From positions 1-26,576 of IMG/VR virus record IMGVR_UViG_3300037420_000738: 26,576 bases of DNA. One strand, 5' to 3'. Origin of the DNA: a virus (taxonomy: Duplodnaviria; Caudoviricetes). Shown here one piece after another: positions 1 through 26,576 of this stretch. The notes below the pieces were generated by a model, which worked only from the letters and a program-made list of their open reading frames with translations, had not been told where the DNA came from and made no database searches. The position numbers and the translations under genes are program-made. Every line of letters begins with the position of its first letter. The first letter of the stretch is position 1.

Positions 1-1
1 C

Positions 2-283
2 TTCAATCAACATCTCGAGGCGATGTTGAACCGAGCACGAGCGGCCAACGCGGTTGATCGGGCAACTAAGATCTACGGCGACATGTTGGGTTGGTATGCC
101 CGGCTGGACAACCGTACGTCGCCGGAATGTCGCGAGGCCAATGGCAAGAACTTCCATGCCAGCGTCAGGCCGCCCATCGGTTATCCGGGGTCAGTTCACC
201 CGCACTGCCGATGCAAGCCCGGTAAGCCATTCCCGACCAAGAGCACCGTTTACGGAATTCAGCCGGAGAAGAGGGCATCATGA
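2..283 (+). CDS. C-terminal end of a MuF-like (SPP1 gp7 family) minor head protein, 5' truncated
   Basis: Frame is open from position 2; contains 'W.A..D.RTSPEC...NG' and 'PGSVHPHCRC', the MuF C-terminal metal-binding motif; lies upstream of the head protease. Confidence 0.8.
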   Translation, partial: FNQHLEAMLNRARAANAVDRATKIYGDMLGWYARLDNRTSPECREANGKNFHASVRPPIGYPGSVHPHCRCKPGKPFPTKSTVYGIQPEKRAS

Positions 284-2202
284 AGTGCGCAGTCTGCAAG
301 GAACCAGCGACCAAGAAGGTGGTCTGGGCTGACGGTCGGGCGTATCAGCCGTCCTGCGATGATCACGTCAAGGCGGTGCAGAACATGCTCACCACTAAGA
401 ACGGCAAGATGACGGAACTCGCCGGAGTCAAGGACCTGTCCGAGACCCTCGATCTGGTGTCGTCGCACGTCTATCCAGGCCTGGAGCGAAAGCCCGGTGG
501 GCCCGATAATTGGGTTGAAGTCGCTGGCGGTCTCCCCTCCTACATCGAGCGGATCGCCAAGCACCTTCACTACGAGAAGGGGATGACCATCTCCCGCGCA
601 ATCGCGGTCGCCGTCAACACCGTGAAGCGATGGGCGAAGGGCGGAACGGTTACCAAGCACGGCACTACTAAGCGCATCACCCCCAAGACCCAGGCGCTGG
701 CGGCTAAGGCGGTTCTGGAGTGGAACGCTAAGCGTCACGCTGGTGACTTGCGCATGTCCGAAGCGCTGCTCGACATCATCGACATGACCGACGTGACCGA
801 CGTGAGCGAGGAGTTCGTGTTCGACCTGGCCGACGCCGACATCCAGTCGACCTCTACGATGGTGGCGCTCATGCTGCCCCGGGACGTCGCTTCGAAGATT
901 GCCGTGGATGGTGGCGTTCCAGTTGACGACATGCACATCACGGTTCTCTTCAATGGTGAACTGGATGACCCTGCATTCGCTGATCTTGTGTCGAAGGTCA
1001 AGGAGTTTGGTGCGGGCTGGTCGACAGGCCCACTCAAGGGATCGATCGGCGGGATCGGCACTTTCCCAGCTGATCCGAATTCCGATAACGGTGCGCCGTG
1101 GTGGGTGCCGGTCGATGTTCCTGGCCTCAACACGATGTATGAGCAGTTGTCCGGCCTTGCCGGTCACGCTTCGGAACACGGCTATACCCCGCACTCGACG
1201 CTGACCTACGTCAAGGACGGGGAAACGCCACCCTCCCCGGTCGAGAGGACCCCGGTCGAGTTCTCGTCGGTGTGGGTGGTGAGGGGCAACGAGGAGCGCG
1301 TGGAGGTACCGCTGGGTCAGCAGACTGGTGCGGACCTCAGCGAGTGTGCTACACTATCCTCGATGAACATCGCCGATCTGGCCGCTCGGGCCAACGCAAT
1401 CGAGGACCCTGTCGCGCGGCACAATGCCCGACAGAAGGTCCTCGACCTTGCGTCGACGATTCCTCCCCGCAACGCTCGGGGCCGAGCCACGGATGGTCGT
1501 AAGTCCTTCAAGGGTCAGGGTAAGTGGAAGCACGGGTTCATTCCGGTTTCCGGTGCCGCTGCGGAAGCCAAGTCCAAGGGCTCTCCGATCGCGATGAAGC
1601 GAATGAAGCGCCTGTTCGGCACTCCGAGCAAGGACGCCAAGGGCGCGCCGAATTCGTTCCCCAACCGGTCTCGCAACCGGGTCGTAGCGGCCAAGGGCCG
1701 CGCTGGTTCTCGTTCCGCTGGTGGTCGCAAGCGCGATGCCAAGGCGGTCAAGATCGATGAGAAGGGTCATTCGGTCTCGGAGGGAGCCAAGGATGTCGGC
1801 TTCCTGCGAAACACCGAGTTCGAGCCCGGCAAGAACCGACCCGACGCGGCTCTTCCGACCGAGCAGAAGGAAGCAAGCAAGTCTTCCCGCATCCCGGAGC
1901 GTGCTCGTCAGAACTGGAACGAAATCCCGGAGACGCTCAAGACCGTCCGCAACGGTAAGCGGTACGTCGTTGCGGAGTTTGGTGGCAAACAGTACGTCAC
2001 CGAGTGGATCGGTGGAGTACGTCGGATCGAGGAGTCGGCGCTCAAGGACCGCAAGGTGATGCGCACGATCACGTCGGCTGACGCTGCTGCGATGTCAGTC
2101 GATGAGTTGCGGTCCATGCTCGCCAACCCGCGTACTCCGGAGTCGGCCAAGAAGACCCTCCGTAAGGCCCTCAACGTCAAGAACAAGGAGGCGGCGAAGT
2201 GA
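280..2202 (+). CDS. Multidomain head-associated protein with central 2H phosphoesterase domain (LigT/Acb1-like, often annotated RNA ligase)
   Basis: 640 aa. N-terminal CxxC...CxxH putative zinc finger; helical domain; two HxT motifs, 'MHITVLF' (HIT 934-942) and 'YTPHSTLTY' (HST 1192-1200); very basic C-terminal third. ATGA overlap with the upstream gene. Confidence 0.8.
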   Translation: MKCAVCKEPATKKVVWADGRAYQPSCDDHVKAVQNMLTTKNGKMTELAGVKDLSETLDLVSSHVYPGLERKPGGPDNWVEVAGGLPSYIERIAKHLHYEKGMTISRAIAVAVNTVKRWAKGGTVTKHGTTKRITPKTQALAAKAVLEWNAKRHAGDLRMSEALLDIIDMTDVTDVSEEFVFDLADADIQSTSTMVALMLPRDVASKIAVDGGVPVDDMHITVLFNGELDDPAFADLVSKVKEFGAGWSTGPLKGSIGGIGTFPADPNSDNGAPWWVPVDVPGLNTMYEQLSGLAGHASEHGYTPHSTLTYVKDGETPPSPVERTPVEFSSVWVVRGNEERVEVPLGQQTGADLSECATLSSMNIADLAARANAIEDPVARHNARQKVLDLASTIPPRNARGRATDGRKSFKGQGKWKHGFIPVSGAAAEAKSKGSPIAMKRMKRLFGTPSKDAKGAPNSFPNRSRNRVVAAKGRAGSRSAGGRKRDAKAVKIDEKGHSVSEGAKDVGFLRNTEFEPGKNRPDAALPTEQKEASKSSRIPERARQNWNEIPETLKTVRNGKRYVVAEFGGKQYVTEWIGGVRRIEESALKDRKVMRTITSADAAAMSVDELRSMLANPRTPESAKKTLRKALNVKNKEAAK

Positions 2203-3380
2203 CCACCATCCTCACTCCCTTCGACTTCTCCGAGCCGGTCAAGGCTGGCCGTCGCCGGTTCTGGAAGCAGATTCTGCCGGTCACGTCGATCGACTATAAC
2301 GGCCAGAAGGTAGACTTCGACCGGTCCTTCCACAAGGACCTCGAACTCTCTTTCAAGGACGGGGCTTACGATCAGGTCCCCCTCGTGTTCGCGGATTCCG
2401 AGAACCGGCACAATGAGGACCCCCGCAACTTCGCGGGCGAACTCCTCGCTGTGGAGAATCGTGGCGATGGTGGGACTTGGGGCCTGATCGAAGCCGATCG
2501 CGAAGGAGCCCGCGCGATCAGGAAGAACCCCCGGCTCGGCGTATCGGCCCGCATCCTGCAGGACGTGAAGAAGGCCGATGGTCGTACGTTCAAGCGTGCG
2601 ATCCGCCACGTCCTGCTCACCATGAACCCCCGCGTCTCCGGCATGGAGCCGTGGCAGGCGGTGGACCTCTCCGACGACGAGAGCACCGACATCGAGGTCG
2701 TCGATCTGACGGCGGAACACTACAAGGAGGAGAGCGACATGGGCCGCAAGTCCATCAAGCGTACCGCCGACGGCAAGATCGATCTGTCGGCACTGTCGGA
2801 CGACGAGTTCCAGCGGCTGCTGGACCTCGCGGCGGAGGTCGAGGAGGACGAGGACCTCGACGAGGACGAGGAGGAGGTCGACCCCGACGAGGTCGAGGAC
2901 ACCACGACCACTCCCGCCACCAAGAAGAAGCGGTCCAAGACCAAGATCACCGTCGAGAAGGAGTCCGAGAACGACGACGAGGACGACGAGGACGACGACG
3001 AGGAGAACGGTTCGACCGACCTCTCCGACGCCGGCAAGGTCAAGCGGTCCGCCGATCACGAGACCGTTCAGTCCATGCGCGTCGACCTCGCCGAGGAGCG
3101 GTGGAGCAAGCAGCGCGGGGACTACCTCCGCGACGGCGTCCCCCCGTTCCTCCTGGACCTCGCGACCCCGGTGCTCAAGCAGCCCGACGCCATGGTCATC
3201 GACCTCAGCGACGGCGACTCCATCGACGCCAGCGCCACCATCCGCAAGATGCTGGACGGCGCGAAGGGCCTCGTCGACCTGACCGACGAGAAGGGCCACA
3301 TGGTCGACCTCTCGGACGTTCACGCCAAGGAGGACCCCGACGCGGCGTTCCTCAAGGAGTGGGACGAGCAGTACGGCTGA
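2199..3380 (+). CDS. Capsid maturation (prohead) protease, Mu gpI-like, fused to scaffolding domain
   Basis: 393 aa; first ~155 aa carry Mu-I-like motifs ('VPLVFAD...H', 'AGEL', 'GVSARI', 'VLLTMNPRVSGMEP'); acidic low-complexity C-terminal half; position just before the capsid genes; SD AAGGAGG before the GTG. Confidence 0.8.
   Translation: MTTILTPFDFSEPVKAGRRRFWKQILPVTSIDYNGQKVDFDRSFHKDLELSFKDGAYDQVPLVFADSENRHNEDPRNFAGELLAVENRGDGGTWGLIEADREGARAIRKNPRLGVSARILQDVKKADGRTFKRAIRHVLLTMNPRVSGMEPWQAVDLSDDESTDIEVVDLTAEHYKEESDMGRKSIKRTADGKIDLSALSDDEFQRLLDLAAEVEEDEDLDEDEEEVDPDEVEDTTTTPATKKKRSKTKITVEKESENDDEDDEDDDEENGSTDLSDAGKVKRSADHETVQSMRVDLAEERWSKQRGDYLRDGVPPFLLDLATPVLKQPDAMVIDLSDGDSIDASATIRKMLDGAKGLVDLTDEKGHMVDLSDVHAKEDPDAAFLKEWDEQYG
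2739..3380 (+). CDS. Probable nested in-frame scaffolding protein (internal start within the protease gene), 213 aa
   Basis: AAGGAGG at 2724-2730 precedes an in-frame ATG at 2739 (MGRKSIK...); same arrangement as lambda C/Nu3 and Mu I/Z. Confidence 0.65.
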   Translation: MGRKSIKRTADGKIDLSALSDDEFQRLLDLAAEVEEDEDLDEDEEEVDPDEVEDTTTTPATKKKRSKTKITVEKESENDDEDDEDDDEENGSTDLSDAGKVKRSADHETVQSMRVDLAEERWSKQRGDYLRDGVPPFLLDLATPVLKQPDAMVIDLSDGDSIDASATIRKMLDGAKGLVDLTDEKGHMVDLSDVHAKEDPDAAFLKEWDEQYG

Positions 3381-3420
3381 CCGGACCCGGTAGCCTACCC
3401 ATCAAGGAAGGAAAAAGGAA

Positions 3421-3861
3421 ATGAGCGGAGTTCGCCCCCGTCTCTCCAACGCCGGTCCGGCCACCTACAAGGTCGGTGCCGCTGTCAAGGGTGGTCAGAT
3501 CGTGGCCCCCCACGCGACCCCCGGAACGGTCGGCCCCGCTGGTGCCGGTTCGCTGGTCGTCCTCGGCGTCGCGGAAATCGACGCCAAGCCGTTCACCAGC
3601 CCGGTCTCGACCGACGCGGACGGCTTCGAGGTCATCAACGTCAGTCCCCTCCCCGAGGAGACGGTCGCCGGTTTCGGTCGGTACGTCGTGACCTACACCG
3701 CCAACGCAACCTTCGGTCAGGCGCTGCAGTCCGGTGCCAACGGTGCTGTCACGCCGGTCGCCGCCGACGTCGACCCCCGGCTGATCATCGGGTACTGCGA
3801 CGAGCCGCTCGGCGTCACCGTCGCGACGAACCCCAAGGGTCTCGCCAACATCAGCCGGTAA
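3421..3861 (+). CDS. Capsid decoration/cement protein
   Basis: 146 aa, Gly/Ala/Val-rich, strongly C/G-ending codons, between scaffold and major capsid; purine-rich RBS. Confidence 0.7.
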   Translation: MSGVRPRLSNAGPATYKVGAAVKGGQIVAPHATPGTVGPAGAGSLVVLGVAEIDAKPFTSPVSTDADGFEVINVSPLPEETVAGFGRYVVTYTANATFGQALQSGANGAVTPVAADVDPRLIIGYCDEPLGVTVATNPKGLANISR

Positions 3862-3897
3862 CGGGCCGTCTGAACCTCTTAGAAAGGAAGGAAGACA

Positions 3898-4824
3898 ATG
3901 GGCACTTCTCCCATCGTCAGCGCAACCGACGGCCCCCGCATCACAGTGGCCGCGATGGTCAAGAACCCGACCATCATCCCGAAGCGGATCCTGTCGACGC
4001 TGGAGAACCAGTTCATCGCCGACTCGATCCTTCGCAAGCTGCCTCCGACGCAGTCCGGATCGTACGTCTACGAGGAGTCGACCCCGCTGTTCGCGGAGGG
4101 CGACGCTCCCATCGTGGGCGAGTTCGGTGAGATCCCGGTCATCAGCGGTCGGGTCGGCGCTCGCCGGGTCGCGGTCACCGTCCGTCGCGGTCTCGCGGTT
4201 CAGGTCTCCGAGACCATGAAGTCCCGCAACGACATCGACGCGGTGAACACGCAGGTCAAGCAGGTGAAGAACACCTTCATCCGGACGTGGGAGACCGCGT
4301 TCCTCAACGGCCTGCTCAACCACCCCGACGTGCACACGATGCCGACTACGGCCCCGTGGGACGGCGTCGGCTCCGCAATCCGCGAGGACCTCGTCGAGGC
4401 CACCGCGCTGATCGAGGACTCGTCCGTGGACGACCAGCCGGAGGACTTCTTCGGCTTCTCCCCGAACACCATGGTGATCGGGAAGAACGTCCGCGACGCG
4501 CTCATGCTGTCGGACGACTTCAACAAGGCGTACGTCGACAACATCAGCGACGAGTCGGTCCTGTACACCGGCAAGCTGCCGGGCCGGTTCTTCAACGTCG
4601 ACGCGTTCCTCGTGTCCCGGGAGATGGACCGGCTCGCGCCGGACTCCGCGATCCTCCTGGAGCGCAAGACCGTCGGTGGCATCGGGGACGAGCGTCCGCT
4701 CCGGGCGACCCCGATGTACGAGGACAAGCCGCGTGAGACGTGGCGGTCCGACATCACCCGTCAGTCCGCGATCGTGATCGACCAGCCCAAGGCGGCCTGC
4801 GTCATCACCAACGTGCTGACCTGA
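3898..4824 (+). CDS. Major capsid protein (HK97 fold, lambda gpE-like size)
   Basis: 308 aa; 'VGEFGEIP', 'RRGLAVQVSETM', 'FSPNTMVI', terminal 'IDQPKAACVITNV' typical of major capsid proteins; strong codon bias; position. Confidence 0.88.
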   Translation: MGTSPIVSATDGPRITVAAMVKNPTIIPKRILSTLENQFIADSILRKLPPTQSGSYVYEESTPLFAEGDAPIVGEFGEIPVISGRVGARRVAVTVRRGLAVQVSETMKSRNDIDAVNTQVKQVKNTFIRTWETAFLNGLLNHPDVHTMPTTAPWDGVGSAIREDLVEATALIEDSSVDDQPEDFFGFSPNTMVIGKNVRDALMLSDDFNKAYVDNISDESVLYTGKLPGRFFNVDAFLVSREMDRLAPDSAILLERKTVGGIGDERPLRATPMYEDKPRETWRSDITRQSAIVIDQPKAACVITNVLT

Positions 4825-4861
4825 GCCGGCTTCTTCGGAACCTGAGAAGGGAGAACGCGAA

Positions 4862-5332
4862 ATGAGCGGCAAGCAGCACATCCTGCTGGCGGAGGCCACG
4901 CGGATCGTCGTCAAGAACGACAAGGGGATCGTCACCTTCCGCAAGCGGTACAAGCGGGGCGACGTCCTGGATGTCGAGCACATCGACCCCGCGCACCTGC
5001 AGAAGCTGATCGACTCCGGGCACGTCACGGACGGTACCGAGGAGGTCACGGACGACGCGGACGCCGATCTGGCGGCCGACGCCGCCCGGGTGCGTGCGGC
5101 GGGTTCGACGGGCGGCACCGGTGACCTCGGCACCAGCAGCACGCAGTCCGATCAGGACGAGGACGCGGAGGGCGACCGGTACGACGGAATGTCGTACGCC
5201 GACCTCCAGGCCGAGGCGAAGCAGCGCACCGGGAACGGTGGCGGTTCCGCCGAGGACCTGCGCGAGCGGCTCCGTGAGGCCGATGCGGAGGACGACGAGT
5301 CCGAGGACGACGAGGAGGGCGACGGCGAGTAG
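4862..5332 (+). CDS. Acidic head-associated protein with C-terminal SAP/HeH-like helix-extension-helix
   Basis: 156 aa directly after the capsid gene; 'YDGMSYADLQAEAKQR...G.AEDLRERL' resembles SAP/Rho-N type motifs. Confidence 0.55.
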   Translation: MSGKQHILLAEATRIVVKNDKGIVTFRKRYKRGDVLDVEHIDPAHLQKLIDSGHVTDGTEEVTDDADADLAADAARVRAAGSTGGTGDLGTSSTQSDQDEDAEGDRYDGMSYADLQAEAKQRTGNGGGSAEDLRERLREADAEDDESEDDEEGDGE

Positions 5333-5360
5333 CCGTCGCTCGTAGGCGCGGGGGTCAGCA

Positions 5361-5903
5361 ATGTACACGTACTGCACGATTCGTGACGTACGGGCTGCGC
5401 TGACCCCCGAAGCCTCCCCGGCTGACAAGGAAACCGCGTCAGGTTTCGCGGACTGGCAGATCGAGGATGGCATCGAAGAGGCGGAAGGCATCGTGAACGC
5501 TCACGTGCTGGCCCGCTACAACATTCCTACCGGCGAGGTTGAGGTAGTCAATCCGGAAGATCCCATGGAGACATGGGTCTGGATCGTTGCTCCCTCTCCG
5601 GTTCGCGGTTGGACGCGTGACATCGCCGCTTGGCTGGTGACGCTGACGCATCGCAAGAGCAAGGACATCTCGGAGGACGACCCGGTCCGTCTCCGTTACC
5701 AGATGGTGCTGGAGATGCTGGTCGCGATCCGCGACTACAAGGGGTCCCTTCCCGGCTCCGTGTTCCCTCCCACCGACGAGGACAGCCAGAACAGCGTCCA
5801 CGTCGAGAACATGTACGAAGGCAAGCTGTTTTCCCCGGAGGATTTCGGGCTCGGCTACGGTGCGCCGTATCAGGGGCCGCAGGTTTATTGGCCGGTGAGG
5901 TAA
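5361..5903 (+). CDS. Head-to-tail adaptor (Mu gp36/DUF1320-like)
   Basis: 180 aa; 'YCTIRDV', 'IEEAEGIVNAHVLARY', 'RDIAAW', 'RYQMVLEML' match the adaptor pattern; position. Confidence 0.75.
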   Translation: MYTYCTIRDVRAALTPEASPADKETASGFADWQIEDGIEEAEGIVNAHVLARYNIPTGEVEVVNPEDPMETWVWIVAPSPVRGWTRDIAAWLVTLTHRKSKDISEDDPVRLRYQMVLEMLVAIRDYKGSLPGSVFPPTDEDSQNSVHVENMYEGKLFSPEDFGLGYGAPYQGPQVYWPVR

Positions 5904-5904
5904 T

Positions 5905-6351
5905 ATGGCCAAGAAGGCATTGGACGGAATCCAGGACCTGATCGACCGGACTGGCGGCAGCAAAGTCAAGGCCACCGTGACGGTCGATCAGCCATATGCA
6001 CAAGACCAGCACGAGACCTTATACTACAAGCACCCTCGAGGCGGTCAGGCGAAGTACCTGGAAACGCCACTATTCTCGGACCACCCGAAGTGGCTGCAGA
6101 AGTTTGCGAACCGGCTCCTGATGAACGGGACTGACGCTGCAGATGAATGGGCCGACGTGGGCCGTAGCCTCAAGAACGAGGTCCCCAAGACTGCTCCGGT
6201 GGAGTTCGGGGATCTACGACAGTCTGCTGCCCTGCAGGTCAAGGAGGGCGGTTCGATCATCGTGAACGAACCGGCAGCGCAGCCCCGACTCACTGAGGCT
6301 GAGTTGGACGCTAAGGATTACATGCGTTCGATGGGTGTGAGTTACCGATGA
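5905..6351 (+). CDS. Neck/tail-completion protein, HK97 gp10-like (apparently circularly permuted)
   Basis: 148 aa; motifs 'PYAQDQHE', 'GGQAKYLE' and 'APVEFGDLRQS'. Confidence 0.65.
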   Translation: MAKKALDGIQDLIDRTGGSKVKATVTVDQPYAQDQHETLYYKHPRGGQAKYLETPLFSDHPKWLQKFANRLLMNGTDAADEWADVGRSLKNEVPKTAPVEFGDLRQSAALQVKEGGSIIVNEPAAQPRLTEAELDAKDYMRSMGVSYR

Positions 6352-6767
6352 GGACGTACAAGCAGATGAAAGCGGAGGTCCGGCGTATCCTTGATGCTGC
6401 CGGTTACACCGACGCCCTCATATACCTTGGTCCCGATCTGCGCGACTACCCGAACGAATATGTCCTGCTCACGCCTTACGGTGGTCCTGGGCTGGAACTC
6501 GACGGCGTGTTGGACGCGCGGTCGTGGCAGGTGCGGGCTGTAGGTTCGCAGATGGACGACGATGACGATTCGACGGCTGAGGGTATGGCCGACGCTATCG
6601 ACATCGCATTCGTGTCCCATTATTCTCGTTCGGTCGAGGGTGTGTGGGTCGCGAGCATTCAGCGGGTGGGTGGCGCTCCCTCCTCGTTGAACACGAACGA
6701 CGATGCCAACCGTGCACATTTTGTGTGCAGTTACACCGTCAGTGTAGAATTGGCGCTACCCAACTAG
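6348..6767 (+). CDS. Tail terminator protein
   Basis: 139 aa; 'VLLTPYGGPG', 'WQVRAVG', 'D.ANRAHFVCSY' pattern; two genes upstream of the major tail protein. Confidence 0.7.
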   Translation: MRTYKQMKAEVRRILDAAGYTDALIYLGPDLRDYPNEYVLLTPYGGPGLELDGVLDARSWQVRAVGSQMDDDDDSTAEGMADAIDIAFVSHYSRSVEGVWVASIQRVGGAPSSLNTNDDANRAHFVCSYTVSVELALPN

Positions 6768-6782
6768 TAGGAAGGAAACACG

Positions 6783-7070
6783 GTGTCTGACATCAACGAC
6801 GGCTTCGGCGATGCCGAGCCCTTCGTCGACCCGACCGAGGCGCTCGCCGCTCTCGCGACGACCGACGAGCCCGACGCCACCGTCGCTCCGGAAGGAACCG
6901 TGCGGGTGGCCACGCGACGTGGCTACAAGTTCATCCTTCCGAACCCGGGTGACGGCGAGGACCTCGTGATCGGCACGGAGCCTGTCCGGGTTCCCGAGGC
7001 CACGGTCGACGAGCTGATCAAGGCCAGCAACGGGCGGCTCTTCGTCGTCCCCGAGGACGAGGAGGAGTGA
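6783..7070 (+). CDS. Small acidic hypothetical protein in tail region
   Basis: 95 aa, GTG start with AGGAAGGAA upstream, strong codon bias, fills the gap between terminator and major tail genes. Confidence 0.75.
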   Translation: MSDINDGFGDAEPFVDPTEALAALATTDEPDATVAPEGTVRVATRRGYKFILPNPGDGEDLVIGTEPVRVPEATVDELIKASNGRLFVVPEDEEE

Positions 7071-7073
7071 CCC

Positions 7074-7673
7074 ATGGCTGGTGACTTCTACAACGCCGAC
7101 AACGTGGTCGTCGGCCACGCGATGCTCATGCTCACGCCGTGGGTCAAGGGTGCCGTGGAGCCGATGCCTGCCGACGCGACTCCGCTGTTCGCCCCGGACA
7201 ACGCGGCGTGGACCGACTGGCTCAGCGTCGGTGCGACCAACGAGGGCTTCAAGGTCAACGTCGAGACCTCCACCACCCAGATCACCATCGAGGAGCAGTC
7301 GACCCCCGTGGGCGAGACCGTCGAGTCGAAGGCGATCGGCATCGAGGCCGCGCTGGCTGAGGCCACGATGGAGTCGATCCGCTACTCGTGGGGTGGCGGC
7401 GACATCGTCACGACCGCTGCCGCGTCCGGTACGCCGGGCACGGAGAAGATGTCCCTCACGGACGACATCGAGTACTACACCGCCTGCCTGGAGACCCGGA
7501 ACTTCAACGGCTTCGCGCGGCGGCTGTACATCCCGAAGGTGAGCGCCACCGGTTCCGGTGAGGTCTCCTTCCGTCGTGCGTCCGACAAGCAGATGTTCCC
7601 GGTGCGGTTCGCCAGCCTCTGCAAGCCGAGCGACATCGAGGTCGTCGACATCACGGCAGCCCCGCTGCCGTAA
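7074..7673 (+). CDS. Major tail (tube) protein
   Basis: 199 aa; 'W.SVGATNEGF', 'LAEATMESI', 'RRLYIPKV...GEVSF' typical of siphovirus tail tubes; SD GGAGG; strong codon bias. Confidence 0.85.
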   Translation: MAGDFYNADNVVVGHAMLMLTPWVKGAVEPMPADATPLFAPDNAAWTDWLSVGATNEGFKVNVETSTTQITIEEQSTPVGETVESKAIGIEAALAEATMESIRYSWGGGDIVTTAAASGTPGTEKMSLTDDIEYYTACLETRNFNGFARRLYIPKVSATGSGEVSFRRASDKQMFPVRFASLCKPSDIEVVDITAAPLP

Positions 7674-7717
7674 CCCAGCAACAACTCACCCGGCACAGCG
7701 AGAAAGAAGGTAACAAC

Positions 7718-8194
7718 ATGGCGAAGTTCGTCCCGTCCCAGCACGTCGAGACCCTGGAGTACGACTTCACTCAGTACGGCGGAAGCGAAGGGGTCATCCC
7801 GGAGCCGACGACCGGCAAGGTGAACGGGTTCTTCAAGGCCACGAAGGATATGGTCAAGGAGGTCAACGCCCTGCGGGGCGTGATCGAAGACGTCGAGGTC
7901 GAGAACATGTCCGACGAGGACATGATCGCTCGCATGGCCAAGATCGACGAGGCCGAGGAGGCCAGTTCGGAGTTCCAGAAGCGGACGATCGAGAACCTCG
8001 CGATCCTCTGTGGTGCGGAGCGCCAGTACAACGCCGACCACGAGGAGCGCGGCCTCCCCGAGTACAACGTCGTCGGCGGTTCGCCCTCCTTCCAGGACTT
8101 CGAGAAGCTGCCCTTCCGCGTCCTGCAGGCGTTCAGCCAGTGGCTCATGAACGAGATCCGCCCAAAAAGGACAACCCCCGGTACGAAGCGCTGA
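7718..8194 (+). CDS. Tail assembly chaperone (gpG analog)
   Basis: 158 aa between major tail and tape measure; slippery heptamer near the 3' end. Confidence 0.85.
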   Translation: MAKFVPSQHVETLEYDFTQYGGSEGVIPEPTTGKVNGFFKATKDMVKEVNALRGVIEDVEVENMSDEDMIARMAKIDEAEEASSEFQKRTIENLAILCGAERQYNADHEERGLPEYNVVGGSPSFQDFEKLPFRVLQAFSQWLMNEIRPKRTTPGTKR

Positions 8195-8442
8195 CCGGGG
8201 GGAACGCCAACTCCTACTACATAGCGCGTCGGTACTTCAACCTCTCACCCGAGGAATGGAACGACCTCCCATGGTGGCTTTCAGTAGCCTACCTCGAAGG
8301 GTTGGCGGACCAAGGAATCCTCAAGGGGGACAAGAACCGCAGCAACCCAGGCAATCCGGGGCCCGGCACCGGACAGGCCACCGTCGATTACTCCGACGCA
8401 GTGCCGTTGCCTAAGGGATTCCAGACTCGCCGTGCCGGGTGA
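7718..8442 (+). CDS. Frameshifted tail assembly chaperone (gpGT analog), about 241 aa
   Basis: -1 shift at 8161-8167 joins the chaperone to the 8140..8442 ORF (...IRPK-KDNPRYEAL...EEWNDLPWW...), which has no convincing RBS of its own. Confidence 0.78.
8161..8167 (+). other. Programmed -1 ribosomal frameshift site C CCA AAA
   Basis: X XXY YYZ heptamer CCCAAAA in the correct phase of the chaperone ORF (CGC CCA AAA AGG); the -1 frame is open to 8442. Confidence 0.8.
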
Positions 8443-8460
8443 GAGAAGGGACGACCCAGA

Positions 8461-11100
8461 GTGAGCACCTTTAACGCGGGAGCGATCGAGGCAAACCTCA
8501 CTCTGGGTCGTTCCGGATGGACCAAGGATCTGCAAAAGACCAAGAAGGAAATTGCAGAACTGGAGAAGAAGTCCATCACCATCGGCGTTGACCTCGACAC
8601 CGACAACGCGCAAGTGTCGATGGATAACCTCGAGTTGTTTCTCGAGGACCTCGACGGCAAGGAATACTCTCCGACCATCGACTTGATCGTGAACGACGCG
8701 ATGCAGGCGTTGGAGGAGTTCGAAGCCCGGCTCGATGCGCTCGACGCTCGCCGGGTTCTGGTATCAGCGGACGCTGACACGGACAACGCAATCATCGCGT
8801 TGGACAACCTCGAAAACCACATGGACGTTCTGGAGAACGACCCTATCCAGATCACTGCTGACGTGGATATCGATCGTGCTACTGCTGGGTTGACCGACCT
8901 GGAAGCAATGATCGAGATGTTCGATGACCAAACCATCAACATCAACGCCGACATGGACTCCGCTGCTGCCATTGCGCAGATGGAGACTCTCGCTCTTGGG
9001 ATCGAAGCGCTGGACGGGCGCGACATCGACATCGCCGTAGACTTCGATCAGGCGGCTATGGCGTCCCTCGTCGGCACGGGTGGCGAGGCAGGCGGCAGTC
9101 TTGGCCTGCTTAAGATTCTGATGTACGCGATCATCGCCTTGTCGCCTGTTCTTGCTGTGGCGACTTCGGCGGCCACCGCCGCAGTGATTGGCTTTGCTGC
9201 CGCTGCTGCCGGGGCGGTTGGCGCAGTTGCCGGTCTAGCAGCCGGCATTGCGGCATTGGTGTATCGTTTTAACAGCACTGATCCGTCCGAGTACACTCCG
9301 GCGATGCAAAAGTTCGCTGATGCGATCCAGATGGTCAAGGACGCGTGGGTCACGTTCACCGACTCAATCGAGACCCCCGGCTTTGAACTTATGGCGCAGG
9401 GCGTGGAATTGCTGGCGTTGGTCATTCCGTCTCTCACGCCGCTGTTCCTCGCAGTTGCCGACGCAATGTCTGGTGTGCTCGACGGAATTAAGGATTGGAT
9501 CGGATCACCCGAATATCAGGAGATGATCGACTTCTTCTCCGGGTTCGGCGTGGACATGCTGGTGTCCTTCCTCAAGATCGGCGGCAATCTGATCCGGTTC
9601 TTCGGTCGCCTGTTCCAGGCGATTGCTCCCTTCGCCGAAGAGATGATGAAGGGGTTGGAGGGCGTTACCCAGGGTTGGATGGATTGGGCTGACGACCTCG
9701 AAAACAATAAGGGTTTCCAGGATTTCGTAGACAACGCACTAGAGTACGGCCCGATGCTCCTCGACATGTTGGGGTCGCTGGTCCAGGCGTTCATGAATCT
9801 TGGTGAGGCATTGGAGCCGTTTGCCGGCCCGATGATCGAAGCCCTCACGTGGCTGTTCGATCTAATCGCCAATGCTGATCCGACCGCGCTGTCCGCTATC
9901 ATCGCTGTTCTCGCGGGCCTGTGGCTGGGATTCAACGTGCTGGCTCCCGTAATCTCGACTGTGGCGGGTGCGTTCACGGCCCTCGCCGCTGCTCTTGGCA
10001 TCGGGCTAGGGCCGCTGCTCCTCATCGTGGCGGCTGTCGCAGCGATCGGTGCTGCTGTTTGGTACCTGTGGGAGACGAACGAGGGCTTCCGCGAAGCGAT
10101 CATCGATTCGTGGAACGAGATTTACGCGGCAATTGCGCCTATTGTGCAGGCGGTCGTGGACCTGTTCATGGAGAACTGGCCCGCGATCAAGGATTTCCTG
10201 ATGGGTCTGTGGGAAGACATCTCCAGCATCATCGGTGACGCGTTGATCATCATCATGCAGAACTTCGAATGGATGGGTAACGCTATCCAGGCATTCTGGA
10301 GTCTGTACGGTGAGTACATCATGAACACCGTTAAGACGGCCTTCCAGACTATCGGCGGGGTCATTAAGGGTGCGCTGCAGACGATCAAGGGCATTTTCCA
10401 GGTGTTCTCCGGTCTCTTGACCGGCGACTGGAAGAAGATGTTTGAAGGTCTCAAGAACGTGATGGGCGGTCCGATCACGATCATCAAGGCGCTGTTCAAC
10501 CAGATCAAGAGCACCTTCGAGAACGTCGTCAACGGTGTCAAGAACGGCATCACGACGATGGTCAACTTCTTCAAGGGGCTACCCGGCAAGGTTAGTGGCG
10601 CCGTCAAGAATGCGTTTAGTGGGCTGTGGACCGCCTTTAAGGGCGTGCTCAACGACATGATCCGAGCATGGAACAACCTGTCGTTCACCGTCGACATCCC
10701 CGACAAGATCCCGGGTCTGCCGGATAAGTTCACTATCAACACTCCGAATGTGCCCCTGCTGGCGGAGGGTGCGTACCTCAACGAGGCCACCCTCGCGGTC
10801 GTCGGTGAGGCTGGCCCGGAGATTGTGGCCCCGGAGCCGGTACTGGAGCGGATCGTTTCGGAGAATAGCGGGAGTAACATCGACTATGGTAGGCTCGCCG
10901 CAGCGGTCGCTGCCGCCTTCGGTGGAGTACTGACCAACTTCGGTCTGGCCACCCGGGACGACATCGAGCGCCTGATCGAAGCAGCAGGAGTCCAGATCGA
11001 CGTCGACGCACGATCGGAAGGGTTCAGCACCAAGGAATTCATCCAGAGGCTGATGTTCGAACTTCGGGTTCTGGGATACGGAGGGGTACGGAATGCCTGA
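8461..11100 (+). CDS. Tape measure protein
   Basis: 879 aa after the chaperones; 'AGAIEANLTL' start, hydrophobic Ala/Gly-rich segments, periodic W/F amphipathic repeats, C-terminal 'LAEGA...AVVGEAGPEIVAP' motif. Confidence 0.93.
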   Translation: MSTFNAGAIEANLTLGRSGWTKDLQKTKKEIAELEKKSITIGVDLDTDNAQVSMDNLELFLEDLDGKEYSPTIDLIVNDAMQALEEFEARLDALDARRVLVSADADTDNAIIALDNLENHMDVLENDPIQITADVDIDRATAGLTDLEAMIEMFDDQTININADMDSAAAIAQMETLALGIEALDGRDIDIAVDFDQAAMASLVGTGGEAGGSLGLLKILMYAIIALSPVLAVATSAATAAVIGFAAAAAGAVGAVAGLAAGIAALVYRFNSTDPSEYTPAMQKFADAIQMVKDAWVTFTDSIETPGFELMAQGVELLALVIPSLTPLFLAVADAMSGVLDGIKDWIGSPEYQEMIDFFSGFGVDMLVSFLKIGGNLIRFFGRLFQAIAPFAEEMMKGLEGVTQGWMDWADDLENNKGFQDFVDNALEYGPMLLDMLGSLVQAFMNLGEALEPFAGPMIEALTWLFDLIANADPTALSAIIAVLAGLWLGFNVLAPVISTVAGAFTALAAALGIGLGPLLLIVAAVAAIGAAVWYLWETNEGFREAIIDSWNEIYAAIAPIVQAVVDLFMENWPAIKDFLMGLWEDISSIIGDALIIIMQNFEWMGNAIQAFWSLYGEYIMNTVKTAFQTIGGVIKGALQTIKGIFQVFSGLLTGDWKKMFEGLKNVMGGPITIIKALFNQIKSTFENVVNGVKNGITTMVNFFKGLPGKVSGAVKNAFSGLWTAFKGVLNDMIRAWNNLSFTVDIPDKIPGLPDKFTINTPNVPLLAEGAYLNEATLAVVGEAGPEIVAPEPVLERIVSENSGSNIDYGRLAAAVAAAFGGVLTNFGLATRDDIERLIEAAGVQIDVDARSEGFSTKEFIQRLMFELRVLGYGGVRNA

Positions 11101-11998
11101 CATCAACGCGTGGAGGCTCGCGTACCCCGGCACCGTGTTCGACTTCGGCACCTTGGCCAACGACTACCCGTTCCAGACGCAGGTCGAAATTGGTGACACT
11201 GACTCCGATGTGCAGGATCAGCGCCACCCTACCTCGGACGGCACGGTCATGGGCATCGACTCGCTCGGCGGGTTTCCGCTGACGTTCGACATCACGACCA
11301 TTCCCGAGTTCCCGATCCCGGACGAACCGTGGAATGTGGCGCTCGATCTGTTCTCAGCGATGAAGGCGGCTTGGCGGGCCGATGCGGTTCGACAGACCCC
11401 TGGCGCGTACGCGACGATGACCAATCTGAATCGTAACCGGATGGTCTACGGTCGCCCTCGCAAGATCGCACCCAAGATGAGTCGCCTCCGCAAGGGATTC
11501 ATCGGGGTTGTGGCCACCTTCGAGACCAACGATCCCAACTTCTATGACGCTACGGAGAAGTTGGCAATCATCACGCCGGTTCCGCCCCCGGCTGGCGGGT
11601 TCACGGCTCCCCTGACCCCTCCATTGTCGACGGCGGGATCGGCTGCTGAAATCGCGGCTACCAATAACGAGGGCGATCTGGCCGCTTGGCCGGTCATCAA
11701 GTTCCATGGCCCGGGTACGTTCTTCTCACTCAGTCTGTTGGATGGGCTTGGGCACGCGCTGTGGACGGTCACAGCAGTCGGGCAGATCAACTTCGACCAG
11801 ATCATGACCATCGACACTCGTCCGTGGGCGCGTTCGGCTACTATCAACGGTGGACCCGCCAATGGTAGACTGCGGGGTACAGCCCTGGAGCAGTGCCGAA
11901 TCCCGGTCGGGGAGTTCACGCTGCAGTTCAAGGTCTCAGATTCATCCGGCACCGCGTTTGCTGACATCCGTTGGCGTGACGCTTACGCATCACTGTAG
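11093..11998 (+). CDS. Minor tail protein (distal tail, Dit-like)
   Basis: 301 aa after tape measure; 'VYGRPR', 'NEGDLAAWPVIKFHGP', 'IDTRPW', terminal 'WRDAY' typical of actinophage Dit proteins. Confidence 0.8.
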   Translation: MPDINAWRLAYPGTVFDFGTLANDYPFQTQVEIGDTDSDVQDQRHPTSDGTVMGIDSLGGFPLTFDITTIPEFPIPDEPWNVALDLFSAMKAAWRADAVRQTPGAYATMTNLNRNRMVYGRPRKIAPKMSRLRKGFIGVVATFETNDPNFYDATEKLAIITPVPPPAGGFTAPLTPPLSTAGSAAEIAATNNEGDLAAWPVIKFHGPGTFFSLSLLDGLGHALWTVTAVGQINFDQIMTIDTRPWARSATINGGPANGRLRGTALEQCRIPVGEFTLQFKVSDSSGTAFADIRWRDAYASL

Positions 11999-12006
11999 GA
12001 GGAAAC

Positions 12007-12957
12007 ATGACGTGGGAAGGCGTTCCGTGGATGGTCGCCGGAGGCGAGCACTCGGCTGAGGTCGGGCGGCTTCTGGCGTTCGCAGCGATCAGCGGCGGTG
12101 AGGGTGTTGCTTCCCCGAGCGACTGCAAGGTGGTTGCCTCTGCGATTCCGGACGGCAATATTCACATCCAGCCGGGCGCGGTCGGTGTTCTGAACCGATT
12201 CCCGGGTGGGTCGTCGCAGGCATACCTCCTGCGCAACATCGGAGACGAAGTCGAGGCCATGACTCCGCAGGGTTCGTCCGGCGTCCGGTACGACCTCGTG
12301 GCCGTCATCGTCGAGGACCCGCAGTACCCCGGCCAGCCTGCCCCGCCGAGCATTCCGGACGGCCCGTATCTGCGCACCGTGGTCTACGAGGATGTGGCCT
12401 CGACCGTCACATCCCTCGCTGAGGTCGACGCGGATCAGTCCGGGTACGCGCTCGCTCGCGTCAAGTTCGACGCCAGCGACGGCACGGTGACCAACGCGGA
12501 CATCACCGACCTCCGCCGACTTCTGATGCCGCGATCCCAGCGGTTCCTGCGCTCCACCGACAACGCGGGAGGAGTGGCGCTCACGTCGGCGGCCTACGTC
12601 ACGTGGCCACCGGCTCCCGCCGTGTTCAACGTGGACGTCCCGCCGTGGGCCACGCACGCCACCATCATCTGTCACCTGTCGGGAGTGGTGAATTTCCCAC
12701 CGCAGATGCTCGGCGGCATGGCGATCAAGCTCGGCACGTTGATGGGGCCGAACGTCGGCCTCGACCTGGACCCGGTCGACAGCAGTCGTATCTCGTGGTC
12801 CATCCCGGCTGACTTGGTGATTTCGCCGGAGATGCGGGGGACCACCCAGCAGTTGAGCCTGCAGGCCTTTCGACAGGCGGGCTTTACCGGTACTCTCAAC
12901 ACGTGGGCCGGGTCGTCTACCACCTTTGACGTGAACTTCACGGAGCGTCCGCTGTAA
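12007..12957 (+). CDS. Minor tail protein
   Basis: 316 aa; SD AGGAGG; 'VPWMVAGGEHSAEVGR', 'RYDLV...VEDPQY', 'VTNADITDLR' typical of actinophage minor tails. Confidence 0.8.
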   Translation: MTWEGVPWMVAGGEHSAEVGRLLAFAAISGGEGVASPSDCKVVASAIPDGNIHIQPGAVGVLNRFPGGSSQAYLLRNIGDEVEAMTPQGSSGVRYDLVAVIVEDPQYPGQPAPPSIPDGPYLRTVVYEDVASTVTSLAEVDADQSGYALARVKFDASDGTVTNADITDLRRLLMPRSQRFLRSTDNAGGVALTSAAYVTWPPAPAVFNVDVPPWATHATIICHLSGVVNFPPQMLGGMAIKLGTLMGPNVGLDLDPVDSSRISWSIPADLVISPEMRGTTQQLSLQAFRQAGFTGTLNTWAGSSTTFDVNFTERPL

Positions 12958-14147
12958 TGAGCGCCCGATACTACGTTCAGAGGGCGAGCACCGGGCTGTG
13001 GTTGGACACCAACGCACAGTTGGGTGACACGTCTCTGACGTGGGGTCTGTCGGGTCCCAACTCGGCTCGCGCGTTGGTCGCCAGCGGCACCAATCTCAAC
13101 CCTTATGCCGAGGACGGGCGTAAGGTCTGGGGTAAGTGGGACACGCTGATGTTCGTCGAGGAGGATGGTCAGATCACGTGGGGCGGCATCTGCTCCGAAG
13201 TTAGCCCTGATGATAAGGGGCTCCAGTTGGAGTTCATCGGTGGTGTAGGCTGGCTGCAGCGGGTTGACTACAATCAGCGGTACAGCGTGTGGAAGACGAA
13301 CGTGTTTGACGTGGTGCGCCACCTTGTCGGGTATGCGATGACCAAGACGCCGTCGATCCGATTCGCGATGCCGACGACCATGTCGGCTTTTTCGGTTGGC
13401 GACAAGCAGCCCGATGAGCCGGAGCCGCAAGAGCCGCCTCGCCCCCTTGGTGTGGACGAGAACACATGGCAGAACTCGGACGAGTACACTCGCTATTCCC
13501 AGATGCACGATGATTGGGACAGGCAGTATGGCGACCGCAAGACGTTTGACATCTTCTGGTACGAGGCTCCATACGTCGGCGAGGAAATCGATACCCTGGC
13601 CAAGGAGGTAGGGTTCGAGTACCGTGAGCGGGTGGAATGGCGCGACCGAGGCGCGCTGGCGTACCAGTTCTACTTCGATTTCGCGGACGATATGGCTCGT
13701 CGCCGTGACGACGTCGAGTTCGTGGACGGCATGAATATTGCCAAGGCTCTCGACCCCAAGAACGGCGCAACCAACTTCGCAAACCGGGTCATCGCACTAG
13801 GGTCTGGTGAGGGACGAGACATGGCGCGAGCCAGCGTCGCAGTTAACGACGGCCGCTTGTATCAGGCAGAGTTTGTTCAGTACAAATCCATCGCCAAGGA
13901 GGATCGACTCCGTGCGCTCGCTCAAGTAGACCTCGTCGGTCTCAACAACACGGACCCGAAAATCGACTCGGTCACGGTGTGGGACGTGCCGGGCTATTCG
14001 CCCGTTAAGTCGCTGCTGGTTGGCGACGAAGTAATGGTTCGGTCCGACAAGGTGTCCCCGCCCATCGCGACTTGGGTCAAGATCCTCAAGATCACCCGTG
14101 ACCCCAGGTCCAATATCGCTGTTCTGATCGTGGAGACGGTAGCATGA
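12957..14147 (+). CDS. Minor tail protein (baseplate hub/Tal-like)
   Basis: 396 aa; 'LSGP', 'ITWGGI', 'FANRVIALGSGEG', 'VGDEV' motifs; TAATG overlap; position. Confidence 0.78.
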   Translation: MSARYYVQRASTGLWLDTNAQLGDTSLTWGLSGPNSARALVASGTNLNPYAEDGRKVWGKWDTLMFVEEDGQITWGGICSEVSPDDKGLQLEFIGGVGWLQRVDYNQRYSVWKTNVFDVVRHLVGYAMTKTPSIRFAMPTTMSAFSVGDKQPDEPEPQEPPRPLGVDENTWQNSDEYTRYSQMHDDWDRQYGDRKTFDIFWYEAPYVGEEIDTLAKEVGFEYRERVEWRDRGALAYQFYFDFADDMARRRDDVEFVDGMNIAKALDPKNGATNFANRVIALGSGEGRDMARASVAVNDGRLYQAEFVQYKSIAKEDRLRALAQVDLVGLNNTDPKIDSVTVWDVPGYSPVKSLLVGDEVMVRSDKVSPPIATWVKILKITRDPRSNIAVLIVETVA

Positions 14148-17100
14148 CTGACAATCCGGAAGTCTACGTACTGGCGCAGCAGATCAACCAGCTGCAGCGC
14201 CAGATGCGCACGCTGGCGCGGGCGGCCCAGGGCCCGCGCCGGTCCGTAGACGTCGGAGAAGGCGGCACCACGTATTACGGGGAAGATGGTACGCCGCTAC
14301 AGCGGACCGGCATCCAGCGGGACGGCACCTTCGGAACGATCAACATCGACCCGTCGGTTCCGTCTACCCCGAATCAGGCCACCGTCGAATCGGTCATCGG
14401 CGGAATCCGGATCATGTGGGACGGTACGTTCGTCCAGACCAACTGGACCTCGATGATGTCGCATGTCGAGGTCCACGTGTCCAGCGAGCCCGGGTTTCTG
14501 CCCACTGATCTTACACAGGTGGCGGTGTTCAACTCGTCCCACGGCGGCGAGTTCGTGTACGCTACCCCCAACGACGACTCCCTCAAGTACGTGGCGCTGG
14601 TCACGGTGTCGCAGGCCCGCGTGGAGTCCCCCAAGTCCGTTGAAGTGTCGGGATCTGGACTACTTACTGATGCGATCACCCTCGAGTTGATCGACGACGT
14701 GATTCAAGCGCAGGCGACTGCTGACGGCAAGAACACGATCTATTACAGCACGGCTGAGCCGACTGGCGGAACGTACAAGGTCGACGACATCTGGTTCGAC
14801 CTGGACAATGACAACGCGATTTACCGCTGGGACGGCGACTCATGGGAGCCCACGCCTCTCGGCAGTGACGCGATCGCACCCGGGTCGATTGGTGCTACAG
14901 AGCTCGCTAACGCGATCAACACGGCCCTGTCTGACGCGCAGACTGCCGCAGACAACGCGCAGACTGCCGCCGATGCAGCAGGTGCAGCGGCTGCTGCTGC
15001 TCAGTCTGACGCTGACGCGGCTGCCGCTGACGCGGCTGCCGCCGCTGCTGCTGCTGCCGCCGCTCAAGGAGACGCGGACAACGCGCAGACCACGGCTGAT
15101 GGTAAGAACACGGTTTGGTACCAGACCGGCCCGCCTGCTGGCACAGACCACGTCGTCGATGACATCTGGTTCGACACTGACAACGACAACGCGGTTAGCC
15201 GGTGGGACGGCGCGGGATGGGTGCTGGAGCAGTTCGGCGGCTTCGCAATTGAAGACGCTGCGATCACTAACGCCAAGATCGCGAACGCCACCATCCAGTC
15301 GGCCAAGATCGCGAACCTCGACGCCGCCAAGATCACGACCGGCACGCTCGATGCGAACCGTATCGGCGCTGATTCGATCACTGCGTTCCACATCGCTACC
15401 GATGCTATCACTGCGAATGAGTTGAAGGCTGGCGCAGTCACCACGGCGAAGATCGTAGCAGGGGCCGTCACCGCGAACGAATTGGCCGCAAACTCGGTGA
15501 CTGCCGTCAAGATCGTAGCCGGCACGATCGACGCAACCAAGATGGTTGTGGGCACGATCACCGCCGCTTCGGGCATTATCGCAGACGCAGCGATCGGTAC
15601 GGCCAAGATCGTCGACGGTGCTATCACTACTGCCAAGATCGGCGACGCGCAGATTACCACGGCGAAGATCGGTAACCTGCAGGTCACGAACTCGCTTCTG
15701 GCCAGCGGCATCGACGCCGCTAAGATCACGGTTGGCATTCTCGAAGCCGGGCGTATCGCGGCTCAGTCGATCACTTCCGACAAGTTGTCGGTGGCCACGT
15801 TCGGCACCGAGGCAGTGGCCAACGGCTCGTTCGAGGATGGAATCGCGGTTGGTTGGACAACCAGCGGACCGGGCACGGTTACCACCGTTACTGGTATCTC
15901 GGGAGGTTCGGGCTCGAACGTACTACAGATCGCCCGTGACGGCACCGCTGGTTCGGTCACCGTTCAGCAGGCGACGGCGCAATACATCCCGGTTACCGCC
16001 AGCGCGAGCGGTAAGTGGATGGTCAAGGCGCGAGCCAAGGCCACCGGGGCTCTGGCTTCCGGGTTTACCTTGCGGGCCTCCTTCTTCCAGGCTGACAAGG
16101 TCACTCCCAGCGCGACTGCTAGTGTCGATATAGCGGCAAATGTGGCGCTTACTGTTAACTGGCAGGCTTTCGCTGGCCAGTTTACCATTCCGGCTGATGC
16201 CAAGTGGATGCGAGTAAGCGTGTTGCAGGCCACGGCTGGCTCCACGACACACGTCGACGAAATCACGGCTCAAGAAGTTGTGTCGGCGGTGCAGATCGCA
16301 GACGGGTCGATCGACGCATCCAAGATCAACGCGCAGACACTGACCGGTGTTACGATCCAGACGGACGCAGCGGCGGGAGTGGGCTTCAAGATCACTGCAG
16401 CAGGTGCTATTGCCTATTCCGCAGATGGACTCCGGTCCTCGCGAATGGAACCCACGGGTACCAACGCTGGCGGGTTCTCTTTCTACCAAGGTGCAACTTT
16501 GGTAGGAGGCATGGGAGCGGGGTATGTTCCTGCTTCGCCGTCTACCCCAGGTATCTACATCAGAGCAATTGACGCCAATGGCAAGGTCAACATGTATGCT
16601 CCCAAGGGCGTACTGGTGTCCCGTGACTCGGACGATCCTGCCTTGGCTTGGGCCGGGTTCATGGTCGACGGCCTGAACGAACTCGGTAGCGTTACGCGTC
16701 ACAGCCTCTACGTTAGCAATCAGGAGAGTGCGCGAGGATACCCGGTGTACTTCGCTACTTCGAAGTTCGCCGTGTCGTCTGGAAACCTGTCGCCAGATCC
16801 CAATATTTTCACCGACAGCAGCCAGGCTTATATCCGTGATCCCGGATCCGGAGGTTCGTTCTTCCGAGCGACGGCAGGTCGGTGTGACGCCACCGGTCAG
16901 TTTACGCATTCGTATGCCTCCATTAACGGGTTCATCAGCACTGGCTTGAATAATACCATCTCATCTGGTATCGCTCTAGGAATTAACACGTCGAATGCTA
17001 TTTGTTTCCGAGTCTCATCCGGACTCAAACATAAGGTAGACGTGCGTCCTCTCCGCAGTTACTTGGAAGAGAAGGGCGAAATTCACGCATCCAACGGAGC

Positions 17101-17494
17101 CCCCTACTCCGCCCGTGCCTCGGCTGCGGCATTTATCGGTCTCATGGATGACATTCCGATGGAAGAACCGGCCCGAGGAGAGGGTCGCGGACGCATCATC
17201 GACATCGAGCCGATCATCTACAAGGACCGGCATGAAGTTGAAATGCACATGGCCGACGACCCGGACTGGACCCCGTTCCCCCGGGACTGGATCGGATGGG
17301 CCGCTGACGACGTCGCGGAAGCCGGGTGGGAGGAATTGGTCACCCGGGACCCGGAGACGGGCGATCACGATTATCTCCACTACGACCGCATGCTTCCAGT
17401 AGTCGTGATAGAATTGCTGGACGAACTGAATACGCTGCGCGAGCGTATTTCATCCCTTGAGAATGGAGTACAGAATGTCCAACGTCGCAAGTAA
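14144..17494 (+). CDS. Tail fibre / receptor-binding protein with repeats, CBM-like domain and C-terminal intramolecular chaperone (peptidase S74-like)
   Basis: 1116 aa; duplicated 'ADGKNT...DDIWFD.DNDNA..RWDG' module around an Ala-rich coil; 10-residue 'AITxAKIxxx' repeats; 'ANGSFEDG...W' CBM4/9-like domain; 'SSGLKHKVDV', 'GWAADDV', 'LHYDRM', terminal coiled coil. Confidence 0.85.
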   Translation: MTDNPEVYVLAQQINQLQRQMRTLARAAQGPRRSVDVGEGGTTYYGEDGTPLQRTGIQRDGTFGTINIDPSVPSTPNQATVESVIGGIRIMWDGTFVQTNWTSMMSHVEVHVSSEPGFLPTDLTQVAVFNSSHGGEFVYATPNDDSLKYVALVTVSQARVESPKSVEVSGSGLLTDAITLELIDDVIQAQATADGKNTIYYSTAEPTGGTYKVDDIWFDLDNDNAIYRWDGDSWEPTPLGSDAIAPGSIGATELANAINTALSDAQTAADNAQTAADAAGAAAAAAQSDADAAAADAAAAAAAAAAAQGDADNAQTTADGKNTVWYQTGPPAGTDHVVDDIWFDTDNDNAVSRWDGAGWVLEQFGGFAIEDAAITNAKIANATIQSAKIANLDAAKITTGTLDANRIGADSITAFHIATDAITANELKAGAVTTAKIVAGAVTANELAANSVTAVKIVAGTIDATKMVVGTITAASGIIADAAIGTAKIVDGAITTAKIGDAQITTAKIGNLQVTNSLLASGIDAAKITVGILEAGRIAAQSITSDKLSVATFGTEAVANGSFEDGIAVGWTTSGPGTVTTVTGISGGSGSNVLQIARDGTAGSVTVQQATAQYIPVTASASGKWMVKARAKATGALASGFTLRASFFQADKVTPSATASVDIAANVALTVNWQAFAGQFTIPADAKWMRVSVLQATAGSTTHVDEITAQEVVSAVQIADGSIDASKINAQTLTGVTIQTDAAAGVGFKITAAGAIAYSADGLRSSRMEPTGTNAGGFSFYQGATLVGGMGAGYVPASPSTPGIYIRAIDANGKVNMYAPKGVLVSRDSDDPALAWAGFMVDGLNELGSVTRHSLYVSNQESARGYPVYFATSKFAVSSGNLSPDPNIFTDSSQAYIRDPGSGGSFFRATAGRCDATGQFTHSYASINGFISTGLNNTISSGIALGINTSNAICFRVSSGLKHKVDVRPLRSYLEEKGEIHASNGAPYSARASAAAFIGLMDDIPMEEPARGEGRGRIIDIEPIIYKDRHEVEMHMADDPDWTPFPRDWIGWAADDVAEAGWEELVTRDPETGDHDYLHYDRMLPVVVIELLDELNTLRERISSLENGVQNVQRRK

Positions 17495-17648
17495 CCCGAA
17501 CGAAGTCCCGATGACCGAGGTCATCGACCGTCTCTCCCGGCGCATTGCGCAGTTGGAGGTCGACAAGACCGTCCTCCAGATCGCACTGGAGCAGGCGACC
17601 GCTCCCGGTGAGGAGGCTTCGCAGCCGGAACAGGCCCCGGCGGAGTGA
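17475..17648 (+). CDS. Small coiled-coil hypothetical protein (57 aa)
   Basis: GGAG at 17466-17469 before ATG 17475 (preferred over the 17457 start); 'VIDRLSRRIAQLE' heptad pattern. Confidence 0.65.
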   Translation: MSNVASNPNEVPMTEVIDRLSRRIAQLEVDKTVLQIALEQATAPGEEASQPEQAPAE

Positions 17649-18073
17649 CCCTGATGCAGCGAGTCCGGTTCTACGTCACCGACAAATGGGCTGAGCACCT
17701 GTTGTCGGCGTGGATCACGAGCATCATGGGAATGGTGCATCTGGGACTCGGACTGGCGATCATCATCGGCGGTAAGCAGCGGTTCATCAGGCCGTCCTAC
17801 CAACCGCTGATCGACATGGTGAACGGTGAGACGTGGCTATGGGGTGTCGCGATCATCGTCTCAGCAATGCTGATGGTGACACCGTTCCGGTGGCCCATCA
17901 TCGCGGGGCTGTGGTTGGGGATGTTCTGGATGATCATGTGGATGTCCCTCTTCGCATACTCGACGGTGATGTACGAGAACGCGGCCTCTACGCCAATGGT
18001 GGCTTACGGAGGATTCGCGCTCATCAATGCAGCACTGTTGACTGCGAGGGTGATGAGTAAAGATGAGGGGTGA
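17645..18073 (+). CDS. Membrane protein with about 4 TM helices (lysis-cassette, holin-like)
   Basis: 142 aa, four hydrophobic stretches; GTGA overlap with upstream gene. Confidence 0.75.
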   Translation: MTLMQRVRFYVTDKWAEHLLSAWITSIMGMVHLGLGLAIIIGGKQRFIRPSYQPLIDMVNGETWLWGVAIIVSAMLMVTPFRWPIIAGLWLGMFWMIMWMSLFAYSTVMYENAASTPMVAYGGFALINAALLTARVMSKDEG

Positions 18074-18414
18074 GGCTCGTGGCTACCGATCCGACTGTCC
18101 AAGTAGCGGCACTCGGCATTGTTACGACCCTTATCTCATCGGCGACCATCGTCATCGTTGCTCGTCTGAACAATCGCAAGGAACGTACGGCTGCTGCTGA
18201 TGAAGGAGTAGAGGCTACGCTCCGCGAACGTATTGCGTTCAACGAGTACGAAATCCTCTCCCTTAAGGATTCTCGGGATCGCAAGGAAGAAGTCATCGTC
18301 CGACTCCGAACCGAGAATGAAGAGTTGGAAGACGAAAATGATGGACTCCGCACCGAGAATACTGAACTCAAGGCTGAGGTAGCGGCCTTGCGAGCCGGGA
18401 GGGAATACCCGTGA
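18070..18414 (+). CDS. Single-TM membrane protein with coiled-coil tail
   Basis: 114 aa; N-terminal hydrophobic helix then heptad repeats ('LRTENEEL...LRTENTEL'). Confidence 0.75.
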   Translation: MRLVATDPTVQVAALGIVTTLISSATIVIVARLNNRKERTAAADEGVEATLRERIAFNEYEILSLKDSRDRKEEVIVRLRTENEELEDENDGLRTENTELKAEVAALRAGREYP

Positions 18415-19040
18415 TGGACAAGAAAGAACTCAAGGAGCACGCGTATGACGTGTCTCCGAATCGGCGCACGCGCCGATGGATGGTGGCGCTTGCTATCATC
18501 ACTGCCCTTTCGTTCCTGACTGCGGTTACGGCAGGTTACTACGCGTGGCGTAACGCGCACAACGAGGCCCTCGCAGGCAAGCAGCTAGCCGAGCAGTTGC
18601 GCAGGTTGTGCGATCAGAACGGTACTGTTGAGTTCGAGAATCGGAACCTGTGCAAGAACGCGAAGGAGGTCGTGAAGGATGGGGCTGAAATCCAGGACAA
18701 GGAAATCGACGATCCTGATCCGAACGACCCTGATCCCGTCGACGACCCGGACCCCAACGACCCCGACCCCAAGAACGACCCGGAGAAGCAAGATCAAGAA
18801 GTACAAGACGATGAAACTCAGGATTCCGATCCCAACGACCCCGATCCGGTGGACGATCCTGACCCCGACGACCCGGATCCTGACGATCCGGATCCGAATG
18901 ACCCCGATCCCGACGATCCGGACCCGGCGTCCCCGTACGACTTCACGTTCCAGTTCACTGTACCGGGTCCGGGCGGTTCGCCGGGGACGACGTATACTGT
19001 GACTTGCAACTCCGGCACTGGTGCTTGCACCGTAAACTGA
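18411..19040 (+). CDS. Membrane-anchored protein with Asp-Pro pentapeptide repeats and two Cys pairs
   Basis: 209 aa; basic stretch plus TM helix, LC...LC pair, DPDP[N/D] repeats, C-terminal 'FTFQFT...TYTVTC...C'. Confidence 0.8.
   Translation: MMDKKELKEHAYDVSPNRRTRRWMVALAIITALSFLTAVTAGYYAWRNAHNEALAGKQLAEQLRRLCDQNGTVEFENRNLCKNAKEVVKDGAEIQDKEIDDPDPNDPDPVDDPDPNDPDPKNDPEKQDQEVQDDETQDSDPNDPDPVDDPDPDDPDPDDPDPNDPDPDDPDPASPYDFTFQFTVPGPGGSPGTTYTVTCNSGTGACTVN
18711..18926 (+). repeat. Coding tandem repeat, about 15-bp units encoding D-P-D-P-[N/D] and DxExQ variants
   Basis: Degenerate GAYCCNGAYCCN(A/G)AC units visible in the DNA, in frame with 18411..19040. Confidence 0.9.
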
Positions 19041-19054
19041 AAGGAACACCCGGC

Positions 19055-19591
19055 ATGGCAACATCTGAGAATGGTTATCAGGTCCTGTTCAGTAACAGGA
19101 CCCACGGCGACCTCCCGCGTCTGCGCAAGGTCGTCATTCCGGGAACAGGTCGTCATCTGTTCCTGCGAGACGGTTCGGTCGCGATGATCATCGCACATTT
19201 CGTCCTCTGGTTCCACCAGAAGATCGAGCCGATCAACAACAAGGTATGGGACGAGTGGGGTTGGGCAGTCCGACCCAAGCGCGGCCAGACCTCGGGCTAC
19301 TCCAACCACGCGTCCGGCACAGCGGCGGACATCAACGCCACCCTACACCCGCTCGGCAGGCGCTGGACCTTCAAGGCGTGGCAGTACACCAAGATGCGTG
19401 CTCGCCTCGCCCTGTACGCCGGGTGTCTCCGGCTCGGCATCGACTACAAGATTCGCCCGGACGAGATGCACGTGGAAATCAACCGCAGCCTCAAGTACTG
19501 CGAGAAGGTCGCACGCATGCTGTGCAGGACCAAGCGAGGTAAGCGTATCCTCAAGGCCAACCCAGGATTGCGGGAGGTCATCTTCTCATGA
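19055..19591 (+). CDS. Endolysin, M15-family (L-Ala-D-Glu/D-Ala-D-Ala type) zinc peptidase, 178 aa
   Basis: AAAGGA before ATG 19055; 'SENG', 'WGWAVR', 'SNHASGTAADIN' (SxHxxGxAxD) and 'DEMHVEI' zinc-ligand motifs. Confidence 0.9.
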   Translation: MATSENGYQVLFSNRTHGDLPRLRKVVIPGTGRHLFLRDGSVAMIIAHFVLWFHQKIEPINNKVWDEWGWAVRPKRGQTSGYSNHASGTAADINATLHPLGRRWTFKAWQYTKMRARLALYAGCLRLGIDYKIRPDEMHVEINRSLKYCEKVARMLCRTKRGKRILKANPGLREVIFS

Positions 19592-20304
19592 GGGACCAGA
19601 CCATCAACGTCATTGGCACGTGGAACGTGTGGAACGAAAACAGCGCAGACCGAGTCGCTGACGGCGTCAAGAAGATGTCGTCGAAGCACGGATGCGATGT
19701 GATCGTCCTGCAGGAAGTTTCGGGGTTCATTGGCCGGCTCCGCAAGGTAGCCTTGAACCTCGGCTTCTTCCTTCACGTGATGAAGATGGGTAAGATGCGG
19801 GGGATCGACCTCGCGGAGGCTCGCTCGACTGTAATCCTGCGAGGTCTGTGGATTCCACTCATCGCGTCGGGGTTCATTCGGATCGTCACGAAGTGGATCG
19901 GACCGAAGGCAAGGATCATCCGGCCCGGTCGTACGTTCCCGAGGATCAAGGCTGGCAAGCCCGGAATCCAGATCGTCGGCTTCCACGGCAACACCGGCAG
20001 ATTCCGGTTCAAGCGCAACCGCCGCTCGTGGCAGGAGACGCTCAACAAGCTGGACAAGCGAGTAGTCAAGTGGAAGAAGCGCGGTGTCCGGTTCGTCATC
20101 ATCGGCGACACGAACGACCGACGCAGCAACAGGGACTTGGAGTCCCTGTGGGCTTTCGCTCGCAAGCACGGTCTGGACCTCGTACACGACGAAGCGACTA
20201 TTGACTACTCGCTGTGTTGGGGTTTCGCCAGCACGCACTATGAGTCCTTCACCAAGATGGGGTCGGACGACCACCGGTACGGCATCCTCACCGTCACCTA
20301 CTAG
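19588..20304 (+). CDS. Endonuclease/exonuclease/phosphatase (EEP) family protein
   Basis: 238 aa with ordered EEP motifs TWNV, LQE, H (GFHG), GDTN, IDY and SDDH; very Lys/Arg-rich; ATGA overlap with the endolysin. Confidence 0.85.
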   Translation: MRDQTINVIGTWNVWNENSADRVADGVKKMSSKHGCDVIVLQEVSGFIGRLRKVALNLGFFLHVMKMGKMRGIDLAEARSTVILRGLWIPLIASGFIRIVTKWIGPKARIIRPGRTFPRIKAGKPGIQIVGFHGNTGRFRFKRNRRSWQETLNKLDKRVVKWKKRGVRFVIIGDTNDRRSNRDLESLWAFARKHGLDLVHDEATIDYSLCWGFASTHYESFTKMGSDDHRYGILTVTY

Positions 20305-20312
20305 GAGATAAC

Positions 20313-20555
20313 ATGAACAAGTGGAATGGAAAGTTCTGGCAGGGGTTTGGAGAGCGCGTCGGCGCCTCGGCGGTGGGTGGCGTTCTCACCATGGTTACCG
20401 CCGACGCGACCGGCGTTGCCGACTACTCGCAGCGGGCGTGGTGGGTTCTGGTCGGCATCCCGACCGTGACCTCCATCTGCAAGGGTCTGCTGGCCAACCT
20501 CAAGGGAGACCAGCCTTCCCCGTCGCTCGTTGGCGGGGACGAGTCGTCCTACTGA
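20313..20555 (+). CDS. Holin (r1t-like, two TM segments)
   Basis: 80 aa; SD AGGAG; 'KFWQGFGERV' start, two hydrophobic segments, 'SPSLV' tail typical of actinophage r1t-type holins. Confidence 0.75.
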   Translation: MNKWNGKFWQGFGERVGASAVGGVLTMVTADATGVADYSQRAWWVLVGIPTVTSICKGLLANLKGDQPSPSLVGGDESSY

Positions 20556-20557
20556 CC

Positions 20558-20601
20558 GAGAAGCCCGGCCTTGTTCGCGCAGGGGGCCGGGCTTCTCATT
20601 T
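20558..20601 (+). terminator. Intrinsic terminator ending the structural/lysis operon
   Basis: Perfect 13-bp arms GAGAAGCCCGGCC (20558-20570) / GGCCGGGCTTCTC (20585-20597) followed by ATTT, 2 nt after the holin stop. Confidence 0.85.
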
Positions 20602-20610
20602 GCCAGGGGT

Positions 20611-20639
20611 TTGACTGCCAGGCAAGGACATGGTAGGAT
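20611..20639 (+). promoter_or_regulatory. Housekeeping-sigma (SigA/HrdB-type) promoter
   Basis: TTGACT (20611-20616), 17-bp spacer, TGn-TAGGAT (20634-20639). Confidence 0.75.
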
Positions 20640-20667
20640 GGGAGTAAGCACCCGCACAGGAGGAAGA

Positions 20668-20853
20668 ATGCGTTTCGAATTGACGGTGTCCGTGGAGGTC
20701 GAGCGGATCGAGGGCAAGTTCGCCTCGCGCGACGAAATCCGTGACAACATCGCAGAAGCCCTAAACGACGCCAACCCCGGCACCCTTGACAGCCTCGGCG
20801 CGGACGGAACGTCCTCGTACGAAGTAATCGATTGGGTAGTGGAGGACGACTGA
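20668..20853 (+). CDS. Small acidic hypothetical protein (61 aa), coupled to the purB-like gene
   Basis: AGGAGG before ATG 20668 (MRFELTVSVEVER...); stop overlaps the next start (TGATG). The longer 20530 start would span the terminator and promoter. Confidence 0.8.
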   Translation: MRFELTVSVEVERIEGKFASRDEIRDNIAEALNDANPGTLDSLGADGTSSYEVIDWVVEDD

Positions 20854-22115
20854 TGCATCCCCGATACCCGGCCCCGTTGGCCGAAGATATATTCAGTGAC
20901 GAGCAGAAGGTGGAGGCGTGGCGTCGGATCACCGATGCGTACGCCGTATCCTCGATCAAGGAACTGGAACGCAACAACTCGGCCACCCAGGAGGACCTGA
21001 TCCGCCGATTGTACGACCGGCACACTCCAACCGCTGAGGCTGTTCGGACCCGCGAGGCCGCCATGGGTCACGATGTGGTGGCGTTCATCTCGCTATACAC
21101 CGAAGATATGTCCGGCGACCTCAAGCGCCACATCCACCGGGGGCTCACATCGTCAGACCTCGTCGAGTTGTCCCACCACACCGCGATGTTCAAGCACGCC
21201 TCGATGCTGGCGCTCCGGGTAGAGAAATTGATCGCTACGTTGGGCAGGTGGGAGATGCAAGGGACCGCCCGCATTGGCCGGACCCACGGTCAGATCGCGT
21301 CGGTCACCACCTTGGGGCATCAGATGCGAGTGCATCAGGACGTGCTGCATCGGCTGGTTTGGGAGCTGAGACAGCATGAGACCCTGATCAAGACACCGGG
21401 ACCCACTGGTTTCTCGCCGTGGGTTATGGGGCGAGGTCGACGTGTAACTCAGGCGTTGAAGGGGCGTTTGGTTCCGAGCACGCAGGTGATCCCGCGCGAC
21501 TACCAGATCGAGTGGGCCGCTATCTACCTGAGGCTCGCTGTGGTCCTGGAGAACCTCGCGCTACAGGTGCGGCTCGGTAGTCGCTCGGACGTGGGAGACC
21601 TTAGAGAGGGGGCCACGGCGAATCGCGTGGGCTCGTCGGCCATGCCGCACAAGAAGAATCCGATCGACTCGGAGAAGGTGTGCGGGCTGGCTCGGGTAGC
21701 GCGCGGGTACTTCATGACCATCGCTGAGGGAGGCGCGCTTTGGGAGGAACGCGACCTGACGAACTCGTCGATGGAACGGATCGCGGTTCCGGACCTCGCC
21801 GCCGTGGTCGAACACATGCTCGACACGATGACCTTGGTGATGTCCAACCTCGAGTTCAGACCAGATCGTAACGACCTGACTCGGGCGGCGGTGTGGTCGA
21901 ATCTGATGCAAACGTACCTGCAGGAGGTCTGTTCCATCGGATCGATCGAGGCCAGTCAGGTCGTGCGTAAGGCAATCCCGACCGAGCATCATCACGTCTC
22001 GTTCAGCAAGCAGGTAGTCTACAACTGGATCGTGGACAACTACTCCCAGGCCGAAGCCAATCGGTGGGTCCGCGACGTGGATGCGATCCTCGACGACGCG
22101 CTTCCGAAGGGGTGA
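20853..22115 (+). CDS. purB: Adenylosuccinate lyase-like protein (fumarase/aspartase superfamily), 420 aa
   Basis: GGAGGA before ATG 20853; motifs 'HDVVAF', 'HRGLTSSD', 'GRTHGQ' (catalytic His), 'STQ..PRD', signature 'GSSAMPHKKNP..SE...GLAR', 'ERDLTNSSMER'. Confidence 0.92.
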   Translation: MHPRYPAPLAEDIFSDEQKVEAWRRITDAYAVSSIKELERNNSATQEDLIRRLYDRHTPTAEAVRTREAAMGHDVVAFISLYTEDMSGDLKRHIHRGLTSSDLVELSHHTAMFKHASMLALRVEKLIATLGRWEMQGTARIGRTHGQIASVTTLGHQMRVHQDVLHRLVWELRQHETLIKTPGPTGFSPWVMGRGRRVTQALKGRLVPSTQVIPRDYQIEWAAIYLRLAVVLENLALQVRLGSRSDVGDLREGATANRVGSSAMPHKKNPIDSEKVCGLARVARGYFMTIAEGGALWEERDLTNSSMERIAVPDLAAVVEHMLDTMTLVMSNLEFRPDRNDLTRAAVWSNLMQTYLQEVCSIGSIEASQVVRKAIPTEHHHVSFSKQVVYNWIVDNYSQAEANRWVRDVDAILDDALPKG

Positions 22116-22121
22116 TATGGC

Positions 22122-22160
22122 GAGGGCCCCGGGTTCCTTTTAGGGATGACCGGGGCCCTC
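22122..22160 (+). terminator. GC-rich hairpin after purB-like gene, probable terminator
   Basis: 11-bp arms GAGGGCCCCGG (22122-22132) / CCGGGGCCCTC (22150-22160); no U-tract, which is common in actinobacteria. Confidence 0.65.
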
Positions 22161-22240
22161 TAACACCAAAGCACCGCCCGCACGGCAGGTACTGAACGCG
22201 AGACCAGTGTAGCATGGCGTGCTGGTCCGTGTCTACTCGT

Positions 22241-22270
22241 TTGACAGCAAGGAAAGGAGCGTGCTATCGT
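22241..22270 (+). promoter_or_regulatory. Housekeeping-sigma promoter, probably giving a leaderless mRNA
   Basis: TTGACA (22241-22246), 18-bp spacer, TGn-TATCGT (22265-22270); ATG at 22278 begins 7 nt after the -10 box. Confidence 0.7.
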
Positions 22271-22277
22271 GGTCGAC

Positions 22278-22505
22278 ATGAGCACGCGAGCACAGGTGAC
22301 CAACCAGAAGGTCGCCGACGACCTCGGGATCACTCATTCGGCGGTGAGCCGGATTAGATCGGGGGACCGGCGTCCGTCCCTCGATGTGATGCTCAAGATG
22401 CATGAGGAGTGGAAGTGGCCGCTCGACGTCCAGGCGTTCTGTCTCACGATGGGCACGTACACAGAGAACTTCGAAGCCGAACTGGTCAAGCGGTATGACC
22501 AGTGA
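22278..22505 (+). CDS. XRE/Cro-like helix-turn-helix DNA-binding protein (75 aa; alternative GTG start 22269)
   Basis: 'TNQKVADDLGITHSAVSRIRSGDRRPS' is a clear HTH_3-type motif. Confidence 0.88.
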   Translation: MSTRAQVTNQKVADDLGITHSAVSRIRSGDRRPSLDVMLKMHEEWKWPLDVQAFCLTMGTYTENFEAELVKRYDQ

Positions 22506-22725
22506 GTGTGGCGGTTGTCGAGGGATGGGATCTCATCAGCGTTTGTGCGTGAACCATCCTGATTACCACCCGTGGCGTAGGCTGGCGCAAATGGCTGAGG
22601 ACATCGGTGACACCATCGGCTCCAACGACACGGCCATAGCCAACACGGCTTACAGCCTGTCCAGCAGGATCAAGGAACTGATCGAGCAGAAGCCATACCG
22701 GAGGCGTAATGCATCCCCCTCTTAA
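22495..22725 (+). CDS. Small hypothetical protein with CxxC...H...C putative zinc site (76 aa)
   Basis: ATG 22495 overlapping the HTH gene end; 'ECGGCRGMGSHQRLC'; fills the gap before the helicase. Confidence 0.65.
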   Translation: MTSECGGCRGMGSHQRLCVNHPDYHPWRRLAQMAEDIGDTIGSNDTAIANTAYSLSSRIKELIEQKPYRRRNASPS

Positions 22726-24124
22726 GGAGTATCAGCGTGAAAACGTTGAGTGGATCCAACGCGTCGGGCGAGGGTTGCTCGCTGACGAGCCGGGCCTCGG
22801 CAAATCCCGATCAGCCCTTGAAGGTTTCGCCGGTGCAGGTAAGGTCCTCATTGTGGCCCCCTCGTTGGTCGCCGACTCGGGTGTCTGGCACGACGAAGTC
22901 GAGCGATGGGGAGACGACGATACCGAGTACCACCTAGCCACCTACTCGATGCTGAACGACCGCATTGATCAGCGAACGCCGAAACAGATCGAGCAGGGCA
23001 AGCCGCATCGGTATAAGCCTATCAACCGACTCCGTAAAGAGTGGCGCGGTCATTGGGACGCCGTCATCGTCGACGAGGCTCATTGCATCAAGGGTCGGGG
23101 CGTAGCCTGGACCAAGGCTGTCAAGCAACTTGGCCGCAACTCCGATCAAATCCTGCTCATGACGGGAACCCCGATCCCTAATTGGGCACACGAGGTCTTT
23201 ACCCTCCTGCAGACCATTTATCCCGAGGAGGGCAAACGTGGCAACGAACTCGGGTCGTTCTGGCGATGGGCCGGTGAATGGTTCGACACATCTCCTACTC
23301 GATTTTCCAACGGAAATCCAGTGGTTGGAGACCTGTTGGGGTGTACACCAGCGTGCATGCGCCGGAACGCCGATGACCCATGTAAACATTATGTCAAGTT
23401 CGCCCGAGAGAACTTTGGTGAGCGCTACATGCGCCACCTGCGGGACGAGCATCTGGACCTTCCTCCCCTCCGATTTGTTGACATCCCTACACCGCTGGAC
23501 GCTAGCACGCGGGCTGCTTACCGTGAATTGAGGGACGAGTTTGCAGCCGATGTCGACGGTCGCGAAGTTCTTGCTTGGTCTCAGGGCGCGAAGAACGTTC
23601 TGCTGGACAAGATGACCACTAGTCCGTGGCTGCTTCACAAGGAAGGGGAACCCTGCGGTGGCAAGTTCGAAACGCTTCGGGAAGACCTATCGGCGAGGGA
23701 CGAACCAACGCTGGTTCTTGCCCATTACCGTGATAGTGTCGAGGGAGCAGCTAGGGTTGCCGCCTCTGTCGGCAAGCGAGCAGCCTTCATCCATGGCGGC
23801 ACCAGCGACAAGCAGAACGCGAAGGTGGTACGGGATTTCAAGGGAGGACGACTTGATGTCCTGGTTGGAAGCCTCGAAACACTCGCCGAAGGGTTGACCC
23901 TCACCATCGCGGACACGGCTATCTTCCTCGAACGGTCATACAAGCCGTCCCGTAACACGCAGGCTACTTATCGGATCCACCGTCTGGGTCAAGAAAAGGA
24001 ATGCACCATTCGGCGCTATCTGACTCCCAAGTCGGTTGACTCTCGCAAAGAGCGCCTGCTCACCACTAAGACCGATCACCAGATGCGGACGCTTACCGCA
24101 GCCGAATTCGCACGCCTAGCATGA
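22709..24124 (+). CDS. SNF2-type (superfamily 2) DNA helicase
   Basis: 471 aa; 'LKEYQ' Q-motif, 'LADEPGLGKS' Walker A, 'VIVDEAH', 'MTGTP', 'EGLTLT', 'QATYRIHRLGQ' motif VI. Confidence 0.95.
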   Translation: MHPPLKEYQRENVEWIQRVGRGLLADEPGLGKSRSALEGFAGAGKVLIVAPSLVADSGVWHDEVERWGDDDTEYHLATYSMLNDRIDQRTPKQIEQGKPHRYKPINRLRKEWRGHWDAVIVDEAHCIKGRGVAWTKAVKQLGRNSDQILLMTGTPIPNWAHEVFTLLQTIYPEEGKRGNELGSFWRWAGEWFDTSPTRFSNGNPVVGDLLGCTPACMRRNADDPCKHYVKFARENFGERYMRHLRDEHLDLPPLRFVDIPTPLDASTRAAYRELRDEFAADVDGREVLAWSQGAKNVLLDKMTTSPWLLHKEGEPCGGKFETLREDLSARDEPTLVLAHYRDSVEGAARVAASVGKRAAFIHGGTSDKQNAKVVRDFKGGRLDVLVGSLETLAEGLTLTIADTAIFLERSYKPSRNTQATYRIHRLGQEKECTIRRYLTPKSVDSRKERLLTTKTDHQMRTLTAAEFARLA

Positions 24125-24167
24125 CCCGACTTGTGTCATAGGCAACCCCTATGATACTGTTGTCATA
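24121..24167 (+). promoter_or_regulatory. Putative promoter with overlapping inverted repeats
   Basis: TTGTGT (24131), 18-bp spacer, TGn-TACTGT (24155-24160); palindrome TCATAGG-N5-CCTATGA (24136-24154) in the spacer. Confidence 0.5.
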
Positions 24168-24223
24168 ACAGCGCGGGATGACGCGCTGGCTCCCAACACC
24201 CCCGCATACAAGGAGAACGCCAC

Positions 24224-24589
24224 ATGTCCGACCAGACCGACGACACCGCCGCCCTGACCACCGAGCAGCAGCAGCGGCTCATCGCGACGAACCACTCGGC
24301 GCGGTTCCTCCGGAGTGGTGGCGCTTCGCTGGCCAACAACACGTCCTCTCCCGGTGAGATCGCCGACATCATCGACCTCGCGTCCTACATCACCGACGGC
24401 GTCCCGTTCTCGGTCGCTCACCGGCACAGCCACGTGACGGACGCGGTCGAACTGATCGTGGGTCCGGCTGGTGGCACTCTGTCCGACCTCCTCATCAGCA
24501 TGTTCAAGGACCGATCCGAGCCGGAGCAGGGCGACAAGGACGAGGACCCCCGGCAGGACCCCGAGACCCCCGACTTCGACTTCAACTGA
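24224..24589 (+). CDS. Hypothetical protein (121 aa)
   Basis: SD AAGGAG, strong C/G-ending codon bias, acidic tail. Confidence 0.8.
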   Translation: MSDQTDDTAALTTEQQQRLIATNHSARFLRSGGASLANNTSSPGEIADIIDLASYITDGVPFSVAHRHSHVTDAVELIVGPAGGTLSDLLISMFKDRSEPEQGDKDEDPRQDPETPDFDFN

Positions 24590-24626
24590 CTGACCCACTT
24601 GCGCGTCAGTCAACCCGTATGATTTA
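24587..24626 (+). promoter_or_regulatory. Second copy of the putative promoter/operator motif
   Basis: TGACTGAC-N10-GTCAGTCA inverted repeat (24587-24612); shares ACTTG-N6-AG-N-CAACCC-N-TATGAT with the 24129-24155 site. Confidence 0.5.
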
Positions 24627-24653
24627 CTAGTTCCTCGGAAGGACAAGTAAAGA

Positions 24654-25322
24654 ATGGCAGTCGAAGTCAGTCACAGCGGTCGTTGCGGGTTCTGTGGCTC
24701 CGGTAACCACGACCGGTGCGCAATCGGAACCAAGCACGACGGCAGGCACGAGAAGTACAAGAACGGCATCGTGTGGGCTTGCACCTGCACTGATGGAGGT
24801 TGCACCCCCGGGCGGCGCAAGTGCGCTGACTGTGGGAACCGCGTTACGGAAGAAGTGGACCCGGACACGTGGACCTGTTTCGATGCGGAGGGCTGCCGCG
24901 CTCTCATCGAGACCCGGCGAGCGAACAACCCGTTCCTCGCTCAACTGCGCGAAATCAAGGAGAAGACCGAAATGGCGAAGATCGAGGAGAACAAGGCCAA
25001 GGCCGAGAAGGCGGAGAAGGCGAAGGAGCCCACCTTCTGCCTCGTGACCGGCGAGCCGACCAAGGGCGGCCTGTTCAAGCCGGGCATGGACGCGCGCTAC
25101 GTCAGCATGCGCGTCGCCGAGGTCGTCGAGGCCAACTTCACCAAGAAGGCCGAGGCCGAGGCCCGCGCCACGCTCAAGAAGGACGGCGTCAGCGAGAAGC
25201 TGGTCGCCAAGTTCGACAAGAGCCTCGGCCTCGCCAAGGACAAGGCCGAGAAGCGCGCCGCCGCCGAGGCCGAGAAGAAGGCCGCGAAGGCCGAGAAGGA
25301 GAAGGCCACCGCCTCCTCCTGA
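24654..25322 (+). CDS. Cys-rich N-terminal domain plus Lys/Ala/Glu-rich C-terminal domain, possible nucleic-acid-binding protein
   Basis: 222 aa; CxxC, CxC, CxxC motifs; 'CLVTGEPTKGGLFKPGMDARY'; KAEK repeats. Confidence 0.8.
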   Translation: MAVEVSHSGRCGFCGSGNHDRCAIGTKHDGRHEKYKNGIVWACTCTDGGCTPGRRKCADCGNRVTEEVDPDTWTCFDAEGCRALIETRRANNPFLAQLREIKEKTEMAKIEENKAKAEKAEKAKEPTFCLVTGEPTKGGLFKPGMDARYVSMRVAEVVEANFTKKAEAEARATLKKDGVSEKLVAKFDKSLGLAKDKAEKRAAAEAEKKAAKAEKEKATASS

Positions 25323-25350
25323 TCCTATCGCCGGACGCCGGCAACGTGAC

Positions 25351-25395
25351 ATCGGCCCCGCTCTGGTAATCCCGGAGCGGGGCCGGTTCCATTTT
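25351..25395 (+). terminator. Intrinsic terminator
   Basis: 16-bp stem with two G-U pairs, ATCGGCCCCGCTCTGG / CCGGAGCGGGGCCGGT (25351-25387), followed by TCCATTTT. Confidence 0.75.
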
Positions 25396-25411
25396 GAAAG
25401 GCCCGCACGCC

Positions 25412-25738
25412 ATGACGAACCTCTGTAACAATTGCCCTGATCACGAAGCCTGTATGACCGGTTGGACATGCGAGGTTGTGAAGCGCTACACCCCGCCTGC
25501 TCCTCCGGCTTGGACCGACGAAGTCATCGTCCCACCCGTGTTCAAGTACGAGACCCATCGGTCTCTCGACAGTTTCAACCCGCTCGACCTCCGAATCCTG
25601 GAATGCGACGGCTGGTGCCGGTACGGCGACTGCGGTTGGAGGCAATGCGGCGGATGCTGCGGTTGCCTCGGCGGGTGCCAAGTCGCACACGAGAACCAGC
25701 AGATCGCCCCCTTCTTGTGGGAGGGCGATTATGCGTGA
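25412..25738 (+). CDS. Cys-rich hypothetical protein (108 aa, 12 Cys)
   Basis: GAAAGG before ATG 25412; clusters CxxC...C...C and CDGWC...C...CGGCCGCLGGC. Confidence 0.65.
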   Translation: MTNLCNNCPDHEACMTGWTCEVVKRYTPPAPPAWTDEVIVPPVFKYETHRSLDSFNPLDLRILECDGWCRYGDCGWRQCGGCCGCLGGCQVAHENQQIAPFLWEGDYA

Positions 25739-25958
25739 GCAGCGATTCACCAATCGCAAGCGCACTTTGCGCGGACTGGTGATGATCAGCGCAGCCGCTA
25801 AGGATTGCTGCGTCGCCGTGCCCTGCCCTCGGTGCAAAGCGAACAAGGGTTGGCCCTGTTTCTCTGTCAGCGGCATCGACACCCCAACTCCACATGCTGC
25901 TCGATGGGAGGCTTACCGTGCCGCGCTCGACGAAGCAGCAGACTCAGGACGGGCCTGA
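25731..25958 (+). CDS. Small zinc-finger protein (75 aa)
   Basis: GGAGG SD; 'CPRCKANKGWPC...PHAAR' matches the CPxCxAxxGxxC...HxxR finger common in actinophages. Confidence 0.75.
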   Translation: MREQRFTNRKRTLRGLVMISAAAKDCCVAVPCPRCKANKGWPCFSVSGIDTPTPHAARWEAYRAALDEAADSGRA

Positions 25959-26193
25959 CCTGTTCGATCTGCTGGACGAGATAGAACACGGCCCGTCCGC
26001 GTGCCCTCACGTGTACGCCGTGGGGAAGAACGGGAGCGGCTGGGTGGTAGAGACCGCCCCGGATAGCCCGTACTTTCGGGAGTGGGTACACAGCGATCCC
26101 GCGTGCCGCCGCTCCGCCGTCCCCGGGGGCTCCCGGGCCCCGGTTCCTACAATGGGTTGGAGCCGCGAACTACAGAAGGACGTACCGCTGTGA
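25918..26193 (+). CDS. Hypothetical protein (about 91 aa)
   Basis: GGAGG before GTG 25918, in frame with ORF 25894..26193; stop overlaps the next start. Confidence 0.6.
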   Translation: MPRSTKQQTQDGPDLFDLLDEIEHGPSACPHVYAVGKNGSGWVVETAPDSPYFREWVHSDPACRRSAVPGGSRAPVPTMGWSRELQKDVPL

Positions 26194-26363
26194 AGCTCAA
26201 CCACCCCAGATTCCAGCCCAAGTTCAGCGCCAAAGCGACTGACGACTTCTGCCCCAACTCACCGGATGGAGAACACCCATGGCAAGACGTAGCGGCAATC
26301 GACGGACCACCGCTCCCGAACCCACCGAAGCAGATATGCGTGCTCTGCATGAGAAGCCGGTGA
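26190..26363 (+). CDS. Small hypothetical protein with C...H...CxxC motif (57 aa)
   Basis: AAGGA before GTG 26190; GTGA overlaps at both ends; 'FCPNSPDGEHPW...ICVLC'. Confidence 0.6.
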   Translation: MKLNHPRFQPKFSAKATDDFCPNSPDGEHPWQDVAAIDGPPLPNPPKQICVLCMRSR

Positions 26364-26576
26364 AGGCGGACACCGAACTCATCGCAATCGACCCCGGAGA
26401 CCGATGGACAGGGGTGGCGTTCTTTGCGACCGACGACGACGGGGCGTGGTACTGTCAAGACGCACAAGAGTTCTCGCCCCACGAGTTCGAGGACGCACTG
26501 GCTGAACTGCTGCTGCGGGATCGCACGGCACCGCCACCCATCATCGTCTATGAGAAGTGGCGTCTTTATGCCGACC
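26360..26576 (+). CDS. RuvC-like Holliday junction resolvase, 3' truncated (absent from the ORF track)
   Basis: Manual translation from GTG 26360: MKADTELIAIDPGDRWTGVAFF...IIVYEKWRLYAD; 'IAIDPG...TG' and 'VYE' are RNase H-fold RuvC motifs. Confidence 0.8.
   Translation, partial: MKADTELIAIDPGDRWTGVAFFATDDDGAWYCQDAQEFSPHEFEDALAELLLRDRTAPPPIIVYEKWRLYAD

Follow-up and report, generated by a model that had tools for sequence, protein, structure and literature searches.

A PurB-like lyase gene of an uncultured actinophage with a likely role in PurZ0-type synthesis of Z nucleotides

The stretch of viral DNA analysed here (the window, 26,576 nucleotides; Duplodnaviria, Caudoviricetes) contains a gene for a PurB-like adenylosuccinate lyase, and the question is what a phage gains from an enzyme whose step in Z synthesis is usually credited to the host. 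The window is all there is of record IMGVR_UViG_3300037420_000738 (G000), which is about 45% complete. Three public metagenome runs from soil or rhizosphere contain the stretch, and in two of them contigs extend about 2,960 bases beyond its end; these runs may be where the record comes from and do not count as independent evidence. On the comparisons below, the protein is an intact enzyme of the lyase family. Its phage, an actinophage with a genome of roughly 51 kb, likely has Z DNA of the PurZ0 type, and the likely role of the lyase is to convert N6-succino-2-amino-dAMP (dSMP) to dZMP by splitting off fumarate. In the proposed route, dGMP to dSMP to dZMP, PurZ0 would make dSMP, and the phage lyase would cleave it to dZMP and fumarate. 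Removal of fumarate is established chemistry for the PurB family. dSMP is the predicted working substrate during infection, and the lyase probably still cleaves ordinary adenylosuccinate. The features of the locus are as follows.

20558..20597, plus strand: GC-rich hairpin 3' of the holin gene (z -4.2)
20611..20639, plus strand: sigma-70-like promoter match, TTGACT-17-TAGGAT, with TG; not significant alone
20668..20853, plus strand: acidic 61-aa ORF with no function assigned; its stop overlaps the purB start (TGATG)
20853..22115, plus strand: 420-aa PurB-like adenylosuccinate lyase of the short (Bacillus/Thermotoga) type; belongs to a phage clade
22122..22160, plus strand: GC-rich hairpin 3' of purB, without a T-run (z -4.5)
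22269..22505, plus strand: HTH protein with its own promoter-like site at 22241-22270; 46% identical to the HTH protein at the same post-purB position in the relative G001
22709..24124, plus strand: SNF2-type helicase; nearest cultured matches 49.5-56% identical

Cellular PurBs are of three types, short, E. coli and mycobacterial. The translation of 20853-22115 runs through 420 aa without a stop, and RTHG (with H145), SSAMPHKKNP, KTPGPTG and LWEERD, the catalytic His and segments listed in the first-pass annotation, were all located in it. The protein matches Pfam Lyase_1 (E 3.9e-23), and its top sequence matches in the PDB are the short-type PurBs 2PFM, 1F1O and 2X75. An AlphaFold model (pLDDT 93.9) gave a TM of 0.82 against B. 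anthracis PurB. Together with the SSxMPxKxNxxxxE signature and the helical-bundle fold of the model, the Lyase_1 match places the protein in the fumarase/aspartase superfamily. It resembles the cellular short-type PurBs (B. anthracis 2PFM, B. subtilis 1F1O, S. aureus 2X75 and T. maritima 1C3C) in fold (TM 0.77-0.82) and active-site residues, but shares only about 26-33% identity with them, reads PGPTG in place of the SGAVG loop and has a divergent C-terminal domain (domain 3) with no ADSL_C match. TIGR00928 (purB) is its best NCBIfam family (232.2 bits; next family 96 bits), but the score is below the curated cut-off of 326.2, and the protein is therefore filed as PurB-like, outside the equivalog. 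Among the residues named for catalysis and AMP binding in the S. aureus PurB structure paper (PMC2917274), R4, Y5, H73, D74, T99, S100, T144, H145, Q211, S262, E274, S305 and R309 are kept; the exception is N276, which is K275 here, at a position that is also variable in cellular PurBs. The catalytic His and Ser and the equivalents of His68, R4, Y5, D69, Q212, S306 and R310 are likewise present. By homology to H141 and S262 of the S. aureus enzyme, His145 would serve as the acid and Ser262 as the base, as in cellular PurB, and the enzyme would be a tetramer. The GC content of purB (0.62; GC3 0.79) lies inside the range of the other genes in the window. The locus is a real, intact gene of the adenylosuccinate lyase family, and the stop-free frame, the Lyase_1 and PDB matches and the model bear out the first-pass annotation in this respect.

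The window is a siphovirus fragment with genes for scaffold, capsid, connectors, tail, tape measure, endolysin, holin, PurB, the HTH protein and the SNF2 helicase. Its capsid and helicase matches point to an actinobacterial host; the nearest cultured helicase matches belong to phages of Curtobacterium, Micrococcus, Microbacterium and Arthrobacter, groups that also occur among the PurZ0 matches. No second pur gene was found within the window, and purB is indeed without neighbouring host pur genes, as first described; it is flanked by phage capsid, tail, endolysin and holin genes upstream and by the HTH and helicase genes downstream. The further claim that purB occupies its own promoter-to-hairpin unit holds in part. 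Both hairpins flanking the pair of 61-aa ORF and purB are real and strong, although a terminator scan called neither; the one at 20558-20597 likely ends the lysis transcript. However, purB is not alone, as the 61-aa ORF lies between it and the promoter-like site, and this site is one of three found where shuffles gave 2.0 ± 1.6. The single homolog of the 61-aa ORF among the loci compared is on L227 (42%), and in this complete record (G060) neither PurB nor PurZ0 was seen. Three other products of the plus strand of the window are recorded here. A protein of 640 aa (280-2202), encoded immediately 5' of the head genes, has a 2H phosphoesterase (2'-5' RNA ligase/LigT-like) domain in its middle and homologs in two capsid relatives, L230 and L232 (34-35%). 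A basic 238-aa protein of the endonuclease/exonuclease/phosphatase family (19588-20304) lies between endolysin and holin, and no homolog was found among the loci compared. A predicted membrane protein 5' of the endolysin (18411-19040), with a long DPDPN/DPDPD repeat tract at 18707-18926, is perhaps spanin-like.

No PurA or PurZ match was found in the 45%-complete record, and queries for DpoZ, Dut and the DmtZ region from Archimedes and Hiyaa matched nothing in the window, which agrees with the initial statement that purZ and dpoZ are outside it. A search with the clade alignment gave 71 viral loci, the closest being G001. G001 is collinear with the window from the capsid through the last matched gene, with identities of 56% (capsid), 65% (major tail), 38% (PurB), 46% (HTH), 52% (helicase) and 41-46% (two later genes). 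Beyond the matched genes it encodes a prim-pol, a polymerase and then the start of PurZ. The polymerase passes the cut-off of NF038381 (DpoZ_2) with 599.6 bits against 350, and PurZ is represented by its first 93 codons, with the Ser motif GSEAKG, as the contig ends inside purZ0. The start of purZ0 lies about 12-12.5 kb past the position matching the window end. Two further relatives, G002 and G003, carry PurB, helicase, PurZ0, DpoZ-like and Dut/DmtZ-like genes together. PurZ0 with Ser for Asp13 of PurA is thus absent from the 45%-complete record and present in the syntenic G001, G002 and G003; in the phage of the window, purZ0 and dpoZ would lie in the missing genome half, about 10-13 kb past the window end. 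The Z role is well supported but indirect, because it is the syntenic relatives that carry PurZ0, DpoZ and DutZ/DmtZ, and G001, the sole clade member with visible gene context, is basal in the clade and 38% identical. The proposed pathway link stands through these relatives, but not all of the partners first named for it: the PurZ0-type set given in PMC12884076 is DutZ and DmtZ, not DatZ and MazZ. Palindrome avoidance was considered as a proxy for Z and rejected: the window (0.47 for GC-only against 0.82 for A-containing 6-mers) resembles several Z phages and also several non-Z controls, so that the measure does not separate the two. The PurZ0 phages of L201 and L182 (G037, G026) have zero GATC and zero CCGG in 17-21 kb; avoidance of GATC is odd if every A is Z.

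A survey based on the helicase covered 39 of 50 helicase-related records and two capsid-related ones; nine similar records of 43-44 kb were excluded as redundant and two short ones were searched separately. PurZ0 is present in 18 of these 41 records, and these include every helicase relative of 46% identity or more and 70% completeness or more (15/15), six of them apparently related isolates. Full-length PurB occurs in 3 of the 41, each time with PurZ0. PurB appears dispensable in many Z phages, since 13 of the 15 close helicase relatives with PurZ0 are without it. The reverse survey took 40 of the best 80 PurZ0 loci, on longer contigs, ranked by likeness to Archimedes and with related genomes included; PurB was found in 23 of the 38 records searched and in 16 of the 22 that are at least 90% complete. 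At E up to 1e-30, a profile search gave 1,427 representatives. Scans of viral contigs with single proteins gave no PurB relatives and two helicase relatives, and metagenome and genome scans (1/64 parts each) gave distant matches only (at most 37%). A motif scan gave 14 loci; among the five new ones examined, three have Ser-type PurZ0 and two Asp-type PurA, and the motifs of the window's clade are absent from all five. Pseudomonas phage Y5, an unverified record with two tandem lyase-family genes and no purZ found in 41 kb, was set aside.

Viral PurB also occurs paired with ordinary Asp-type PurA (23 loci grouped). This pairing would fit a plain auxiliary metabolic gene by which a phage of ordinary DNA raises the synthesis of AMP and IMP, as would the absence of Z genes from the window and the two more distant helicase relatives G048 (helicase 44%, 84% complete) and G047 (40%, 76% complete), which have neither PurB nor PurZ0. 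Such a role is unlikely, however, for the PurA-paired viral PurBs are distant from the window protein (about 26-31% identity) and outside its clade, G001 has both PurZ0 and DpoZ, and PurZ0 occurs in every one of the 15 close helicase relatives. Separately, L005, L006, L020, L021 and related loci form a tight viral clade in which an Asp-type purA (GLQHGDEGKG) adjoins purB, in some cases on contigs longer than 200 kb; theirs is an ordinary purine-boosting pair.

The window lyase and the G001 PurB share a clade of about 100 database proteins (SH-aLRT 100). For the 106 proteins that score highest around the query (P0001-P0105, P0109), no contig exceeds 54.6 kb, and 17 of these proteins are encoded on contigs of 50-55 kb; the same lyase protein also occurs in a record on a 50,922-bp contig. 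The motifs of the clade are KxPGPTG and W[ED][DE]RD[LI][ST]N, and its rows (n=107) have E or D at 298 in 93, N304 in 106 and G72 in 98 cases. The PurBs of other PurZ0 phages mostly retain His (17/30 at 298, 22/30 at 304), in a group of 30 that includes near-duplicates and L007, a 54%-complete record in which purZ was not found. E298, N304, G72 and P182 are markers of the window's clade only, and its divergent segments are dispensable for Z, since the PurBs of other PurZ0 phages do not share them. A Pro in the loop (GAVG to GPxG) is found in 30/30 short PurBs of the PurZ0-phage group and 89/107 clade rows, in 3/80 and 6/80 members of two mostly cellular sets, and in 29/32 mycobacterial-type host enzymes and 12/23 PurA-paired viral PurBs. 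It was rejected as a marker of Z, being frequent in the last two groups, and G001 reads GATG; S101 (TSSD) was rejected as well, since it is common in cells (62/80). No residue change unique to Z-phage PurBs was found. The first-pass reading of the divergent segments as a specialisation is not upheld, as the markers are clade-wide, His prevails at 298 and 304 in the other PurZ0-phage enzymes and the loop Pro is shared with host enzymes. A PurB phylogeny was raised in the same annotation; in a quick tree built from 69 selected rows, the window's clade includes the PurB of the PurZ0-bearing G001, and phage PurBs as a whole formed a polytomy.

The changes shared across the clade around the nucleotide site (G72, E298, N304), the score below the TIGR00928 cut-off (232 against 326 bits) and the divergent C-terminal domain without ADSL_C might also suit a fumarate lyase repurposed for another succinyl adduct, in a different base modification. 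This is very improbable, as no other family comes close to the PurB score, the residues that bind phosphate and ribose are retained and no other modification gene was recognised among 14 G001 proteins scanned.

Similar PurB-like lyases, short-type enzymes in siphoviruses, are encoded by Streptomyces phages Hiyaa, Spocter, Keanu and Galactica and by Gordonia phages Ghobes, Archimedes, Sapo and Frizzle. Their genomes also encode PurZ0, polymerase I and dUTPase-like proteins, and in Archimedes purB adjoins the helicase gene, as in the window. The window lyase is, however, only 30-38% identical to their PurBs and belongs to a separate, large uncultured clade with its own motifs. PurB matches were found in 29 phage-collection records; among the cultured actinophages of this set, the gene is annotated in 5 Streptomyces and 6 Gordonia records, all 11 of them in groups with PurZ0. 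The novelty first attached to the gene was overrated: phage PurB is already annotated in these 11 records, the window lyase adds to a known, annotated kind, and Suppl. Fig. 1 of PMC12884076 (2026) allows that PurB may come from "uncharacterized phage proteins". The main text of that paper assigns the conversion of dSMP to dZMP to host enzymes and contains neither "PurB" nor "lyase". The main texts of PMC8342488 and PMC12944874 contain neither "purB" nor "lyase", and the consulted portions of PMC10912719 and PMC13539675 add nothing further on who performs this step. The literature searched holds no test of a phage PurB and no argument from host type; the 2021 Science papers and the 2023 PurZ0 paper are outside that set and may mention phage purB.

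The lyase has the same predicted reaction and the same catalytic residues as the host PurB of the PurZ/PurZ0 pathway, but is encoded by the phage. A Z genome in which the host enzyme handles dSMP, and the phage copy only adds capacity by easing competition from adenylosuccinate and SAICAR in the burst, has a little less than an even chance. Published accounts credit host PurB with the dSMP step, the S-2L cluster brings about conversion of DNA in E. coli, where host enzymes complete the pathway, phage PurBs are patchy and not one resolved clade, and the Z-phage enzymes lack a unique residue change. Against extra capacity, whether cultured small phages have purB follows the PurB type of their hosts, and those on hosts with a TSRD-reading PurB do not simply carry the host-type gene.

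These last points belong to a more tentative refinement of the dSMP role, by which the phage needs its own lyase because the Arg of the host TSRD-type PurB is predicted to clash with the 2-amino group of dSMP. After the conserved TS, the cellular mycobacterial-type genes read have Arg (TSRD; 32/32) and the E. coli-type homologs, a narrow sample of closely related sequences, have Glu (TSED; 240/240), while the short type mostly has Ser or Thr, with no Arg among 80 loci. Adenine N1 neighbours C2, which carries the amino group of Z. The Arg aligns with T95 of S. aureus PurB, which bonds adenine N1 according to PMC2917274. Mycobacterial-type PurB gave strong matches in 125 of 201 sampled Actinomycetes genomes (129 matches minus 4 weak ones near 30%, including G121) and the E. 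coli type occurs in 11. By name, the mycobacterial (TSRD) type was found in Streptomyces, Nocardia, Tsukamurella and Mycobacterium, and the E. coli type in Arthrobacter, Microbacterium (including M. foliorum), Phycicoccus, Pedococcus and Knoellia. The Gordonia enzyme was not seen by name, which weakens the case, and would be mycobacterial to judge from its kin.

Among cultured small PurZ/PurZ0 phages, purB is present only in the Gordonia and Streptomyces records, and there it is of the short type, unlike the type of their hosts (that of Gordonia by kinship). PurB queries of the three types gave no match among PurZ-like-bearing records of Arthrobacter (105), Microbacterium (18) and Vibrio (38) phages, the first two genera having E. 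coli-type PurB, nor in PurZ0 phages of Micrococcus and Curtobacterium, nor in other PurZ phages. By host genus purB is present in 2/2 (TSRD) against 0/10 (Fisher p 0.015, uncorrected for phylogeny), in a table with only two independent PurB-positive cultured lineages and with several host types entered as background. The PurZ0 phages G078, G094 and G096, which carry Dut/DmtZ-like genes, have mycobacterial-type PurBs that read TSAD or TSHD, without the Arg (SH-aLRT 99 for the grouping of the two placed), as the clash would predict; however, two of the three are close kin, the DpoZ_2 model matched none of them, and all three copies lack both Args, which could be decay. The Arg may also merely replace one missing from NEGD (ERD in the other types). 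The refinement presumes a TSRD-type host for the window's phage, and some actinomycetes, namely Actinomadura and Parafrankia, have short-type PurB. Flavobacterium phage MaF61, with a Ser-type PurA/PurZ-like gene and an E. coli-type PurB, is an exception if that gene is a PurZ (Fisher p 0.038 when so counted).

Several of these records were observed in their own right. L482, L483 and L484 (G096, G094, G078) are near-complete PurZ0 phages of 73-94 kb with a long mycobacterial-type PurB. MaF61 (L481:104-1447) is cultured and large, its PurA-like protein reads GSFGSSGKG with Ser at the Asp13 position and its PurB reads TSQD; it is possibly an unrecognised modified-purine phage. L316 (G050) has a shortened, 303-aa mycobacterial-type PurB-like ORF with TSAD and without the signature loop, and PurZ0 was not found in this 61%-complete record.

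With regard to the biology of these phages, current descriptions leave the conversion of dSMP to dZMP to the host, although a lyase gene of the virus itself is present in most of the near-complete PurZ0 contigs checked (16 of 22), and the window gene represents a clade of about 100 such lyases from uncultured soil phages. It is conceivable, although doubtful at present, that purB acts in Z-DNA phages as a determinant of host range: the TSRD PurB, the dominant type in actinomycetes, could not process the 2-amino intermediate, and an Arg-free lyase would be brought along, either of the short type (the soil clade of the window, Ghobes, Hiyaa) or as a captured host type minus the Arg. If true, the host-type pattern would explain why some Z phages have purB and others do not, the "host PurB" step would be valid for some hosts only, and the host group of an uncultured Z phage could be predicted from the presence of purB. 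The lead singles out one residue and is relevant to building Z-DNA in actinomycete hosts.
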